In this document: one piece after another, positions 1 to 64,000 of the stretch | How positions within the stretch are numbered: position 1 is the first letter of the stretch | How the letters are laid out: the number at the start of each line of letters is the position of its first letter | Virus record (IMG/VR): IMGVR_UViG_3300046513_000348 | Coordinates: 62,001-126,000 of that record | DNA: 64,000 bases | Direction: 5' to 3' (one strand) | Program-made: the position numbers and the translations under genes | Notes under the pieces: model-generated | Told to the model about the DNA's origin: nothing | The model's database searches: none | What the model saw: only the letters and a program-made list of their open reading frames with translations

Positions 1-2054
1 GATTCGCGAACGATCTTGCGTGCATTCGAACCAGCCAGTATCTCGTCAGGGATACCGGAGATTTGAACGATGCTCACTGGAACGTAAAGAGTCGTAAGGA
101 TCTTGCGACCAATCCTTTCCATTTCGGTTTTGATGTCTTCAACAAGACGTTGGTCCTTGATCTGTTCGAGCCAAGTCGCAAACTCAGTCACGTTGTTAAC
201 TTCAAGCGAAACCTTCAGCATGGTGTAAGGAGGCTCATCAACCATTCCGTAGACTTTGCCGAATGTACGATTCCAGAACAGATGGTTCCAGTACGGGGTA
301 CGATCCTCGTCCTGAACCTTGTAGGCCTTTGCAGGCTTCAAGTGAGCCATCTTGAAGTACTCGGTCTTGCCGGATTTCACATCGCTGTAGATTCCGTTTT
401 CCTTCTCGGCGATGGTGTCGATCAGATCGTTCAGGTAGATATCCTTCCCGGCCACTATGTCTTTCATCTGGTCGAGCAGGAACTTCTTCACATTCTTCAC
501 GATATCACCAGGCGTAGCTGAGGAGATCATGTTCGCACCCTTCAGTTCCAGTTCCGGCTTCTTAAAGACGTTACCTTCCTGAGCAGATTTCATTGCCCAG
601 TAGTGCTTTGCCATCAAGGTTGGGACGAAGATGTCGAACTTGTACTCGTTCTTCATCTGCACGTCGAACAGACGATCGCGATGGACGCCATAGTTCGCGC
701 TCATCTTGGCATGCAGGTGCGAGGAGGTCTGTGCTGCGAGATAAACTACAACGTCAGACGTCGAGTTCATTTCGTCAGTGAAACCAATCGTACCGTAAAT
801 GCGCTGAACCCATTCCTGTACGGTGAACAGAGTCGAGTCAGTATCGCCACCCAGCACGGAACGACGGACCGAGGTCGGGAAGTTACCGGTGGATGCTGGC
901 ATGTTGTCGCTGAGCCAGAATGCATTGATGATCGGCTGTACGCCAACGAGGACGTCGTTGATGTTCTTGGCCACATGCGCCAGAATGCCGTAGTTGCGTT
1001 CGTCGGTCTTGCGAATCTCTTTCGGCTTCATGCCTTTCGAGAAAGAACGGCACAGCTGACGAGCCAGATTGAGCGTATCTTCCGAAACAGCTTTCAGAAC
1101 GAAGTCGGCTTCTTCAACTGGTAGGGATTCACTCGGAATCCAAATCAGACGACCAAGCAGATCCGAAACGAATTGCTTGTTGTGCTTGTACAGATGGTAG
1201 AAATCACCAACGTACACAAATGCCGCACGTTCCAGCGGAGACATCTTCGAGATGAACTCGTACACCGGACCCATCATCTTGTTCGACTGGAAGTACAGCT
1301 GCCTGGACCGCTCGATACATTCCAATACTTCGTCGGATGTCGGATAAGCCAGGCCGTAGATCCGCATTGCGGTTTCGACCTTTTCCATGTCGGTGATTTG
1401 CGAGATCGACACCAGGTTGTTCAGGATGGTATCGACGTCCATGTAATGGCGATTGCCTTCGATGAACTTCTCGTTGTTGGCGTTACCGTACGCCGTGGTA
1501 TTGCGGCAGTTCGTCGTGAGGGACGAGTGCGAGGTCGGATTGAACAGGCAGGTCGACGGAGTCAGCGATGCGCCCGACAGCGAGTTGTTGGTGGTCTTCT
1601 TGTTATTCTGTTCGAGGTTCTTAAAGATGTACAGAACATCGTCACCAGCATTCTTCGCATCGAACATCTGACCCTTACTAATGTCTCGGCCCACGATGTT
1701 GTCCATGGTGTACAGGGACAGAAGCGATTGTCGCACATCTGGCGAGCAGTAAGAGGTGAAGGTCGGTGACATGGATTCGTCGTTAGCGATCACGTCCGAC
1801 AGGTATTTCGACATCGTAGTTTCTTCGAGACGGCGGTCTTCGAAGTTGCTGCGATGCAGGAAGCGAACCTTCGGGTCATGGAATTCAAACAGACCACCCG
1901 GGCGTAGGTTTTGGATAACGAACTCGCGAGCTTCTTCCAGCGAGATGTTCTTGGTTTTGTGGAGATAGAAAGATGCCTGGTCAACGTAACCATTGAGCAT
2001 CTTCGTATCTCGATGGTATTCGCTTTTCTCTTTACGGAATACAACTGTTTGCAT
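1..2054 (-). CDS. Family B DNA polymerase, polymerase-domain half (phiKZ gp50-like); 3' end lies beyond the window start
   Basis: Absent from the ORF track. Manual translation from ATG 2054 gives MQTVVFRKEKSEYHRD...; motif B-like KKTTNNSLSG; motif C VLGGDTDSTLF near 830-870; synteny with PhuZ as in phiKZ. Confidence 0.9.
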   Translation of the reverse strand, partial: MQTVVFRKEKSEYHRDTKMLNGYVDQASFYLHKTKNISLEEAREFVIQNLRPGGLFEFHDPKVRFLHRSNFEDRRLEETTMSKYLSDVIANDESMSPTFTSYCSPDVRQSLLSLYTMDNIVGRDISKGQMFDAKNAGDDVLYIFKNLEQNNKKTTNNSLSGASLTPSTCLFNPTSHSSLTTNCRNTTAYGNANNEKFIEGNRHYMDVDTILNNLVSISQITDMEKVETAMRIYGLAYPTSDEVLECIERSRQLYFQSNKMMGPVYEFISKMSPLERAAFVYVGDFYHLYKHNKQFVSDLLGRLIWIPSESLPVEEADFVLKAVSEDTLNLARQLCRSFSKGMKPKEIRKTDERNYGILAHVAKNINDVLVGVQPIINAFWLSDNMPASTGNFPTSVRRSVLGGDTDSTLFTVQEWVQRIYGTIGFTDEMNSTSDVVVYLAAQTSSHLHAKMSANYGVHRDRLFDVQMKNEYKFDIFVPTLMAKHYWAMKSAQEGNVFKKPELELKGANMISSATPGDIVKNVKKFLLDQMKDIVAGKDIYLNDLIDTIAEKENGIYSDVKSGKTEYFKMAHLKPAKAYKVQDEDRTPYWNHLFWNRTFGKVYGMVDEPPYTMLKVSLEVNNVTEFATWLEQIKDQRLVEDIKTEMERIGRKILTTLYVPVSIVQISGIPDEILAGSNARKIVRE

Positions 2055-2080
2055 AAATTCCGACTTCCTAAAGTTTACGG

Positions 2081-2132
2081 CATAAAGAATGAAAATCCCC
2101 TTAGAGCAATCCGAAGATCTCTCTAAGGGGAT
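2081..2132 (-). terminator. Hairpin terminator with TATG foot
   Basis: atccccttagag...ctctaaggggat, preceded on + by CATA at 2081. Confidence 0.65.
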
Positions 2133-2169
2133 CGGATCAAAGCAGTAGGGTAGCCAACAAAAAAATATG

Positions 2170-2586
2170 TTAGCTGCCGAACTTGATCTCGACGTCGACG
2201 AAACCCGCCTGCGTGAACATGTCGCGCAAACGGATCAGGTCGCTGGTACTTGCATTCGGAACCGTGCAGATGGCGGCGCCAACTGCAACTTCACGAATCG
2301 ACGCTTGATCGATCCAGGGTTCACCCAGCATCGTTATCGAGCCGTCGGGCTTCTTGATACGATACCAGTTGTATTGACGTGGGTCATTGGGCGTACCAGC
2401 CGGCAGACGACCCGTCGAGAAGACTTCAGCATGCACGGGAGCGAGGTCGCCTTGCAGCACGATAGCCGTTTCGAACGGGAAGTAACCGAGGATTTCGATA
2501 CGCTTGAATCCGGTGCCTAAGACATTCGGGGCGTACACCTCGAAGTCATAGGTCTTTTTATTTTCCATCTGAGCCATTGCAGTCAC
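2170..2586 (-). CDS. Conserved phiKZ-like hypothetical protein, immediately upstream of DNA polymerase
   Basis: 138-aa ORF with good codon usage in the PhuZ-polymerase run. Confidence 0.75.
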   Translation of the reverse strand: MTAMAQMENKKTYDFEVYAPNVLGTGFKRIEILGYFPFETAIVLQGDLAPVHAEVFSTGRLPAGTPNDPRQYNWYRIKKPDGSITMLGEPWIDQASIREVAVGAAICTVPNASTSDLIRLRDMFTQAGFVDVEIKFGS

Positions 2587-2587
2587 C

Positions 2588-2965
2588 TTAGTAGGATGTT
2601 TCGAACTTCTTCACCACAATAGATCTGTTTTTACGGTTGTGCTCAGGACGATATTCGAAACCGTCCTCTGCGTAAATGCCATGACCGCGAAGGATATCGG
2701 CAATAAAGCGCAAGAGTACAAAAAAAGATTCCACGAACAACTTGTAGAATCTTGGATCGGGCTCGAGTTCATCACGATAGAAATTCCCCAGGCGTGACAG
2801 CTGGGGTTCATCGCGACAATCTTCGAGCTCGTAAATGAGGACGTCGAAAACTTGGTTAACGACTTCCTCTAAAACGTATTCAGGAATGCGACTGACCTTG
2901 TGCGAGAGGGCATGCGAGAAATTTCGCAGCGGCTCACGCAGGTCGATAATTACCCGCTCAGACAT
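2588..2965 (-). CDS. Hypothetical protein (possible paralog-array member)
   Basis: 125 aa, tightly packed with neighbours. Confidence 0.75.
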   Translation of the reverse strand: MSERVIIDLREPLRNFSHALSHKVSRIPEYVLEEVVNQVFDVLIYELEDCRDEPQLSRLGNFYRDELEPDPRFYKLFVESFFVLLRFIADILRGHGIYAEDGFEYRPEHNRKNRSIVVKKFETSY

Positions 2966-3381
2966 GCCCTTTCTTCCATTTCATTAACATAAGGTTCCCC
3001 GGCAGCGAGGACACTGATTACCATGTTCATATTTACTAAGCCCTCGAATTGCATTGCGGTTGGAATCCTGCCGAGGATTTCCAGTTCTTTTAAATAGCCG
3101 ACCAAGTCGACGCAGAAGTCATAAGCGGTTTGTGCTGCCCCGTCTGCTTCGTCTTCATAGATCAACCCCCTGCTAACCAGGTCCAGCGACATCACGAGAG
3201 TGTTCTCGTAAAGCTCGAAGAACTGGTTCTGATTGTTGTGATCATCATAGGCCAACGACATGGACATCATGATCATCGACTGCATGAGATCTTTTTGATA
3301 TTCTTCAGTCTGCCCGGCCGCAGAGAAGAAACTCATCCAAGTCTGAATCTTATCCTTGGTTGGAACAATGAATTTTTTCAT
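2950..3381 (-). CDS. Hypothetical acidic protein (possible paralog-array member)
   Basis: 143 aa, overlaps the next gene. Confidence 0.75.
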   Translation of the reverse strand: MKKFIVPTKDKIQTWMSFFSAAGQTEEYQKDLMQSMIMMSMSLAYDDHNNQNQFFELYENTLVMSLDLVSRGLIYEDEADGAAQTAYDFCVDLVGYLKELEILGRIPTAMQFEGLVNMNMVISVLAAGEPYVNEMEERACLSG

Positions 3382-3439
3382 GGTGTAAACAATTCGTCGA
3401 AAGCTGTCTCATAACCATTGCCGGGTGAACGATTGAAAT

Positions 3440-3799
3440 TTACTCGTATACCTCGAACTTAAGAGACATGCTCGTCGTGTGCTTTATCAAATATCGGAAG
3501 TGCAAGTGGTAGGGAGTTCTACCCGTTTGGTGTATCTCCCAGACAATCTTTCCACGCACGTCCAATAAGAACCTAAACAGCCGAGCTTTTTGTTCGTCGG
3601 TATACGGCTCGTGGTGACCCTGATACCAGGCATCACCATAGACCATGTCACGAATGTGAGTCTGATCTCGAGCGCTTCCATTGATCCCGCTACATAAACA
3701 ATCCAGGGCATCATCATAATCAACGATCCCGAATTCCAACGTAAAGAACCGACGAAACATTTTCAAAAGCGGGATTTTGTTGATGATGAGGATTGCCAT
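3440..3799 (-). CDS. Hypothetical protein (possible paralog-array member)
   Basis: 119 aa, 1 nt from the upstream gene. Confidence 0.7.
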   Translation of the reverse strand: MAILIINKIPLLKMFRRFFTLEFGIVDYDDALDCLCSGINGSARDQTHIRDMVYGDAWYQGHHEPYTDEQKARLFRFLLDVRGKIVWEIHQTGRTPYHLHFRYLIKHTTSMSLKFEVYE

Positions 3800-3800
3800 T

Positions 3801-4232
3801 TTAGAAGGATACTTCCATTGCCAAAGCTTTTGCAGGAGTCCAGTTCATGGACTTAGCACTGATTGCCAGATCACCATGCGTATCGTACAGCATGTGCATT
3901 ACGCGATAGACGAACGTATCGATCGCTTGTGCCGCATGGGCCAGGTTCATCACCTTGTAACTATCGGCAGACATGCCGTTGATCCAGGAACCAGAGATAC
4001 GCGCCATGGCGTCCTCTTCTTTACGGTTCCAGTTGTCCATTGCATACATCAGATCGTTCATGATGTAACGATGGCGTGTTTCCGCATCCATCTCGCGCTG
4101 AGTTGCGAGTACGCATGATTCGATAAAACCGTAGACCTCGCCCGGGTAGAAGTAAAAGTCCTCAGCCTTCGTTCCCAGCGCCTGGAAAACAGGTTTGAAG
4201 TCTACGATGTATTTACTAGAAGAAATAGCCAC
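3801..4232 (-). CDS. Hypothetical protein (possible paralog-array member)
   Basis: 143 aa, GTG start with GAGGA Shine-Dalgarno. Confidence 0.75.
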   Translation of the reverse strand: MAISSSKYIVDFKPVFQALGTKAEDFYFYPGEVYGFIESCVLATQREMDAETRHRYIMNDLMYAMDNWNRKEEDAMARISGSWINGMSADSYKVMNLAHAAQAIDTFVYRVMHMLYDTHGDLAISAKSMNWTPAKALAMEVSF

Positions 4233-4638
4233 GTTGGTCCTCGTAATTAGGCGGAACGTCGATTATGAGATCCATTTTGTTGAATAGGTAGAAGTGTCGA
4301 GGCAGTTCAGCAGCAATCTTCGGAAAGTGGCCAAGGATCACTTGCGAGATCCGATGCTCCAGTTCCTCCAGGACGTATTCTGCTTCCCGGTTAACCATGC
4401 AATCCAGGTTAAGAAGTTTGTATTGCTCTTCCTCGTCATACTCCTCGTCACCGAAGAACTTGTCGACCAAAGCCGTCATGATATCGCTGACATTGGTACT
4501 TGTATACGTCTTGCCCTTTTCACATGCTCGACGTATGTACCAGTTCGCTACGTTGCGAAGACTTATTACGTGATTCCCACCGCGGTAAGGCGGTTCCGGA
4601 TAAATACTACCACGATCAAATGTCTTCATGGCGAGCAT
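4216..4638 (-). CDS. Hypothetical protein (possible paralog-array member)
   Basis: 140 aa, overlaps both neighbours. Confidence 0.7.
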   Translation of the reverse strand: MLAMKTFDRGSIYPEPPYRGGNHVISLRNVANWYIRRACEKGKTYTSTNVSDIMTALVDKFFGDEEYDEEEQYKLLNLDCMVNREAEYVLEELEHRISQVILGHFPKIAAELPRHFYLFNKMDLIIDVPPNYEDQRGYFF

Positions 4639-5239
4639 CGATTTTCGCCTGTTCGTTCTTTGTCCACTGGATGACCCGCCAGTCGTCGAATTCTTCCAGC
4701 CAGAATACCCGACCGTCTTTCGAGTTGGTGAGATCGTGAAGCACGAACTGGTTAGGGTTCATGAGGTTCTTCATGAGGTCGGCGATATCTTTCAGCAAGC
4801 TGACGATGCGGACAGCTGCCTTCTTCGATTCCTCGGTGTACGCCTTTTTGTCGATGCGTTCGATCACACGCGGATCCAGATCGAAATCCAGTTCGTAGCG
4901 GATCTGATCGCGAAGACGAGCATCGATGTCGAAACCGAAGATCTTCTTCAGTTCGATGATGCTGAGAATCACATCGGCATCTTCTCCGTACACCCAGGCA
5001 CGACGACCAGAGATGATGGCGGTCATGATGGTACGAATGGAAGACTTGGCCAGATGTTCGAGAGCCCGGTTGGTCAGGTTCTCTTCCTTGATCGCTTCGA
5101 GCGTTTCAAGGATGTCCATCATCGCCATCACGTAAGGGCGCGGGTCAATGATGGTGACCTTTCTTGGTTTGTCAGATATCACGGATGTATCCATCCAATT
5201 CTGTTTGTCCGAAGACTTGGTAAACTCGGCTTCTTTCAC
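4616..5239 (-). CDS. Hypothetical protein
   Basis: 207 aa, AAGGA Shine-Dalgarno, strong codon bias. Confidence 0.75.
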   Translation of the reverse strand: MKEAEFTKSSDKQNWMDTSVISDKPRKVTIIDPRPYVMAMMDILETLEAIKEENLTNRALEHLAKSSIRTIMTAIISGRRAWVYGEDADVILSIIELKKIFGFDIDARLRDQIRYELDFDLDPRVIERIDKKAYTEESKKAAVRIVSLLKDIADLMKNLMNPNQFVLHDLTNSKDGRVFWLEEFDDWRVIQWTKNEQAKIDARHEDI

Positions 5240-5380
5240 CAGACTGTTTCCTTTTAAAATAAATGCCCCAAATCTTCGTTAAAAAGACCCGTAGTGCATT
5301 TGATTAGTGTCCGATATAAGAATATACTTGTAGAATCATAAACGCCTCAAAACGCCGTTTTGCCAAGATAAATTTTGACA

Positions 5381-5423
5381 GCATAAAAAATGCAATCCAG
5401 GAACCCGAAGGTCCCTGGATGCA
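5381..5423 (-). terminator. Terminator after phuZ
   Basis: tgcaatccaggaacc-cgaa-ggtccctggatgca (UUCG loop on minus) followed by TTTTTTATGC on minus. Confidence 0.8.
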
Positions 5424-5433
5424 CAGCTGGATA

Positions 5434-6474
5434 TTACTCGTCGAAGACCAGGCCGTTGGCAGCGACCTTTTCTTTACCGGTGGTCAGCTTGTTGCGAACC
5501 ACGCGGCTGTCGGCTTTCAGTGCGAACTCGTCACGTTGCTTGCGCAGGTTGCGCATGACGATGTCGACAAAGCCGTCGGTGATGGCGTAGTGCAGCGGGA
5601 ACTTGAGGTCCTTCTGCTCTTCGTTGACGTACATCGGAACGCCGACACGCTGGAACTCGACCGGCTGCGAAACACGGGTGTTGTTCAGCGAGTCGTTCAG
5701 GGTTGCCAGCGAGATGATCGAACGGTCACCGATTTCCAGTTTGCCTTGCTGGATGTGCAGGACCGCGACTTGCGGACCGTACGAGGTGACGCCCTTGCGG
5801 GAGAAGTCCAGGACGTTGGCGATGTCACGCGAGTCCAGGTTCTTGTTCTGGCCGGACAGCAGGACTGCCAGGCACGAGATGTCCAGCTGGATCTTGCGGT
5901 CGACGTCTTCGATGGTGCCGTCCAGACCGTTCTGCAGGTAACGCAGGACAACCGGCCGCTCGCGCAGTTCGGCCATGCTGCCGTAGCCGGACAGGACGCT
6001 GATCGTGTTCTTGATGTAGTTCAGGGTGTCGTCGCCGCCGACGGTGAAGACGATGACGTTCTGGCCCATTGCCAGCAGTTCGGAAACGATCGACGGACCC
6101 ATGACGGAACCAGAGCCGCCGGTGGTCGAGTGGACGACGATGTTCCACTTCTTCGGTTTGAAGCGCTGCAGGATCTCGCGGGTGTACTCGATGATGGTCG
6201 AGCCGTGTTCCGAGCGGACGCCGCCGGAGCCGTCGGCGGTTTCGCCGGGTTCTTTTTCGAGGTGGTAGAAGTGCTGTTCCGGCACACCGAAGGTAGATGC
6301 TTTGGAGGTGTCCAGGTATACCGGGTGCAGGGAGGCGTAGCCGGGGATGCGTTTCGCGCGATCGGCTTCGAAGTATTTCGTGATACCGATGCCAGCGCCA
6401 CCGGTACCGTAAATAGCGATCTCATCGAATTCGACGGTATCGATGTCTTTTTCTTGGGCATTCAGTTGCGACAT
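5434..6474 (-). CDS. phuZ: Phage tubulin PhuZ (spindle protein)
   Basis: YGTGGAG nucleotide loop, YLDTS, tubulin signature HSTTGGSGS, LDSRDIAN T7-like loop, GLVFDE C-terminal tail; strong codon bias. Confidence 0.93.
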   Translation of the reverse strand: MSQLNAQEKDIDTVEFDEIAIYGTGGAGIGITKYFEADRAKRIPGYASLHPVYLDTSKASTFGVPEQHFYHLEKEPGETADGSGGVRSEHGSTIIEYTREILQRFKPKKWNIVVHSTTGGSGSVMGPSIVSELLAMGQNVIVFTVGGDDTLNYIKNTISVLSGYGSMAELRERPVVLRYLQNGLDGTIEDVDRKIQLDISCLAVLLSGQNKNLDSRDIANVLDFSRKGVTSYGPQVAVLHIQQGKLEIGDRSIISLATLNDSLNNTRVSQPVEFQRVGVPMYVNEEQKDLKFPLHYAITDGFVDIVMRNLRKQRDEFALKADSRVVRNKLTTGKEKVAANGLVFDE

Positions 6475-6533
6475 TAAAATCTCCAGATTGTAAAAGATGA
6501 CGTTGGCATTGAACCTATTCCAATGCTACATCC

Positions 6534-7175
6534 TCATGGTAATATATCTACGAAAAAATATCGAGTTCGATAACTTGAACCCGGATGCTTGCGGTCTCGG
6601 AATCGACTCCGCAGTGCTCCATAGGAAATCCCTAGAGCTTTGGCAGCATCGATCATTGACGGGTAGATAGTTCCGTCGATTGAGACTGGTATCTTCCTTG
6701 CTTCCCAGGCGGCTTTGATTTTGCCTGAGTCTGCAACTCGTTTACCGATCTTACTTTGCCTGAGCTTACTTTCTTCGCTGACTTGCCGTCCGTGCCCATT
6801 CACCTTTGCATTGGTGAAGACGTTAATCAGTTTGCCAGAATCCTTAAAGAGGTCGAGAAGTTTCTGCTCTTCCTTGTAAGCCTCTTCGCGGTCCTTCACT
6901 TTATAAAAGCTCACTCGCAAGTTTTTATTTTCGTGGCGGTCGTAAAGTTCTTGGAAAGTTTTGGTTGGGTATTTCCCGGCGATCAGTTTATTCCGATGCC
7001 AGGCAATTCGAACGTACAGATTGTTCGTGCTTCCCACATAAAGCATGTCGCTTGCTTCATGGTAGATGATGTACATAGCTGCAAAGCTATGTACCTTTCG
7101 TTGTAGTCGAGCGTGTCCTTTGCGGATCGCTTCTAGAGCAGTTTGCCAGTTGTCATAAGTCTGTTTCGTTTCCAT
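6534..7175 (-). mobile_element. Free-standing GIY-YIG homing endonuclease (Seg-like) with C-terminal NUMOD/HTH DNA-binding domain
   Basis: AMYIIY...LYVGSTNNLYVR.....H, E and N catalytic positions (EEQKLL, KLIN), C-terminal IDGTIYPSMIDAAKALGISYGALRSR; lower GC than neighbours. Confidence 0.85.
6539..6565 (-). promoter_or_regulatory. Putative early (vRNAP) promoter for phuZ
   Basis: Minus strand ...GATATATTAC, containing the phiKZ early consensus TATATTAC, about 65 nt upstream of the phuZ ATG. Confidence 0.6.
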
Positions 7176-7222
7176 AACTTGTACCAGAAAAATATCACTA
7201 ACCTTTGGTTGTGATCATCTTA

Positions 7223-7249
7223 ATGATATATTCTTAACCTTATTTAAAA
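7223..7249 (-). promoter_or_regulatory. Putative early promoter
   Basis: ttttaaataaggttaagaatatatcat aligns ungapped with the 10935 and 50152 sites. Confidence 0.55.
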
Positions 7250-7262
7250 GAGGACTTTCCCC

Positions 7263-8075
7263 ATGCATGCTGGTGGTGCAGTTGAGAAGGCTCTGAGTGA
7301 AATCAAATACCAGATTCCGGAAGAGATCTTGGATTTGGTCTTCATTAAGAAAGCCTATACCTACCGCGACAGGCCTACCAACCTGGATCGCGAAATCATC
7401 AAAAAGGTTATCGGTCCCCGTGTCATGGTGGACTGCAACCTGTTGGGTGGCGTGGACTACATTGTCCCGCTGCTTGACATCTATCGCGAAACCACTGAAG
7501 AGTGGATGGCGATTTACCGGATCCCGAAAGAGTTCACGGACAATCGAAGCATCATGTCGATCCTCGGTATCATGTACATCAACCCTTACATGGTCTCGGC
7601 TCCTGCCGGTCAGAACGTACAAGGCTGGTCGCATGTGATGGCAACTTCCCAGGCCGTCCTGGATGCGATGTCGCCTATCCCGAACTTCACTTCTTCGGAA
7701 GTATCGCTGGAAGGTGAGAACACGATCCTCGTTCGCGATGCCCGTGTACTGCCGCAGTTCAGCTATGCTCGATGCATTCTGTCGTACGACGAGTACATGA
7801 GCAACATCAATCCTCGCTCGTATATAGCTTTCTCGAAGATGTGCGTACTTGCAGTCAAGTCGTTCATCTGGAAGAACCGCGTCATTCCAATGGACAAAGG
7901 CGAAATGACCGCTGGCGTTACGCTGGGTGCGATCAAGGAAGTCATCGACGAATACCGCGATGCGGAAGAACAATACCAGGACTATCGCATGAACACGATG
8001 CGTAAAGTTCTGATGATGAATGACGATGTGCAGAAGCGTCGTCTCATTACCCGCATCGTTGGCGGCTACCGATAG
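7263..8075 (+). CDS. Conserved phiKZ-like hypothetical protein
   Basis: 270 aa, GAGGA Shine-Dalgarno, phage-typical codon usage, followed by a terminator. Confidence 0.8.
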   Translation: MHAGGAVEKALSEIKYQIPEEILDLVFIKKAYTYRDRPTNLDREIIKKVIGPRVMVDCNLLGGVDYIVPLLDIYRETTEEWMAIYRIPKEFTDNRSIMSILGIMYINPYMVSAPAGQNVQGWSHVMATSQAVLDAMSPIPNFTSSEVSLEGENTILVRDARVLPQFSYARCILSYDEYMSNINPRSYIAFSKMCVLAVKSFIWKNRVIPMDKGEMTAGVTLGAIKEVIDEYRDAEEQYQDYRMNTMRKVLMMNDDVQKRRLITRIVGGYR

Positions 8076-8085
8076 CAAACAAAAG

Positions 8086-8118
8086 TATACTCCAGGCCGC
8101 AAGGCCTGGAGTATATGC
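8086..8118. terminator. Bidirectional hairpin, family 1
   Basis: tatactccaggcc-gcaa-ggcctggagtata plus TATGC, between convergent genes. Confidence 0.8.
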
Positions 8119-8126
8119 CGCATGCT

Positions 8127-8897
8127 TTATTGAAACTGACCTGGGTTGGCGTAAGGTGCCGGATAAACAGAGAAGTCTCCGTTGTATCGACCAACGCCTT
8201 TAGTTATGCGAACCTCATCAACGTAGCCGTTCATGATGTAATTCCACTGGGTATCAGTAAGAAGTCGACCCAAACGTAGGGGGCCGCCAGATGTAACTGT
8301 CTTTCCAGTCGAGAAGCTGTTCATCGTCAGAGGTAGGCTTTTGCCATTGACTAGCAAATAGAACGAGTTTCCGACTCGACTCACTGCGACGTGATACCAT
8401 TTGCCGATCTTAATTGACCCGGCAGCGGTTTTGAGGGTAAAAGCATTGGAACCATCTTGCCAGGCATTGTCGAAAACAAGAGTTCCATCATTCGAAACGA
8501 AAAGCGCCCATGCAGCAACGCCACCGGTGCTACCGCTGGTACCGCTTCCAGTAATGAAACAATTTTGCCCATATTGGGAATTTAGGGCTACGAAGTAAAC
8601 ATACGCCTCGATCGTGAAATCACCGGTACCAAAGCTATAGCCGGGTCGATTGATGCCATACGCATAACCGCCGCTTCCGTCGAAGTATGCACTGGTCGGA
8701 CCAAAACGTTTCTGAGCCGAACTCAACATCGCTGGACTAACGACGTTGAGCTGATAGGAATTTATGGTGTCGACGAATGCGGAAGATCCGCCGGCGGTAT
8801 CCATGTGCATCAACAAACTGACATTGCTGATGTATGGGTCAGCGATCGGCGGGTATTCAACGTTTCCGTTTCTCCGGCCCATTAAGATTTCATGCAT
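8127..8897 (-). CDS. LamG/concanavalin A-like lectin-fold protein (possible virion decoration or adhesin)
   Basis: VSLLMHMD, FGTGDFTIEAYVY, WYHVAVSR, YLLVNG, GYVDEVRITKG. Confidence 0.85.
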   Translation of the reverse strand: MHEILMGRRNGNVEYPPIADPYISNVSLLMHMDTAGGSSAFVDTINSYQLNVVSPAMLSSAQKRFGPTSAYFDGSGGYAYGINRPGYSFGTGDFTIEAYVYFVALNSQYGQNCFITGSGTSGSTGGVAAWALFVSNDGTLVFDNAWQDGSNAFTLKTAAGSIKIGKWYHVAVSRVGNSFYLLVNGKSLPLTMNSFSTGKTVTSGGPLRLGRLLTDTQWNYIMNGYVDEVRITKGVGRYNGDFSVYPAPYANPGQFQ

Positions 8898-8949
8898 AAG
8901 TCACCTTAAGAGTATTGTGTTATTTTTTACATAGAATCTCCGGCAAAAC

Positions 8950-8979
8950 CATACACTCCTGGCGTTTGCCAGGAGTGTA
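8950..8979 (-). terminator. Hairpin, family 1
   Basis: tacactcctggc-gttt-gccaggagtgta with CATA at 8950. Confidence 0.75.
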
Positions 8980-8981
8980 GT

Positions 8982-9125
8982 TTAATGCATGCCATCGTAA
9001 AGCCAGGCAACCACTTTGGCCATCCAGCGGAATCGATAAGGTCCGAAAACCTCAGTCAGCTTTCCCCAGTAAACTTTTGCTACCCAGCGCTTTCCTTCTT
9101 TCACTACTTCCGTACGTGTCACCAT
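8982..9125 (-). CDS. Small basic, Trp-rich hypothetical protein (47 aa)
   Basis: Below the ORF-track cutoff. GGAGAG Shine-Dalgarno then MVTRTEVVKEGKRWVAKVYWGKLTEVFGPYRFRWMAKVVAWLYDGMH*; bounded by hairpins. Confidence 0.65.
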   Translation of the reverse strand: MVTRTEVVKEGKRWVAKVYWGKLTEVFGPYRFRWMAKVVAWLYDGMH

Positions 9126-9147
9126 TGTTCTCTCCAATGCAAAAAAA

Positions 9148-9201
9148 ATACCAGGAGTGAACCTGGTATTAAAAGACTCCCGGTGATCGGGACGGGAGTC
9201 T
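9148..9201 (-). terminator. Tandem hairpins followed by a U-tract on minus
   Basis: aataccagg/cctggtatt and gactcccg/cgggagtc. Confidence 0.6.
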
Positions 9202-9216
9202 GGGCCCTGCTGATTC

Positions 9217-9408
9217 TTACTTGACGATCTTACTGATGATCGTGGGCGTGTGTGCTGCAGTGCTGACGACGGCGTCAGCGAATGGCGCGAGCAGGAAGAC
9301 CGTGATTACGGCCATGCAGATCCAGTTCTGGCGACGTTCTTCTTTCGGATCGTTCTTCAGGAATGCTTTCTGGTTTTTGTCTTCGGCGTACCATGCGAAT
9401 TTGCTCAT
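9217..9408 (-). CDS. Small membrane protein
   Basis: 63 aa with hydrophobic WICMAVITVFLLAPFA; ATGA overlap with the upstream gene. Confidence 0.65.
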   Translation of the reverse strand: MSKFAWYAEDKNQKAFLKNDPKEERRQNWICMAVITVFLLAPFADAVVSTAAHTPTIISKIVK

Positions 9409-9593
9409 TTCTTTTTCCTCTTCTTAAATACCGTCTTCTTGACGGGTGTTTCAATTTTAGGCGGTGGTGTAATCCGACGGCGAATACCGTTCACGATTTC
9501 AAAGGCGACAAGGATAGTTCTCAGATTACCGTCCTTGTCGCGTTCCACCATTTTGGTGTGTACGACTTTATTGCTTGGCTTGCTTTTGTCCAT
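9405..9593 (-). CDS. Small basic hypothetical protein
   Basis: 62 aa, KKRKKK tail, overlaps both neighbours. Confidence 0.6.
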   Translation of the reverse strand: MDKSKPSNKVVHTKMVERDKDGNLRTILVAFEIVNGIRRRITPPPKIETPVKKTVFKKRKKK

Positions 9594-10215
9594 CCTCGTT
9601 ATCTTCGAAGTCGATGAGGAACGACTGGCCGTCGAGTACGACGCGAGTTATCGGAAAGCCAGGAAAGACTTCGGCCGATACGGAACAGTAGCCGGGGAAA
9701 TCTTTGATCATCTCGAACTCTCCTTTTGGTTTGAGCCAGAGGAGTCGAAAAAAAGTGTCACACTTCGTTCCCTGCCTCCCAGAGATCAGGAGCAGAGGAT
9801 TGCCTTGGAGCCGGCCCGACCATCGGATGCTCACTTCGTCGAAGGCTTCGTGCAGTTCTGCACTATGACCATCGTAGAGCGTGTACCATTTCTTCTGGTC
9901 GAGATCCTTGACGATCTTGACGCCCTCGGCCTGTGCTTTGACTTCCGGCGCTGCCTGAGCGGCGTTGGCAAAGGCCCACGCGAAGATGACGACGATCGCG
10001 ATGACCCAGTACTTCCATTCGTTACGAACGTAGCTGCAGGTAGCTGCCATGATTGCCTCCAATTTACTGCGTTTGGAAATCCGCCCGTTCTTGTCGAACA
10101 GGTGGTCATTGCGCCGCCGAGCATAGCCGATCTCAGCAAGAGCATTCCGGACGAGAATCTCTTTCTCTTCGACAGAAGAGATCTCGCGCATGTCTGCGTA
10201 AATGATGTTGTTCAT
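9568..10215 (-). CDS. Membrane-anchored protein with a probable periplasmic C-terminal domain
   Basis: Internal TM/signal segment WVIAIVVIFAWAFANAAQA, two C-terminal Cys; start set at 10215 from GGAG spacing. Confidence 0.7.
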   Translation of the reverse strand: MNNIIYADMREISSVEEKEILVRNALAEIGYARRRNDHLFDKNGRISKRSKLEAIMAATCSYVRNEWKYWVIAIVVIFAWAFANAAQAAPEVKAQAEGVKIVKDLDQKKWYTLYDGHSAELHEAFDEVSIRWSGRLQGNPLLLISGRQGTKCDTFFRLLWLKPKGEFEMIKDFPGYCSVSAEVFPGFPITRVVLDGQSFLIDFEDNEDGQKQAKQ

Positions 10216-10263
10216 GTTAAACTCCATTGTAAAAAGTTTGCACTGTTCAGAGCATCTCGCTCT

Positions 10264-10914
10264 TTATTCCCAGTTGATTCGGGCGTCAAGCATAGCCATT
10301 ACGGCTGGCGCCATTTCCTTCGGGAGCCTTTCGGTCATCTCGGTCGCACGGTCCTTGATGTATTCGAGCGTCTCGACGCGTTCTTCGTTCGATCCCAGAA
10401 CGGCCGCTGCGAAATTGTCGGCTTCGACTTCGCGATCGTTGTAGCCTTTGGTGCCGAACGGCGGCGCGTCCACCATGGCGCAGTGATCCAGTTCATGATG
10501 GCCGAGTTCGTGAGCGAGGATAAAGGCCAGGCGTTTCGAATGCTTTTCTTGGAAGAGCTTCGAGGTCACCACGATGGCTTTCACCGTTTTCTCTTCGTCG
10601 AACGTATGGTCGAGCATGAAGAGATGGATCTTCGAACCGGAGTTTTCGTACGACACGACGAGTTCATCGCGACGATACACAATCGCTGCGCCTCCTCCGC
10701 ATGCGTCAATTATGTCGGCAAGTACTTGTACGCCAGGATCTTTGTCCGCCTGATCGATCTTGATGAAGAAGTAACTACCACTCAGCGCGATCGAGTTGGT
10801 ATTCAAGTCGGCAATGATCGAGTTGATTTTATCTTTATTCCAGAATGCATTCATGTTATTCTCCGTAAATTTTGGCAGGTCAAAAAGACCTATTTTAAAA
10901 GGTCGGATAATCAT
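10264..10914 (-). CDS. Zinc metallopeptidase-like protein (HExxH, M48/ImmA-like)
   Basis: FILAHELGHHELDH and REVEADNFAA. Confidence 0.8.
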   Translation of the reverse strand: MIIRPFKIGLFDLPKFTENNMNAFWNKDKINSIIADLNTNSIALSGSYFFIKIDQADKDPGVQVLADIIDACGGGAAIVYRRDELVVSYENSGSKIHLFMLDHTFDEEKTVKAIVVTSKLFQEKHSKRLAFILAHELGHHELDHCAMVDAPPFGTKGYNDREVEADNFAAAVLGSNEERVETLEYIKDRATEMTERLPKEMAPAVMAMLDARINWE

Positions 10915-10934
10915 TACTGACTATCTTCACGGGA

Positions 10935-10961
10935 ACTATATATGTCTGAAATTCTTTATAG
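10935..10961 (-). promoter_or_regulatory. Putative early promoter
   Basis: ctataaagaatttcagacatatatagt; shares the 12-mer TCAGACATATAT with 50155-50166. Confidence 0.6.
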
Positions 10962-10976
10962 TTGAGTTTACTCGAG

Positions 10977-11009
10977 CATAAAACTAGGGTGAGTTTTACC
11001 CCACCCTAG
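10977..11009 (-). terminator. Hairpin plus TTTTATGC
   Basis: ctagggtg...caccctag directly after the AAA ATPase stop codon. Confidence 0.7.
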
Positions 11010-11014
11010 ATCAT

Positions 11015-12334
11015 TTATTCAGGCAATGGCATGCGGGAGATGTGACGAGAATGTACGTCGGCCAGGAAAGCGATCGGATTATCCGGGTTTTCCTTGAATG
11101 CGTTTTCCACCTCGCAGCCAGGCAGGCGGATTGTATTCTTCGACAGCAAAGACATGCAGCGAATATGATGCTCTTCGGAAATGTTGTCATACATCTGTTC
11201 GATGTATTCGAAGATTTCCACCGAGGTCAATTCGTCGATGAGGTATTCGTTGTCGATACGCGACTTGCGACGAACGGCGGGATCCAGATCTTCAGGATGA
11301 TTGGTAGTCATGATGATGATCAAGTTGTCCAGACCAACCACGCCGTCGAACGCATTCAGCAAGCCCGACATGGTAAGACCGCCGCCAGTCAAAGCTTCTG
11401 CCGCAATGGATGCCGCATCTTTCTCTTTGTCTTGCTTACGTTTACGAACTGCGCTGCCTGCCTGGTCCACATCTTCCAGCAAGAGGAACGAACCTGGGCG
11501 AATGTTTGCCAGAGCAGCCATCAGCGTTTCGTTGGTCATGGCGGACAGATCCATGACGTAGATGTCCCGGCGGAAATGCATTGCCAGCAAACGCGACAGC
11601 GTAGTCTTGCCAGTACCAGGCGGCCCGTAGAAAAGGAAAGAAGATTTGTAGGTCAAACCTTTGCGACGGTACCAGTCACGATTCTCGATGAAGTGCTGGA
11701 TCTTCCCAATGATGTCGTTCTTCTGCTCACGGTTCATGCAGAACGTCGAAATGTCCCGCGGAGCTACCTGGCAGATTTCCTTCCAGCCATCGCGACCACC
11801 CACACCGTGCACACTGATCGTGTCAGTCTTGGCCTTCTTCGAATTGAACAGGTTAGTCAGGCGTTCGAATACCGTGTTGTTCAAACCGAAGGTACGAATC
11901 GTGATCTCTTCCTTCTCACGTTCAGCGCCAGACGAATCGAGCTTGCGTTTCGTGAACCAGAACAGACGACGTTCGTAGAAGAAGAAGTGATAGCCGAAAC
12001 CAATGCCCAGGCGATAAGGCGAATAGTTCTCTTCAGCAAACAGATCTTCGCGCCATTGACGGAACATAAAGAAGTTGCGACTGAACCGTTTGTAGCCCGA
12101 CTGCATGAACCACTTGTCGAACAAAGTGTATGCATCGATGTTACCATCGTAACCTGCATTGTTCAGGCTCATCGTCACGGTCGTGAAGCGAATGAACGCA
12201 TCCCAGATACGAGATGGCAGATTCTTCAGATAGAACATCAAACCACCGATCAGTGGGATTGCGATCGTTGCGACCAGTGGGTTAGCTCTGGTGATTTCGT
12301 TGTAGTGGCTGATGATCGAAGTGATCCAGTCCAT
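11015..12334 (-). CDS. Bcs1-like membrane-anchored AAA+ ATPase
   Basis: N-terminal TM segment, BCS1_N-like GFGYHFFFY...EEITIRTFG, WYRRKGLTYK, Walker A GPPGTGKT, Walker B LLLEDVD, LTMSGLLNAFDGV, MTTNHPEDLDPA..R..RID. Confidence 0.88.
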   Translation of the reverse strand: MDWITSIISHYNEITRANPLVATIAIPLIGGLMFYLKNLPSRIWDAFIRFTTVTMSLNNAGYDGNIDAYTLFDKWFMQSGYKRFSRNFFMFRQWREDLFAEENYSPYRLGIGFGYHFFFYERRLFWFTKRKLDSSGAEREKEEITIRTFGLNNTVFERLTNLFNSKKAKTDTISVHGVGGRDGWKEICQVAPRDISTFCMNREQKNDIIGKIQHFIENRDWYRRKGLTYKSSFLFYGPPGTGKTTLSRLLAMHFRRDIYVMDLSAMTNETLMAALANIRPGSFLLLEDVDQAGSAVRKRKQDKEKDAASIAAEALTGGGLTMSGLLNAFDGVVGLDNLIIIMTTNHPEDLDPAVRRKSRIDNEYLIDELTSVEIFEYIEQMYDNISEEHHIRCMSLLSKNTIRLPGCEVENAFKENPDNPIAFLADVHSRHISRMPLPE

Positions 12335-12391
12335 TTGAAACTCCTAAAGGGTTGACTAGATTAGAAATCTGACAAACAGAAAAATACCTAA

Positions 12392-12415
12392 CCATCCTGC
12401 CGTGAGGCAGGATGG
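12392..12415 (-). terminator. Hairpin, family 2
   Basis: ccatcctgcc-gtga-ggcaggatgg. Confidence 0.7.
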
Positions 12416-12419
12416 AGGA

Positions 12420-13010
12420 TCAACGGAGTTTCGATAGATCAAGGTAAAACGACATTGCACGGTAGGGTTTCGGGAAGTACAACTTCGCCTTACCCAGATA
12501 GTGGCCAGGACTATCGTTGCCAATCAGACGGGAGAATACGGCGACCTCGATGATTGCCGAAGTGTCGTTCAGTTCAGCACGGCTGATCGTTCCCTTGAAA
12601 ACGTAGAGATGTAACCGCTCTGCGACTTTCGAAGCATTGAGGTTTCCAACATCTTCCTTAGCCAGGTTTTCGTAATTGATGCAGTCCAGTGCCATCGGCG
12701 CATGCCAGCCCGGAGTCGTCTTGGCGAAGTAAAACACGATCTCGCGATCTTCCGCCAGGGAAAAACTCATGCCAGGGACCCATCTTTTCGGCTCATGACC
12801 CACGATGTTCGTCAGACGTCCTAACGGGGGATTGTACAGGTCGTATTCGTTTACAGGCGCTACAAGCTCTTTTTGTTGTTCTGAGCTGCGCTGTTGTGTC
12901 CGAGGTGTCCGGAGCGCTGCCACGAGGCTCTGAGGACTTGCCAGGGGCATTCCTGCCTCCTCATCACGCTCCCCGCTCGCTGCGCGCTTGCGATCTACGA
13001 AAGTTTTCAT
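12420..13010 (-). CDS. Hypothetical protein
   Basis: 196 aa, GGAG Shine-Dalgarno. Confidence 0.7.
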   Translation of the reverse strand: MKTFVDRKRAASGERDEEAGMPLASPQSLVAALRTPRTQQRSSEQQKELVAPVNEYDLYNPPLGRLTNIVGHEPKRWVPGMSFSLAEDREIVFYFAKTTPGWHAPMALDCINYENLAKEDVGNLNASKVAERLHLYVFKGTISRAELNDTSAIIEVAVFSRLIGNDSPGHYLGKAKLYFPKPYRAMSFYLDLSKLR

Positions 13011-13022
13011 TTTTTTACTCCA

Positions 13023-13324
13023 TGACTTTTATTCAAAAGATCAAAAGTCAAATAGGATAAAACACCAAGACCACCTTTCGGCGGCCTTGGGTTTCGGGAT
13101 TGGGGATTATCAAGCATGTTGTATCCCTCTGTACGAGAGGGATACTAACTTCTTTTTTACACAAAGCGAGTAGCTTTGTCATTTCTTTGTTTTTGAAAAA
13201 AAGACTTCTTTCTTATTAATATAAATACGTTAGTATTTATATTCATTATAATACTAAGAATAATAAAGTCTCGCACTATATCAAAGTAGGCAATAATAAA
13301 TAACATAAACACCGTAGACGGTGT
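13023..13324. other. AT-rich divergent intergenic region with at least six inverted repeats
   Basis: Stems at 13023-50, 13060-94, 13121-45, 13161-79, 13202-71 (apical 13218-43) and 13309-24. Confidence 0.7.
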
Positions 13325-13406
13325 CGAGTTTCTTTCGCGGTAAAATTTTCGGAAAACGCAGATCTTCTGACCTTGAATCCACCATACTTTTCGAGAGGAC
13401 ATACAG

Positions 13407-14054
13407 ATGGGTTTGGTAGCCACCATGCGCGACGTGCAAACCAGCACGAAGCCCGAAGAACTGAATCGATACAATCCGGAACGGCCGATCATGGTCGATG
13501 GCAGTCTGAGCGAACTCGTGACTCACGCTCTGAACATCGCCTATTCCAAACGCAGCATGACTACGGGTGATCCGTTTTACGGCAATCCCAATCCGACTGG
13601 CAATCCTGCGCCAGGTGCTGGCTTCGTGCCGAACATTCAAGCACCGGATGCGAACCGTACCGAAAAGGTCGTTCGTCCGACGCTCGAAGGCATGCAGATG
13701 CACCAGGAAGAAGCCGAGCACGTTGCCGCTGCTCTGTCCACGGTGCTGAACGCCAAGGACAAAGATGCGACTTCGTATCTGGCCCAGGAACCACTGGTCG
13801 TGTACGCCCTGCCAGCCGACGGCATGGTGAGCGAAGAAATGAATGCCGACATCGACATGTATGCTGAAAGCGGCGCGGTCGACATCGGTGATTTCGTCTT
13901 CGTCTTCTCCGACAACAACGATCCGACGATCGCTCAAGACTATCGTCCGGTCGACCTGAACCAGCGCGTCAAGGATTACGAAGGCAAAGGAGCCCGGGTC
14001 TACAAAGACCTGCAGTCGTTCCTGATTGCGCTGCCAGATTTGCGTCGTAAGTAA
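13407..14054 (+). CDS. Conserved phiKZ-like protein, probable head protein
   Basis: 215 aa, DGSLSELVTHALNIAYSK motif, possible protease site TLE/G; GAGGA Shine-Dalgarno. Confidence 0.7.
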   Translation: MGLVATMRDVQTSTKPEELNRYNPERPIMVDGSLSELVTHALNIAYSKRSMTTGDPFYGNPNPTGNPAPGAGFVPNIQAPDANRTEKVVRPTLEGMQMHQEEAEHVAAALSTVLNAKDKDATSYLAQEPLVVYALPADGMVSEEMNADIDMYAESGAVDIGDFVFVFSDNNDPTIAQDYRPVDLNQRVKDYEGKGARVYKDLQSFLIALPDLRRK

Positions 14055-14060
14055 TCCGCC

Positions 14061-15308
14061 ATGCCTGGTCAGATTAAAGCTGTGATGGATCAGGAGTTCA
14101 GTCATCTTCCGATCGACAAGAAACTCTTGGATCGCATCCTGAAATACGAACGCGATTTCATTAACAAAAACGAAGACCACATCACCTTCTTCGGTGGCCA
14201 CCTGATGGGTGTGCAAGTGGTTCGCTTCGATCCGCGTGATCGTGCTTACTGGTTCGACGACGTTCTCGAGATCAACGAGTCCTCGCTCCAGGAAGTTCTG
14301 TACGCACTGAAAAGCGAAGAACACAAAAACGAACCACTGATCGACCCAGAGTTCAATGTCCGCAGTGACGTGATGAACATCACTTGTGGCTACCTGGTCC
14401 ATCGGTTCATGAACGCAACTCACCTCCCACTCGACAAACGGGAACAAGGTGCAGAAGCAGTCATCCGCATTATGCTCTACAAGTTCCTGACCTCGCTGCT
14501 CTGGAACTACTTCAAATACCCGGCCAATCCACAAGTGGCAGAAGCGACCTACAATGCTCTGTCGCTGAAGTTCGGCCTGAAGAAAAACGGCAATTGGAAG
14601 AAGTATCTGGACGAGCGTGCTCACCTGACATTGGCCAAGGGTTCGATTCACCACAAGACCCTGGTCGACATGCGTGATGATGAAGCTTTCCTGTACTTCA
14701 TCGGCGATACCCAAGGTCGTGTGCGCGGTACGGTGAAATCCATCTACGCAATCTTCGACCGCATGAACAAAGCAGGCGTTCGCATCATTTCTTCGTCTTC
14801 AGTGATGGAGTACGATGGCGAATTGATTCTGAAGGACAAGTCTCGAACTTACCAGGCCGAGATCCGTTACATTGCCGACATCATCGGTGACCGTGGTTCC
14901 TTCGTCAAACCTGAACTCCTGCGCATCATCGAGAAATCGGTTCCGACAGCCAATCCGACGATGCTGATCAAAACGCTGAACTGGATGTCCGACAATGCTG
15001 GTTACGGCAAAGACGATATCGTTAATCAACTGACGATGAAAACAGTCATCTATTCTTTCAACTACCTGACCCGCAATCCAGGTCTCGTTAAAGGTCGCCG
15101 TGACATCTCTGGTGTTCTGGTGAGTCTGCGTGGCTCCTTCACTGCTTCCCGTGCTTCGGATGAAGATCTGATGGAACTTCGCGAGATGGCTGAGAAAGTG
15201 GCAGGCTTCGCAACGGGATCCAAAAATGAAACGGTTCTGAAAGCAATTCGTACGGCAGTGCTGTTGTACATCATCGGCCGCATCATGTCGAAAGACTACT
15301 ACAGCTGA
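14061..15308 (+). CDS. Conserved phiKZ-like protein, probable virion structural protein
   Basis: 415 aa, KNEDHITFFGGHLMGV; located next to the terminase block. Confidence 0.7.
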   Translation: MPGQIKAVMDQEFSHLPIDKKLLDRILKYERDFINKNEDHITFFGGHLMGVQVVRFDPRDRAYWFDDVLEINESSLQEVLYALKSEEHKNEPLIDPEFNVRSDVMNITCGYLVHRFMNATHLPLDKREQGAEAVIRIMLYKFLTSLLWNYFKYPANPQVAEATYNALSLKFGLKKNGNWKKYLDERAHLTLAKGSIHHKTLVDMRDDEAFLYFIGDTQGRVRGTVKSIYAIFDRMNKAGVRIISSSSVMEYDGELILKDKSRTYQAEIRYIADIIGDRGSFVKPELLRIIEKSVPTANPTMLIKTLNWMSDNAGYGKDDIVNQLTMKTVIYSFNYLTRNPGLVKGRRDISGVLVSLRGSFTASRASDEDLMELREMAEKVAGFATGSKNETVLKAIRTAVLLYIIGRIMSKDYYS

Positions 15309-15310
15309 TC

Positions 15311-15745
15311 ATGATCCTCACGCGCTCGTCTGATCTGCCAAGTGGCGGACTTCATGATTTTAAGGGACAGTACCTGGCATTGCTGGAGGAGGCAAACTCC
15401 GAACAGTTCTTCTACGGTACTCCCTTGGACCCAAAAGCTTTCCGTCAGGTAATCTTGCATGGCGGAAACGTAGTAGGCGCATTCGAATACGGCACGACTG
15501 AGTTCGAAGGACGCAACTACTACCGGACCAATCGTCCGTACACCAGGAAAGAGTTTCGTGGTCAAGGCCACATGCGTGAAGCACTGGAATTCTGGTACGT
15601 CCACCGACGTCCTGCTCTGAGCTGGATCGATGATGAGAACGTCTCGTCGATTCGCCTCTTCCAGTCCCTGGGCTTCCGCATCGGACGTTCGTACTTCCAC
15701 AAAAACAAAGACGGTCACTTCTACATCTTGACACACGATGCGTGA
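15311..15745 (+). CDS. GNAT-family acetyltransferase
   Basis: Motif A EFRGQGHMREAL and motif B NVSSIRLFQSLGF. Confidence 0.85.
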   Translation: MILTRSSDLPSGGLHDFKGQYLALLEEANSEQFFYGTPLDPKAFRQVILHGGNVVGAFEYGTTEFEGRNYYRTNRPYTRKEFRGQGHMREALEFWYVHRRPALSWIDDENVSSIRLFQSLGFRIGRSYFHKNKDGHFYILTHDA

Positions 15746-16310
15746 CATTCCGCCTCTCTACCACATCTCGTTCAATCGTAAGCTGCCTTTAACTCTGGTT
15801 CCTCGTGAGCCCTGGGGATCTGAGTTGCAGCCTGACGAGAACACTCCACAAGACATTCCAACCGATCCGGATGCATGGATCTTCGCAGAGTTTAGGACTC
15901 CTCGAGTTTCTTTCTCGCCGACTCTCCTGCACTGCGTTCAGGCGGTATACCCAAACACCCACCACATTTTCGAAGACCCTCGTGGTATTAAGGAAGGTGT
16001 TGAGTTTGCGGTCTATCGTTACGACCCTCGTTCCCGCGCCAGGATCATGTTCCCTGAAGACTTGTCCAAGCAAAGAGCGGTCTGGGACGCACACGTCACT
16101 CAGGAACATTGTTTCCTCGACCCTGTTCAAATTTACTATTGCGGCAGCATCATTGCCCGATTGCAAAATGGTGTCAGGGGGTTTGATGTTATTCCATTTA
16201 ACGATAAGTCCATGAAGCCGATTAATTCGAAAGTACCAACTGCCGATGATATCGTCTTCAAACAAAGCGTACGCTTGCGCGGGGACAAATACCAGCTGAA
16301 GTTTTTCTGA
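15738..16310 (+). CDS. Hypothetical protein with a possible ADP-ribosyltransferase-like fold
   Basis: LYHIS...PRVSFS...DAHVTQEH pattern; 8-nt overlap with the GNAT gene. Confidence 0.55.
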   Translation: MRDIPPLYHISFNRKLPLTLVPREPWGSELQPDENTPQDIPTDPDAWIFAEFRTPRVSFSPTLLHCVQAVYPNTHHIFEDPRGIKEGVEFAVYRYDPRSRARIMFPEDLSKQRAVWDAHVTQEHCFLDPVQIYYCGSIIARLQNGVRGFDVIPFNDKSMKPINSKVPTADDIVFKQSVRLRGDKYQLKFF

Positions 16311-16312
16311 CG

Positions 16313-16356
16313 GCATATACTCCTACTCCTGGCTTGCGCCAGGAGTAGGAGTATGC
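16313..16356. terminator. Bidirectional hairpin, family 1, TATG on both sides
   Basis: atactcctactcctggc-ttgc-gccaggagtaggagtat flanked by GCATA and TATGC. Confidence 0.85.
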
Positions 16357-16363
16357 TTTTGTT

Positions 16364-18547
16364 TTAGTAAACCGTACCGCCCGAATCGGTAACCCGACGA
16401 TAGACACCGGCAAAGATGTCCCTGTCGTTTGGCCGGTTGGCATTGATGCGTTTGTTTTCCCTGGACTTTTTGATGAGGTCCGAGACACTAAACGTTTCGC
16501 CTTCCTCTTCCACGATTTGGGAAGCCAGATTCTTCATCTCCGATTCGAGACGCATGATGACGAAGTGGTCTTTTGCATTTGCCAGCTGATCGGCGACTGC
16601 TTTCAGATCTTCGCGAAGTTGTTGTTGTTTGCGATCGAACGCGCTCATCTCCGTGTACGACTTCTTGACGAGCGTCGAACTCATGAGGTTAGTTGCATCC
16701 AAACCGTAGTACTGCAGATTACGACCGAACTTAGCCAGCCACATCGGAAGCAGCCAAGCCACCACGCCGTCGTCATGTCCACCTTTCGGGTGATCCACAC
16801 GACCGTTAATGACTTCCAGCGCCAGCAGCTGGTCGATGGTCTTGACGTCGTTGATTCGATCCATGGCATGGCGCACAGCTTCTTGCAGAACCTGGCCGTA
16901 GAGCAAGGAACGAGCATTGTCGCCGGTTGCACTCGTCTTGAAGCCGAATGCCGTTTTGTATTGGTTGTACAGATCGCCGTAGGTGTACTTGGTCGCTCCT
17001 CGGATTTCATCCATGACGTCCTTGTACTTCTCCATGTCCTGCACGATGCTGTTGTACAGTCGCTTGAAAGCGTTCTGACCATTCAGTCGGAACAGCAGGA
17101 GTAGCTGATCGATCAGGGATACACCAGTCGACTTACGTTCGATTACGGCGATGAGTTTAGGCCAGCGCTGCAGCTGATCAAAGAACCACTGGCCAAATTC
17201 GATCAGGTTGGACATCTGGACAAAGCAGGTGCCGATTGTTTCGAGAGTTGTCAGGTCGACATATTGCAATGCGATCTCGTCTTTACCACCGGCTTCGGAG
17301 GTATCGACACCGACTGCAATGTTGCCTTCTTCCATGAGGGCATCGCGGGTCTTCAGGCTGACGTACCATTTCGTCATGTAGCGCATCTTCGGGTCGATCT
17401 CCGCCACGAAGTCTTCACGCTGGTTTGCACGAATGGTGTCAAGTTGGTCTGCGGTAAGAGGGGATCCGCGGCCGCCAGAAGTCCAGACGTTGAAGTAATC
17501 TCGGTCGGCCTCTTCGCCGCTAATCATTGCCTTCTTGATGTTGTCGTAGTGCTGGGCATCGGAGATACCGAGCATGCGATGGCTGAACGTGCAGTTGATC
17601 GCAAAGCCGTTCGCACTGCCTGCCAACACCATCTTCTTCAGGTCATCGTGATCCTTGCAATCAAAGATCAGATCCGTGAATGGGAAGGAGTCGGTCAGAA
17701 TCTGGTAAGCATACTTACCGTCGCGATCGTCTTTCTTGCCCGCGGTAGTCGCCAGCACAATGCCATGGTGGGCATTGTTTTCTTTTGCACTAACGAATGC
17801 CGCGTTGGTTGTCGACAGAATGGTAGTCAGGGTTGCTTTGAGCCAGGAGATGTAAGCAAATTCGTCAATGCGGATGTTTGCAGACGTAAAGCCTCGACCA
17901 ACTTTATAAGCACCCTTCTCGTCGCCTCGTGGGACGTGGGTTTCATACTTGTTGTCAACTGCCGACAAGTAGATGTATTCTTGGTTGCTCGGATCTTTCT
18001 TCGGAGTGGACCTTCGCAGGTACATCGGAAGAACTTCCTCATACTCCTTGAGACGAGCAATGTCGTTTCGACGCAGCTGGTCTTCTTTTGTCAGGAGGTG
18101 GATACTGGAGTGAACCAGACCGAAGTTCAACAGGTATCGGTCAAGCGCCGAAATGTTCACTGACTTGCCAGTCTGACGTGGCTGAATCAGGAAGGTGGTA
18201 ACGTGATTGAAGTAGCACCACCAGAGTGCACAGTTACCGCGGTTCGCTTTCACAACACTCGGTTTCATCGAGCCCTGAACTGGGATCCTGGCAATCTCGC
18301 GGAAGAAGTACCATGGGTTCTCGAAGCACTCCTTGGTGATCAGAGCTTTCATTTCGAGAGACAGGTTGTTCTCATCGAAAGGATCAACTCCCACCAGGTC
18401 CTCGTTATGTAAGGCCAGAGGCCAGAGGTTGTTCTTTACCCCCATATCCTCAAGGATATAACAGATGTCGACAAAGGACTTGTTGGGGGTGTCTATGTCG
18501 ATAATGGCATGCGGATATCGCTTCCAGTCTTGCTCGAACAGAATCAT
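16364..18547 (-). CDS. terL: Terminase large subunit (phiKZ gp25-like)
   Basis: ENPWYFFREI, Walker A QPRQTGKS, Walker B IRIDEF, nuclease VGVDTSEA and HPKGGHDD. Confidence 0.93.
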   Translation of the reverse strand: MILFEQDWKRYPHAIIDIDTPNKSFVDICYILEDMGVKNNLWPLALHNEDLVGVDPFDENNLSLEMKALITKECFENPWYFFREIARIPVQGSMKPSVVKANRGNCALWWCYFNHVTTFLIQPRQTGKSVNISALDRYLLNFGLVHSSIHLLTKEDQLRRNDIARLKEYEEVLPMYLRRSTPKKDPSNQEYIYLSAVDNKYETHVPRGDEKGAYKVGRGFTSANIRIDEFAYISWLKATLTTILSTTNAAFVSAKENNAHHGIVLATTAGKKDDRDGKYAYQILTDSFPFTDLIFDCKDHDDLKKMVLAGSANGFAINCTFSHRMLGISDAQHYDNIKKAMISGEEADRDYFNVWTSGGRGSPLTADQLDTIRANQREDFVAEIDPKMRYMTKWYVSLKTRDALMEEGNIAVGVDTSEAGGKDEIALQYVDLTTLETIGTCFVQMSNLIEFGQWFFDQLQRWPKLIAVIERKSTGVSLIDQLLLLFRLNGQNAFKRLYNSIVQDMEKYKDVMDEIRGATKYTYGDLYNQYKTAFGFKTSATGDNARSLLYGQVLQEAVRHAMDRINDVKTIDQLLALEVINGRVDHPKGGHDDGVVAWLLPMWLAKFGRNLQYYGLDATNLMSSTLVKKSYTEMSAFDRKQQQLREDLKAVADQLANAKDHFVIMRLESEMKNLASQIVEEEGETFSVSDLIKKSRENKRINANRPNDRDIFAGVYRRVTDSGGTVY

Positions 18548-18576
18548 AGGTCACCAAATAAAATGTTACACTGCGT

Positions 18577-18618
18577 CATAAGGTTAGTACTCGACTGAGC
18601 TTTCGCCCAGTCGAGTAC
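18577..18618 (-). terminator. Hairpin (GAAA loop) with TATG upstream of terL
   Basis: Minus strand gtactcgactgggc-gaaa-gctcagtcgagtac...TTATG. Confidence 0.75.
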
Positions 18619-18624
18619 GTAGTC

Positions 18625-20307
18625 TTACCAGGTCAGGACTTGATTCACCGGCGCACCTGCCACCGCGAGAACCAGATCTCCCTGAGCGCCTTCTTTCACG
18701 AACTGGAGATACCAGGTCGTGTCTTGAGTGACGCCGAAGTTGACGGTGAAGCGCTTATTCCAGTAATCGGAGATCAGCAGCTTCACTTTATTCGTACCGT
18801 TGCCATCCGTGAAGATGAAGTGGGTCGGTTGAACCGGCTCAGTTTCATACAGCGGGTTGGTCAGAGGACGAGTGTTGTCGTAGAAGGCAGCCAGCCATGC
18901 TTCTTTCGTTGCATAGTCGGACTTGACTTCGATTTCGGACAAGTTCTGGTTGATGAACTTCGCACGGAACGAATTGCCTTCGCCGTATTCCGGAGTCTGA
19001 TTCGGATCGAACGATACGCGCCACTTGGTCCCGGTGAGATCGCCGGCGCGCAGCAGGGTGATGCCGATGGTCTGCACGAAACGCCATGCACGCCAGTTGC
19101 CGTTGACCTTGGACAGGTCCAGTGCCACGGTCAGCTGTTGCTTGACGCCGTACAGAGTCGGATCCAGTACTGGCGAGCCTTGTCCGGTTTCCACCAGCGT
19201 ACTCACGTCGTACATCATGTTGCGATCCAGGTTCAACAGGAACCAGCGCAGACGGTAACCAGCCGCATTGCTGACCCACACTGGGTACGGGAACAGCTTC
19301 ACGGTCAGCTGGTTCTCCACGTCCACCACCAGACAGTCGATGTCGTGGGTGATGAAGCGGGAAGCGCCGACTTCCGAACCGGTGTAGCTGACTTCGCTCT
19401 GGCTCAGAGCGTAGCGCAGGCTCATCTTGAAGTGCTCGCCCGCTTGAGTCGGAACGAACGACGACAGGCCCAGTAGGGTCATGCGGCCGCCGTCCACGTT
19501 CATCTTCTTCGGTTCGCCGCTGTTGTAGTTGATCACGCCCAGCAGGTTGATCGAGTTCAGCGTGAGGTTCAGCGGAACTTCCAGACGGTCCGGCACGAGC
19601 TTGCTCATGAGCGGGCCTTCCAGTGCGATACCAGTCACGGCCTTGATCGTCAGATCGTTCGAGCTGGTGAACGAAGTCACCGTTGCACGCAGTTCTTTCG
19701 AGGACAGCGGGGCACCGGTATCGTCGAAGAGGGCCACGTAGAGGAACTCGCCGTTCTTGACGTCGGTCGTGGTGTAGGCGGTCGGCACGTAGTACTGGGC
19801 CACGTTCTCGCCGTTCGGAATCACGCACAGCTGCAGCGGAATCGCAGTACCGATCGGGAGACCGGATTGATCCAGCATGAGGCTGATAATTTCTTCAGCA
19901 CCGTTGACTGGGTTACCACGATAGACGCGGGCGGTCTTTGCATTGCGGGCATTCACGTAGCAACGACCGTCCACTTGCAGACGGTGAGGCATGACGCTTT
20001 TGTCGATGAAGCAGCGGAAGGCGTCACGGGTCTGACCCATGAGCAGATCTTCCGAATCCATGTCGGCAATCGGCTTCGGCGTGATGCGTTTCAGGATCGG
20101 CGTCCAGTCGTCGTTATGACCGATCACCTGGTAGGTGATATGGTAATCCGTGTCTTCGACGTAGTCGTCGACCTTCGGAATGTATTTACCGTTGGCCAGG
20201 TCGCCCAGCCAAATTTCTTTCTTTGCCCAGCGGTGCCAGAGGTTGCTCGTATCCCGGATAGGTACGGCACCATCGGAACCCCAGGGCAACGGATTTTCTT
20301 CTGCCAT
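18625..20307 (-). CDS. Virion structural protein (phiKZ gp26-like)
   Basis: 560 aa, beta-rich, GKYIPKVDDYVED; synteny between terL and sheath. Confidence 0.75.
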   Translation of the reverse strand: MAEENPLPWGSDGAVPIRDTSNLWHRWAKKEIWLGDLANGKYIPKVDDYVEDTDYHITYQVIGHNDDWTPILKRITPKPIADMDSEDLLMGQTRDAFRCFIDKSVMPHRLQVDGRCYVNARNAKTARVYRGNPVNGAEEIISLMLDQSGLPIGTAIPLQLCVIPNGENVAQYYVPTAYTTTDVKNGEFLYVALFDDTGAPLSSKELRATVTSFTSSNDLTIKAVTGIALEGPLMSKLVPDRLEVPLNLTLNSINLLGVINYNSGEPKKMNVDGGRMTLLGLSSFVPTQAGEHFKMSLRYALSQSEVSYTGSEVGASRFITHDIDCLVVDVENQLTVKLFPYPVWVSNAAGYRLRWFLLNLDRNMMYDVSTLVETGQGSPVLDPTLYGVKQQLTVALDLSKVNGNWRAWRFVQTIGITLLRAGDLTGTKWRVSFDPNQTPEYGEGNSFRAKFINQNLSEIEVKSDYATKEAWLAAFYDNTRPLTNPLYETEPVQPTHFIFTDGNGTNKVKLLISDYWNKRFTVNFGVTQDTTWYLQFVKEGAQGDLVLAVAGAPVNQVLTW

Positions 20308-20319
20308 GGTTTTACCTTT

Positions 20320-22908
20320 TTAAGTAGCGTCGGACAGACGCAGGAAATTGTTGAGAACGACTTTGCCCGACATGTAGGTCAGGATAACTTTTTGCAGGAA
20401 GTTGAAGTGACTACGACTCACCGTCATCACGTTGTTGTGGTGGATCGGATGAATGATCACGTAATCGCTATTCAGCGCATTTGCTGCTTGGGTTGGGTCG
20501 AATGCCAGGATAGGCTCGTAAGGAGCGCAGATCGCTTTCACGCCAGCCATGTCCAGGTTATCTGTGATCACTGCAGGATCGATCACACGATCTACGAGAT
20601 CGTAAATGATCTTGCAAAGGAACGGAGTGAACACCGGATACTTCTCGTTGATCACGTTCGGAGCAGACGGTACCGGTTCAGGCAGGTTCGCCGACAGATA
20701 TTCGCTCACCGACGCATCGATGACACGGGAAGCAGCACGAAGGCTGTAGGTATCGCCATCCGTCAGGGAACGCATCGGTACCACCATGTCACGCACGGCA
20801 TATGGAACACCGTTCTGGGCACTCGGAACGAGATATGCTGTATCCTTCTCCGAATACTTCAGACTGTCACGATGGTAGAGGCGGCCGTCCACCACAATGC
20901 GCAGGACTCGATCGTCACGGATGTTGAACACCGAGTTGCGAGAAAGCAATTCCCACTTCACGAAGTTAACATCTTCCGCTTTCTCACGGGTCATGTCCTT
21001 CTTGCAGAAGCCCATCGCACGAATTGCGATTTCCTGCTTTTGCGTTTCAGGATTGATGAGGTATTTCTTGTTGTGGATGTAACCTTTGTAACCCTGGATG
21101 ACGTAGTCGATTCCTTCGATGATCGAACGGCCATTAAGGAACAGGTCCAGTTCGCCCATCGGAACTTCCAGAGGACGGCTACCAGTCACACCGTTCACGG
21201 TGGTTACTTGAGTGAGATCGAATTCCAGCAGACCGTCACGACAGTCCGTTTGGAAGATGTAGCCCAGCGGGATCTTGTCCGAACGAACCAGGGTACGGAT
21301 GGCATTCATGTTCACCAGCCACTGGAGCTCGTCACCAATCATGGCGTAGTTGGCCGAGCCAGTTACGTCACGCCAGTTATTCAGTGATACGCCGTCGAGC
21401 TTGTCGCAGATGTACATGCGGTAGTTCAGTTTCGGATCCAGCGTCTGCTTTTGCTTGTCGTAGGTATCGTCGATCTGCTGCGAAGCACGACCAACAACCA
21501 TTTCGACCAGAGTGCAAGCTGCATTGTTCACGATGTAGCGGGTACCGACCGGATGGTAGTACCAGCCCAGGAGCAGGCCGTTTGCGTCGTACTCATAAGC
21601 CGTCGCATTTTCATACAGACCGCGAGGCACAGATACGGAACGCTGGCCATTGAACACTTCCACTTTCATGGGAGTGTCGCCCAGGATCTTGGACATGGCA
21701 TTGTAGCCGTATGCTTCCTGGACCATCGCGCGAGTGATGGTTTTGTAAGTCGGCTGTTCCATGATCAGGTTGTACTTCGAATTCTCGAGGTACGCTGCCT
21801 GCCAGTTGGGTACTGCCGAATACTCGCCGACCATTGCCGGGAGGATTTGCGTATTGCTCAACTTGTACAGCTCATGGATACGGTTGTTCTCGAACACCAG
21901 GGAGCGATTGAAACCGTTCTCACGAATCATTGCCAAGACGCGCAACTTCTGCGGATCCGTCCAGGTAGGATGTCCGTCGACGAAGGCATTCACCAGCTGG
22001 ACACTCATGGAGTAATCCTTGTGCGTGACCATGCGCAGTGCCTTGGCGGTGTTCTTGTGGTGGTACAAGCCGTTTGCTTTACCGACGGCAGGACGCTCCA
22101 CGAGGAACAGATCCACGTCGTCTTCGTATTGAATACGAGGCATCGTAGCGCCGTAATGCAGCAGATACTTACGCTGCTGGTCACGAGTCGAATCGAATGC
22201 TGGAAGTTTGTTGATTTCGAACTCGACGACTTTACTCACCGACGAATCGTAAACCCAGTCAACCAGGTCGCCGACCTTGCAAGTGAATGGCGAGATCTCT
22301 TCGTAGTACAGGCCGTTGATGATGGCCCATGCGTAACCGACGGTCTTGGAACGGTAAGCTTGAAGATCTTGCTGCATGGCAAGGATCTCTGCCATGGTAC
22401 CCGGAGAACCACCTTTGGTCACCACCTTTTCAGTCAGCGACTGGGAACGCGATGATTGGTAGAACGCATTGGTGTAGACACGGAAGTACAGGTCTTCGTT
22501 GTTGTAGTCGATCTTCAGCTGCTCTTCGCGTTTGCGAGTTGCGATCAGCAAATTGCCAGCCCGGGTAACCATGTAGTAGGTTTCGAACTTCGGAGCGATA
22601 CGACCGTTGTTCGCATAAAGGTCAGCCAGCATGCCCATTCGGTTGCAGACCTCTTGCAGACTCACCCAGCGAATCTCCACAGGGAACAGGCCCAGGAAGT
22701 CAGGATGCAATCCACCGATCTGATACAGGTGGTAGTAATTCTTGTTATCGGGCAGGAAGATCTGCAACCAGTCCGATTCGAATTGTACGACTTCGCCACT
22801 GTTACGGCTGATTCGTTTAGGGCGAGTGATGAAATGACGATCCTGTCGTGGCGAGCACCAGACATTATCGATAGCATGTTGTACGAGATAATCCATTTTC
22901 GACGCCAT
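20320..22908 (-). CDS. Virion structural protein (phiKZ gp27-like)
   Basis: 862 aa, N-terminal YLVQHAIDNVWCSPRQD; synteny. Confidence 0.75.
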   Translation of the reverse strand: MASKMDYLVQHAIDNVWCSPRQDRHFITRPKRISRNSGEVVQFESDWLQIFLPDNKNYYHLYQIGGLHPDFLGLFPVEIRWVSLQEVCNRMGMLADLYANNGRIAPKFETYYMVTRAGNLLIATRKREEQLKIDYNNEDLYFRVYTNAFYQSSRSQSLTEKVVTKGGSPGTMAEILAMQQDLQAYRSKTVGYAWAIINGLYYEEISPFTCKVGDLVDWVYDSSVSKVVEFEINKLPAFDSTRDQQRKYLLHYGATMPRIQYEDDVDLFLVERPAVGKANGLYHHKNTAKALRMVTHKDYSMSVQLVNAFVDGHPTWTDPQKLRVLAMIRENGFNRSLVFENNRIHELYKLSNTQILPAMVGEYSAVPNWQAAYLENSKYNLIMEQPTYKTITRAMVQEAYGYNAMSKILGDTPMKVEVFNGQRSVSVPRGLYENATAYEYDANGLLLGWYYHPVGTRYIVNNAACTLVEMVVGRASQQIDDTYDKQKQTLDPKLNYRMYICDKLDGVSLNNWRDVTGSANYAMIGDELQWLVNMNAIRTLVRSDKIPLGYIFQTDCRDGLLEFDLTQVTTVNGVTGSRPLEVPMGELDLFLNGRSIIEGIDYVIQGYKGYIHNKKYLINPETQKQEIAIRAMGFCKKDMTREKAEDVNFVKWELLSRNSVFNIRDDRVLRIVVDGRLYHRDSLKYSEKDTAYLVPSAQNGVPYAVRDMVVPMRSLTDGDTYSLRAASRVIDASVSEYLSANLPEPVPSAPNVINEKYPVFTPFLCKIIYDLVDRVIDPAVITDNLDMAGVKAICAPYEPILAFDPTQAANALNSDYVIIHPIHHNNVMTVSRSHFNFLQKVILTYMSGKVVLNNFLRLSDAT

Positions 22909-22919
22909 AAAAAGAAGTT

Positions 22920-22950
22920 ACCCTACCCACCGGAACCCGGCAGGTAGGGA
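22920..22950 (-). terminator. Hairpin related to family 2
   Basis: ccctacc...ggtaggg between the 22963 and 22908 genes. Confidence 0.55.
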
Positions 22951-22962
22951 TGAACGAGTTTC

Positions 22963-23862
22963 TTACGACTTCAGCGTTGCGGTCATCTGCAACACGAAAT
23001 CGTCTCTAGCGCTCTTGGCCGGAACACGCTCACTCATTTTGGAGAGCATCGAGCGCGTGTAAGCACGCTCCGTTACAGCGCTCATGCAGATTGCCATGAA
23101 CGTCGGAACATGTTCGATAGCCACTGCGACCACCTCGTTGGAGTTGGCGCCGAACCAGGTCGAGTTCAGGATCGGATACAGCAGAATGCTGCTGAAGTTC
23201 TTCAACTGAACGCTGCCAGTCATCTCTTCCAGGCGGTTGCAGTAGTCCGTGATGTCCTTGACGTAGTCTTGGCCATCCAGGATCTGCATGACCTGGTCGA
23301 TGTTGATTCGAGTGGCTTTGGCGATGCCCTGGCACACGCGCAGGTACTCACGTTCGTCCGGACGTTCCTCGTCTGCGAACAGCGAGAAGAAGAACCAGGC
23401 CGAGAAGATCGTAAGCTTGTACTGATTCTCTGGCTCGAGCCCGAAACGCCGTTGGATGTTTTCGGCCAGCCAATGAGAATACACCGACGCTGGGAACGTT
23501 GCACCCGAGCGGAACAGGGTCGGGGATTCGGTGCGCCAGATGTGTTCGAGGCCGGCACGGGCCTTGAGCAGATTGTAATCCGCAACCGAAGAAACCTTCA
23601 GCTCACCACTCTGACGGTTCCGCGTGACGAAGCTTCGAGCGTCGACATAGAGACCATCGTATGGTGCCTTCTCTACATAGAGAGGGTGCGTGAATGCAGG
23701 AATGTCGACGGGCATGTCCGACGTATCCTCGATGACGGTATAACCGTCGTCGTTTTTAGCAAGATAATTTGATACCGTTGCTTTCACGATCGCTGCTTTG
23801 GTCGCATCCGTGCTGTAGCGGCGTCCAAACGTCGTATCGTAAGCAGATCGAAAAATAGGCAT
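22963..23862 (-). CDS. Virion structural protein (phiKZ gp28-like)
   Basis: 299 aa, SAYDTT and IPAFTHP; divergent from the sheath gene. Confidence 0.72.
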   Translation of the reverse strand: MPIFRSAYDTTFGRRYSTDATKAAIVKATVSNYLAKNDDGYTVIEDTSDMPVDIPAFTHPLYVEKAPYDGLYVDARSFVTRNRQSGELKVSSVADYNLLKARAGLEHIWRTESPTLFRSGATFPASVYSHWLAENIQRRFGLEPENQYKLTIFSAWFFFSLFADEERPDEREYLRVCQGIAKATRINIDQVMQILDGQDYVKDITDYCNRLEEMTGSVQLKNFSSILLYPILNSTWFGANSNEVVAVAIEHVPTFMAICMSAVTERAYTRSMLSKMSERVPAKSARDDFVLQMTATLKS

Positions 23863-23975
23863 TTTTTGCCACCTTTAAACATGTAAATTTTTATCGCCTG
23901 TTACCCGGGCAATAAAGTGTTGGAATCCGAAATAAACGTCATATCATGAACCTCATTTCTAAGGAAGGCTGAAAC

Positions 23976-26081
23976 ATGGCTACTGCCAATTTCAACTCGA
24001 TGCCTCAGAACATTTCTGACGGCATCCGGGACAAGTCGATCCCGGATCCGATCCTGCTGCCGAAGCAGTACGCCACGCACCTCCCGCTGTGGTTTATCTT
24101 CGGTAAAAAGGGTCCTTCCGGTCGCGTCGTTGCCGACGGCGCTGTTCGTGAACAGCTCTTCGGTGCCGAATCGTTCCTGGCTTCGTCCAAGTTCTTCACC
24201 CACCAAACCCAATACGCCAACTCGGTCACCAGCAAAGGCAATCAAGGCATCTATCAGCGTATCTACGCCGAGAACGCCAAGAAGGCCATGATGCGTGTCT
24301 GGCTGGACGTGCTGCCGGTCAATGTCCCGCTGTACAAACGTGGCACCGATGGCAAGTACATGCTGGACGCGACGGGTTCCCCGATCCCGACCGGTACCAC
24401 CACGCCTGGTTTCCAGATCAAGCTGGTCAAGACCCCGATCAACACCCAGAACGGCGGCGAGTTCGGTCAGGCATCCCAGATGGCCGGCGATCAGATCAAC
24501 GCCGAGAACGCGGTTCAGTCGACCCGCTTCCCGTTCCTGGACATCCCGGTTTCGTTCGTTGGCCAGTACGGCGACGACCTGGGCTTCCGCATGTGGGCTC
24601 CGGTCCAAGGTTCGCGCGTCGCTGTCGACACCGAACTGCTGGAAGACAACAAGGCCTACCCGTACATCTTCGAATGCCTGGATCGTTCCTCGGACACCAT
24701 CCAGAACATCGCGACGGTGACCGGCACCCAGTCGATGACCGCAGTGATGCGCCGTGACCAGGTGAAAGCCTCGGTTGGCGATCAGGCCATCTCGTTCGAA
24801 CCGCGCTTCTTCGAGATGTACAACGACCGCGAACGTACTGGCATGGCCCCGCTGTACGGTCCGTTCGACGAAGTGCATGTCTACTACGACAACCTCGTCA
24901 CCCTGCTGAAGCAGTTCTACGACGCCGAAACCCCATTCATCGACCAGTTCTCGGACTTCGATGGCTCGGGCTACAGCGACAGCGACGACGGTGAGATCCA
25001 CCGCTTCAACTTCATCTCGGGCAAGAGCTCGAAGAACGTTCCGTATCACTCGTTCATCATCGATCGTTCGGCCGCTAACGCCGAAGCTTTCTCCGACATC
25101 TCGACGGTGTGGGGCGAAGGCGGCGCCGATGGCGACATGGACCTCGACACCTTCGACCGCCTGGTCGCAGCCGAGATCCGCAAGTACGGTTCGATCGAAA
25201 ACGAAGTCACGGAAAATCGCCTGGGCAACCCGGAATCGATCTTCTACGACACCGGCTTCGGCTCGGAAGTCAAGCTCGACCTGGCGAACTTCATCGCCGT
25301 CCGTAAGGACACCTTCCTGGTGTGGTCGCTGCAAGACGCCCAGCAGGCTCGTCCGCTGACTGCCGACGAAGAATCGTCGCTGGCGATCGCTCTGTTCACC
25401 CGCGGCCAAATGCTGCCGGAATCGACCGAGTTCGCTACGCCGGCCTGCCGCTTCATGATCGTTGCTTGCGACGGTCGTCTGGTTGGCTCGACCAATCGCA
25501 AGCGCCTGCCGCTGTCGCTGGAAATCGCGACCAAGTCCGCTGAATACATGGGTGCTGGTAACGGCCTGTGGAAATCGGCGTTCTCCTTCTCGCATGGTCC
25601 TCGTGCAGAAGTGTCGCTGTTCCGTGACGTGAACGTGACCTGGCGTCCGATCGCTGCTCGTCAGCGTGACTGGGCAAACGGCATGGTCTACGTCCAGAAG
25701 AAGGACATGGAAAAGCTGTTCTTCCCTGGCCTGCGTACCGGCTACAGCAACGAGCGTTCGATCCTGACCTCGTTCTTCACCGTCATGGTGTTCGTGGACC
25801 TGCAGAAAGTCGCAGACCGCGTGTGGGCCGAGTTCTCGGGTGCTGACCAGTACTCGAACGAACAGTTCAAGAAATACGTGGAAGCAGAGTTCCGCCGCCA
25901 GACCGAAGGCAAGTACGACGGTCGTGTGGAACTGCGTGGTACCGTCAGCTTCACCGCTGTCGACGAGTACAACGGCTTCTCGTGGACCCTGAATGTGGAC
26001 GTGGGTGCGGACAACATGAAGACCGTTCAATACACCCTGCTGACCGGCTACCGTCGCGAGTCGATGCCGGCGGCTAACTAA
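23976..26081 (+). CDS. Tail sheath protein (phiKZ gp29-like)
   Basis: 701 aa, GIRDKS, HLPL, FGAESF, YDTGF, LPESTEFATP; strong codon bias. Confidence 0.88.
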   Translation: MATANFNSMPQNISDGIRDKSIPDPILLPKQYATHLPLWFIFGKKGPSGRVVADGAVREQLFGAESFLASSKFFTHQTQYANSVTSKGNQGIYQRIYAENAKKAMMRVWLDVLPVNVPLYKRGTDGKYMLDATGSPIPTGTTTPGFQIKLVKTPINTQNGGEFGQASQMAGDQINAENAVQSTRFPFLDIPVSFVGQYGDDLGFRMWAPVQGSRVAVDTELLEDNKAYPYIFECLDRSSDTIQNIATVTGTQSMTAVMRRDQVKASVGDQAISFEPRFFEMYNDRERTGMAPLYGPFDEVHVYYDNLVTLLKQFYDAETPFIDQFSDFDGSGYSDSDDGEIHRFNFISGKSSKNVPYHSFIIDRSAANAEAFSDISTVWGEGGADGDMDLDTFDRLVAAEIRKYGSIENEVTENRLGNPESIFYDTGFGSEVKLDLANFIAVRKDTFLVWSLQDAQQARPLTADEESSLAIALFTRGQMLPESTEFATPACRFMIVACDGRLVGSTNRKRLPLSLEIATKSAEYMGAGNGLWKSAFSFSHGPRAEVSLFRDVNVTWRPIAARQRDWANGMVYVQKKDMEKLFFPGLRTGYSNERSILTSFFTVMVFVDLQKVADRVWAEFSGADQYSNEQFKKYVEAEFRRQTEGKYDGRVELRGTVSFTAVDEYNGFSWTLNVDVGADNMKTVQYTLLTGYRRESMPAAN

Positions 26082-26099
26082 TCCGAAACGAGGTAAATC

Positions 26100-26966
26100 A
26101 TGAGTCGTCTCGCTGACGCAATGATGGCTACAGGTCGCTCGTTCGCGATCGGCGCCACTCATCGCATGTCCAACCCGAACTACGGCGGAGTCATGGGCTG
26201 GTCGCCCAACCCGACGCAGTGGGTCAACAAAACCGGTTACGTTCGTCGTAACCTGATTCCGATCGTGCTCCGTGCACCGGCCGGTTTCGCCTACATGCCC
26301 AACCCGGATGACTGGTACGCAGCTACCCGCTCGATCTTCGAGACGCTGCCGATCAGCATCGAGGGCATGAACTCCACCCTGACCGTGGCTGCATCCGACA
26401 CCCCGTACGGCGGTGCTGGTGAACAGTTCCAGGATCCGACCAACGTGACGCGCGAACGTACCAACCCGAGCTTCACGCTGCCTGACCTGTACGGTGCGCC
26501 GGTCAACGCCTATCTGGAATCCTGGATCCAGTACCTGATCATGGATCCGGAAACCAAGACGGCGCTGATCAACACCCTGGGTGGCCAGATCCCGCCGGAC
26601 ATGATGGCCGACATTTACACGATGGACATGCTCTTCATCGAGCCTGACCCGCAGCAAGCGCAAGTCATCCGCGCCTGGATCGTGTACAACATGTTCCCGC
26701 TGTCCGGCGGCGAAGTGGTGGGTCGTCGTGACATCACGACCGACATGGAATCGATCCGTTACAACATCTCGATGGCCGGCTTTGCGCAGGTCGGTACGGG
26801 TGTGAAGGCGTTCGCCCAGTCGGTCCTCGATGGCATGCGTATTGCTGGTGCGAATCCGTTCCACCGCAAGACCTACCTGGAAGGCATCGACGCGGACATC
26901 ATCCGTGCCAAGACCGGTTTCGGCAACCAGATCGAAGAACTGGCGAACAACCAGGTCGTCGCGTAA
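26100..26966 (+). CDS. Tail tube protein (phiKZ gp30-like)
   Basis: 288 aa directly after the sheath gene; YVRRNLI, IMDPETK, LFIEPDP, NMFP. Confidence 0.85.
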   Translation: MSRLADAMMATGRSFAIGATHRMSNPNYGGVMGWSPNPTQWVNKTGYVRRNLIPIVLRAPAGFAYMPNPDDWYAATRSIFETLPISIEGMNSTLTVAASDTPYGGAGEQFQDPTNVTRERTNPSFTLPDLYGAPVNAYLESWIQYLIMDPETKTALINTLGGQIPPDMMADIYTMDMLFIEPDPQQAQVIRAWIVYNMFPLSGGEVVGRRDITTDMESIRYNISMAGFAQVGTGVKAFAQSVLDGMRIAGANPFHRKTYLEGIDADIIRAKTGFGNQIEELANNQVVA

Positions 26967-26995
26967 TCCCTCACGGGAATACAAAAAAAATAAGG

Positions 26996-27029
26996 CCGCC
27001 TACCCCGCAAGGGGTAGGTGGACTTATGC
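26996..27029. terminator. Bidirectional hairpin (GCAA loop) plus TATGC
   Basis: ccgcctacccc-gcaa-ggggtaggtgg between convergent genes. Confidence 0.8.
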
Positions 27030-27033
27030 CGCA

Positions 27034-27897
27034 TTATGCACGAGCGGTAGTCGAGTGGCGTTCGTGTTCGCGATCCAGTACCTGTTCGGTAACCTGAGCA
27101 TACGGAGGCATGTGAGTATGGTCTTTCGGATCGACGCCCTGAGGAGTCATCTCACGGCGTTCCTGACGACCACGGCGATCGCCATCGCGGCGCTCGGTAC
27201 CACGCGGTTGATTCATGGCGCCAGCGAATGCCAGGCCCATAGCGGTCTGTGGAATGGCCACCACGGGGTCAGCGCCCGGAGTCTGGAGTTCCACCGTACT
27301 CGACGATGCCGACGGCTCTGCGGCCGGCGTAACCGTGCGCAGTTCAGGTGCAGTCGAGTTGCGTTCATTGATCAGCTCTGCGGCCTGCCCTGCCGGGATG
27401 ACAGGAGTGCCACCGATATGCCAACGCCAGAAAGGACGTTGGTCAGTGGTGACGGACGCAGTCGGAACATCCTTGATGATGTTTTCCGGCGTGAAGCCGA
27501 AGATGCGATCCAGGATCGTGAAGTCCGTGAATACCGGGGTCGTGATGCCGAGGGTAACCAGAACCGACTCGGTAGTACCAATCGCCATGTAGCGATCGTA
27601 CCACGGTCCCAGAGGGTAGAACACGGCAACGAGGTCGTTGCCGTGTGCCTTCACGTAGTAGGTGATGTTGTCAGTCGGATCGCGGAAGACCACGAAACGA
27701 TCAGCAACCAGCATCTGAGCATAGTGACGAGCCAGTGGGCTGATCTCCACTGCCGGTGCTTGGGAGCCGCCGGTCGAGCTGACCAGTTCAGCGAACGCCG
27801 AGGTCAACATGTTGAGGGGCAGGTCGACGATGTCTTTGTCCAGGTTCTCGCTGTGGAGGGCTTCCATGGTACGACGGCTAAGATAGGATTGGGTCAT
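27034..27897 (-). CDS. Hypothetical protein with a disordered Arg-rich C-terminus
   Basis: Start reset to 27897 (AAGGAG Shine-Dalgarno), 287 aa. Confidence 0.75.
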   Translation of the reverse strand: MTQSYLSRRTMEALHSENLDKDIVDLPLNMLTSAFAELVSSTGGSQAPAVEISPLARHYAQMLVADRFVVFRDPTDNITYYVKAHGNDLVAVFYPLGPWYDRYMAIGTTESVLVTLGITTPVFTDFTILDRIFGFTPENIIKDVPTASVTTDQRPFWRWHIGGTPVIPAGQAAELINERNSTAPELRTVTPAAEPSASSSTVELQTPGADPVVAIPQTAMGLAFAGAMNQPRGTERRDGDRRGRQERREMTPQGVDPKDHTHMPPYAQVTEQVLDREHERHSTTARA

Positions 27898-28020
27898 GTT
27901 GTTCTCCTTGAAAAGGTTTTGGCCAAAAAAGATTTTGATTGCGTTTCGTAAATCCGAGAGAGCATAACACCCATAATTGCTACTGGCCGAAGCCAGTAGC
28001 AATTACAGATGGGTTTCGTC

Positions 28021-28521
28021 TTACGACGAGAAGGCGGTGCTGTAGCCCTCGGACAGGAAGCCGCGAACTGCTTTCAGTTCGCCCTTCGAGTTCTGGGTGC
28101 CGCGAACCTTGTACTTCACGGTCGCATCGCCCCACAGGTCGCGCTCGCCGTCGACCTTGAAGGCGCCGCTTTCCTTGTCCAGGACACGGTTCGGCACGCG
28201 CTGGTGTTTCTCGAACGAGACTTCCATGCGGTTGCGGCCGATTTCGAAGACGCCCGACACCGTCGAGACGTCCTTGTTGTTGCGCTTGTGCTCGAGGGCG
28301 ATCTCGCCTTGTGCCAGGGTATTGGCGGCGATGAAGTCCGAACGGTATTCGTCGTCGCGTTCCATCTGGTCGACGTCGCGGCCGTCTTCGGTTGCGATCT
28401 TGCGGAACAGGCCGTCGTCCTTCAGGGTGTTGTTGCTGTCGACGCCGGTGCCTTGCACTGCCTTGATGCGATCGGCCAGGGTGCGGGTTTTCGGGCTGAC
28501 GTTGAATTCTTTATCGCTCAT
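28021..28521 (-). CDS. Hypothetical protein, probably highly expressed
   Basis: 166 aa, extreme C/G-ending codon bias. Confidence 0.8.
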   Translation of the reverse strand: MSDKEFNVSPKTRTLADRIKAVQGTGVDSNNTLKDDGLFRKIATEDGRDVDQMERDDEYRSDFIAANTLAQGEIALEHKRNNKDVSTVSGVFEIGRNRMEVSFEKHQRVPNRVLDKESGAFKVDGERDLWGDATVKYKVRGTQNSKGELKAVRGFLSEGYSTAFSS

Positions 28522-28579
28522 GATGCTGCCTTTGTAAATTACAGGGGTTAACGTTAACTACTTGTAAAAGAACCGGGTT

Positions 28580-29065
28580 CTAGTTACCGCGGTTACCAAA
28601 GCTGCGGGCCTGGCCATTCCAGTTGCCGCCGCTGTGATTCCTTTGTCCTTGCGGACGATTCGGGGTCCACTCGCGCTTCGGATAGGGAGCACGAGGGGCA
28701 GGCGTTTCATGTACGACGGGCGGCGCCGGCGGTACGTACTTGGCCTGGTTGAAATTGTACTTGGTCACGAACTTGGCCTTGAAGCCGACAGCGACCTTGA
28801 TGCCGTCTTTGGTTTCGGTGAAGTTTTCATCGGCGCCATTGGCGACGAGAACGACGTACTTGCCTTCGTGGAGAGTAACCACGGGACGGCGAACGCGTTC
28901 GTTAATACCTTCGGGCCAGTTGGTTTCGTCGAAGCGAATGGCGTGAATTGCGCTACCCGGTTCGATATAGCTTTCGGTCGATTTACCGATTGCCTGTTCG
29001 AGGAGTTTCAGATCGAACTCCCGGTCCAGAAACATGATCGTTCCGGACTTCTCATTACTGGTCAT
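28580..29065 (-). CDS. Hypothetical protein with a Pro/Arg/Gly/Asn-rich tail
   Basis: Start 29065 after AGGGA Shine-Dalgarno. Confidence 0.75.
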   Translation of the reverse strand: MTSNEKSGTIMFLDREFDLKLLEQAIGKSTESYIEPGSAIHAIRFDETNWPEGINERVRRPVVTLHEGKYVVLVANGADENFTETKDGIKVAVGFKAKFVTKYNFNQAKYVPPAPPVVHETPAPRAPYPKREWTPNRPQGQRNHSGGNWNGQARSFGNRGN

Positions 29066-29169
29066 GAATGTCCCTTTGTAAAAATCGATTATCACAGCTC
29101 TTACTAAACCAGTAAGACTGCCATTATTTTTTTACGCATTGTGAAAGAGTAATACCGAAACTCATTGCA

Positions 29170-29196
29170 GTAATATGTTGCTGAAAATAAATAGAA
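29170..29196 (-). promoter_or_regulatory. Putative early promoter
   Basis: ...ttttcagcaaCATATTAC directly downstream of the protease terminator. Confidence 0.45.
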
Positions 29197-29198
29197 CA

Positions 29199-29230
29199 GC
29201 ATATATCCCAGGGGCTTGTGGCCCCTGGGA
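29199..29230 (-). terminator. Hairpin plus TATGC
   Basis: tcccaggggc-ttgtg-gcccctggga with GCATA at 29199. Confidence 0.75.
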
Positions 29231-29242
29231 ATGCGCAGCTTA

Positions 29243-30022
29243 TTACAGCTTCGGGGTGTTCAGCAGCTCCATGAAGTTGCGACGTGCTTGTGGCGTATCG
29301 CGAACTTCCCAGCCACAGGCCGACATCAGCGCTTGTACCGGCACGATCGACGACTCGTTCGAACCAGGTGCATTGCGAATGTGACGTGCTGCTTGACGGA
29401 TCGTACCTTGGGTGAAGGTCTTCTCGTTGTACGATTCGAGCGCCGGCGAGTTGTACTTCGTCGCCTGCTTGATGCCCGGTTCGTTCACGTAGTCAAAGGT
29501 GACGACGTGTTTCATTTCCTTGATGACGCGACCGCCGATGCGATGCGGCATCGAGAAGCAACGGATGGAGAAGCAGACGTTCTCTTCACCGTTCTCGATC
29601 GACTTCTCCAGAGCAGGACCGTAGTAGCCGCTCGGACCGATCTCGCTCATGATGCCGACGTACGGCTTGCCGTTGTCGTCTTTGAAGTTGTCGAAGTCCA
29701 GCCAGATGCGACGATGGTGGCAGCAGGTCAGGGTTTCTTCGACAGTCAGCAGACGCTCGATGAATTGCTCATCGGACATCATGCCTTGTTTCGGATGACC
29801 GTACTCGCCACGCAGGACGCCCTTCTTGGCCATGCGGACCAGGTCGCTTGCTTCTTCGAAGAATTTACGACCGTAGTTGTAGTCGTAGAATTCATTCTTG
29901 TTGTTGACCATGTTCAGGGCACCTACCAGAAATGGATAGTAACCCCGTTCATTCTTTTTGATAGTGCCCGCAACGTTCCGGCCGTTCAGAACTTGACAGG
30001 ACACTTCGACGGTATTTTGCAT
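29243..30022 (-). CDS. Prohead (head maturation) protease (phiKZ gp175-like)
   Basis: LRGEYGHP, CCHH, catalytic FSIRC, TFDYVNEPGI. Confidence 0.9.
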   Translation of the reverse strand: MQNTVEVSCQVLNGRNVAGTIKKNERGYYPFLVGALNMVNNKNEFYDYNYGRKFFEEASDLVRMAKKGVLRGEYGHPKQGMMSDEQFIERLLTVEETLTCCHHRRIWLDFDNFKDDNGKPYVGIMSEIGPSGYYGPALEKSIENGEENVCFSIRCFSMPHRIGGRVIKEMKHVVTFDYVNEPGIKQATKYNSPALESYNEKTFTQGTIRQAARHIRNAPGSNESSIVPVQALMSACGWEVRDTPQARRNFMELLNTPKL

Positions 30023-30043
30023 GTCTTTCCTGCGCTAAAAAAA

Positions 30044-30766
30044 TTACATACGGAGATATTCTTCGATTTTCTCCACACGCTCGGAAGGATTGTTCAGTGC
30101 GGCAATGAAGCCGCGGCTCTGATACGAACCGGCAATCCGAGTAAGCGTGGAGCTTGCCGAGTACTCGATGGTACGGATACTCGTCGGGACCTGTTCCTTT
30201 TGAGTCAGGTCGGCAACCGACTTAACGGCATGCCTGAACATTTTGCTACGATCGGATTTAAGACGCGTGTTGTGCGCCACGATCAGTTCGGTCACCTCGA
30301 CCTGTTCCGTGATATTCGTGCCTGCATGCTTGGGAGCCGAGTCGAACACTTTGCAACGGTCAAGATAATTGATGAACCAGGGAACGCGAGCCTTTGCGAT
30401 GATCTCGGTGAAGATGTGATAAACGATACCACTGTTCTTCACCAGATCCAGACTCGGGCTTACTACGGTATTTGCATCAAAGTGATACATCACGTAGCAG
30501 TCGCCATCGACATCGACTTCCGAGATCGACGACGGCTTGAGTGGAATGAAGGCGTTCGTCATCGTGATAAAGTAGGAATTGCCTACAATCCACGCGCAAA
30601 TGCCAACGGTTTTGTTTTCGGAACCTACGGTCGCGAGCTTAACTTCGACGAAGCGTTTGGGGATCATGACAGAACAAGCAGCATTCGTCATGAGTACCCC
30701 ATCCTTCGAAACTACGAAGTGCTTCTCGGCAAGCTTAGGGTCCCGGGTGAGACCCTTGACGTTCAT
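30044..30766 (-). CDS. phiKZ gp176-like protein, putative virion RNAP-associated subunit
   Basis: 240 aa adjacent to the protease; VPWFINY and STLTRIAGSY; synteny. Confidence 0.6.
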   Translation of the reverse strand: MNVKGLTRDPKLAEKHFVVSKDGVLMTNAACSVMIPKRFVEVKLATVGSENKTVGICAWIVGNSYFITMTNAFIPLKPSSISEVDVDGDCYVMYHFDANTVVSPSLDLVKNSGIVYHIFTEIIAKARVPWFINYLDRCKVFDSAPKHAGTNITEQVEVTELIVAHNTRLKSDRSKMFRHAVKSVADLTQKEQVPTSIRTIEYSASSTLTRIAGSYQSRGFIAALNNPSERVEKIEEYLRM

Positions 30767-32199
30767 ACGTCGATTTCAACCTGGCTTGCGAACCAGCTGG
30801 CGACGTAGTTCGTCATCGACAGGTTCAGGGCGTCTTCCTTGGTGATGTCCGGATTAGCGACCATCGCTTCGGTAACGCCCATCAGGATCTGCAGCGCGTC
30901 GGTGTGGTTGAAGATGACTTCGCACACGACCTTCATCGCCAGGGTGTCGACTTCCTTCAGGGCGGGTGCGTACACGCCTTCCAGGTAGTCGCGGCAGTTC
31001 TCGACGATCAGCTCACGGTTGGCGATGACGACCAGATCTTCGGTGGTGCGGACGTACTGGCGAACGAACACGTCGATCGCACGGCGCACATCCAGCAGTT
31101 CCGACGAAGCGGCGTTCAGCTTGGCCTGCGTAGCGTGGTATGCCCAGGCCTGCTTGAACTTCTCGACGTTCTCGACGATCTCGTTCACGTAGACCTTCTT
31201 GTCGCCGGAGACGACCGAGCCCAGAACGGTTTCGATGTCGCCGCCGTCGGCCATGAAGCGGTCGAAGACAGGCTTGTTGACGTAGACGACTTTGCCATCG
31301 ACCTTGTCGATCAGCTTGCCGGTCTTTTCCATGTTGCGCTGGATCATCAGCTGCGTGTACAGCGCGGAGCCGGCGACTTCTTGCAGGCTCTTCAGGACCA
31401 TGGTATACTTGTTCGAAGACAGACGACCCAGACCCGTCACTTCCGGCAGGTTGTCCGAATCGTTCAGCAGCTTGGTGGCGATCAGGAAGACTGCGAAGTT
31501 GCGGGACAGGCCTTTGACGCGATCCGAACGGAACATGTCGTAGTGGGCGTATGCGCCCTTGTCGCCGCAGAACACGACGTTCCATACTTCACGGATCAGT
31601 TCCATGCCGGCCTGCGAAACGAACGCTGCAACAGCGGTGTCGTAGGCATCGGCGCCGATCTTCATCAGGTCGACGATGGCTTCATCCGACATGGGCTTGA
31701 AGTCCAGTTGGAAGGCCATTTCACGCGGCGGCGTGATCTTGCCGAAGTTGTCGATCTGGTTCACGATGTCGGCCACATCCAGCAACGGTGAACCGGAAAC
31801 CATTTCGATCTTGAAGCTGCGGATACCGCAACGCTCGTCCAGATTCTGGGCGGCCTTGATGGCATTGTGCAGTTCGCCGATGACCGGCAGGACGACGGTG
31901 GTGGCGTGAGCAACGTGACCTGCCAACTGGATACCCAGTTCTTTCGAAGCGGCTTCCAGGTAAGCGGTATGCACGTCGTCGACGGCTTCACCGCCGCTCA
32001 CGCGGATTTCGTTCTGCTGGTACAGGTCAGCCGGCAGTTTGTCGATGTCGCCCAGATCGTCCAGGGTCGTGCCCCAGGTCTTGGTCGCAGCCATGGCTTC
32101 AGCCAGAGGCGTATCGCCCATCGGGCGCAGGGAAACGCCTTTGTCAGCCAGCAAGGCGACCAGGTCGGTAGTGGAGGTGAGGGCTTCGAGGTTCAGCAT
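30763..32199 (-). CDS. phiKZ gp177-like conserved protein
   Basis: 478 aa, helical, strong codon bias; synteny. Confidence 0.7.
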   Translation of the reverse strand: MLNLEALTSTTDLVALLADKGVSLRPMGDTPLAEAMAATKTWGTTLDDLGDIDKLPADLYQQNEIRVSGGEAVDDVHTAYLEAASKELGIQLAGHVAHATTVVLPVIGELHNAIKAAQNLDERCGIRSFKIEMVSGSPLLDVADIVNQIDNFGKITPPREMAFQLDFKPMSDEAIVDLMKIGADAYDTAVAAFVSQAGMELIREVWNVVFCGDKGAYAHYDMFRSDRVKGLSRNFAVFLIATKLLNDSDNLPEVTGLGRLSSNKYTMVLKSLQEVAGSALYTQLMIQRNMEKTGKLIDKVDGKVVYVNKPVFDRFMADGGDIETVLGSVVSGDKKVYVNEIVENVEKFKQAWAYHATQAKLNAASSELLDVRRAIDVFVRQYVRTTEDLVVIANRELIVENCRDYLEGVYAPALKEVDTLAMKVVCEVIFNHTDALQILMGVTEAMVANPDITKEDALNLSMTNYVASWFASQVEIDV

Positions 32200-32211
32200 G
32201 GTTTCGATTCC

Positions 32212-32484
32212 TTAGGCGGAGACGTTGGGAGTACCGGCGCCGCTCTGGTGTTTGCCTTGCAGGACCGACTTGTTGAATTGGCCACCCGGCAGATTGCGGA
32301 TGCGACCCGACAGTTTCTTGTTGACGGCCAGCACGGCGGCTGCGTACACGTTCTCGCGTGCAGCCGGCATGCCGAACAGATTGCGGACGTTCTCGTTGCT
32401 CATCATCGACGAGACGGTGAGACGAGTCATTTCCGCGACGTTGGCAAGGATTGCCATGTTGATTTCGGGCGAAGCATGCGCCAT
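32212..32484 (-). CDS. Small hypothetical protein
   Basis: 90 aa, AGGA Shine-Dalgarno. Confidence 0.7.
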   Translation of the reverse strand: MAHASPEINMAILANVAEMTRLTVSSMMSNENVRNLFGMPAARENVYAAAVLAVNKKLSGRIRNLPGGQFNKSVLQGKHQSGAGTPNVSA

Positions 32485-32522
32485 GATCGTTTCCTATTAA
32501 AAAGTATTTACCACGAGACAGA

Positions 32523-32554
32523 CATAAATGGGTGAGGATATACCTCACCCATTT
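32523..32554 (-). terminator. Hairpin plus TATG after the vRNAP beta gene
   Basis: aaatgggtgagg-atata-cctcacccattt. Confidence 0.75.
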
Positions 32555-32566
32555 TCATTTTCTCAA

Positions 32567-35500
32567 TTACGAGTCGTATGCGGCCACAGCAAGTTCCGCA
32601 CCGCGCATCAAGATGGCCACGGTAGTGCCAACCTTGTCGGGCGAAGTCACAATACGACGCTGACTCGACGTGTAGCTGAACCGCCCCAGGATCTTCCTGC
32701 CATCCTGAGCTTGCATGGGTTCCTTGATGACCTTGCCGATAATCGATTTCAACTGATTAACGAGCACGATCTTGTCACCCACACCTGCTGGTTCTGGCCC
32801 GGTGATGTAGATACGAATTGCGATCGAGTCCAGAGGAATGGAATTCCCCTTAACTTTAAAGCCCTCGTCCACTTCACCAGTGACCACTGTCTTGTTCATT
32901 GACTTACGACGAGCTGCCAATTCGCGGTCGCCTTGGTTGACAATTTTGCGGATGTTATCCGACATGTCTTCCTTATCGCCGCGGTAGAACACCTCGATTC
33001 GTTCGACAACGCCATCGTATTTAGCTTTCGGAGCCTGAGAGCCAAGGGCTTTCAAACTATCAATGTCCGCTTCATCGTAAAGGTCGAGACCGCTCGTGAT
33101 CTCGTCCTGGATGAGGCACAATACGTCATCGTATTTCACCGCTTCGCCTGCTTTAACCAAACGAGAAATCGCCTGTTTGAAGCTGACAATAATGGTGCGT
33201 TGTTTTGTCTGTTCCGTCACCAACATGTCGGCCAGTTCTTGGCTAATCACGCTAGCGTCTTCAATCACGTCAGAAGGTTCGCACATAGCGAAGTATGCGT
33301 AGGTGCCGTTGCACCATGTCACCTGACGTGGGTTCAGGGTATCCGGTTTGAAGTAGCCTTTGTTGTAAGCGATTGCGTCGCCTTCCTGGAACTTCGTACC
33401 GACCTTGAGATTAGTTACGAGCATGTGCGGAATCGTCATGCCAGCGTTTTCGCCGTATTGACGACCCAGGGGATAACCCTTGACCGATCCGTCAGCATAC
33501 TGGACGGTAATGCCATGATCGGTGATTTCTTTAACGACGCCTTTCTGCTTGGCAGTGGTGGCGAAGAGTTCGGAAGTACGATGAGGGATAACTGCCTCGT
33601 AACCAGTACGCAGGATGTTTTCCATCTGACCGTTGACAGCCACTCCGTGATCATGCTGAATGGAAATGAATCCCATTCGTTTCATGTCATCGTGAGTAGC
33701 CGCGGGAGATGCCAGGACGCTCGACGAGAAGATCGAGCTCATGCCGAAGTCTTTCTGATCGACATCGACGGGCATGCCCAGTGTATTTTTCAGTTGCGCA
33801 TTTGGAGCCAGGTAAGTATTGATGCCGACCTCACCCGAGTCTTTGGTAGCCTCGGAGATAATCCCTTTATCGTTCTTACCATATTCACGGGTAGCTGCCG
33901 TCATCGTGTCTTTCGAACGACCACCGGCACCGGTGAAAGTAACTTCCTCACGCTGTTTGACGTTTGCGATCGGATTGATGTCCTTCACGACGACGATCGA
34001 CTGGTCTTGGGCCAGCGATTGCCAAACAGCGAAAGGTTTCATTTCGATCGGATAACGCGACTTGCCTGGGCGAGCATTGTGGACACGCATGGCTTTCACG
34101 AGTTCCTGGTATACTGCACCAGCCACACGTTCGTAACCCTTGATGCGCATCTCGCTCATGTCGAGCTCAGGACGATGCATGTCGTCCATCAGCAGTTCTG
34201 TCGCAAAGACCAGAATGCCCATGAAGTCGGTCGGTTGTTTGAGTTGGGTCAGTACCTCACGCGTAATCGGATCCACGAAAAGATCGCGAGCGAGATTGAT
34301 TTCCCGCAGAACACGAGTACCGCCACCAGTCGAATCGAATACGTTCTGGTAGACGCCCTTCTGATCGAAGTCGGTAATGCTGAAGCCGCGTATGACGCGT
34401 TTGAACTCCAGGAAACCACCGAGTAACAGACAGGCCAAACGGTCCTGCTTAGAGAACAGCAGGGTTTCGTCGTTAAAGACCAGAGCCACTTCGTCAGGTT
34501 GTGCATTCACGCGAGTGCCGACAGGGACACGACGCGTTTGGATTTTGAGGCGACGTACGAGTTCAGTCAAGCCGTAATCGTAAGCCAGAATCATGCCGAT
34601 CGGAACATACTTGCCGCCGATCTTCAGTTCGCAGTACTCCGCAGGAGCGCCACCGATGTCCAGGCCCAGAATGTCTTCCAGTTCACCTAGCGGTTTGACG
34701 TTCTCTCCCTCGATGAGGTAGAAGCTGTCGCCTTCGTAGTAGACGATGTGCTTCTTGTTGGAGATTGCGATTGGAACGAAGCCCTTCTTGATCCAAGGGG
34801 CAACGATTTCCATGTTGAAGTTTTCTTCGATCTTGGTCAAGTCCAGATGGAACACGAAGTTCAGGCCGTCTTCTGCCTTCACCGTGAACTGCTTGATCTG
34901 CTTGGCCAGCGACGAAACGCTACGAGGAGCTTTGACGCCCATCTGGAAAACGTTCGCCGTCTTCACATCGCTGATGCGATCGACGTCCGGACTGAAGCCC
35001 AGAGACATCACTTCATTGACGATCCACTGGCCGTAATCATTCACTGCCTTGCGGCTGCGATAGATAAAGAACTTGCCGTAGTAGCTGGTCAGAGCCACCT
35101 TGTTGGATGCCACCTTACGGATCGGGAAGTCGCCACGCTGGTTACGCATGGAGTACTTGACGCCGTTAGCCGTGTAGGTCCCGTCTTCCTGGATTTCAGG
35201 AATAGGGAAACGAAGCGTGGTCGGGGAACCTTCCACAGGGACGAGACGAACCATGTAGTTCATGTTCGAACCCATCACGGTTTCAGTCTTCTCGACCTCG
35301 AGGTTGTCAATGATGACGTTCGCATTCTGGACGTGAGTAATCATGCCCAGGATGTGCTTCGGCAGCGTCTTCGTGATGTAACGCTTTTGGGCTTCTTCGA
35401 TCGGCGAATACAGCATCGATTCGTCAACGACGGTAGCGCCCGGAGCCACCACATGTTTGTTGTTAATGTCGAGTTCCCCTTCCTCGATTTTCATCGCATC

Positions 35501-36997
35501 GAGGAGAGTGCCCTTGCCGCCCGGCATTGGGTTAGGCAGGGTTTTGTATTTCTCGGCTAAGGTCGTCAAGCGACGATACTCGGCAGCAGTCATGAGACTT
35601 GCTTCAGCGAGAACGCCGCAGCGGTCTTTGATCTTCTCGTCGTAGGTGCGAGTGTCGCCAACAGCCAGAGGAAGGACTTCGCCAGTCGACGGATTCACGA
35701 CGTCACGGGTTTCTTCAGCCGCATTGATCTTTTCGAGCTCAGCCAGGTCAGCATCGATGATCGCGTTGACGTCAGCATTGAGTTCCAACTTGGAAGAATC
35801 CTCGTCTTCTTTCGCAGTAACGCGAGCGGCTTCGCGAAGGATCTCTTCGCTAGATTTCACCCCGCTTCCGTTTAAGCTCGAAGATGAGGTCGTCGAGTCC
35901 TCCAAGTCGCTTCCTTTTTTTACCGCGATTTCCTCCTCATCTTCCGCGTTCGGCATGGAGACGGCATTATCCTTCTCCTCGCTCTCGTCTTCCTGTTCTT
36001 CAGGAGCCGGAGCTGCACCGTGCGTATTAATGACGGGTTTCGGGCCTTGCAGGGCGTCTTGCAGCTCTGCATCGCCATCGATAGCGACATCCGAACGAGC
36101 CGAGGCTAGGGTCATGTACATCCGCAGGAAGTACTTCTGCAGTTGCGCATTCTCGTAGCTGGTCGATTCGTAGGGCTGGCCCTGCTGAGGGTCGACGGTC
36201 TTTGCCTTGACATCGGCGCGATACTTTTCGACGGTCGACTTCTTCCACCAGTGCAGTCGGTCCAGATTGATGGCGACCCACTGATTGTGGTCCTGGATGA
36301 TCAGGTTGATGAAGCGGTAGTTCTTCGGTTCGATGCGGTCGAAGATGTTCGGGGTCGGTTCATCGCTCAGCCACTTCCAGATCTCCAGCAGCACGCGAGC
36401 GCCGTCGTTGTTGAAGACCTTCAGTGATGCCTGGTCCATGTTCTTCATGGCGGTGTTCAGGCGAGACACGGCAGGCAGGATCATCGGGACATCGATGACC
36501 ATGAACTGATGACGCTGCGTTGCCTTGGCGACTTCGTTCATCGTGGACGTGACCGTGTGCATCATGTCGACCCACTCATTGTAATCCGCGAACAGCGAAC
36601 GGATGTACTTGTAGCCATGATGCAGCAGGGCATAGTTGGCGACGACCAGGGTCTTCTCGTCCTTCGGCATCTTGTCCAGATCAGTCAGACGACGGAAGCG
36701 GCGATTGCGAACCAGATAACCACGCATGATCGGATTCGGATCGAACGTCACCTTCTGGGGTTTGTTCGGCGGATCGATCAACAACAGCGGAGTGTAGATC
36801 TGGATCGGCTTGGTGTAGGGGCGGAACAGCGGATGATCGCTGCCGGGACCGACATCGACCTTACTGTTGCTCACGTAATGCAGGAAAGCGTTTTGAGGAA
36901 GTTGGTACTCCCTCAGGCCGGAGATCGGTGGGGCTACAAGCTGAGTAGCCTTACGAATCATCCGCGCCTTTTCAAACGCTGGATAAAGAATGTTCAT
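32567..36997 (-). CDS. Virion RNA polymerase beta subunit, N-terminal part (phiKZ gp178-like)
   Basis: 1476 aa; QRGDFPIRK, ALTSYYGK, GGRS, GIISEATKDSGEVG, HDDMKR, EDASVIS, GDK.V..NQLKS. Confidence 0.92.
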   Translation of the reverse strand: MNILYPAFEKARMIRKATQLVAPPISGLREYQLPQNAFLHYVSNSKVDVGPGSDHPLFRPYTKPIQIYTPLLLIDPPNKPQKVTFDPNPIMRGYLVRNRRFRRLTDLDKMPKDEKTLVVANYALLHHGYKYIRSLFADYNEWVDMMHTVTSTMNEVAKATQRHQFMVIDVPMILPAVSRLNTAMKNMDQASLKVFNNDGARVLLEIWKWLSDEPTPNIFDRIEPKNYRFINLIIQDHNQWVAINLDRLHWWKKSTVEKYRADVKAKTVDPQQGQPYESTSYENAQLQKYFLRMYMTLASARSDVAIDGDAELQDALQGPKPVINTHGAAPAPEEQEDESEEKDNAVSMPNAEDEEEIAVKKGSDLEDSTTSSSSLNGSGVKSSEEILREAARVTAKEDEDSSKLELNADVNAIIDADLAELEKINAAEETRDVVNPSTGEVLPLAVGDTRTYDEKIKDRCGVLAEASLMTAAEYRRLTTLAEKYKTLPNPMPGGKGTLLDAMKIEEGELDINNKHVVAPGATVVDESMLYSPIEEAQKRYITKTLPKHILGMITHVQNANVIIDNLEVEKTETVMGSNMNYMVRLVPVEGSPTTLRFPIPEIQEDGTYTANGVKYSMRNQRGDFPIRKVASNKVALTSYYGKFFIYRSRKAVNDYGQWIVNEVMSLGFSPDVDRISDVKTANVFQMGVKAPRSVSSLAKQIKQFTVKAEDGLNFVFHLDLTKIEENFNMEIVAPWIKKGFVPIAISNKKHIVYYEGDSFYLIEGENVKPLGELEDILGLDIGGAPAEYCELKIGGKYVPIGMILAYDYGLTELVRRLKIQTRRVPVGTRVNAQPDEVALVFNDETLLFSKQDRLACLLLGGFLEFKRVIRGFSITDFDQKGVYQNVFDSTGGGTRVLREINLARDLFVDPITREVLTQLKQPTDFMGILVFATELLMDDMHRPELDMSEMRIKGYERVAGAVYQELVKAMRVHNARPGKSRYPIEMKPFAVWQSLAQDQSIVVVKDINPIANVKQREEVTFTGAGGRSKDTMTAATREYGKNDKGIISEATKDSGEVGINTYLAPNAQLKNTLGMPVDVDQKDFGMSSIFSSSVLASPAATHDDMKRMGFISIQHDHGVAVNGQMENILRTGYEAVIPHRTSELFATTAKQKGVVKEITDHGITVQYADGSVKGYPLGRQYGENAGMTIPHMLVTNLKVGTKFQEGDAIAYNKGYFKPDTLNPRQVTWCNGTYAYFAMCEPSDVIEDASVISQELADMLVTEQTKQRTIIVSFKQAISRLVKAGEAVKYDDVLCLIQDEITSGLDLYDEADIDSLKALGSQAPKAKYDGVVERIEVFYRGDKEDMSDNIRKIVNQGDRELAARRKSMNKTVVTGEVDEGFKVKGNSIPLDSIAIRIYITGPEPAGVGDKIVLVNQLKSIIGKVIKEPMQAQDGRKILGRFSYTSSQRRIVTSPDKVGTTVAILMRGAELAVAAYDS

Positions 36998-37009
36998 TTT
37001 TCTTCCCAG

Positions 37010-38620
37010 TTAACGGGTCAGGTTATGACAGACCAGTTCAGCCGTCGAAACAACTGCCGAAGCGATCAACCGACCACGCGGGTCAACATATGCAATTTTC
37101 TTTTTGAGCAGGGCGTGTACTTCTGCCACTCCCTCGTCGGTGTAGAGCGAGTTCGCCGATCCGGTGTCACCGTCGAAGTCTGCATTCAGCATTGCCAGAC
37201 GAATCATGTTCGGGCAAAGCGTGTTAATGAATGCTTCCCCACGAATCGGGAAGGACATGACGACTTCGCCGAAGCGCTGCCAGTTCTCATCGAGAGGCCA
37301 CCGCTTTTCGCTGTTGGTGGTCGTCTTGACGTAGGCGATCGATGGATAGATACTGCCCAGAGATGCGACCGGATAACGAGTCACAAACAATGGGAGGGTA
37401 CTAAGTTTTTTAATAGTGGACAGATAAATGAGCTCGGCGTAGGTAACCGGGCTTACATCGTTTTTGTCCAGCGTTTCAGGCAGCTCGCTAATGTCATGCA
37501 TCAACCTCACATCGCCGTCTTTGTTCTTGTAGATCAAGGCCATGAAGTGGCTACCCACAACAACCGGCTTATGACGCATCTCGACGTTCTGGAAGAGCGT
37601 GAAGAGTTTGTCGATGCCTTCGTCACTGAACCAGCGGTCCCATTCGTCCGCCTTCAGAACAACCTGCTCGCTCTTGAAGGTATTCTTGTTGACGAGTCGA
37701 ACTGGCGAACCAGGACCACTGTGCAGATGGTTCAGGAAGTTGTTCTTGAACTCGAAGATCGCCACAGGACGACACGCGCGGATAGCCTGATAGAGACCGT
37801 AGACCGTGTGGTTCGGCCCGACGTTGCCCGGATCACCCAGTTCCACGATACCTTCGTCCAGAGGCGAGATGACGTTACGAGTGCCGTCTGCAACGTGGCG
37901 TGATGCCCACTTGCCGAGGACCAGCTTGCGCTTACCGTCGATCAGGTTGGACAGACTCTCGTGGATTTCGTTAAACGTCATCTGCAGCTTGAAACGAGCA
38001 GCATCGGAAACATCACGATCGTTCTTACCGTCACCTGGAATCGTGTTCGATACGGCCAGGAGCTTACGGTAGATCTTGTTGATTTCGTCTTCTTCAGTAC
38101 GACCGTCGTCCCCAACCATCAAGTCACGCATAGCGGCTGGGATCACCATGACTTTATCAGTCATGGCAACGTGTTTATAGTTGACGATCATTTTCTGCGC
38201 TTCTTGTTTCTCCGGACTGTTAGTCGGTGCGAAACGGATTTCTTTCCAGTAGCGTAGGAAGAAGTTAAAGCCGGTCTTGCCGTTGATCGGATCGGACGGA
38301 AGGAAGTCTTTTTCTTTGTCGTCCCAAACAGCGTAACCTTTACCGGACACGATGTCCATGTAGAGACGCTTGTTGCCAACTAAGGCGTGGAAGTAGGCCG
38401 GATGGAAGATCTGGGCCTTGGTGTTAATGTAGGAGAAAGTATCTGCACGACGCTCTTCGCCAACCTTACCGAAGATGAGGGCAGAGAACAGTCCGTCTGG
38501 GTGAAAATTCACCCCGGTGTTATCGAAGATATCGAGAGCCGTAACGGGACGAAAGCGTTTCAGGCGTTCATCCTTTGGATCAAGAACCTTGATATTAAAA
38601 GGTATATCAACACGTTTCAC
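37010..38620 (-). CDS. Virion RNA polymerase beta' subunit with catalytic loop (phiKZ gp180-like)
   Basis: DGLFS..IFG, GTRNVI, TRYP, catalytic NADFDGD. Confidence 0.93.
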   Translation of the reverse strand: MKRVDIPFNIKVLDPKDERLKRFRPVTALDIFDNTGVNFHPDGLFSALIFGKVGEERRADTFSYINTKAQIFHPAYFHALVGNKRLYMDIVSGKGYAVWDDKEKDFLPSDPINGKTGFNFFLRYWKEIRFAPTNSPEKQEAQKMIVNYKHVAMTDKVMVIPAAMRDLMVGDDGRTEEDEINKIYRKLLAVSNTIPGDGKNDRDVSDAARFKLQMTFNEIHESLSNLIDGKRKLVLGKWASRHVADGTRNVISPLDEGIVELGDPGNVGPNHTVYGLYQAIRACRPVAIFEFKNNFLNHLHSGPGSPVRLVNKNTFKSEQVVLKADEWDRWFSDEGIDKLFTLFQNVEMRHKPVVVGSHFMALIYKNKDGDVRLMHDISELPETLDKNDVSPVTYAELIYLSTIKKLSTLPLFVTRYPVASLGSIYPSIAYVKTTTNSEKRWPLDENWQRFGEVVMSFPIRGEAFINTLCPNMIRLAMLNADFDGDTGSANSLYTDEGVAEVHALLKKKIAYVDPRGRLIASAVVSTAELVCHNLTR

Positions 38621-38648
38621 AATGTGTCCTTAATGGAGAAATCGTAGT

Positions 38649-41600
38649 ATGGCGTCTAAAAAGAAGCGGGGTGGACGCGACGATATCGAGTGGGACAGCG
38701 ACTTAGACTTCGACATACCGGACTTCGGGGGTGATAACCCCGAAGTCACGTCGAATAATCGCAAACCTATTGCCACTGGCCTAAAGTCGGCGGCTGAGGG
38801 ATTCGGCAAGACGTTCACCAATGAGGCACGTCTGCGCAAAACCCTTACGAGATCGCTCCCCCGGGAGTACGAAGAACCTATCTCGAAAGCCTTCGAAATC
38901 AAAGATGGCGCACGGGATCTATACAATATCGCGGGCAGTCAAGTCAACGAAACTGTTCGCGAAACTAAACGTTCTGTCGGTCGCATTGCACGCAATCTGG
39001 AAAGTGCCCTGCCCCGAGGCGTTTATGAGAAGGTTACCAAATGGGCTGCAACGGCAGACCAAGATAACAGTTCTGGTCCGTCGAAAGACGAAGTGGAACA
39101 GGGTACGATCAACAATGCGATGCTCGAGATCTTCGCCGAATCGACGAAGGCCGATGCCGATAATCGCAAGAAAGATCAAGCTCGCGAAATAATGCAGGAC
39201 GCTATCGATAAGAAGCGTCATGCCGATATGACCGCCATCCTGGGCTCGATTGATCAGTCGCTGATCTCTCTGCAGACTTTCCAGGACAAGGCTGGTACGA
39301 ACTACATGAAGAAGTCGCTGGAGCTCCAGTTCCGCTCTTACTTCGTACAAAACGACATGCTGCAACTGCAGACTAAGTTCTTCGAAGAATTCAAGAACAG
39401 TCTCGGAGCAATTACCAAGAACACCGGCTTGCCTGACTATGTCAAGAAGGCTCCCAAGGAAGCTCTCATGGAGCGTCTGCGCGAGAAGACATTCGACTCG
39501 CTGGGTAACACGATTGCTAAGAAGCGCAATGAATGGCTCTCTGGCGTTGTGCGTAAAGCTGGTAACAAAATCAAAGATACGTTCCAGGATGTTCGCGATG
39601 GTGCATCGCAGATCCTCGATACGGCCGAAATGGCAACGAGTATGTACGGCTCCGGTATGGGTCCGTCGGCTCCTGAATTCGCAGGAGACCTGGCCGGCGG
39701 TTACGCAGGTAATAAAGCCCAGGACTTCATGGCGAAGCACATCAAAGCCTACATGTTGAAGAATCCTGGCGCCCTTAAGAAGGGCAACCAGCTTTCGATG
39801 ATCGCTGGCAACTTGCCGCAGTGGATCAATCAGCAAGTCACGTCGGGCCAGCATGCTGACAAAATTCCGGATTGGCTGAAGGACATCTTGGCTCAAGACG
39901 GCGAGCGTTCTGGCGTTGCGATTAATCGCGAAGTCGACCTCGAGCGTGCAGCACAGTTCAGCGATAAGAACTCCCGTTCCCTGAACTACGTGATCCCGCA
40001 GCTTCTGTCGAAGATCCATCACGAACTTTATGTCACTCGTACTGGCGATGTCGGCTCCAAGCCGCTGTCCTATGACTTCGAGAAAGGCAAGTTCGTCACC
40101 AGTAAAGAACGTCAGGAACAACTGGCAAACTCCATCGTGTCCAAGCGCACCGTGGAGCATACCCAAGGTCAAGTCGACAGTATCTTCAAGGAGATCGATC
40201 CGGAAGGTAAGCTTGACAAAGAAACCCGTGACGAGATCGCGAAGAAAATCTACGGTGCCAATAAAAAAGGCGCTTTCTTCGACCGTGACGAAATGATGAG
40301 AACCGTTGACAACGATAAGGCTGCTGCACTTCTGAGCGCATATGTTGATCGTGATTCCAAGAAGGGTCACGAAAACAAGATGTCGAAGATGTTCGGTCGT
40401 GTCGGTGGCAACAACGGTGAGGTTCAAGACCTTATCCAGGAACTGATCGACAACGGCCGGCATGGCGAGTTGGCAGACCTGGGCATCATCGACTTGAAGT
40501 CCGGCAAAATCAATCTTGACGTCGTTCGTCAAATGGAACTCGGTCAGTGGAAACTGCCTGAAGATCCAACCCAACAATCAACACCTGGCCAATCCGGTCA
40601 GCCCGGTGGTTCCCGCCCTCCGAAGGTGCGTCCTCCGAATACCCGTCAGGGTGGTTTCATTCGTCTCGGCTCTGCTGCGAACGAAGCGAACCGTAACCAG
40701 GCTGCTACCGGTCCTGCTGGTGCAAGCCTGGAAGACCTGACCAAGGCGTTCAAGGAAGCCATGGGTTCGTCTGGTGGAAACGCCAGCGGCACGGATGAGA
40801 AACTGATCAAGGCTATCTCCGAAGCCAGCGGCAAAACCGAACTCACTGAGATCCGTGACATCTTGAAGCGGATTGAAGAGAAGGGCATTCAAGGCGGCGG
40901 CATTATGACGCCTGAGATGCTCGAGCAATACATGAGCGGTAAGTTCGGCGGCTTCTTCGGTAAAGCAGGGCAGATGGGTCGTGGCGCTGTCGGTAAAGTT
41001 GGCAACTGGCTCAAGGGCGGTTTCAATAACTCGATGGGCCTTGGCAAGAAACTTGGCGGCTGGGCAAAGACTGGCGGCAAGAGTGCTTTCAATTGGCTCG
41101 GTGAACAGAAAGACAAGTTCGACCTTTTCATCGGCAACGAAGTTGAGCCTCGACTGAACAAAGCAAAACTGGAAGCGGGTCGTTATTACGACATCAACTC
41201 CAAGAAAATCGTAACCAAGTTCGAAGACATCACCGGCGATATCAAAGACCTTGATACCGACAAGATCGTCCTCAAGTACTCTGAGTTGAAAGACTCGGTG
41301 CTGAAGAACTTCGAGACTGGTAAATCTGTCCTGGGGCGCATGACTTCCTGGGGTAAGAAATCCATCGAGTTCACTACCAAGAAAGCTAAGGAACTGGCTG
41401 AGAAAACCTTTAGCCTTGGTAAGACTGCCCACGGCATGGCTTGGAGCGGACTCAAGAAAGCTTATGAGTTCCTGACGGACGGTCCGATGGATGTGTATCT
41501 GAAAGACAACTATGAAACACCTGTCCTTCTGAAACGCGTTATGGCACAGGGCCTGTACTTCGATAAGGAATCCCTCGACTCGATTACGAAAGTGAGCGAG

Positions 41601-44600
41601 ATCAAGGGTGCTGTGGTCGACAATCAGGAAAACGTTCTTATCACCAAGGAAGACCTGCACAACGGTCTCTACGACAAGCACGGTAAAGAAATCAAGACGG
41701 GCTTCGATCGGGTCCTCCAATTCGTTGGCGGTTCGATCAAGAAGACCATCGGTACCTACAAGAAAATCCTTGGCAAGGCTAAGGACATGGGTGTTAAGGC
41801 AATGGGCTGGCTGAAAGGACTCTTCGGGTTCGATTCGCCGTTCACTGTCTTCTCCAAACGAACGAACGACATCCTCGGTGCCATCTACAACCTGTTGAAT
41901 GACAGGATGCCTGGCGAGAGATCCCCTGACCTGGACACTGCAGCTGAGCAGGCTTCCTCTGCAAGTGGTGGCGGTGGTAAGGGCGAGGTCAAGAAGAAGG
42001 TCGGCGTGTTCAAGGAGGCCTTCATGAAGAGGTTCTCCAGCGCAAAAGACAAAGCCGAAGAAAAGCTCGAACACGCCAAGCTGAAAGCAGGCGAGGTTTA
42101 CGAGAATCGGGACGAGCACTGGAACAAGGCTCGTGATGAGGTTGCCAAGCATACTGGTAACGCTAAGGAACGCGGAATCGCAGTTTGGGACAAGATGTAC
42201 AAGCTGATGGAGGAGCGTTTGCCTGCCGCCAAGAAGAAAGTCTTTGGCGACACTGATGGCGACGGCGATCGCGATGGCGACATCGACGATACCCGTTCAA
42301 GGCGACAGAAGGCAAAGGATGCGGCTCGGGAAGCGAAGGACAAGGCTCTTGGCAAAGTCAAGGACTCTGGCGCCTACGCTACCATTGCCAAACTCCTGGC
42401 GGATCTCATCAAGAAAAACAAAAAAGAGGAAGAAGAGGACGACGACGATGGCATTGGTCTCGACGACGTTCTCGGAGATGGTGACGATAACGACGAACAC
42501 CATGGCGACAAGAAGAAGGCGCGTGACGCTAAACGCAAACGCCGCCTGAAACGTCTCAAGGCCAACAAGCCTCGTGGTCGCATGGGTCGTGGCTGGGACA
42601 AGCTGAAGAGTAAGATTCCTGGACGCGGCTTGCTTGGTCGCGGTGCTGGCACCGTTGCTCGTGGCGCAGGTGCACTTGCCGAAGGCGGTGCTGCAAGTGC
42701 CCGTGCCGCTGGCGGTGTCGCTCGCGCTGGTGGTGCAGTAGCTCGTGGCCTGGGTCCTACCGCTCTTCGCCTTGTTGGCACGGTTGGTCGCGTCGGCCTG
42801 ATGGGCGCTGGTACTCTGTTGGAAGGCGGCTTGATGAGCGCAGGCATGGTGTCCGGTGGCCTGAGTCTCTTGGGTTCTGCCTTGGGTATGGCAGGAACTG
42901 CTATTGCTGCAATCGTCTCCTCTCCAATTACGGTTCCGCTGTTGGCAGCTGCAGCTATCGGTACCGCCGGTTACTTCGCCTATAAGTGGCTGACTAAACC
43001 GGATCCTCAACCAATCGAAAAAGTACGACTCGTGCAGTATGGCTGGAAGGCCTCTAATATCGAAGCGTACAAGAAGATGAAGTCGCTGGAGCAGAAGGTT
43101 GCCTCCGCGGTTGTCTTTAAGGGTGAGAACGCAGAGTTCGATTCCAAAAAGCTTAACTTCCAAGACATGATGAAGGACTTTGGCCTCGATCCGACCAACA
43201 AGGATCACGCCTCGAAATTCATCGACTGGTTTGCCAATCGTTTCCGCCCGATTTACCTGCATCATAGGGCGTTGATTAAGATCGTCAAATCACCAAAAGA
43301 ACTGGACAGTGTCGACGATAATAAACCCGACATCAAGAAGCAGTACCTTGATCAGTGTTTGTTCCCTGGCGAACATTACGACATTACAACCAGTCCGATC
43401 AAAGACGAACCTCACTTGTTTACCTCCCAAGGCTCTGCGGAGCGCGCAATCACTGAAGCGAAAGCTGAGGTTGAGAAGGAAGGTACCAAGAAGGACGACA
43501 AGAAAGAGAAACCACTACCACCAGGCGGATTTGGCACGGCATTAAAAGCCGAGTTGGCTAAGAAAGACCTGGAATCCGAAAAGAAAAAGGACGCCGCAAC
43601 TAACGCTGCTGGAGTTCCGAACAAGATCGGCGCAGATCTCGAAAAGACTTCTGCGATGAATCGCCTCAAGGCCGCAACCGCTGGCTCGATGGCCGGACCT
43701 GGCTCGGATCCCAACAATCCAGTCAATAGTCCCGCTGCTCCGGACGGTAAACCAGCTGGTCCTCCTAAGTCGAAAGACGTTAAACCGAAAAGCGGCGACG
43801 CTGAAAAGGTTAAGGCGGAACTGATCAAAAATATGCCTCGCTTCGGTATCACCACGCCGAACCAACAGGCAGCCATCCTCGGTAACGTGGAACATGAGTC
43901 TGGTTTCCAGCCAATCTCTGAGAACCTGAACTACAAACCCCAGACGCTGCAAAAGCTCTGGCCTAACCGTTTCCCTGATTCGGCTACTGCTCAAGCAACT
44001 GCTGCTAAAGGTCCTGTTGGCATTGCTAACACGATCTACGGCGGCCGCATGGGTAACACCGAAGCCAATGACGGTTGGGACTACCGTGGACGCGGTCCGA
44101 TCCAAATCACCGGTAAGAGTAACTACTCCGCATTGTCGAAGATCATGGGCAAGGACATTGTCGATGATCCCGATAAGCTCGTTACAGATCCGAAGACTTC
44201 TGCCGAATCGGCACTGGCTTATTGGAAGCTCAATCCCCAGCTGGGTAAACTGGCTGATGCGGGTAACTTCCAGAAAGTCCGTCAGCTGATCAACGGCGGC
44301 AGCATCGGAGCGGAAGACGCGAATGCTCGCGTTTACGATTACCTGGATAAAATCAAATCCGGAGAGATGAAACTGGATGGCACTTCGTCCAGTGGCGAAG
44401 GTGGTACCATTACCCAGACCGCAACTGTTTCTTCTCCGAAACCGACTACGGCAAATAGCGTCGAGAACAACCCGAATGCGGGTCCGACGCCTTCTACGTA
44501 TTCGCGGCCATCTCCTGCATCCATGGTCGCTTCCCCTCGACCAAGCTACGACGCGTCCTCGAGCTCCAGCTCGGTACCACAGGCTGCTCCGGTTCGTTCA

Positions 44601-44891
44601 GCTACGCAGGATCCGTATTACCAGTCTCAGTCGAAAGTCAACACTGGCGATTCCATCGGCATCATGAAGGATTCGCTGGATGAATCGAAGGCGCAAACGG
44701 GTCTCCTGACTCGCATCGCTGACGCTCTTGACAATCTTCCGAAGGCTTTGGCCGAAACTCTGGCGGGAAATGCTTCAGCAACCCCTCCAGCAGCCACGGA
44801 GAAGCCTTCAGAGGCGAATAACTATGGTCGGACGCCCACGCCTATGCCGAAAGCGTCGAATGCCTTTAAACGCCAATTGGCTGGTGCATAA
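38649..44891 (+). CDS. Tape-measure/tail-associated lysin (phiKZ gp181-like) with a C-terminal GH19 muralytic domain
   Basis: 2080 aa; YMKKSLELQFR, KNTGLPD, Gly/Ala hydrophobic segments; HESGF..ISENLNY, IANTIYGGRMGN, DGWDYRGRGPIQITGKSNY, INGG. Confidence 0.88.
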   Translation: MASKKKRGGRDDIEWDSDLDFDIPDFGGDNPEVTSNNRKPIATGLKSAAEGFGKTFTNEARLRKTLTRSLPREYEEPISKAFEIKDGARDLYNIAGSQVNETVRETKRSVGRIARNLESALPRGVYEKVTKWAATADQDNSSGPSKDEVEQGTINNAMLEIFAESTKADADNRKKDQAREIMQDAIDKKRHADMTAILGSIDQSLISLQTFQDKAGTNYMKKSLELQFRSYFVQNDMLQLQTKFFEEFKNSLGAITKNTGLPDYVKKAPKEALMERLREKTFDSLGNTIAKKRNEWLSGVVRKAGNKIKDTFQDVRDGASQILDTAEMATSMYGSGMGPSAPEFAGDLAGGYAGNKAQDFMAKHIKAYMLKNPGALKKGNQLSMIAGNLPQWINQQVTSGQHADKIPDWLKDILAQDGERSGVAINREVDLERAAQFSDKNSRSLNYVIPQLLSKIHHELYVTRTGDVGSKPLSYDFEKGKFVTSKERQEQLANSIVSKRTVEHTQGQVDSIFKEIDPEGKLDKETRDEIAKKIYGANKKGAFFDRDEMMRTVDNDKAAALLSAYVDRDSKKGHENKMSKMFGRVGGNNGEVQDLIQELIDNGRHGELADLGIIDLKSGKINLDVVRQMELGQWKLPEDPTQQSTPGQSGQPGGSRPPKVRPPNTRQGGFIRLGSAANEANRNQAATGPAGASLEDLTKAFKEAMGSSGGNASGTDEKLIKAISEASGKTELTEIRDILKRIEEKGIQGGGIMTPEMLEQYMSGKFGGFFGKAGQMGRGAVGKVGNWLKGGFNNSMGLGKKLGGWAKTGGKSAFNWLGEQKDKFDLFIGNEVEPRLNKAKLEAGRYYDINSKKIVTKFEDITGDIKDLDTDKIVLKYSELKDSVLKNFETGKSVLGRMTSWGKKSIEFTTKKAKELAEKTFSLGKTAHGMAWSGLKKAYEFLTDGPMDVYLKDNYETPVLLKRVMAQGLYFDKESLDSITKVSEIKGAVVDNQENVLITKEDLHNGLYDKHGKEIKTGFDRVLQFVGGSIKKTIGTYKKILGKAKDMGVKAMGWLKGLFGFDSPFTVFSKRTNDILGAIYNLLNDRMPGERSPDLDTAAEQASSASGGGGKGEVKKKVGVFKEAFMKRFSSAKDKAEEKLEHAKLKAGEVYENRDEHWNKARDEVAKHTGNAKERGIAVWDKMYKLMEERLPAAKKKVFGDTDGDGDRDGDIDDTRSRRQKAKDAAREAKDKALGKVKDSGAYATIAKLLADLIKKNKKEEEEDDDDGIGLDDVLGDGDDNDEHHGDKKKARDAKRKRRLKRLKANKPRGRMGRGWDKLKSKIPGRGLLGRGAGTVARGAGALAEGGAASARAAGGVARAGGAVARGLGPTALRLVGTVGRVGLMGAGTLLEGGLMSAGMVSGGLSLLGSALGMAGTAIAAIVSSPITVPLLAAAAIGTAGYFAYKWLTKPDPQPIEKVRLVQYGWKASNIEAYKKMKSLEQKVASAVVFKGENAEFDSKKLNFQDMMKDFGLDPTNKDHASKFIDWFANRFRPIYLHHRALIKIVKSPKELDSVDDNKPDIKKQYLDQCLFPGEHYDITTSPIKDEPHLFTSQGSAERAITEAKAEVEKEGTKKDDKKEKPLPPGGFGTALKAELAKKDLESEKKKDAATNAAGVPNKIGADLEKTSAMNRLKAATAGSMAGPGSDPNNPVNSPAAPDGKPAGPPKSKDVKPKSGDAEKVKAELIKNMPRFGITTPNQQAAILGNVEHESGFQPISENLNYKPQTLQKLWPNRFPDSATAQATAAKGPVGIANTIYGGRMGNTEANDGWDYRGRGPIQITGKSNYSALSKIMGKDIVDDPDKLVTDPKTSAESALAYWKLNPQLGKLADAGNFQKVRQLINGGSIGAEDANARVYDYLDKIKSGEMKLDGTSSSGEGGTITQTATVSSPKPTTANSVENNPNAGPTPSTYSRPSPASMVASPRPSYDASSSSSSVPQAAPVRSATQDPYYQSQSKVNTGDSIGIMKDSLDESKAQTGLLTRIADALDNLPKALAETLAGNASATPPAATEKPSEANNYGRTPTPMPKASNAFKRQLAGA

Positions 44892-44899
44892 ACGATAGG

Positions 44900-44937
44900 A
44901 TACGAGAGTGGGGAAACCCACTCTCGTATTTATTATG
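44900..44937 (+). terminator. Hairpin (GAAA loop) plus TATG
   Basis: atacgagagtggg-gaaa-cccactctcgtat then TTATTATG. Confidence 0.8.
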
Positions 44938-44963
44938 ACCTGTATTTATTTAAAGGAGTCGCA

Positions 44964-46850
44964 ATGGGCATCACAAGTCGCGACGTAAAGTGGTTGCGGA
45001 GATCCTTCTTACTGGCAACGGACAATCTTGATGATCAGTCCCTGCAAGAGTTCGGATATACGGACACCATCGCACGTCCATTCGATACCAGCCCCGGCGG
45101 TAACGAAGTGATCAATCCCCTGCCTCAATTCACGAGGCATGCGGACATCAAAGTCAAATCTGCGCTGGTCAAGAATTCGTTTGGTATCGGTCGCTGGTAC
45201 GACGAAACCTACGGCCAGTTGCAACAGAAAATCTACATGCGCTTCGGTGTACCCGAATTCACTCCGATGACGCAGTTCTTCACTGGCTTCTACAGCTACC
45301 AAGCAAGCCTCTTGGCTCGTACTGGTCGTGCCAGTGCCAGTATTGGTTACTACCTGGGCCGCGGTGTTGGTCTGGCTGTTACCATCTTCAACATTCCGCT
45401 TCTGATTGGTTCGGTGGCGTTTGAAGCATATCGCTTCTTCATGGACAAAGGAACTTCGAAGTTTTACTACTTCAAGCCTGCCATGCACCTGTACTGGAAC
45501 ACAGTCACCACGCTCGTGAACCACTACTGCGTCAACCGCGGTATCGTTCCCCGTGTCTTCACGTCGGATGACAACCAGTCCATGGCATCCGAGAACAACT
45601 ACTCCAAGGAAGAACTGAAGCGATTCGCTGAAGTCCTGGAGATCTTCGATGAGAACGGTCAGGTCGACATGTATCGATACGCGTCCCTGGCTCACCGTCG
45701 TAAGAAAGCGTTCATGCATGCTTTGAAAGCAGGCCTGGATGTGGATGACTTGAACTTCGCTTCCATCTCCGCACGATACAAGAGCATCGTCAAGAGTACC
45801 GTCGATGTTCCTCGTGGTCGTACTCACAAGGAATACATGGAACTCTGGATGGCGAGTAATCATGGTAACGCTAGCGGCGGTAAAGAAGGTGATACCGAGT
45901 CGAATGCCGAGGCACAAGTCAACACTGCTGAAAAGGAAGATCGCGCAAGTCTGTGGGATCTGGTGAAGACCGAGCTTGACGATGGTTCCGCTTTCGTCTG
46001 CTTCCGCGTCAACTCCACTGGTGAAGTCTCCGAGTCGTTCTCGAACTCCACTACCAAATCGGCAATCGAAGACAAGATCAATGGCATGGCCTCGTCGAAG
46101 CGTTCTACCAACTTCAGCTTCTCCGGTGGTAAGCTGGCAGGCCTGGTCGATGGTGCAGTGGGTCAGGTGAAAGACTTCATTGGCGGCGTGGCTGACCAGT
46201 TCAACATTGCAGGTCTTGCGGTGCTGGGTGGTGCGGCTTTCGTGGATATCCCGGAACACTGGGAATCGTCCTCGGCTTCCCTGCCAACGCAGTCGTACAC
46301 GGTGAGTCTGGTATCGCCCTACGGCAATGCCCTCTCGCAGCTGTTCTCCATGTACATCCCGTTGTTCATGCTCCTGGCCGGCGCTCTCCCCCGCTCGACC
46401 GGTAAGCAGTCCTATACATCACCTCCGCTCGTTCAGCTCTTCGACAAGGGCAAGCAACAGACGCGACTTGGCATGATCGACTCGATCTCGGTTCGCCGCG
46501 GCATCACGAACCTGCCTTACAACAAACACATGCAAGCGATGGGCATCGAAGTGACCTTCTCCGTGAAGGACCTTTCCTCCATCATGCACATCCCGATCTC
46601 CGAAGGTTTCAGCCTGAATCCGACCAAGGGCCTGTTCGATGAAGATACCGTCTTCTCGGACTACATGGGCGTCCTGGCAGGCCTCGACCTGGATGATCAG
46701 ATCTATCCTTTCCGCAAGCTGTTCCTGAACATGACTCGTTGGACGACAAACTGGCGCAGCTGGACTTCCGCTTCGCACATCGCGTCCTTCCTGGGTAACG
46801 GTACGCCTCTGCGATTCGGTTCCATCTTCTACAAGGGCGTGGATCCTTAA
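44964..46850 (+). CDS. Tail/baseplate structural protein (phiKZ gp182-like)
   Basis: 628 aa; DTSPGGN.VINP.PQFTR..D, RFGVPEF, SPYGN; follows the gp181-like gene. Confidence 0.8.
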   Translation: MGITSRDVKWLRRSFLLATDNLDDQSLQEFGYTDTIARPFDTSPGGNEVINPLPQFTRHADIKVKSALVKNSFGIGRWYDETYGQLQQKIYMRFGVPEFTPMTQFFTGFYSYQASLLARTGRASASIGYYLGRGVGLAVTIFNIPLLIGSVAFEAYRFFMDKGTSKFYYFKPAMHLYWNTVTTLVNHYCVNRGIVPRVFTSDDNQSMASENNYSKEELKRFAEVLEIFDENGQVDMYRYASLAHRRKKAFMHALKAGLDVDDLNFASISARYKSIVKSTVDVPRGRTHKEYMELWMASNHGNASGGKEGDTESNAEAQVNTAEKEDRASLWDLVKTELDDGSAFVCFRVNSTGEVSESFSNSTTKSAIEDKINGMASSKRSTNFSFSGGKLAGLVDGAVGQVKDFIGGVADQFNIAGLAVLGGAAFVDIPEHWESSSASLPTQSYTVSLVSPYGNALSQLFSMYIPLFMLLAGALPRSTGKQSYTSPPLVQLFDKGKQQTRLGMIDSISVRRGITNLPYNKHMQAMGIEVTFSVKDLSSIMHIPISEGFSLNPTKGLFDEDTVFSDYMGVLAGLDLDDQIYPFRKLFLNMTRWTTNWRSWTSASHIASFLGNGTPLRFGSIFYKGVDP

Positions 46851-46864
46851 ACAAAAAAGATACA

Positions 46865-46899
46865 GCATATACTCCTGGCCGCGAGGCCAGGAGTATATG
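46865..46899. terminator. Bidirectional hairpin, family 1, TATG on both sides
   Basis: catatactcctggcc-gcga-ggccaggagtatatg. Confidence 0.85.
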
Positions 46900-46906
46900 T
46901 TTGTGT

Positions 46907-48157
46907 TTACCAGAAGTCGCCACTGCCGCCGGTCAGAATACCCTCTTTGTCCAGACCACTCAGGATTGAACCTTTGTCTGGATTGCTGAGGATAGCATTC
47001 TTATCGGAGTTACTCAGGATCGCGTTCTTGTCCGAGTTGGCAAGAATCTCACGCTTTGCTTGTTCCATGTCGATACGTGGATCAGCATCGCGCAGAATCG
47101 CATTACTTGCCGACGAAGCCGTCGACATTGGGTAACGACTCTTGATTGATTCAGTCACCGTTTTCGGTTCAGGGAAAGCGTCCACTGCAGCGTACCAGCG
47201 GGTACTCGGATCATTGGACATCTTGGCACCGTTGGAGAACAGATCTTTCGTTTCTTTGGAAGCGCCCATCAGACAAGTCAGATCGTTCATGGAAGTGGAC
47301 GAGCCGGCTGGTTGGAAAGAAGACTTATTCCAGTTGGGATCGATCTTCGAATAGGCGCCTTGATACTCGTAGAACTGACCGAGCGTTTGGGTGCCCGGGA
47401 CAGCTACTTTCGTATTGGCCGTCAATTTCTTAACTGCCGAGGAATCCATCATTCCGACGACACCAGTGCCCAGATGGTCAGCCATCGAAGACACCGACAG
47501 ATAGTCGCCGCGCTTCAGTGCGCCAGGCAGAGAAGTACTCGCCATGTTGTACAGGACATTACCCTTATTGGCAAGGGTCGTGGAATCCCTCACAGCGCCT
47601 GCAACGATACCGAACGAATTGGAGATACCCGCCATGCTAGCTTGATCGACCACCTGCCCGTAGATCTTCCCCAACGAACCATTGGGAGACAGAAGAACAC
47701 TCGTCTTACCCGTGATAGCGTTCAACGTGTTCGTAATACCACGCAGGTCTTTCAGGTTACCGCTCTTAACGGCCTTGACGAGTCCGTCTACTTGAGCGTA
47801 TGCCTGGGTTGCGGTCTTGAGTGCATTGCCGGCACTCTTGACCATCCCGGCTGCCGACTTGACACTCTTGAGCGTATCGCCAATCAGCGATTTCGCTTTT
47901 GATGCAGTGGAAGGCAAGGAGCCATCGAGTTGGTCCTTGAGACTTGCCGCCGCTTCGTTAGTTGGTCCTGCGAGTTTTTGGCCCGAGGTGAATTTACTCA
48001 GGAAGCTGAACTGGTCGTACAGATCGGTGCTGGTGCCAGTGATGTCCTGATAGCTGTTAACAGCCTCGGGAGTTGTCTTCTGGTATACGTCCGCAACGAT
48101 TGTTTCTTCGTCTGGTTTCCTGGCAAAGATACTCTTCGCGAGTTGGGCATTAGCCAT
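46907..48157 (-). CDS. Hypothetical (probable virion) protein with C-terminal 9-aa repeats
   Basis: 416 aa, Ala/Ser-rich. Confidence 0.75.
   Translation of the reverse strand: MANAQLAKSIFARKPDEETIVADVYQKTTPEAVNSYQDITGTSTDLYDQFSFLSKFTSGQKLAGPTNEAAASLKDQLDGSLPSTASKAKSLIGDTLKSVKSAAGMVKSAGNALKTATQAYAQVDGLVKAVKSGNLKDLRGITNTLNAITGKTSVLLSPNGSLGKIYGQVVDQASMAGISNSFGIVAGAVRDSTTLANKGNVLYNMASTSLPGALKRGDYLSVSSMADHLGTGVVGMMDSSAVKKLTANTKVAVPGTQTLGQFYEYQGAYSKIDPNWNKSSFQPAGSSTSMNDLTCLMGASKETKDLFSNGAKMSNDPSTRWYAAVDAFPEPKTVTESIKSRYPMSTASSASNAILRDADPRIDMEQAKREILANSDKNAILSNSDKNAILSNPDKGSILSGLDKEGILTGGSGDFW
46931..47047 (-). repeat. Degenerate 27-bp (9-aa) tandem repeat, about 4.5 copies
   Basis: ILANSDKNA ILSNSDKNA ILSNPDKGS ILSGLDKEG ILTG. 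Confidence 0.8.
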
Positions 48158-48205
48158 TTGTCACCTGTTAGAAAAAAATATAGGTCACAACATCAAAGCA
48201 GAATC

Positions 48206-48237
48206 CTACTATCGTGACCCGAAGGTCACGATAGTAG
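48206..48237 (-). terminator. Hairpin (UUCG loop on minus)
   Basis: ctactatcgtgacc-cgaa-ggtcacgatagtag. Confidence 0.75.
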
Positions 48238-48249
48238 TTTCCATATGAT

Positions 48250-48420
48250 TTACTTCTTCAGGTCGCAGGGCTTACGTTCCGGGTAGAAGAACCCGCAGGC
48301 CTTCGTATCGTCCGTAGTCATCTTGACGTTGTCCGAATGGTTCAGGTAAACCATCGGATTGCCGCACTGGCCGAGACCAGGGAAGAAGTCACGACATTGA
48401 CCACATTTGTCTTGTTCCAT
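48250..48420 (-). CDS. Small Cys-rich, probable metal-binding protein (56 aa)
   Basis: Below the track cutoff: MEQDKCGQCRDFFPGLGQCGNPMVYLNHSDNVKMTTDDTKACGFFYPERKPCDLKK*; AGGA Shine-Dalgarno. Confidence 0.7.
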   Translation of the reverse strand: MEQDKCGQCRDFFPGLGQCGNPMVYLNHSDNVKMTTDDTKACGFFYPERKPCDLKK

Positions 48421-48428
48421 GACAGTTC

Positions 48429-48953
48429 CTATTTATCGAGCGGTTTGAAGTTCATGTCCTTAAACCGCACAAAGTGATGCTCCTTCTCGCCGCGAAGGAT
48501 AGCGCGTACATCGTCGAGAACGGCAATGTACAGAGACGCGATCTTTGGTCGAACAGCCAGGTGATCCTTACCTTTTACAAAGTAGTGATCAAACGGCAGC
48601 GTTTCATTGATCATCGCATGAACCCAGTCAGTGTGCGTCTGGAGTTTCAGGATGGTCGCATCCACGGTCAGTTCCGCGAACTTGTCGCATTGGAACTTCT
48701 TCGTCAGCCGCACGAAGTTACGAGCCACATGAGGCTCCATCGTACGGATGTTATCGCGGGTACCACCGGTGTTCAGGTAGTGCCAGAGGTTTTCGACAGA
48801 GCGGAAGTGAGCCAGTGTCGGGTGATGAAACGGCTCTCCGGTATCGTAAGAAGGAGAAAGGATTTGACCCAGCGGAGTTTTAGCCTTCGTGTGGGTGTTG
48901 ATGTGAGTGATGCCGTCTTTTTGCGGATCCGGCCTGACGGTAAAGTCAATCAT
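48429..48953 (-). CDS. T4 gp30.3/NADAR-like protein
   Basis: DGITHIN..KAKTPLGQILS...F.HP...FRSVENLWHYL...LKLQTH...LPFDHY; start reset to the ATGA overlap. Confidence 0.55.
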   Translation of the reverse strand: MIDFTVRPDPQKDGITHINTHTKAKTPLGQILSPSYDTGEPFHHPTLAHFRSVENLWHYLNTGGTRDNIRTMEPHVARNFVRLTKKFQCDKFAELTVDATILKLQTHTDWVHAMINETLPFDHYFVKGKDHLAVRPKIASLYIAVLDDVRAILRGEKEHHFVRFKDMNFKPLDK

Positions 48954-49531
48954 TTCATTTCTCCAGTCTGATTCTTCTTCTTGTTTTTCAGCTCTTTCAG
49001 TTTTGCCCACAGCTTCTCCAAATGGGCATCGTCCTTTTCATCACCCTCGAGTTGAAGATAGTCACTGATCTCCGAAAGGAGACGAGTTTCTTCATCTTCT
49101 TCCTTGAGGCTCATGAGGACGTCAGGGGTTAATGGATAGCGGACCTTGCCGACAATGCGTCGGTTGCCCTTCATTTTCCAAACAGCAATCAGTTCGATTT
49201 CCTGAACGTCTGCCACTACAGCTGCGTTCACGAAAGTACTGATAGACATGCCCTCTTCTTCGGAGAAGATTTGGGAAGTCAAATTGCCGCGGGCCGAGGT
49301 ACGAGCCTCGGGCGTTTGCTTAACGCCGTTCTTCGGATCGTTAACGTAACGCTTCAGTAGTGTGTCCCAGGTCTCGAGGCGTGTGATCTTGAGACCGCGG
49401 AACAGAAATCGATGCACCAGATACCAGAGAATGTTCTTCGGCCTTCTGGGAAAGTCGAATATGTCTTTGGAGGTTAGCTCCATTCGACTATTGACTCTTT
49501 TAGTCACACGACTATCTTCTTTACGTGCCAT
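48950..49531 (-). CDS. Conserved hypothetical protein
   Basis: 193 aa; YVNDPKN, SARGNL. Confidence 0.75.
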   Translation of the reverse strand: MARKEDSRVTKRVNSRMELTSKDIFDFPRRPKNILWYLVHRFLFRGLKITRLETWDTLLKRYVNDPKNGVKQTPEARTSARGNLTSQIFSEEEGMSISTFVNAAVVADVQEIELIAVWKMKGNRRIVGKVRYPLTPDVLMSLKEEDEETRLLSEISDYLQLEGDEKDDAHLEKLWAKLKELKNKKKNQTGEMK

Positions 49532-49600
49532 TTGTTAGGCTCCAAAAATGAGTATGGTAGGCCATACCTTAAAACGTGCTGCGTTAAAAGTAACTTTGGT

Positions 49601-50113
49601 TCATTCTCCAAAGTGGTCAAAGAGTGAGGTCAGGAATTGGATCAGCGTTTCCGTGTAGCTATAGAGCTGCCGATGATTATGCTCCATCGCTCCGTAAAGA
49701 GCCTTGTCGGCCTCTTTCATCAATTCGTAGTACCGGTCAATCTGTTCCAGCGTTTGTTGCAGCTTTGCAGGAACGTCGTCAACGTAGTAGCCATCTTCTA
49801 CGAACAGGAATTTGTCAAACTTAACGGTCTTGGCATTCTTGATGAAGAACAAGCCGCGTTCAATGTGCTTATTTTCTTTGAGGGTAGCATTTACCTCCAC
49901 GAGAGATTTTAGTAAACCAGCCAACGTTTCGGAGAAGCTTTCGATTCTTCCTAACGATGCTGGGCTAGCGCCTAGCCGAAGCTGAGTAGACCCAACTCTT
50001 TCTATGGCCAATTTCAAACGGACATAGATGTTGTTCGGATCTATCTCTACGACTTCTTCTGGCTTTTTCTCAGCGACTTTGCCACTGAGCAACTTGAAGA
50101 GTCTTTGTATCAT
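49601..50113 (-). CDS. Hypothetical protein
   Basis: Start at MIQRLF, downstream of the promoter motif. Confidence 0.65.
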   Translation of the reverse strand: MIQRLFKLLSGKVAEKKPEEVVEIDPNNIYVRLKLAIERVGSTQLRLGASPASLGRIESFSETLAGLLKSLVEVNATLKENKHIERGLFFIKNAKTVKFDKFLFVEDGYYVDDVPAKLQQTLEQIDRYYELMKEADKALYGAMEHNHRQLYSYTETLIQFLTSLFDHFGE

Positions 50114-50151
50114 GTGATGATCAACGTTCAGTTTAGACAGAGATCCCAAGA

Positions 50152-50178
50152 GTAATATATGTCTGACATGTTTTAAAG
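50152..50178 (-). promoter_or_regulatory. Early (vRNAP) promoter
   Basis: ctttaaaacatgtcagacaTATATTAC, exact phiKZ early consensus core. Confidence 0.7.
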
Positions 50179-50188
50179 GAGAGTTACC

Positions 50189-50620
50189 GTGTCCGGTCAA
50201 AAACCTGAGGATATCGAGCGGAGTTTCCAGGATCTGGATTACACGCAGGGTATCCGCCGCCGTATCGTAGAAGGCATCGCTGATAAAGCGATTGCCAATG
50301 AAGATCCCGAAATGCTGGACAAGACCATGAAGGCCTTGGACGGCATGGACAAACAGTCTCTGGGCAAACTCAAGATCAATGAGAAAGCCAAGGAAAACGA
50401 AACGAAAGCTGGCGAGTCCGAGGCACTGGCAAAGTATTTGGTTACTTTGTCAGACCGTCGTGCTGGCAGCGCTAAACCGGAGATGCAAGATAGCGACATC
50501 CCCGGTCGTAAGCTTCCGTCGGAACGTCGTCCCAACTACGATCCGTCGATCCGTGATGCAACGGCGGGTACTGAAAACACCGCCGAGTTCACGGCACGTA
50601 TCGAAGGCGACCAGAAGTAA
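50189..50620 (+). CDS. Conserved hypothetical helical protein
   Basis: 143 aa, AAGGAG Shine-Dalgarno, GTG start. Confidence 0.75.
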   Translation: MSGQKPEDIERSFQDLDYTQGIRRRIVEGIADKAIANEDPEMLDKTMKALDGMDKQSLGKLKINEKAKENETKAGESEALAKYLVTLSDRRAGSAKPEMQDSDIPGRKLPSERRPNYDPSIRDATAGTENTAEFTARIEGDQK

Positions 50621-51421
50621 TTACGCTTCCGGAATACGCTTCTGTTTCACCAGCATGCGGTCCAACTCTTCGATAGGGATGGATCGCGTGTCGTCCGGCA
50701 CATCGACCTTCAGCACCCGATCGTCCGGATAGACAATGCTGAAGACTTCGACGTTCACGAACTTCACACACAACTTATCCTGGATCCCTGCCTCGAGCAG
50801 GGCCAGGGAGTTTATGCCCTGTTTGAGTTGGTCGATGGTCTCGTCGTGGGTTTCCGGATCGTTGTTGATGTAGACCATCGGAGCCACGAGAATCAGATAC
50901 GGCTTGGGGTTGCGAATGAGCTCGTTGGAGTGCGCATTCAGGTAATCCACGAAATCGTACATGACCATCATGTGATAATTTTCGGCACACTTCGTCGGGG
51001 TCATTTCCTCGATCGGTTTGCTGAAGACATTCACGCCAACGATACCACGCAGCTGCATGTGGACGAGAGTACGCAAGATGGCCATCTCGTCGTCGGACAG
51101 CTCGTAAGGCCAGACATTGACATCGAGGAACGGCCGCTGGTGTTCCTGGTGGTTGTGCGCCACGTATTCCTTCATCGCATCAGCAATCTGCGGATAGAGG
51201 AACTGGAAGACGTTGGTGATCGTCGATTCCGGCAGCGCGTTCGCATCACGTTCCATGTACAACTTGCGGAACGTCTCGTGATCGATCCCTGGGAAGAAGT
51301 CGCCCTTACGCTGATGATATCCGTTTCGGATGATCTCTGCATAGGCTTCCGGATTCATCATGCGAATGATTGCGGCTCGGATGTCGAAGATCGAATCGAT
51401 GTGTACGTAGAAACCTTTCAT
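50621..51421 (-). CDS. Conserved phiKZ-like hypothetical protein
   Basis: 266 aa; YVHIDSIFDIR, LDVNVWPY. Confidence 0.75.
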   Translation of the reverse strand: MKGFYVHIDSIFDIRAAIIRMMNPEAYAEIIRNGYHQRKGDFFPGIDHETFRKLYMERDANALPESTITNVFQFLYPQIADAMKEYVAHNHQEHQRPFLDVNVWPYELSDDEMAILRTLVHMQLRGIVGVNVFSKPIEEMTPTKCAENYHMMVMYDFVDYLNAHSNELIRNPKPYLILVAPMVYINNDPETHDETIDQLKQGINSLALLEAGIQDKLCVKFVNVEVFSIVYPDDRVLKVDVPDDTRSIPIEELDRMLVKQKRIPEA

Positions 51422-51927
51422 TACTTACCTCCGCCCACGGCTTCCTTGATGATGTTGGTGTCCAGATACAGTGTAGCCGTAATCAGCATCACCAGCATAC
51501 GGTTGTTACGCAGCATCATTTCGATGGCTTGGGGGTTCGTGAGACGGTCACGATATTCCTTCGGCATCATCGACAGCTTCTCGTCTTCGTTATCTTGCGT
51601 GAAGAACGATTCGGCGATGTGTTTCACGTAACGATCGTAGTCTTCCTTTTCCAGCACGAAGCGCTGACGGAAAATGGCCGTCAAGGTGAACACCAGGTTG
51701 ATGTGGATCGTGTCCTTGTAGATGAAGTCGATCAGCTGCTCCATCGCTTCTTCAGTGAAGAAGAGCCAGGGCTGGATCATCTGCAGCGTTTCCGCTACGA
51801 ACTTCGCTTCGAACAACTTGTCTTCACCAGAAGCCAGGTGAAAGAAGTAATGGGCAAAGGCCCCGTCGATCGCCTTCTCGGCGACCTTGTTGATTTCGGC
51901 AATTGGTGTCATAAAGAATCCAAACAA
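51421..51927 (-). CDS. Hypothetical protein
   Basis: 168 aa, TAATG overlap with the next gene. Confidence 0.7.
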   Translation of the reverse strand: MFGFFMTPIAEINKVAEKAIDGAFAHYFFHLASGEDKLFEAKFVAETLQMIQPWLFFTEEAMEQLIDFIYKDTIHINLVFTLTAIFRQRFVLEKEDYDRYVKHIAESFFTQDNEDEKLSMMPKEYRDRLTNPQAIEMMLRNNRMLVMLITATLYLDTNIIKEAVGGGK

Positions 51928-51939
51928 AGATAAAGTAAA

Positions 51940-51965
51940 CAGATCGTGGCGTTAGCCACGATCTG
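51940..51965 (-). terminator. Hairpin
   Basis: cagatcgtggc-gtta-gccacgatctg. Confidence 0.7.
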
Positions 51966-51977
51966 CTACACGTATGG

Positions 51978-52661
51978 TCAAAGCGTGGTGTCGTAGTGCA
52001 TGCCGATCAGGATGTTGCGCAGCGACTTGGTAGACGTCACCTCACCCGCGTACGGGGACAATGCATCCATCGAAGCGCCGCCGGTCTTGAGAATCTGTTG
52101 ATTCATCAAGCGGTTACCTTTCACGTCACCACCACGCCAGTGCATGAATTCTTCAATCGTGCGAGACAGACCGAAAGCTTTCAGCAGGGACAGCTCGGGA
52201 TAGCTAATCTTCGAGCCTTTGGAATCACCGGTGACCTGACCAGTAAAGTCGTCGATGGAGTGGTTATTTTCAGGGATGGAGATCTTCTCCACCAGAAGCT
52301 GTGCCTGACGCCGCACCGGGAAGGGCAGGATCAGATACGCATTGGGAGTCAGGAACCATTCGCCGGAATCGTCCTGATACCAGATTTGTTGGAAGAATTC
52401 GATGCCGTACTTGGGACCGAGTTCGTGAAGGTTGCGATCGACACTCAGCTTAAACTTGCTGCCAGGCGGATCAACATAAACGAGCGCGCCTTCCTTGCGA
52501 CGCATGCGTTCCATCCAATCATCGAACTGTTTGTCGTTCAAGTACTTGGGACTATTTGGATCGAAGAGCTGTTGATACAGCGCTACGTTTGGATTGCCGG
52601 GTGCGATGGAGTCGATGACACCGAGTATCACCTTCTCCGCCGCTTTTCTGTTTTTCGCCAT
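51978..52661 (-). CDS. Virion RNA polymerase beta subunit, C-terminal part (phiKZ gp149-like)
   Basis: PVRRQAQLL.KISIP, TGQVTGDSKG.KISYPE, EF...RGGD (beta flap/switch region); start at the TAATG overlap. Confidence 0.85.
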   Translation of the reverse strand: MAKNRKAAEKVILGVIDSIAPGNPNVALYQQLFDPNSPKYLNDKQFDDWMERMRRKEGALVYVDPPGSKFKLSVDRNLHELGPKYGIEFFQQIWYQDDSGEWFLTPNAYLILPFPVRRQAQLLVEKISIPENNHSIDDFTGQVTGDSKGSKISYPELSLLKAFGLSRTIEEFMHWRGGDVKGNRLMNQQILKTGGASMDALSPYAGEVTSTKSLRNILIGMHYDTTL

Positions 52662-53140
52662 TAACGTTGTTCCTGAGGTACGCGGATAAGACGGATGGTT
52701 ACCTTCTTGTCGTTGCAGCATTCCGCCATGTGCTTGGTGCCAGGGGAATGCCCGTCCCAGAAGCCGAGAGCGTGAGAAGAGACATTGGCCATGTCCTGGT
52801 TACGCATGAAGCCCGCCACGCAGTTGTATTGCTTACCCGCAGCGTTAGTCTTGATACGTGCACCAGGAGCATCGATGTTGTCCCAGTCGGCAGGACACTC
52901 GTGCCAGCGCCAGCCATTCTTTTTACACCATTCGACGATGAGTTTATCCGGGCCATCCGCCATGCCGGACACGAACACCGTGTTCTCTGGAGTAAAGTGA
53001 TTATCGTTAATGAAACCTATCAGGCAAGCCTCGAAGGTTTCGTAGTCGTTGTATTTCCGGCTACCAAAAACGGTACAAACGTTTTTGAACTTACGCAGTT
53101 CGTCACGCCGGATGGGACGAACGGGCTTCCCGTCGCTCAT
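52661..53140 (-). CDS. SLOG-superfamily (DUF2493/YspA-like) protein
   Basis: VFGSRKYNDY, VSGMADGPD, PADWD, AGFMRNQDM, FWDGHSPGTKHM. Confidence 0.85.
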   Translation of the reverse strand: MSDGKPVRPIRRDELRKFKNVCTVFGSRKYNDYETFEACLIGFINDNHFTPENTVFVSGMADGPDKLIVEWCKKNGWRWHECPADWDNIDAPGARIKTNAAGKQYNCVAGFMRNQDMANVSSHALGFWDGHSPGTKHMAECCNDKKVTIRLIRVPQEQR

Positions 53141-53230
53141 GATTCCGCTATCCTTATTGAGGCCCGATAATTGAGCGAGTGCTCATCTTATCGGGCTAAA
53201 AGGAGAGCGATCTTTCACGCTCTCCGGTGT

Positions 53231-54637
53231 TTACATCCAGTACGGTTTGTACTTGTCCAGTCGCATACGCAGCAGGTCCAGGGTCGACAGGAATTTGATT
53301 GGGTGTTCGTCGTTGTTCAGAGTCCACCATCCACGGGTACCGCCCAGGATCATGTCCCAGTCGTAACCCTTCTCTTTGATACCGCTGAACAGCTCTTGCG
53401 GAGTGCACAGCAGGCCTTGGTTGCGAAGCTCGGGCATCAGACGACTCATCTGCATGAGTTCCATCGTGATGTTCAGAGCGCGTTGCAGCATCGGATCGCT
53501 GTCGATCTTCGAACGAACCTTCGTACGCGACAGCTTGGCGTCAGGACGCAGCGTCAGGTAGTAGTTCGTATCGTTACCTTCGAGACCGAAAGAATCCGGG
53601 TGATCCCACAGATTATAGAATTCGGTCATTGCTGGCAGAACGCCATGCTTCTGCGACACCACCAGGCGAATCGGTACACCCGACGGGCCGGACTTGCCGC
53701 GCAGTTCGACCGCATGCAAGACATTCAGGTCGGTGTCGCCTTCGGCTTTATCGAATTCGTCGCGTGGGAACAGCGGCAACTTGGTCTGCTTGTGGATCAG
53801 CTTCTCCAGGTTGTAGAACTGGAGGATCGAGTTCATGATGTAGGTGAACTTGTCGGTCACACCCTTCATCTTGACGTTGCCCTGAATGTTGGACAACTTC
53901 TTCTTCTCGGGGTTGTACTGGTCCATGTTGAAGATCGGGCCGACCTGTGCCGTCATGGAATAGTAATGCGACGCCTTATGCAGCAAAGGCGGGAACTCGG
54001 ACAGCAGACGCAGCTTCTGGATACCCTGCTTCATGAACATGGTCTCGGCACCTTTGCCGCCCAGTTCGATGTCGTCGTTCATCTTGGCGACGTCTTTGGT
54101 CACGAAGTCGGTGAACGAGTCCAGGCCGCCGAAAGTCGGAATGATCATGTCCATCAGCTCTTTGGTACCGAGCTTCAGGAAAGGCAGCAGCGCGCGGTAT
54201 TCCTTCTTCTTGCCGAGCTCGATCTTCTGCTCGAGGAATTCCTTGGTCTGGTCGTAGTACTCGTCGCCGGTGTATTGCTTGCGCGAGGTCACGATGAAGC
54301 GTTCGGATTCGATCGGATCGATACCATCGAACTCAGGGAGTTGGAGCGCGAGGTCGCCAACACGAGTGCCCTGTGTGTTCATTTCGGTTTCGTACATCGA
54401 ACCAGTCGACTGCGCGTGAATGCGATACATCGCCCGCAGGTTTTTGTACAGCATGGTGGTGGTCTTGAACAGGTTACCACCGCCGACGTAACCGCTCAAC
54501 ATGGCGTGTCCGCCATTCAGAACAGCTTCGTCATGCTGGCCGTAATACCAACGACCGGTGATAATATCCAGGCCGGCGCCGACGTTGACCATCGGTGCGA
54601 GGTGCTCTGCTTTTTGATACGGTTGTTTAAACAACAT
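53231..54637 (-). CDS. uvsX: UvsX/RecA-like recombinase (phiKZ gp152-like)
   Basis: NVGAGLDIITG, Walker A GGGNLFKTT, YETE, LDSFT, RGKSGPSG. Confidence 0.85.
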   Translation of the reverse strand: MLFKQPYQKAEHLAPMVNVGAGLDIITGRWYYGQHDEAVLNGGHAMLSGYVGGGNLFKTTTMLYKNLRAMYRIHAQSTGSMYETEMNTQGTRVGDLALQLPEFDGIDPIESERFIVTSRKQYTGDEYYDQTKEFLEQKIELGKKKEYRALLPFLKLGTKELMDMIIPTFGGLDSFTDFVTKDVAKMNDDIELGGKGAETMFMKQGIQKLRLLSEFPPLLHKASHYYSMTAQVGPIFNMDQYNPEKKKLSNIQGNVKMKGVTDKFTYIMNSILQFYNLEKLIHKQTKLPLFPRDEFDKAEGDTDLNVLHAVELRGKSGPSGVPIRLVVSQKHGVLPAMTEFYNLWDHPDSFGLEGNDTNYYLTLRPDAKLSRTKVRSKIDSDPMLQRALNITMELMQMSRLMPELRNQGLLCTPQELFSGIKEKGYDWDMILGGTRGWWTLNNDEHPIKFLSTLDLLRMRLDKYKPYWM

Positions 54638-54749
54638 ATGAATGCTCTCCAATCATTTGAAACGAAGAATGCGTGAGTCAAACTATGGGTTTATTCGTTA
54701 AAAATTATAGTTTGACTCTTGTTTACTTGTCTAACCGTGAGACTTAAAA

Positions 54750-55628
54750 ATGGATAACGTCTTTGGCGCCCAGCACTTTTCTGACCGTGACCCGGAACAG
54801 AACCTGATTCAAATGAACGCTCTGTTCATGGATCTCATCACCCAATCGGCAACGGCTGACTGCCAGAGCTTCCCCCTGAAGGAGCATTTCGCTGACTTCT
54901 ACATGAAGGCCCGCTTCTCGATCGAGAACACCTTCGACAAACTCATGTCGGTCTCCCCGATCGAATTGCGTCCCTACGGCATCTTCCAGCGCTTCGTCAA
55001 CTCGATGCCTTACTCGGACACGATGCAATACCGTGCCGAAGTTCCTGAAGGCCTGCGGGTGACCTATCTGGATTACCTGGAAGTCCTGATTCCTGCCCAG
55101 CAGCGTGCCAACAAGATCATCGCGGACGTGATCGATCCGTTCACCAAGTTCGTCGGCAAAATGATCAGCGATGAGATCTACCGCAATCAGGTCGGCCACG
55201 AGATCAAGGAATTCAAGAAGCTCGAACCGGAATATCAGAAGACCATCAAGGACTTCAGTAACTGCTTCGGCAAGAACGACTACCACTCCTCGGCAGCTTT
55301 CGGCGAAGTCGTCAAGCGCTCGAATGATTGGCGTGTCGTGTTCGAGAATACTTTCGAACTGCGCGACTACTACAGGGAATTCCCGCACAAGGAAATCTCC
55401 GCGAAGCTGAACCGCCTGTACGAAATGCTCGACACCCTGATCGACCAGGTCAAGCTCGACCATTACGCCGCAGTCGAAAAGAACGTGACCCAGCTGCTCT
55501 CGACCGGCATGTATCACATCGCCAAAGAGATCGAACTGGCTGCCCTGACGACCTTCCGTACGAAGACCTTCATCACGGCAATCAACACCACGATCATGAA
55601 CATCGAGGAAATGGCTTACGCAACTTAA
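54750..55628 (+). CDS. Probable virion (head) protein, phiKZ gp153-like
   Basis: 292 aa, helical, VPEGL..TYLDY; synteny between uvsX and RNase H. Confidence 0.6.
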   Translation: MDNVFGAQHFSDRDPEQNLIQMNALFMDLITQSATADCQSFPLKEHFADFYMKARFSIENTFDKLMSVSPIELRPYGIFQRFVNSMPYSDTMQYRAEVPEGLRVTYLDYLEVLIPAQQRANKIIADVIDPFTKFVGKMISDEIYRNQVGHEIKEFKKLEPEYQKTIKDFSNCFGKNDYHSSAAFGEVVKRSNDWRVVFENTFELRDYYREFPHKEISAKLNRLYEMLDTLIDQVKLDHYAAVEKNVTQLLSTGMYHIAKEIELAALTTFRTKTFITAINTTIMNIEEMAYAT

Positions 55629-55647
55629 GCCAAAAAAAATCATAGCG

Positions 55648-55693
55648 GCATACTACTCTACCAGTCCCCTAGGGGACTGGTAGAGGCTTATGC
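55648..55693. terminator. Perfect 30-bp palindrome, bidirectional, TATGC on both sides
   Basis: ctctaccagtcccct|aggggactggtagag with GCATA at 55648 and TATGC at 55689. Confidence 0.85.
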
Positions 55694-55700
55694 TGTTGCA

Positions 55701-56120
55701 TTAAGGCATTACGAACAGTTCATCTTTCTTCACGAGCAGCTCGCGTACGTCTTCGACGATCTTCTTCGTCTGTCCGTAAACAAGCCAGCAGGGCATCAAT
55801 ACAACGATCTGTCTTGCCATCCGTGTGAGTTCCTGATCGGTGAGTTCAGAGCTCAGGCGAATGGGGCATACCAGATTTTCGATCGGACGGTTGGACCAGA
55901 TCTTATCGTTGTAGGCGAGCGGTAAGGCCACCGCGTCAGGGTCCTTGCACAAGTCGAACTTCTCTTGCAGGCGAAGTCGGGTCGTCCTGTCTAATTCTGC
56001 CTGACCGGAAACCTTCCCGGACAAAGATGACAGGAACACGAGACGTTTGGTGCGCCGGGGGAGTATATGAAAGAGGACCCTCAGCGCTCTGGAACGGAAT
56101 CTCTTGTTGGGTTGGTTCAT
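55701..56120 (-). CDS. Hypothetical protein
   Basis: 139-aa basic ORF. Confidence 0.7.
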   Translation of the reverse strand: MNQPNKRFRSRALRVLFHILPRRTKRLVFLSSLSGKVSGQAELDRTTRLRLQEKFDLCKDPDAVALPLAYNDKIWSNRPIENLVCPIRLSSELTDQELTRMARQIVVLMPCWLVYGQTKKIVEDVRELLVKKDELFVMP

Positions 56121-56153
56121 GTCGTAAAACGTTTGAACGAAAAGTTAATCATC

Positions 56154-57734
56154 TTACTTGGCCTTTTTCTTACCCGCTTTGTTCAAGCGGAGATTGGAGT
56201 AGTAACCACAGTAAGCCCCGACGTCATCATTACTTTGGATAACGGTGAAGTAGCGGAAGACACCCGGCGATTCTTCCCACGACAGCATCGTGACTTTCGG
56301 CACCGATTCTTCAACACGCTTCAGGCCATTGCGATCGGGAAGATCGATGCCGAAGGTGAGAATCGTTGGGAGGACGTGCTCGACGCCATTCGAATCGCGG
56401 AAATTAGCGTCAACAGAGATCGAAGCTACCCCAGGCTTGATCGACGCTAAAAGCTTCGCTACGTGTACGTCCTGCTTCTTCTTCTGGATCACGGACGCTT
56501 CATATAAATGAGGCGTAAGATCGGTAATCGTGAAGCGTTTTGCTTCGTCTTTACCATCCAGGAAGTCGTTCATCCACATGGCAACGTTGTTCATTGCCAT
56601 GACCGCTTCAAGGGCCTTCTTGGGCGGTTCGATGACTTCGGTGACGATCTGTTTATCAGCCGATACCATGCTGTTGCTGTGGCTCACGGGCTGGTAGACC
56701 GAGAAGGTTCCGTATTCCGTGAACTGCTTGAAGACCATCGGCTTGAAGAAGGTGCTCAGGTGAGCGACCACCATCTCGTTTGCTTGTTCGCCGTTCTCGC
56801 AGTGGAACTCGATCAGCTTCTCGATGGACTCGATTGGCTGTGCAAGTTTCAGCACGGAGTACGACGTATCGGACAGGCGCTTGCCGAACAGGCCCAGGTC
56901 CTTGTCTACTGCACCCATGTAGTAGGTGCCGGGAACGTGATTCGAATGATCACCGTTGAAGAACAGCTTCTGATGGACCATGAGCGGATGCTTGTCCACT
57001 TCGCCCATCTTCCAATAGCCAGTTGCTTCCGAACGCTTGATGATGGGTTCTTTCATGCCAGCAACGGTCATGTTCTTGCCCAGGTTCGCGTTCATGTCGG
57101 CCATGACGTTACCCATGAAGATCGAATGACCCTTCAGCCACGAAGCGTGGATGTTAAAGTCTTTCATCTCGTTCTTCAGACGCCAGGCACGTTTCCACAG
57201 CTCGACGTTCTTGATGGTCTGGCCATCGCGACGGCACCAGTTGTTCTTTGCCCACAGCGGCAGCACTTTGTTCCAGCCATCGAGCGTGTATTCGCTATCC
57301 GCATAGATTTGGATTGTGCGAATGTTTTCACGCTGGCAGTATTCCAGCGCCATGATGAGAGCGCAGAGCTCGGCCACGTTGTTGGTGGTACGCAGGCCAG
57401 GTTCGTCGATTGGTGCAGGACCGAAGCCGTCCAGATAGAACAGCGGAGTTACTTCCTGGGCTTCCATGAAACGATCGAGAATGCTGATCGTCTCTTCGTT
57501 CATGTAACGCTCGTCCAGGCTTTCGTAAGGGTTCCCACCCTTACGATGAGCGTCCAGCATCGTCTTCTCGACGTAGCCTTCATTGGTTACGTAGTAGTCG
57601 GCGTTGCCGCTACCTTTCTTGGGCGCCTCCAGCGAATACGCATAGCCGTGGAATCCCCAACCACCGTCACCGGGATTAGGAACGCACGAACCATCCGTAT
57701 GCAGGATGATCGCATCGATTTTTTGTTCACTCAT
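56154..57734 (-). CDS. rnhA: Ribonuclease HI with a long C-terminal extension (phiKZ gp155-like)
   Basis: HTDGSC.PNPG.GGWG, TNNVAEL, DSEY, KNVELW, WLKGH, GNVMAD. Confidence 0.92.
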   Translation of the reverse strand: MSEQKIDAIILHTDGSCVPNPGDGGWGFHGYAYSLEAPKKGSGNADYYVTNEGYVEKTMLDAHRKGGNPYESLDERYMNEETISILDRFMEAQEVTPLFYLDGFGPAPIDEPGLRTTNNVAELCALIMALEYCQRENIRTIQIYADSEYTLDGWNKVLPLWAKNNWCRRDGQTIKNVELWKRAWRLKNEMKDFNIHASWLKGHSIFMGNVMADMNANLGKNMTVAGMKEPIIKRSEATGYWKMGEVDKHPLMVHQKLFFNGDHSNHVPGTYYMGAVDKDLGLFGKRLSDTSYSVLKLAQPIESIEKLIEFHCENGEQANEMVVAHLSTFFKPMVFKQFTEYGTFSVYQPVSHSNSMVSADKQIVTEVIEPPKKALEAVMAMNNVAMWMNDFLDGKDEAKRFTITDLTPHLYEASVIQKKKQDVHVAKLLASIKPGVASISVDANFRDSNGVEHVLPTILTFGIDLPDRNGLKRVEESVPKVTMLSWEESPGVFRYFTVIQSNDDVGAYCGYYSNLRLNKAGKKKAK

Positions 57735-57789
57735 TTTGAAGTCCGTTGTAATAGGCCATTGACAATGAATAGGTGTCAGGCCTAAGTTT

Positions 57790-58107
57790 TTATCGACAGT
57801 CTTCTACGAGACGTCGTGTTTTCAGAATAACACCTTCAACCACATCGATGTGTTTCTCGAGATCGTCGATATGCTTCTTGATGCGCTTGTCCATTTCTGC
57901 TTCGCTAAGATCCTTCAGTTCTTCCGCCTTCAGTTTCGGACGGTTAGGATATCGAGGCATGTTTTCTTTAGTGCACATGTCAATGACATACGCATGGTTC
58001 TTCTTAACAATGATATATTGTTCTATTTCCTTGGGCTCTTCTTTTCGTGGAACGTACATGCACGAGGTCAAAAGGAGCAGGACGATGAAAACGATTAGTT
58101 TCTTCAT
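57790..58107 (-). CDS. Outer-membrane lipoprotein, putative o-spanin
   Basis: MKKLIVFIVLLLLTS|C lipobox, C..E.MP.YP..P, C-terminal coiled coil ending in Cys. Confidence 0.75.
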   Translation of the reverse strand: MKKLIVFIVLLLLTSCMYVPRKEEPKEIEQYIIVKKNHAYVIDMCTKENMPRYPNRPKLKAEELKDLSEAEMDKRIKKHIDDLEKHIDVVEGVILKTRRLVEDCR

Positions 58108-58166
58108 TACGAGGTATCCAGCAAAAGCGAATGTAAGGGGAAGGCCACGATTAGCCTCCCCCTTCG

Positions 58167-58634
58167 TCATTCTTCGTATTTACTAAAGAAGTCCATGTAG
58201 GCCTTCTTTCTGTCGTTCTTGTCTTCCGGAATCTTTTCAGGGACGGCAGGAAGCTTCTTTGGACGGTGCCTCTTCTGAGGCTTTTTAGTTTCTGGGACTT
58301 CTGGAGCAGGTGGGTCCGCTTTAGGCGGCTCTGGGCGCTTGACCTCCACCGGAGGATCGGGCTTCTTCACTGCTGCTTCGAGTTCCTTAATTCTCTTCTC
58401 CAGTCGTTGCACATTAACTGCATCGACGGACTTCTCTAGTTTGATGTGTTCTTGTGACAGTTGGTAAAATCTTGGGATGATCAGGAAGAGCGAAAAGATC
58501 AATCCAGAGACAAAGAAGAGCAAGAACACCTTCTTCTTCTGAGTCCTCATCCCCTCTTTCAGAGATAACCCGCCTAAGACCAGTTCTTTAAGGAAAGGCC
58601 AAACGAGCCGAAAGATGTACATTGCTGCAGACAT
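58167..58634 (-). CDS. Inner-membrane protein, putative i-spanin
   Basis: KKK plus TM (VFLLFFVSGLIFSLFLII), coiled coil, Pro-rich tail; directly upstream of the lipoprotein gene. Confidence 0.65.
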   Translation of the reverse strand: MSAAMYIFRLVWPFLKELVLGGLSLKEGMRTQKKKVFLLFFVSGLIFSLFLIIPRFYQLSQEHIKLEKSVDAVNVQRLEKRIKELEAAVKKPDPPVEVKRPEPPKADPPAPEVPETKKPQKRHRPKKLPAVPEKIPEDKNDRKKAYMDFFSKYEE

Positions 58635-58745
58635 GCAGAGGACCTCTTATCAATTTTATGACGGTTCTGTGTTCCTCATGTATTTTACCACCAAGTGGTG
58701 GGAAAAATAAAACTTTTTTAACAGATTTATTTTACCAGGCGTGCC

Positions 58746-60047
58746 ATGGACATTATCAAAGGCTTTGCTCTGAATCGCAATTTCATCAATAACACCCCAG
58801 GTGTTGTTGCTGATATTGGCGAGTTGTCGACTAAGGGCTTCACGTTCGTCAAGGAACCCCGCGTTTATTCCTCGCAAACATATCCCACAATATCACTGGT
58901 GCACTTCCCTTCGCCGGGTAGTGGTGTGGGCACGTCCGCTTCGATTCCGGATGCCCAGAAAGACCATATCCTGAAGGTCATCAACAAGATTTACGAGAAG
59001 TCGGCCAGTGCAACCATCGTGTTCGCTCCGGGCGCTTTCATCGAATACCTGTTGGCTCAGATGGGTAATGAAGTCGCCGACATCACCGTCGGAGGCGTCG
59101 TTGCCAATGGCAACTACTCGATCATCGAATGGATCCAATGGCGTAACACGGCAGGTAGCGCCGGTAACGTCAACAAGATCTGGTTCTCGAATGCGGCATT
59201 CGAAGGCCAGTTCGACGAATACGAAATCACGGTCATTCCGCCGTTCCTGCCCCCGAATCAGTTCTTCGGCCAGCCTGCTGAAGTCAAGTATCTCCTGGGC
59301 AACCTGAGCTACTCGCAGGAAGTGGAAAAGATTCAGGACGCCCGCGGCAAATCGTCCGAGACCATCCTCTGGGGTAATACGTACAACTACGTGAACCCAG
59401 TGAATCAGAATGACAAGACGCCTGCGAAGTTCACCTGCCTGATCTACGGTATGGCAGGCAACAACATCGACCTGATCAAGGACGCGATCGTTCAGTACCT
59501 GCTGGCGAACTCGACCTACACTCGTGACCAGTGGAAGAACATCCTGCCGGATCTTTTTCTGCGGACTGAATTCCTGATCTTCCCGCAGTGGGAACGTATG
59601 GCGATCGAGAATGTGGTCGGCAGCAACAACGGCATCTTCTCGCCGGTCGTTGACCTGACCGCGATCATGAACAAGCTGGTGGTCGAATCGGTCGAATACG
59701 ACGAGACTCACGTCCGCACCAACGGCCAGGCATTTACCTTCCCGTACATGTCGGTTGCCGCTACCTCGATCGGTCACATCGAAAACCGCGATGGCAAGAA
59801 GAAAATCACGGATTGGTATCCGGACTACTTCTTCGTGAACAATACGAACGCCGACTTCAACCGCATGTCGCTCACCACTCAGGAATGGGTACTGATGATC
59901 ATGGAAATGTTGAAGATCGCCCGCGACCTGACCACGAGCTCCACGATCCCGCAGGGTTACTCCCGCGTTAAACGTGGCACCCGCCTCTTCCTGGCCAAGA
60001 GCCACAAGAGCGTCCAATACCTCGTGGCAGCGCCTGGTACCTACTAA
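58746..60047 (+). CDS. Virion structural protein (phiKZ-like)
   Basis: 433 aa; IKGF, GELS, KIWFS...F..QFDEYEI, W..ILPDLF.RTEF. Confidence 0.7.
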   Translation: MDIIKGFALNRNFINNTPGVVADIGELSTKGFTFVKEPRVYSSQTYPTISLVHFPSPGSGVGTSASIPDAQKDHILKVINKIYEKSASATIVFAPGAFIEYLLAQMGNEVADITVGGVVANGNYSIIEWIQWRNTAGSAGNVNKIWFSNAAFEGQFDEYEITVIPPFLPPNQFFGQPAEVKYLLGNLSYSQEVEKIQDARGKSSETILWGNTYNYVNPVNQNDKTPAKFTCLIYGMAGNNIDLIKDAIVQYLLANSTYTRDQWKNILPDLFLRTEFLIFPQWERMAIENVVGSNNGIFSPVVDLTAIMNKLVVESVEYDETHVRTNGQAFTFPYMSVAATSIGHIENRDGKKKITDWYPDYFFVNNTNADFNRMSLTTQEWVLMIMEMLKIARDLTTSSTIPQGYSRVKRGTRLFLAKSHKSVQYLVAAPGTY

Positions 60048-60685
60048 TGGCGAACGAACTCTTGCCATCGATTGGCATGTCGGGGCAATGGAAACTCAAA
60101 GCCCCGTTTGACACCAAGATCGTTGCGAACCTCACCTACACTTGTAAAGAAGTCCGCAAGCTGGGTGCGATGATTGCAGCGGGTGTCGATGCCTTCGAAG
60201 AATTCTACGTTCCAAACGAAATCACTCGTGACGTGTACGACCAACACGTCGCTAGCGATATCTCGGTCATCACTCTGTCCTCTTCGTCTGGCAACTGGAT
60301 TAATGTCCCGACGCCTTACCTGGATGGCTGGCCCAATGCTAACGTAATCCCTTACGTTGTCGTTGGTCTGATCGCTGATATCGGTGCATTACCCAACACG
60401 ATTGATCCGACATTCCTTGCCGAGAAGGTGAAGAACACGATCATGAGTTCCCTGGGTCATGAACCCCAGATCACTTTCGTTGCTCTGTCGGAAGTCACCA
60501 ACATGCCTTTCGATGAGCACGAAGCTCTGGAGAATCTCCGTATGTCGAACATCGAGGACGACAACACGGATTACTCCCGCCGTATCAAAGCCGAAGCTGA
60601 CCTGGCAAAAGCGCGCGCAGAAATTGCCGCACTCCAGCAGTTCATCATCGACTCGGGTGTACCAATTCCAGTTGTGACCGGATAA
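60047..60685 (+). CDS. Conserved phiKZ-like hypothetical/virion protein
   Basis: 212 aa, TAATG overlap, C-terminal coiled coil. Confidence 0.75.
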   Translation: MANELLPSIGMSGQWKLKAPFDTKIVANLTYTCKEVRKLGAMIAAGVDAFEEFYVPNEITRDVYDQHVASDISVITLSSSSGNWINVPTPYLDGWPNANVIPYVVVGLIADIGALPNTIDPTFLAEKVKNTIMSSLGHEPQITFVALSEVTNMPFDEHEALENLRMSNIEDDNTDYSRRIKAEADLAKARAEIAALQQFIIDSGVPIPVVTG

Positions 60686-60691
60686 ACAAAA

Positions 60692-60731
60692 GACATACCT
60701 ATCCTGCCCTCGCGGGCAGGATAGGATTATG
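60692..60731. terminator. Bidirectional hairpin, family 2, TATG on both sides
   Basis: cctatcctgccc-tcgc-gggcaggatagg. Confidence 0.85.
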
Positions 60732-60736
60732 TTCGT

Positions 60737-61513
60737 TTAGTACAGAGTCGAGATTGGAGTAAAGTCAGAAACAGCCAAGCACTTGTTATACAAGCGAATT
60801 CGATCCATATTACCGTTGATGCCAGAATAGCCAGGGCCGCCATTTCGAGCATCGTAATAATTACCGATGTACAGGTTCGAACCGAAGCCGATTGCCGAGT
60901 TATAAATCTCAGTCGATGTTCCAACAAGCTTACCTCCCAAGAAGAGGTAGACCTTGCCGTCCTTACGGCCAACGGCATGATGCTGCCATAAACCATTCGC
61001 AGCACGCATGGTTGCCTTGACGAGTGTCCTGGACGAAGTGCCGCCGTCAGTAACGTTCAAGATCGGATAGAGATCCGACAGGCCCCAGAAACTCATACCG
61101 CCTGCGGCAGTAAAGGCACCGTAAGAAAGGAAGACGTTATTGCCGCCGGTGAATGTATAGTTGCCCTGACCGTTGCAGAACGCCCAGGTTTCGAACCAGA
61201 AGTCCCCAGGGAAATTCAGTTCGGCGGATCGTGGCGTATACAGACTACCACAAGCTGACGAAGGCTGTTGCGACTGAAGGAAGCTCTGCGTACCGTTGAT
61301 TTTTCGTGCAGTCGACAAACTAACGTCAGCAGCCTGGATCGTTCCGTAGGTACGTGCCGTATTAACGGAGTCCTTCCAGGAGGCTCCTTCAAAGTCCATC
61401 GCCAGGACAGCTCCGCTGTCGCCGTACGAAAAGCCCTTCTTTTTCAAAAGGTTAGATTCAAGCATAGAGTATTGCTCCTTAGATTTCATAGGATTTCGCG
61501 TAAATACGGACAT
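60737..61513 (-). CDS. LamG/concanavalin A-like lectin-fold protein
   Basis: VLAMDFEG, GDFWFETW, WQHHAVGR, YLFLGG, GNMDRIRLY. Confidence 0.8.
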   Translation of the reverse strand: MSVFTRNPMKSKEQYSMLESNLLKKKGFSYGDSGAVLAMDFEGASWKDSVNTARTYGTIQAADVSLSTARKINGTQSFLQSQQPSSACGSLYTPRSAELNFPGDFWFETWAFCNGQGNYTFTGGNNVFLSYGAFTAAGGMSFWGLSDLYPILNVTDGGTSSRTLVKATMRAANGLWQHHAVGRKDGKVYLFLGGKLVGTSTEIYNSAIGFGSNLYIGNYYDARNGGPGYSGINGNMDRIRLYNKCLAVSDFTPISTLY

Positions 61514-61542
61514 AACCATCCTACCCTTTCGGGTAGGATGGA
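61509..61542 (-). terminator. Hairpin, family 2 (GAAA loop on minus), with TATG
   Basis: ccatcctaccc-tttc-gggtaggatgg after the sbcC stop codon. Confidence 0.8.
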
Positions 61543-61548
61543 AACGTG

Positions 61549-64000
61549 TCAGTTTAACGTGACGTGTTCATTGAACACCGTATTCGATGGCAGCATCAGA
61601 TTGTCAGTACTGAGCACGCAGGTTTGTGCCAGACTACTCAATGCGCCGTGGTTCGATTCGTAGTGGGAGACCATGAAGATCTGACCATACGCATCTTCGT
61701 CGATCAGCTTCTTGATGAAGTAAATCGCACGTTCACGGTGCACGTCGTCGAATGCTGCTTCGAACTCGTCAAGGAACAACGGAATATGCCCCAAACCCAG
61801 TTGCCTCAAAGCACAGATCCGAAACGCGAAGTTGAAAATGTCGACGATCGATTCCGATCCCTCGTTCACATCCTTCTTCGGTTTCTCGCCCTTGTTCATC
61901 GCAAACGGGAACTTGTAATCCATATCCGCTTGGCCATCCTCCATGATGAACGGAAGGATTTCCAACGGGTATGACCAGACCGATCCGACCACTCGGTTCA
62001 TACGTGAAACGAAGACGTTTACGAAGCGATGAAGACCTTCCGCAATCGCCCCACTCGTCGGCGATAATGCAATGTGTGCCATCTTCGCCACTCGTTCGTT
62101 CATGATTGCTTCGTCCAGCTGATACTGGATCTCGTCCACGATCTGCTGCTGGCTGGTCAGTTGCGCTAATGCATCTTCCTTCCGTGCCAGTTGAGTTTGA
62201 AGGGAAAGGATCAGTTGCCACAAGGCCTCCTGGAAACGGCTATACACATAGCCCTTGATGTGATCTTGGTGAACGCCATGTGCACTGAGCATCTTTTCGT
62301 GCAGTGCTGCAACACGATTGCTCTGTTGGATCAGGTTCTCGACGTCGGCCAGTTCTTCCGTCAGGCCTTTCAGCTTACGAGTCTGAACGCCCATCTTCTC
62401 TTCGATACCAGACATTTCGGTTTCGATGGATTCGAGAGTATCAGCGTCGAGATTCTTTTTGAGCTCGATCTGTTCTTGCGCAGATTCCAAGATCTTCTTC
62501 TGCTTGGCGATCTCGACTTGATGCTCGATGTCGCTTTGCATAGTGTAAAGCTCGGCTGCCACACTGCCCGGATATTGTATCAGGCGATTGTTCTGCGTGA
62601 TCTCGTTAAAGTAAGCACGAAGGTTCGGAGCGGAACGCATCATGTTGATGACGTTGCGATAGGCGTCAGCATACTCGGTGTATTCCGCCATGTACTTCGA
62701 CTCATCGCTGATCCGCTGGACCAGATTGTCCGAATCTTCCTTCAACTGAGCCAATACCGTTTCGGCTTTCTTGATATCGTCTTCCGACGCTTTCGTGGTC
62801 CAGGAATGCGAGCATTGCGGGCAAGTGATCGAATCTTTCTGGACGTGATCGCGACGATGCTCGATATCGGCATTTAAACGCGATATGCGGGCCTGTAGGG
62901 CCGTGTACTGGCCCGAATGCTGAGTGAGTCGAGCCTGAGCCATCTCGGCCTTCTCGCGCGTATAAACACCGTCGTTGGAAGGCAGGCTAGAAATCTTGTC
63001 GTAGAGCTCGTGATAGATTTCTTTCAGCGTAGCCGCCATCTGGACCGCGTCGAACTCGATCCGGACATTAGGAAGAGCAATGAAGGTCTCTTCATAAGCG
63101 ATGGTTTCCTTAGCCGTGGTTACCTTGGCTTGGAGTTCAGCCAGAGATTCTGTACCGGCCTTCACCAGCATGTCATACTTCTTCTTGACACGGGAGTGCT
63201 CGGTGTACAGGTGCTGCTGCATTTGTTGTGCAGCAGCGATCTCGATCTTGATCACATCACGGCAGTCGAGCAGATCCTGATGGTTATCATGACCCGACGA
63301 AGTAATCAGTTCGGTATTGAGCCGATCGATCTCGTTACCGTAACGATCCAGGTCATGCCAGTTCGATTCCAACACTTGCAATACTTCCGGACCTTTCTTG
63401 GCCTCAGCATTGCGCATGTCGTAGATCTCACCAATCAGGGCCTTGATATCGTAGACTTCGTTGTTCAGGGTCTTGATGACGTTTGCATCTGCCAGCTTGA
63501 TGCGTTCATCCACCAGACGCTTCTGCAAGCGCTTGATTGCGCCCTGTGCGTCACGGTGTGCTTCCTGGAGCTTCTTGTAGATACTCATGGCGTAGGTGAA
63601 GTCGGTATCGGCCAGTCGAACCAGCCAGTAACGACGACGACCAGGACTCATGGTGGTCAGGAGTTCTTTGCCCAATGCCAGAGCACGGATTTCATTGGTG
63701 ATGTGGAAATGCTCTTCGACCAGAGCACGGTACATCTCGATCTTACCGTCACCATTCATCTCCACGCCATCGCACATAAAGCTATGATGAGGCTTCGGCC
63801 CTTCAAATGACGACGACAGTTCGTAGAACTTGCCGTTGTATTGGATGTCGATTTCTTTGCGACCATTGATACCAAAGTCATCTTTATCGGCAGGCAGTGG
63901 CCACATCTCGTTCATGAGGGAGCTCTTACCGCTACCGTTCGTTCCCAGAACCATCTGGAGAATGTACAGCAAATCGGGCGTGTACAGGAAGCGTTTGATT
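61549..64000 (-). CDS. sbcC: SbcC/Rad50 SMC-like ATPase (phiKZ gp165-like); 5' end lies beyond the window end
   Basis: Walker A GTNGSGKSS, long coiled coils, zinc hook CPQC, Walker B LFLDEF, H-loop MVSH; frame open to the window edge. Confidence 0.9.
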   Translation of the reverse strand, partial: IKRFLYTPDLLYILQMVLGTNGSGKSSLMNEMWPLPADKDDFGINGRKEIDIQYNGKFYELSSSFEGPKPHHSFMCDGVEMNGDGKIEMYRALVEEHFHITNEIRALALGKELLTTMSPGRRRYWLVRLADTDFTYAMSIYKKLQEAHRDAQGAIKRLQKRLVDERIKLADANVIKTLNNEVYDIKALIGEIYDMRNAEAKKGPEVLQVLESNWHDLDRYGNEIDRLNTELITSSGHDNHQDLLDCRDVIKIEIAAAQQMQQHLYTEHSRVKKKYDMLVKAGTESLAELQAKVTTAKETIAYEETFIALPNVRIEFDAVQMAATLKEIYHELYDKISSLPSNDGVYTREKAEMAQARLTQHSGQYTALQARISRLNADIEHRRDHVQKDSITCPQCSHSWTTKASEDDIKKAETVLAQLKEDSDNLVQRISDESKYMAEYTEYADAYRNVINMMRSAPNLRAYFNEITQNNRLIQYPGSVAAELYTMQSDIEHQVEIAKQKKILESAQEQIELKKNLDADTLESIETEMSGIEEKMGVQTRKLKGLTEELADVENLIQQSNRVAALHEKMLSAHGVHQDHIKGYVYSRFQEALWQLILSLQTQLARKEDALAQLTSQQQIVDEIQYQLDEAIMNERVAKMAHIALSPTSGAIAEGLHRFVNVFVSRMNRVVGSVWSYPLEILPFIMEDGQADMDYKFPFAMNKGEKPKKDVNEGSESIVDIFNFAFRICALRQLGLGHIPLFLDEFEAAFDDVHRERAIYFIKKLIDEDAYGQIFMVSHYESNHGALSSLAQTCVLSTDNLMLPSNTVFNEHVTLN

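What the first reader, a model, noticed from the sequence alone, without database searches (positions are those of the whole stretch)
60692..61542. LamG gene bracketed by a direct repeat made of the terminator hairpin itself (cassette-like unit)
Seen: the two flanks, 60692-60726 gacata-cctatcctgccctcgcgggcaggatagga and 61509-61542 gacataacc-atcctaccctttcgggtaggat-gga, align at 29 of 36 columns. The stem differences are compensatory (a G-C to A-T swap and a paired T/A indel). The other LamG gene (8127-8897) is likewise bracketed by two hairpins of a different family (ta.actcc.ggc-loop-gcc.ggagt.ta at 8086 and 8952). Inference: accessory genes may be gained, lost or shuffled by recombination between related hairpins, analogous to integron attC cassettes or T4 promoter/stem-loop modules, possibly using the phage UvsX or SbcCD.
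Basis: partly seen in the sequence, partly recalled or inferred. Interest (0 to 1): 0.75.

Follow-up and report, generated by a model that had tools for sequence, protein, structure and literature searches.

The report
LamG gene between twin terminator hairpins
A small lectin-like accessory gene of a giant soil phage sits between two look-alike terminator hairpins, and close relatives lacking the gene have one such hairpin in its place, so it is a removable module of a kind already known in other phages.

Summary
Hairpin L (60698-60725) and hairpin R (61516-61541) are perfect 12- and 11-bp tetraloop stems that align at 29 of 36 columns.

- **What the hairpins are.** They are two of 54 such hairpins in a 218.7-kb phiKZ-like phage. 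The hairpins behave as strand-oriented intrinsic terminators with a shared TATG tail, which explains the common 'gacata' flank.
- **How alike the pair is.** It ranks in the top 2-5% of 1,431 hairpin pairs. Adjacent hairpins genome-wide are no more alike than random pairs (p=0.39).
- **Relatives.** Both hairpins are kept in three metagenomic relatives (91, 80 and 70% nucleotide identity). Phages about 91% identical to the third lack LamG and carry one hairpin with L's left flank and R's stem and right flank.
- **Reading.** LamG is a moron-like presence/absence module bounded by the hairpins. All four LamG loci share one layout, at convergent junctions behind a hairpin.
- **Limits.** The genome has no integrase, so the integron analogy fails. 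The unit works like T4 PeSL modules, but no promoter half was found in the repeat. Between RSL2 and FLC6 only 10 of 38 indels touch a hairpin. Selection for a retained terminator could alone place viable breakpoints there.

The parts
60047..60685 (+). Left neighbour: DUF7194 gene (212 aa). It converges on LamG.
   Evidence: PF23824, E 1.4e-55. Conserved in all relatives.
60688..60739 (.). Hairpin element L. The stem-loop is 60698-60725 (12 bp, loop tcgc), with an ACATA foot and a TATG tail on both strands. It is a bidirectional terminator for DUF7194 (+) and LamG (-).
   Evidence: (terminator-like on both strands). Orthologous hairpins are present in L013, L014 and L015.
60737..61465 (-). LamG / concanavalin-A-like accessory gene (242 aa). 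Its N-terminus MLESNLLKKK is shared by the paralogue family.
   Evidence: Pfam PF13385. PHROG matches to LamG-type domains inside large baseplate-wedge and virion proteins. Homologues at 76, 63 and 48% identity sit in the same slot. Low GC3 and codon score.
61475..61480 (-). Shine-Dalgarno sequence AAGGAG of LamG.
   Evidence: Read from the sequence; aligned in relatives.
61487..61490 (-). TATG, invariant in four relatives, 6 nt upstream of the ribosome-binding site in the window. Candidate phiKZ-type late promoter core for LamG (inferred).
   Evidence: Alignment A4. The phiKZ late promoter consensus is TATG with +1 at the G (PMC4666361).
61509..61556 (.). Hairpin element R. The stem-loop is 61516-61541 (11 bp, loop tttc; GAAA on the minus strand), with a TATGTC tail on the minus strand. 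It is the terminator of sbcC, upstream of LamG.
   Evidence: Positional orthologues follow sbcC in every relative.
61549..64000 (-). Right neighbour: sbcC-like ATPase gene. It runs on to about 64074, beyond the window end.
   Evidence: Annotated SbcC-ATPase in RSF1, FLC6 and RsoM3USA.
8086..8115 (.). Bidirectional hairpin downstream of the second LamG gene, at a convergent junction with the + gene 7263-8075.
8127..8897 (-). Second LamG paralogue (256 aa).
8952..8979 (.). Hairpin upstream of the second LamG gene.
   Evidence: Its similarity to the 8086 hairpin is in the top 3-8% of pairs.

Best explanation
The two flanks are intrinsic transcription terminators, and LamG between them is a moron-like accessory transcription unit that is present in some relatives and absent in others.

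**The hairpins.** They belong to a genome-wide set of 54 hairpins with stems of 10 bp or more. Members share a long perfect G+C-clamped stem, a tetraloop, and an ACATA foot with a TATG, T-rich tail. Both hairpins end minus-strand genes: R ends sbcC and L ends LamG. L also ends the converging DUF7194 gene. Their common orientation is why they read as a direct repeat with the same 'gacata' flank.

**The gene.** LamG sits at the tip of a leftward operon at a convergent junction. It is insulated by a terminator on each side. It is probably driven by its own TATG promoter core 6 nt upstream of its ribosome-binding site.

**Gain and loss.** The two terminators share a 9-10 nt foot and 9-11 nt stem blocks. 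The unit can therefore be deleted, or re-inserted, by recombination or replication slippage between them. One hairpin remains, and it still terminates both converging genes. The gene has been lost or gained in this way in close relatives.

**What is shown and what is inferred.** Shown: the hairpins, their family, their association with gene ends, the conservation of both hairpins, and the presence/absence polymorphism with one chimeric hairpin. Inferred: terminator activity, the promoter, and a causal role of the repeats in the deletion.
For: **Phage and hairpin family**
- The window lies in a 218,660-bp virus record about 67-70% identical to the Chiangmaivirus phages RSL2, RSF1 and FLC6.
- The genome has 54 tetraloop hairpins with stems of 10 bp or more.
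- TATG lies at the stem end on 25 of 35 strands where a gene ends just upstream and none starts downstream. The figure is 2 of 8 for promoter-only strands and 5 of 41 for strands with neither.
- 15 of 18 convergent junctions carry such a hairpin.
- Conserved terminator motifs are known in phiKZ and 201phi2-1 (PMC11512511).

**Conservation of both hairpins**
- L013 (91% nt identity), L014 (80%) and L015 (70%) keep sbcC, hairpin R, LamG, hairpin L and DUF7194, with nearly identical stems.

**Empty sites**
- L025, L026, L027 and L030 have a 52-nt gap with one hairpin. Its left flank is L's; its stem and right flank are R's.
- In blastn, 48 nt of L025 align to both hairpin regions of L015.
- Flank identity stays at 89-94% right up to the slot.

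**DNA-level activity of the palindromes**
- At the single stem position where L and R differ by substitution, L014 has G in both hairpins and L015 has A in both. This hints at conversion between them.
- L025 and L030 are identical over the roughly 70 aligned nt except that the loops are exact reverse complements, ttgc and gcaa.

**LamG as an accessory family**
- Five Pfam-detectable paralogues and a sixth divergent one are all on the minus strand.
- All four loci have the layout + gene, hairpin, LamG gene(s), hairpin, minus gene.
- GC3 z-scores are -1.1 to -2.5 and codon scores fall in the 3rd-10th percentile.
- An invariant TATG lies just upstream of the ribosome-binding site in four relatives.
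Against: - Adjacent hairpins are not more alike than random pairs genome-wide (p=0.39). The focal pair is only in the top 2-5% of pairs.
- RSL2 and L032 keep a minus-strand LamG between dissimilar hairpins. Similarity is therefore not needed to hold the gene.
- The junction in the empty sites maps to the 3-nt ATA at the foot of the stem, inside a 9-of-10 repeat. It does not map to the longest identical stem blocks.
- The intergenic spacers are only about 10-50 nt. Almost any viable deletion must end at the hairpins and keep one terminator, so selection alone could produce this pattern.
- The tree (L025,(L015,L030)), support 92/95, does not say whether there were two losses or one gain.
- RSL2 against FLC6: only 10 of 38 indels touch a hairpin.
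- There are no transcript data. No deletion or circle junction was seen, but only assembled contigs could be laid.
Confidence: 0.6

Rival explanations
1. This is coincidence plus a selection filter. L and R are simply two members of a diffuse terminator family that happen to be alike. LamG is an ordinary fast-evolving resident gene. Its loss in some relatives came from generic illegitimate deletion. Only deletions that spare both neighbouring genes and leave one terminator between them are viable, so breakpoints appear to sit at the hairpins without the hairpins causing anything.
For: - Adjacency permutation p=0.39, and 33 of 1,431 pairs score as high as L/R.
- Other orthologous hairpins (genome 127214 and 128529) are just as conserved in L015, so conservation of L and R is not special.
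- Dissimilar brackets in RSL2 and L032.
- 28 of 38 RSL2/FLC6 indels lie away from hairpins.
- The junction has only about 3-9 nt of homology.
Against: - L/R similarity is kept in four genomes down to 70% nt identity.
- Both changes at the one differing stem position make the pair more alike. My estimate for that happening by chance is about 1 in 130, and the test is post hoc.
- Three of four LamG brackets are in the top 2-10% of similarity (joint P 0.004-0.02).
- The loop flip shows that recombination occurs within these palindromes.
Confidence: 0.27
2. L015 gained LamG by ordinary homologous recombination in the flanking genes. An empty-site phage acquired hairpin-LamG-hairpin from a co-infecting LamG-bearing relative, through crossovers inside DUF7194 and sbcC. 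The hairpins played no part.
For: - The tree places L015 inside a clade with two empty-site phages (92/95), so a single gain is the most parsimonious reading locally.
- DUF7194 shows a mosaic dip to 71-81% identity.
Against: - No divergent donor tract adjoins the slot. Identity is 89-94% in the last 100-nt windows on both sides.
- The DUF7194 dip is also present between the two empty phages.
- Homology switches exactly at the hairpin foot.
Confidence: 0.08
3. This is a site-specific cassette system. The hairpins would be attC-like sites folded from single strands and cut by a dedicated recombinase, as in integrons.
For: Only the geometry supports it: a gene between two imperfectly repeated hairpins, and an empty site with one hairpin.
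Against: - No Phage_integrase or Resolvase match in the 97%-complete genome, with positive controls working.
- The stems are perfect, with no extrahelical bases or core-site motif (read).
- The same type of hairpin ends dozens of core genes.
Confidence: 0.02

Closest known systems
PeSL (promoter-early stem-loop) regulatory cassettes of T4-type phages (Arbiol et al. 2010, PMC2839356; Comeau et al. 2014, PMC4122927)
   Same: - Repeated intergenic regulatory elements containing a terminator stem-loop flank a non-essential ORF.
- A close relative has a single element in place of the ORF. RB49 ORFan192 against phi1 is the exact counterpart of L015 against L025/L030.
- The module brings its own insulation.
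   Different: - PeSLs are about 100 nt long and contain a sigma-70-type early promoter.
- Here the conserved part is about 50 nt, no sigma-70 promoter is present, and the TATG tail goes with termination, not initiation.
- The phage is phiKZ-like with its own RNA polymerases.
- Mini-circles are untested, and sequence conservation among elements is much looser.
Morons of tailed phages (Hendrix/Juhala concept; reviewed in PMC3594210)
   Same: - A single accessory gene forms an independent unit between two genes of a conserved backbone.
- It is followed by a factor-independent terminator.
- It is present or absent among close relatives.
- Its composition is atypical.
   Different: - Morons were defined mainly in temperate phages and carry host-type promoters.
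- Here the promoter is only inferred (a TATG core).
- The gene belongs to a six-member paralogue family that sits specifically at convergent junctions.
Conserved-sequence terminators of phiKZ-like phages (201phi2-1 and phiKZ ONT-cappable-seq, PMC11512511)
   Same: Many terminators across a jumbo-phage genome share sequence motifs, some are bidirectional, and they insulate transcription units.
   Different: In the passages I read, those studies treat the motifs as regulatory elements; I saw no mention of gene gain or loss. The motif here is defined only in silico.
Integron attC gene cassettes
   Same: An imperfect hairpin-forming repeat lies on each side of a single gene.
   Different: There is no integrase, no attI or Pc, no extrahelical bases, and the hairpins are ordinary terminators of core genes.
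Deletion between short direct repeats, stimulated by palindromes, in T4 and T7, and loop inversions at hairpins in chloroplast DNA (from my own knowledge, not checked in the library)
   Same: A 9-11 nt repeat next to a strong palindrome is the classical substrate for slipped-mispairing deletion. A loop flanked by inverted arms flips by intramolecular recombination, as in L025 against L030.
   Different: No rates or intermediates were measured here.

Membership tests
Intrinsic (factor-independent) transcription terminator | Stable G+C-rich stem-loop directly after a gene end, followed by a U-rich tail on the transcribed strand. | tested here: met
   L scores as terminator-like on both strands. 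Folding energy is -26 to -28 kcal/mol. The tail of L on the minus strand is TATGTCTTTTGTTT. R's tail is weaker, TTATGTCCGTATTT. The family-wide association with gene ends is 25 of 35 against 5 of 41.
Intrinsic (factor-independent) transcription terminator | RNA 3' ends map to the element. | not testable with these tools
   No RNA run holds this phage. Only assembled DNA contigs were available.
PeSL-type mobile regulatory cassette | The repeated intergenic element contains a terminator stem-loop. | tested here: met
PeSL-type mobile regulatory cassette | The same element contains a strong sigma-70-type early promoter. | tested here: not met
   No promoter-like site at either element. The TATG tail tracks termination, not downstream gene starts. 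A separate TATG lies 26 nt beyond R.
PeSL-type mobile regulatory cassette | Indels between close relatives have one chimeric element at the empty site. | tested here: met
   L015 against L025 and L030. This holds for this locus only. In RSL2 against FLC6, 10 of 38 events touch a hairpin.
PeSL-type mobile regulatory cassette | Excised mini-circles carrying the ORF and one chimeric element. | not testable with these tools
Contigs show no joint skipping LamG.
Moron | A gene inserted between backbone genes, present or absent among close relatives. | tested here: met
Moron | Own promoter and own terminator. | tested here: inconclusive
   The terminator is supported (above). The promoter is only inferred from an invariant TATG just upstream of the ribosome-binding site and the phiKZ consensus.
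Integron gene cassette / attC | An IntI tyrosine recombinase is encoded with the array. | tested here: not met
   PF00589 has no match in the 97%-complete genome, while 14 of 14 control genomes match. PF00239 also has no match.
Integron gene cassette / attC | Imperfect palindrome with extrahelical bases and conserved core sites. | tested here: not met
   Both stems are perfect 11-12 bp duplexes without bulges.
Laminin_G_3 / concanavalin-A-like lectin fold (the gene itself) | A Pfam PF13385 match above the curated cut-off. | tested here: met
   36.8 bits against a cut-off of 27.6. Five genomic matches. PHROG matches to LamG-type domains of baseplate-wedge and virion proteins. Structure and ligand were not tested.

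The most novel reading that the evidence does not exclude
The terminator hairpins of this phiKZ-like lineage double as true recombination modules. Pairs of like hairpins excise and re-insert LamG-type, probably receptor-binding, genes as small circles or by template switching. Stem patches are converted between neighbouring hairpins and loops flip. Convergent junctions would then act as docking sites where co-infecting jumbo phages swap host-interaction modules. This would be a terminator-only analogue of the T4 PeSL system in phages that replicate inside a phage nucleus.
Probability: 0.15. Interest if true: 0.6.

Novelty: new member of a known kind. Interest (0 to 1): 0.35.

Why it matters
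Jumbo phages related to phiKZ, including the Ralstonia and Burkholderia phages studied for crop biocontrol, differ mostly in small accessory genes, and how these are exchanged is poorly documented.

This locus gives a clean natural pair: about 91% identical phages with and without one lectin-like gene, and a single hairpin at the empty site. It also gives a simple rule, that LamG-family genes sit at the tips of leftward units at convergent junctions, each behind a terminator.

It makes two things testable. The first is whether terminator repeats drive accessory-gene turnover in this lineage, as PeSLs do in T4-type phages. The second is whether these stand-alone LamG modules affect adsorption or host range.

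It does not reveal a new kind of mobile element.

Tried and rejected
- **Megablast against phage records:** no match. The distant mode was needed.
- **IMG/VR scans with DUF7194:** the single protein found nothing. The alignment found only RSF1 and RSL2.
- **JGI metagenome scan:** one truncated locus and one distant empty-site locus.
- **Read laying on four runs:** only Logan contigs. No joint skipping LamG was seen, so this says nothing about rare deletions or circles.
- **Rfam:** only sub-threshold chance matches.
- **PDB sequence search with LamG:** nothing meaningful.
- **TATG tail as the promoter half of a PeSL-like element:** rejected, because the motif tracks gene ends and not gene starts.
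- **Integron-like reading:** rejected.
- **General rule that adjacent hairpins are alike:** rejected.
- **General rule that indels end at hairpins in the sister genus:** rejected.
- **Whole-segment inversion as the cause of the swapped hairpin tops of RSL2 and FLC6:** does not fit the gene order. Left unexplained.
- **Gene caller:** my crude caller missed LamG 8127-8897 and the sixth paralogue, which I added by hand. Counts that rest on it are approximate.

Full report
**1. The observation**

- Hairpin L is 60698-60725, a perfect 12-bp stem with loop tcgc. Hairpin R is 61516-61541, a perfect 11-bp stem with loop tttc.
- The gapped alignment of 60692-60726 with 61509-61542 has 29 matches in 36 columns by my count. 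Without gaps the repeat runs 48 nt at 73% identity.
- The stem differences are one extra T:A pair and one G:C to A:T change. Both are mirrored in both arms, as they must be when both stems are perfect.
- As RNA the hairpins fold at -26 to -28 kcal/mol, z -6.4 to -7.9.
- The gene between them is 60737-61465 on the minus strand, 242 aa, Laminin_G_3.
- It converges on the DUF7194 gene 60047-60685 (+) and lies downstream of sbcC (61549 onward, minus).
- The second LamG gene, 8127-8897 (minus), is bracketed by hairpins 8086-8115 and 8952-8979, as stated.

**2. Context**

The window is bases 62001-126000 of a 218,660-bp virus record, 97% complete. The phage is about 67-70% identical in DNA to the phiKZ-related Chiangmaivirus phages of Ralstonia and Burkholderia: RSL2, RSF1, FLC6, RsoM3USA and SURPRISE13.

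**3. What the hairpins are**

- The genome holds 74 perfect hairpins with stems of 9 bp or more. 54 of them have a tetraloop and a stem of 10 bp or more.
- They share an architecture: a long stem with a G+C clamp at the loop, a tetraloop, and an ACATA foot with a TATG tail.
- TATG lies at the stem end in 29 of 54 hairpins, and on both strands in 14. The background is 1% per strand.
- The tail is tied to termination. It is present on 25 of 35 strands where a gene ends just upstream and none starts downstream. It is present on 11 of 24 where both hold, 2 of 8 where only a gene start follows, and 5 of 41 where neither holds (my own rough gene calls).
- 15 of 18 convergent junctions carry such a hairpin.
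- These are therefore strand-oriented intrinsic terminators. Conserved terminator motifs are already described in phiKZ and 201phi2-1 (PMC11512511).
- L and R both end minus-strand genes. That is why they appear as a direct repeat and share 'gacata', the complement of the TATGTC tail.

**4. Is the pair more alike than the family background?**

Only modestly.
- With 6-nt flanks the pair scores 17. The mean over 1,431 pairs is 5.2 (sd 4.1). 33 pairs score as high (2.3%), and the two are each other's top-scoring partner, L's tied with one other hairpin.
- For the hairpin alone the pair is at 4.5%.
- Adjacent hairpins are no more alike than random pairs genome-wide: 5.38 against a permuted 5.24 +/- 0.49, p=0.39.
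- For the four LamG units, three brackets fall in the top 2-10% and one does not. The joint P is 0.004-0.02, but this test was chosen after seeing the data.

**5. Relatives with the gene**

- LamG homologues at 76, 63 and 48% identity lie on contigs L013, L014 and L015.
- These contigs are 91, 80 and 70% identical to the window in DNA and have the same order: sbcC, hairpin, LamG, hairpin, DUF7194.
- Both hairpins are kept almost letter for letter. The R type is (G)CCATCCT[A/G]CCC and the L type is CCTATCCT[A/G]CCC.
- Other orthologous hairpins are equally conserved in L015, so stems in general evolve slowly here.
- At the one stem position where L and R differ by substitution, the window and L013 have G in L and A in R. 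L014 has G in both, and L015 has A in both. Both changes make the partners more alike, which hints at conversion between them.

**6. Relatives without the gene**

- DUF7194 homologues led to four contigs, L025, L026, L027 and L030, from at least three samples. In each, DUF7194 is followed after 52 nt by sbcC, with one hairpin between them.
- L025 and L030 are about 91% and 93-99% identical to L015 on both flanks. Identity stays at 89-94% in the last 100 nt before the slot.
- In blastn, 48 nt of L025 align to both hairpin regions of L015.
- In alignment A5 the single hairpin has L's left flank, ending GACATA. It then has R's stem (GCCATCC...) and R's right flank. The switch lies in the ATA at the foot of the stem, inside a 9-of-10 repeat, CAAAGAYATA.
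- More distant phages are also empty: L028 and L029 (one hairpin), the P0021 contig, and L024 (two hairpins).
The alternative, breakpoints outside the hairpins, is not seen.
- The direction of the event is open. The tree of the two conserved flanking proteins gives (L025,(L015,L030)) with support 92/95, which means one gain or two losses. The deeper presence of the same L and R hairpins in the window clade favours ancestral presence.

**7. DNA-level activity of the palindromes**

L025 and L030 are identical over the roughly 70 aligned nt except for their loops. These are ttgc and gcaa, exact reverse complements. That is a loop flip, not four point changes.

**8. The slot in the sister genus**

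- Between DUF7194 and sbcC, the Chiangmaivirus phages carry one to three genes from two families.
- One family is LamG proteins with the same N-terminal LLKKK motif. The other is a 'GxWK' family of about 170-180 aa.
- The genes occur in either orientation, although the flanks of RSL2 and FLC6 are 87-97% identical.
- Hairpin bases are conserved there, but the tops of the stems differ, with full compensation.
- RSL2 (and L032) hold a minus-strand LamG between dissimilar hairpins.

**9. Limits on generalising**

- I assembled RSL2 and FLC6 from the records and aligned them: 88% mean identity over 209 kb.
- Of 38 indel or replacement gaps of 150 nt or more, 10 have a breakpoint within 40 nt of a hairpin with a stem of 9 bp or more.
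- With 70-73 hairpins for about 224-241 genes, this is no more than intergenic positions would give.
- One three-gene indel is bracketed by two unlike hairpins and has none at the empty site.
- Hairpin-bounded turnover is therefore a feature of this slot, not a rule.

**10. The LamG family**

- Pfam finds five copies. A sixth, divergent copy lies at genome 61235-61831.
- All are on the minus strand and begin M[LH]E..L[LI]..KK.
- All four loci have the layout + gene, bidirectional hairpin, LamG gene(s), hairpin, minus gene. That is 4 of the 18 convergent junctions.
- The genes have low GC3 (z -1.1 to -2.5) and codon scores in the 3rd-10th percentile.
- They match LamG-type domains inside large proteins that PHROGs labels baseplate wedge or virion structural protein. 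A carbohydrate- or receptor-binding accessory role is plausible but untested.
- Homologues at 41-45% identity lie in other contexts in other phage contigs. Two of those three contexts have no strong hairpin beside the gene.
- At the left-hand locus, two successive hairpins are each followed by the same roughly 45-nt leader. This is a sign of tandem duplication of a whole hairpin-leader-gene unit.

**11. Expression**

Between R and the LamG start lies a TATG that is invariant in four relatives, 6 nt upstream of the ribosome-binding site in the window. TATG, with +1 at the G, is the phiKZ late promoter core (PMC4666361). An own promoter for LamG is inferred, not shown.

**12. Comparison with known systems**

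- The closest known system is the PeSL cassette of T4-type phages. There, an ORFan flanked by two composite promoter/terminator elements in one phage is replaced by one element in its close relative, and mini-circles were detected (PMC2839356; PMC4122927).
- The present unit works like that. It fails the promoter criterion, has a shorter and looser repeat, and circles are untested.
- It also fits the moron concept (PMC3594210).
- It is not an integron cassette. There is no tyrosine or serine recombinase and the stems are perfect.

**13. Verdict**

- The hairpins are terminators first.
- The LamG unit is a removable module whose edges coincide with them.
- A causal role for the repeat in gain or loss is plausible and partly supported. 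It is not separated from a selection filter that would keep one terminator between two converging genes.
- This is a further example of a known kind of phage genome plasticity, in a lineage where I did not find it described. Interest is moderate.

Noticed in passing
Genome-wide; in the window for example 60698-60739, 65214-65255 and 46866-46910: A TATG (often TATGTC or TTATGC) tail directly at the stem end marks the strand on which a gene terminates: 25 of 35 against 5 of 41. It looks like a lineage-specific terminator signature. TATG is also the phiKZ late-promoter core.
   Followed up: partly
L025:4637-4706 against L030:2050-2119: Two empty-site phages are identical over the roughly 70 aligned nt except that the hairpin loops are exact reverse complements (ttgc and gcaa). 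This is a loop flip of the palindrome. The L loop also differs between the window (tcgc) and L013 (gcaa) in a way best explained by a flip plus one change.
   Followed up: partly
L004:2450-2485 and 3820-3849; L005:2459-2484 and 3726-3753: RSL2 and FLC6 appear to have swapped hairpin tops. The FLC6 left stem equals the RSL2 right stem (CTACTGCTGGC), and the FLC6 right top equals the RSL2 left top (ACTCTCCC). A simple inversion of the slot does not fit the gene order. Unexplained.
   Followed up: partly
Genome 61150-61900 (just left of the window; L006/L012): A sixth LamG-family paralogue (61235-61831, minus, 198 aa, N-terminus MLEALLTKKK) was missed by Pfam. Its leader and that of the next LamG gene share a roughly 45-nt repeat, beginning TCGATACTGTG, directly after hairpins 61877 and 61197. 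This suggests tandem duplication of a hairpin-leader-gene unit.
   Followed up: partly
window 61493-61515 (minus) and genome 210163-210176: The 11-mer TATGTCCGTAT occurs only twice in the genome, each time as the tail of a hairpin (R, and the hairpin at genome 210177). That hairpin's stem, CAGGATAGGGC, is the inverted version of the L-type stem.
   Followed up: no
L001-L005 slot genes (for example L004:3261-3812, L003:2536-3597): A second fast-evolving gene family of 167-183 aa, with repeated G.WK motifs (phrog_25859), shares the slot with LamG in Chiangmaivirus. RSF1 has two copies and no LamG. The family is absent from the window phage's slot.
   Followed up: partly
window 60047-60685 and its orthologues in L015, L025 and L030: DUF7194 has an internal stretch of about 300-400 nt where identity among otherwise 90-98% identical phages drops to 71-81%. 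This is a mosaic patch, and it is independent of LamG presence.
   Followed up: no
All six LamG-family genes; window 61436-61465 and 8868-8897: The conserved N-terminal motif M[LH]E..L[LI]..KK is shared across paralogues that are otherwise 30% identical or less, and across the sister genus. It may be an assembly or docking signal.
   Followed up: no
L032:1-1669 and 7950-8459; L005 / FLC6 72451-73359: Relatives differ by homing-endonuclease-type insertions: an I-TevI DNA-binding domain on the RNase H gene in L032, and a GIY-YIG nuclease gp69 in FLC6. L032 also has a DHFR gene directly upstream of sbcC.
   Followed up: no
L016:4551-5279, L020:215-940, L019:4247-5729: LamG homologues at 41-45% identity lie in quite different neighbourhoods of other phage contigs: a lone plus-strand gene among minus-strand genes, or a tandem pair. 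L016/L018 and L020 have no strong hairpin beside the gene; the L019 pair is followed by one. The family has therefore moved between contexts over longer times.
   Followed up: partly
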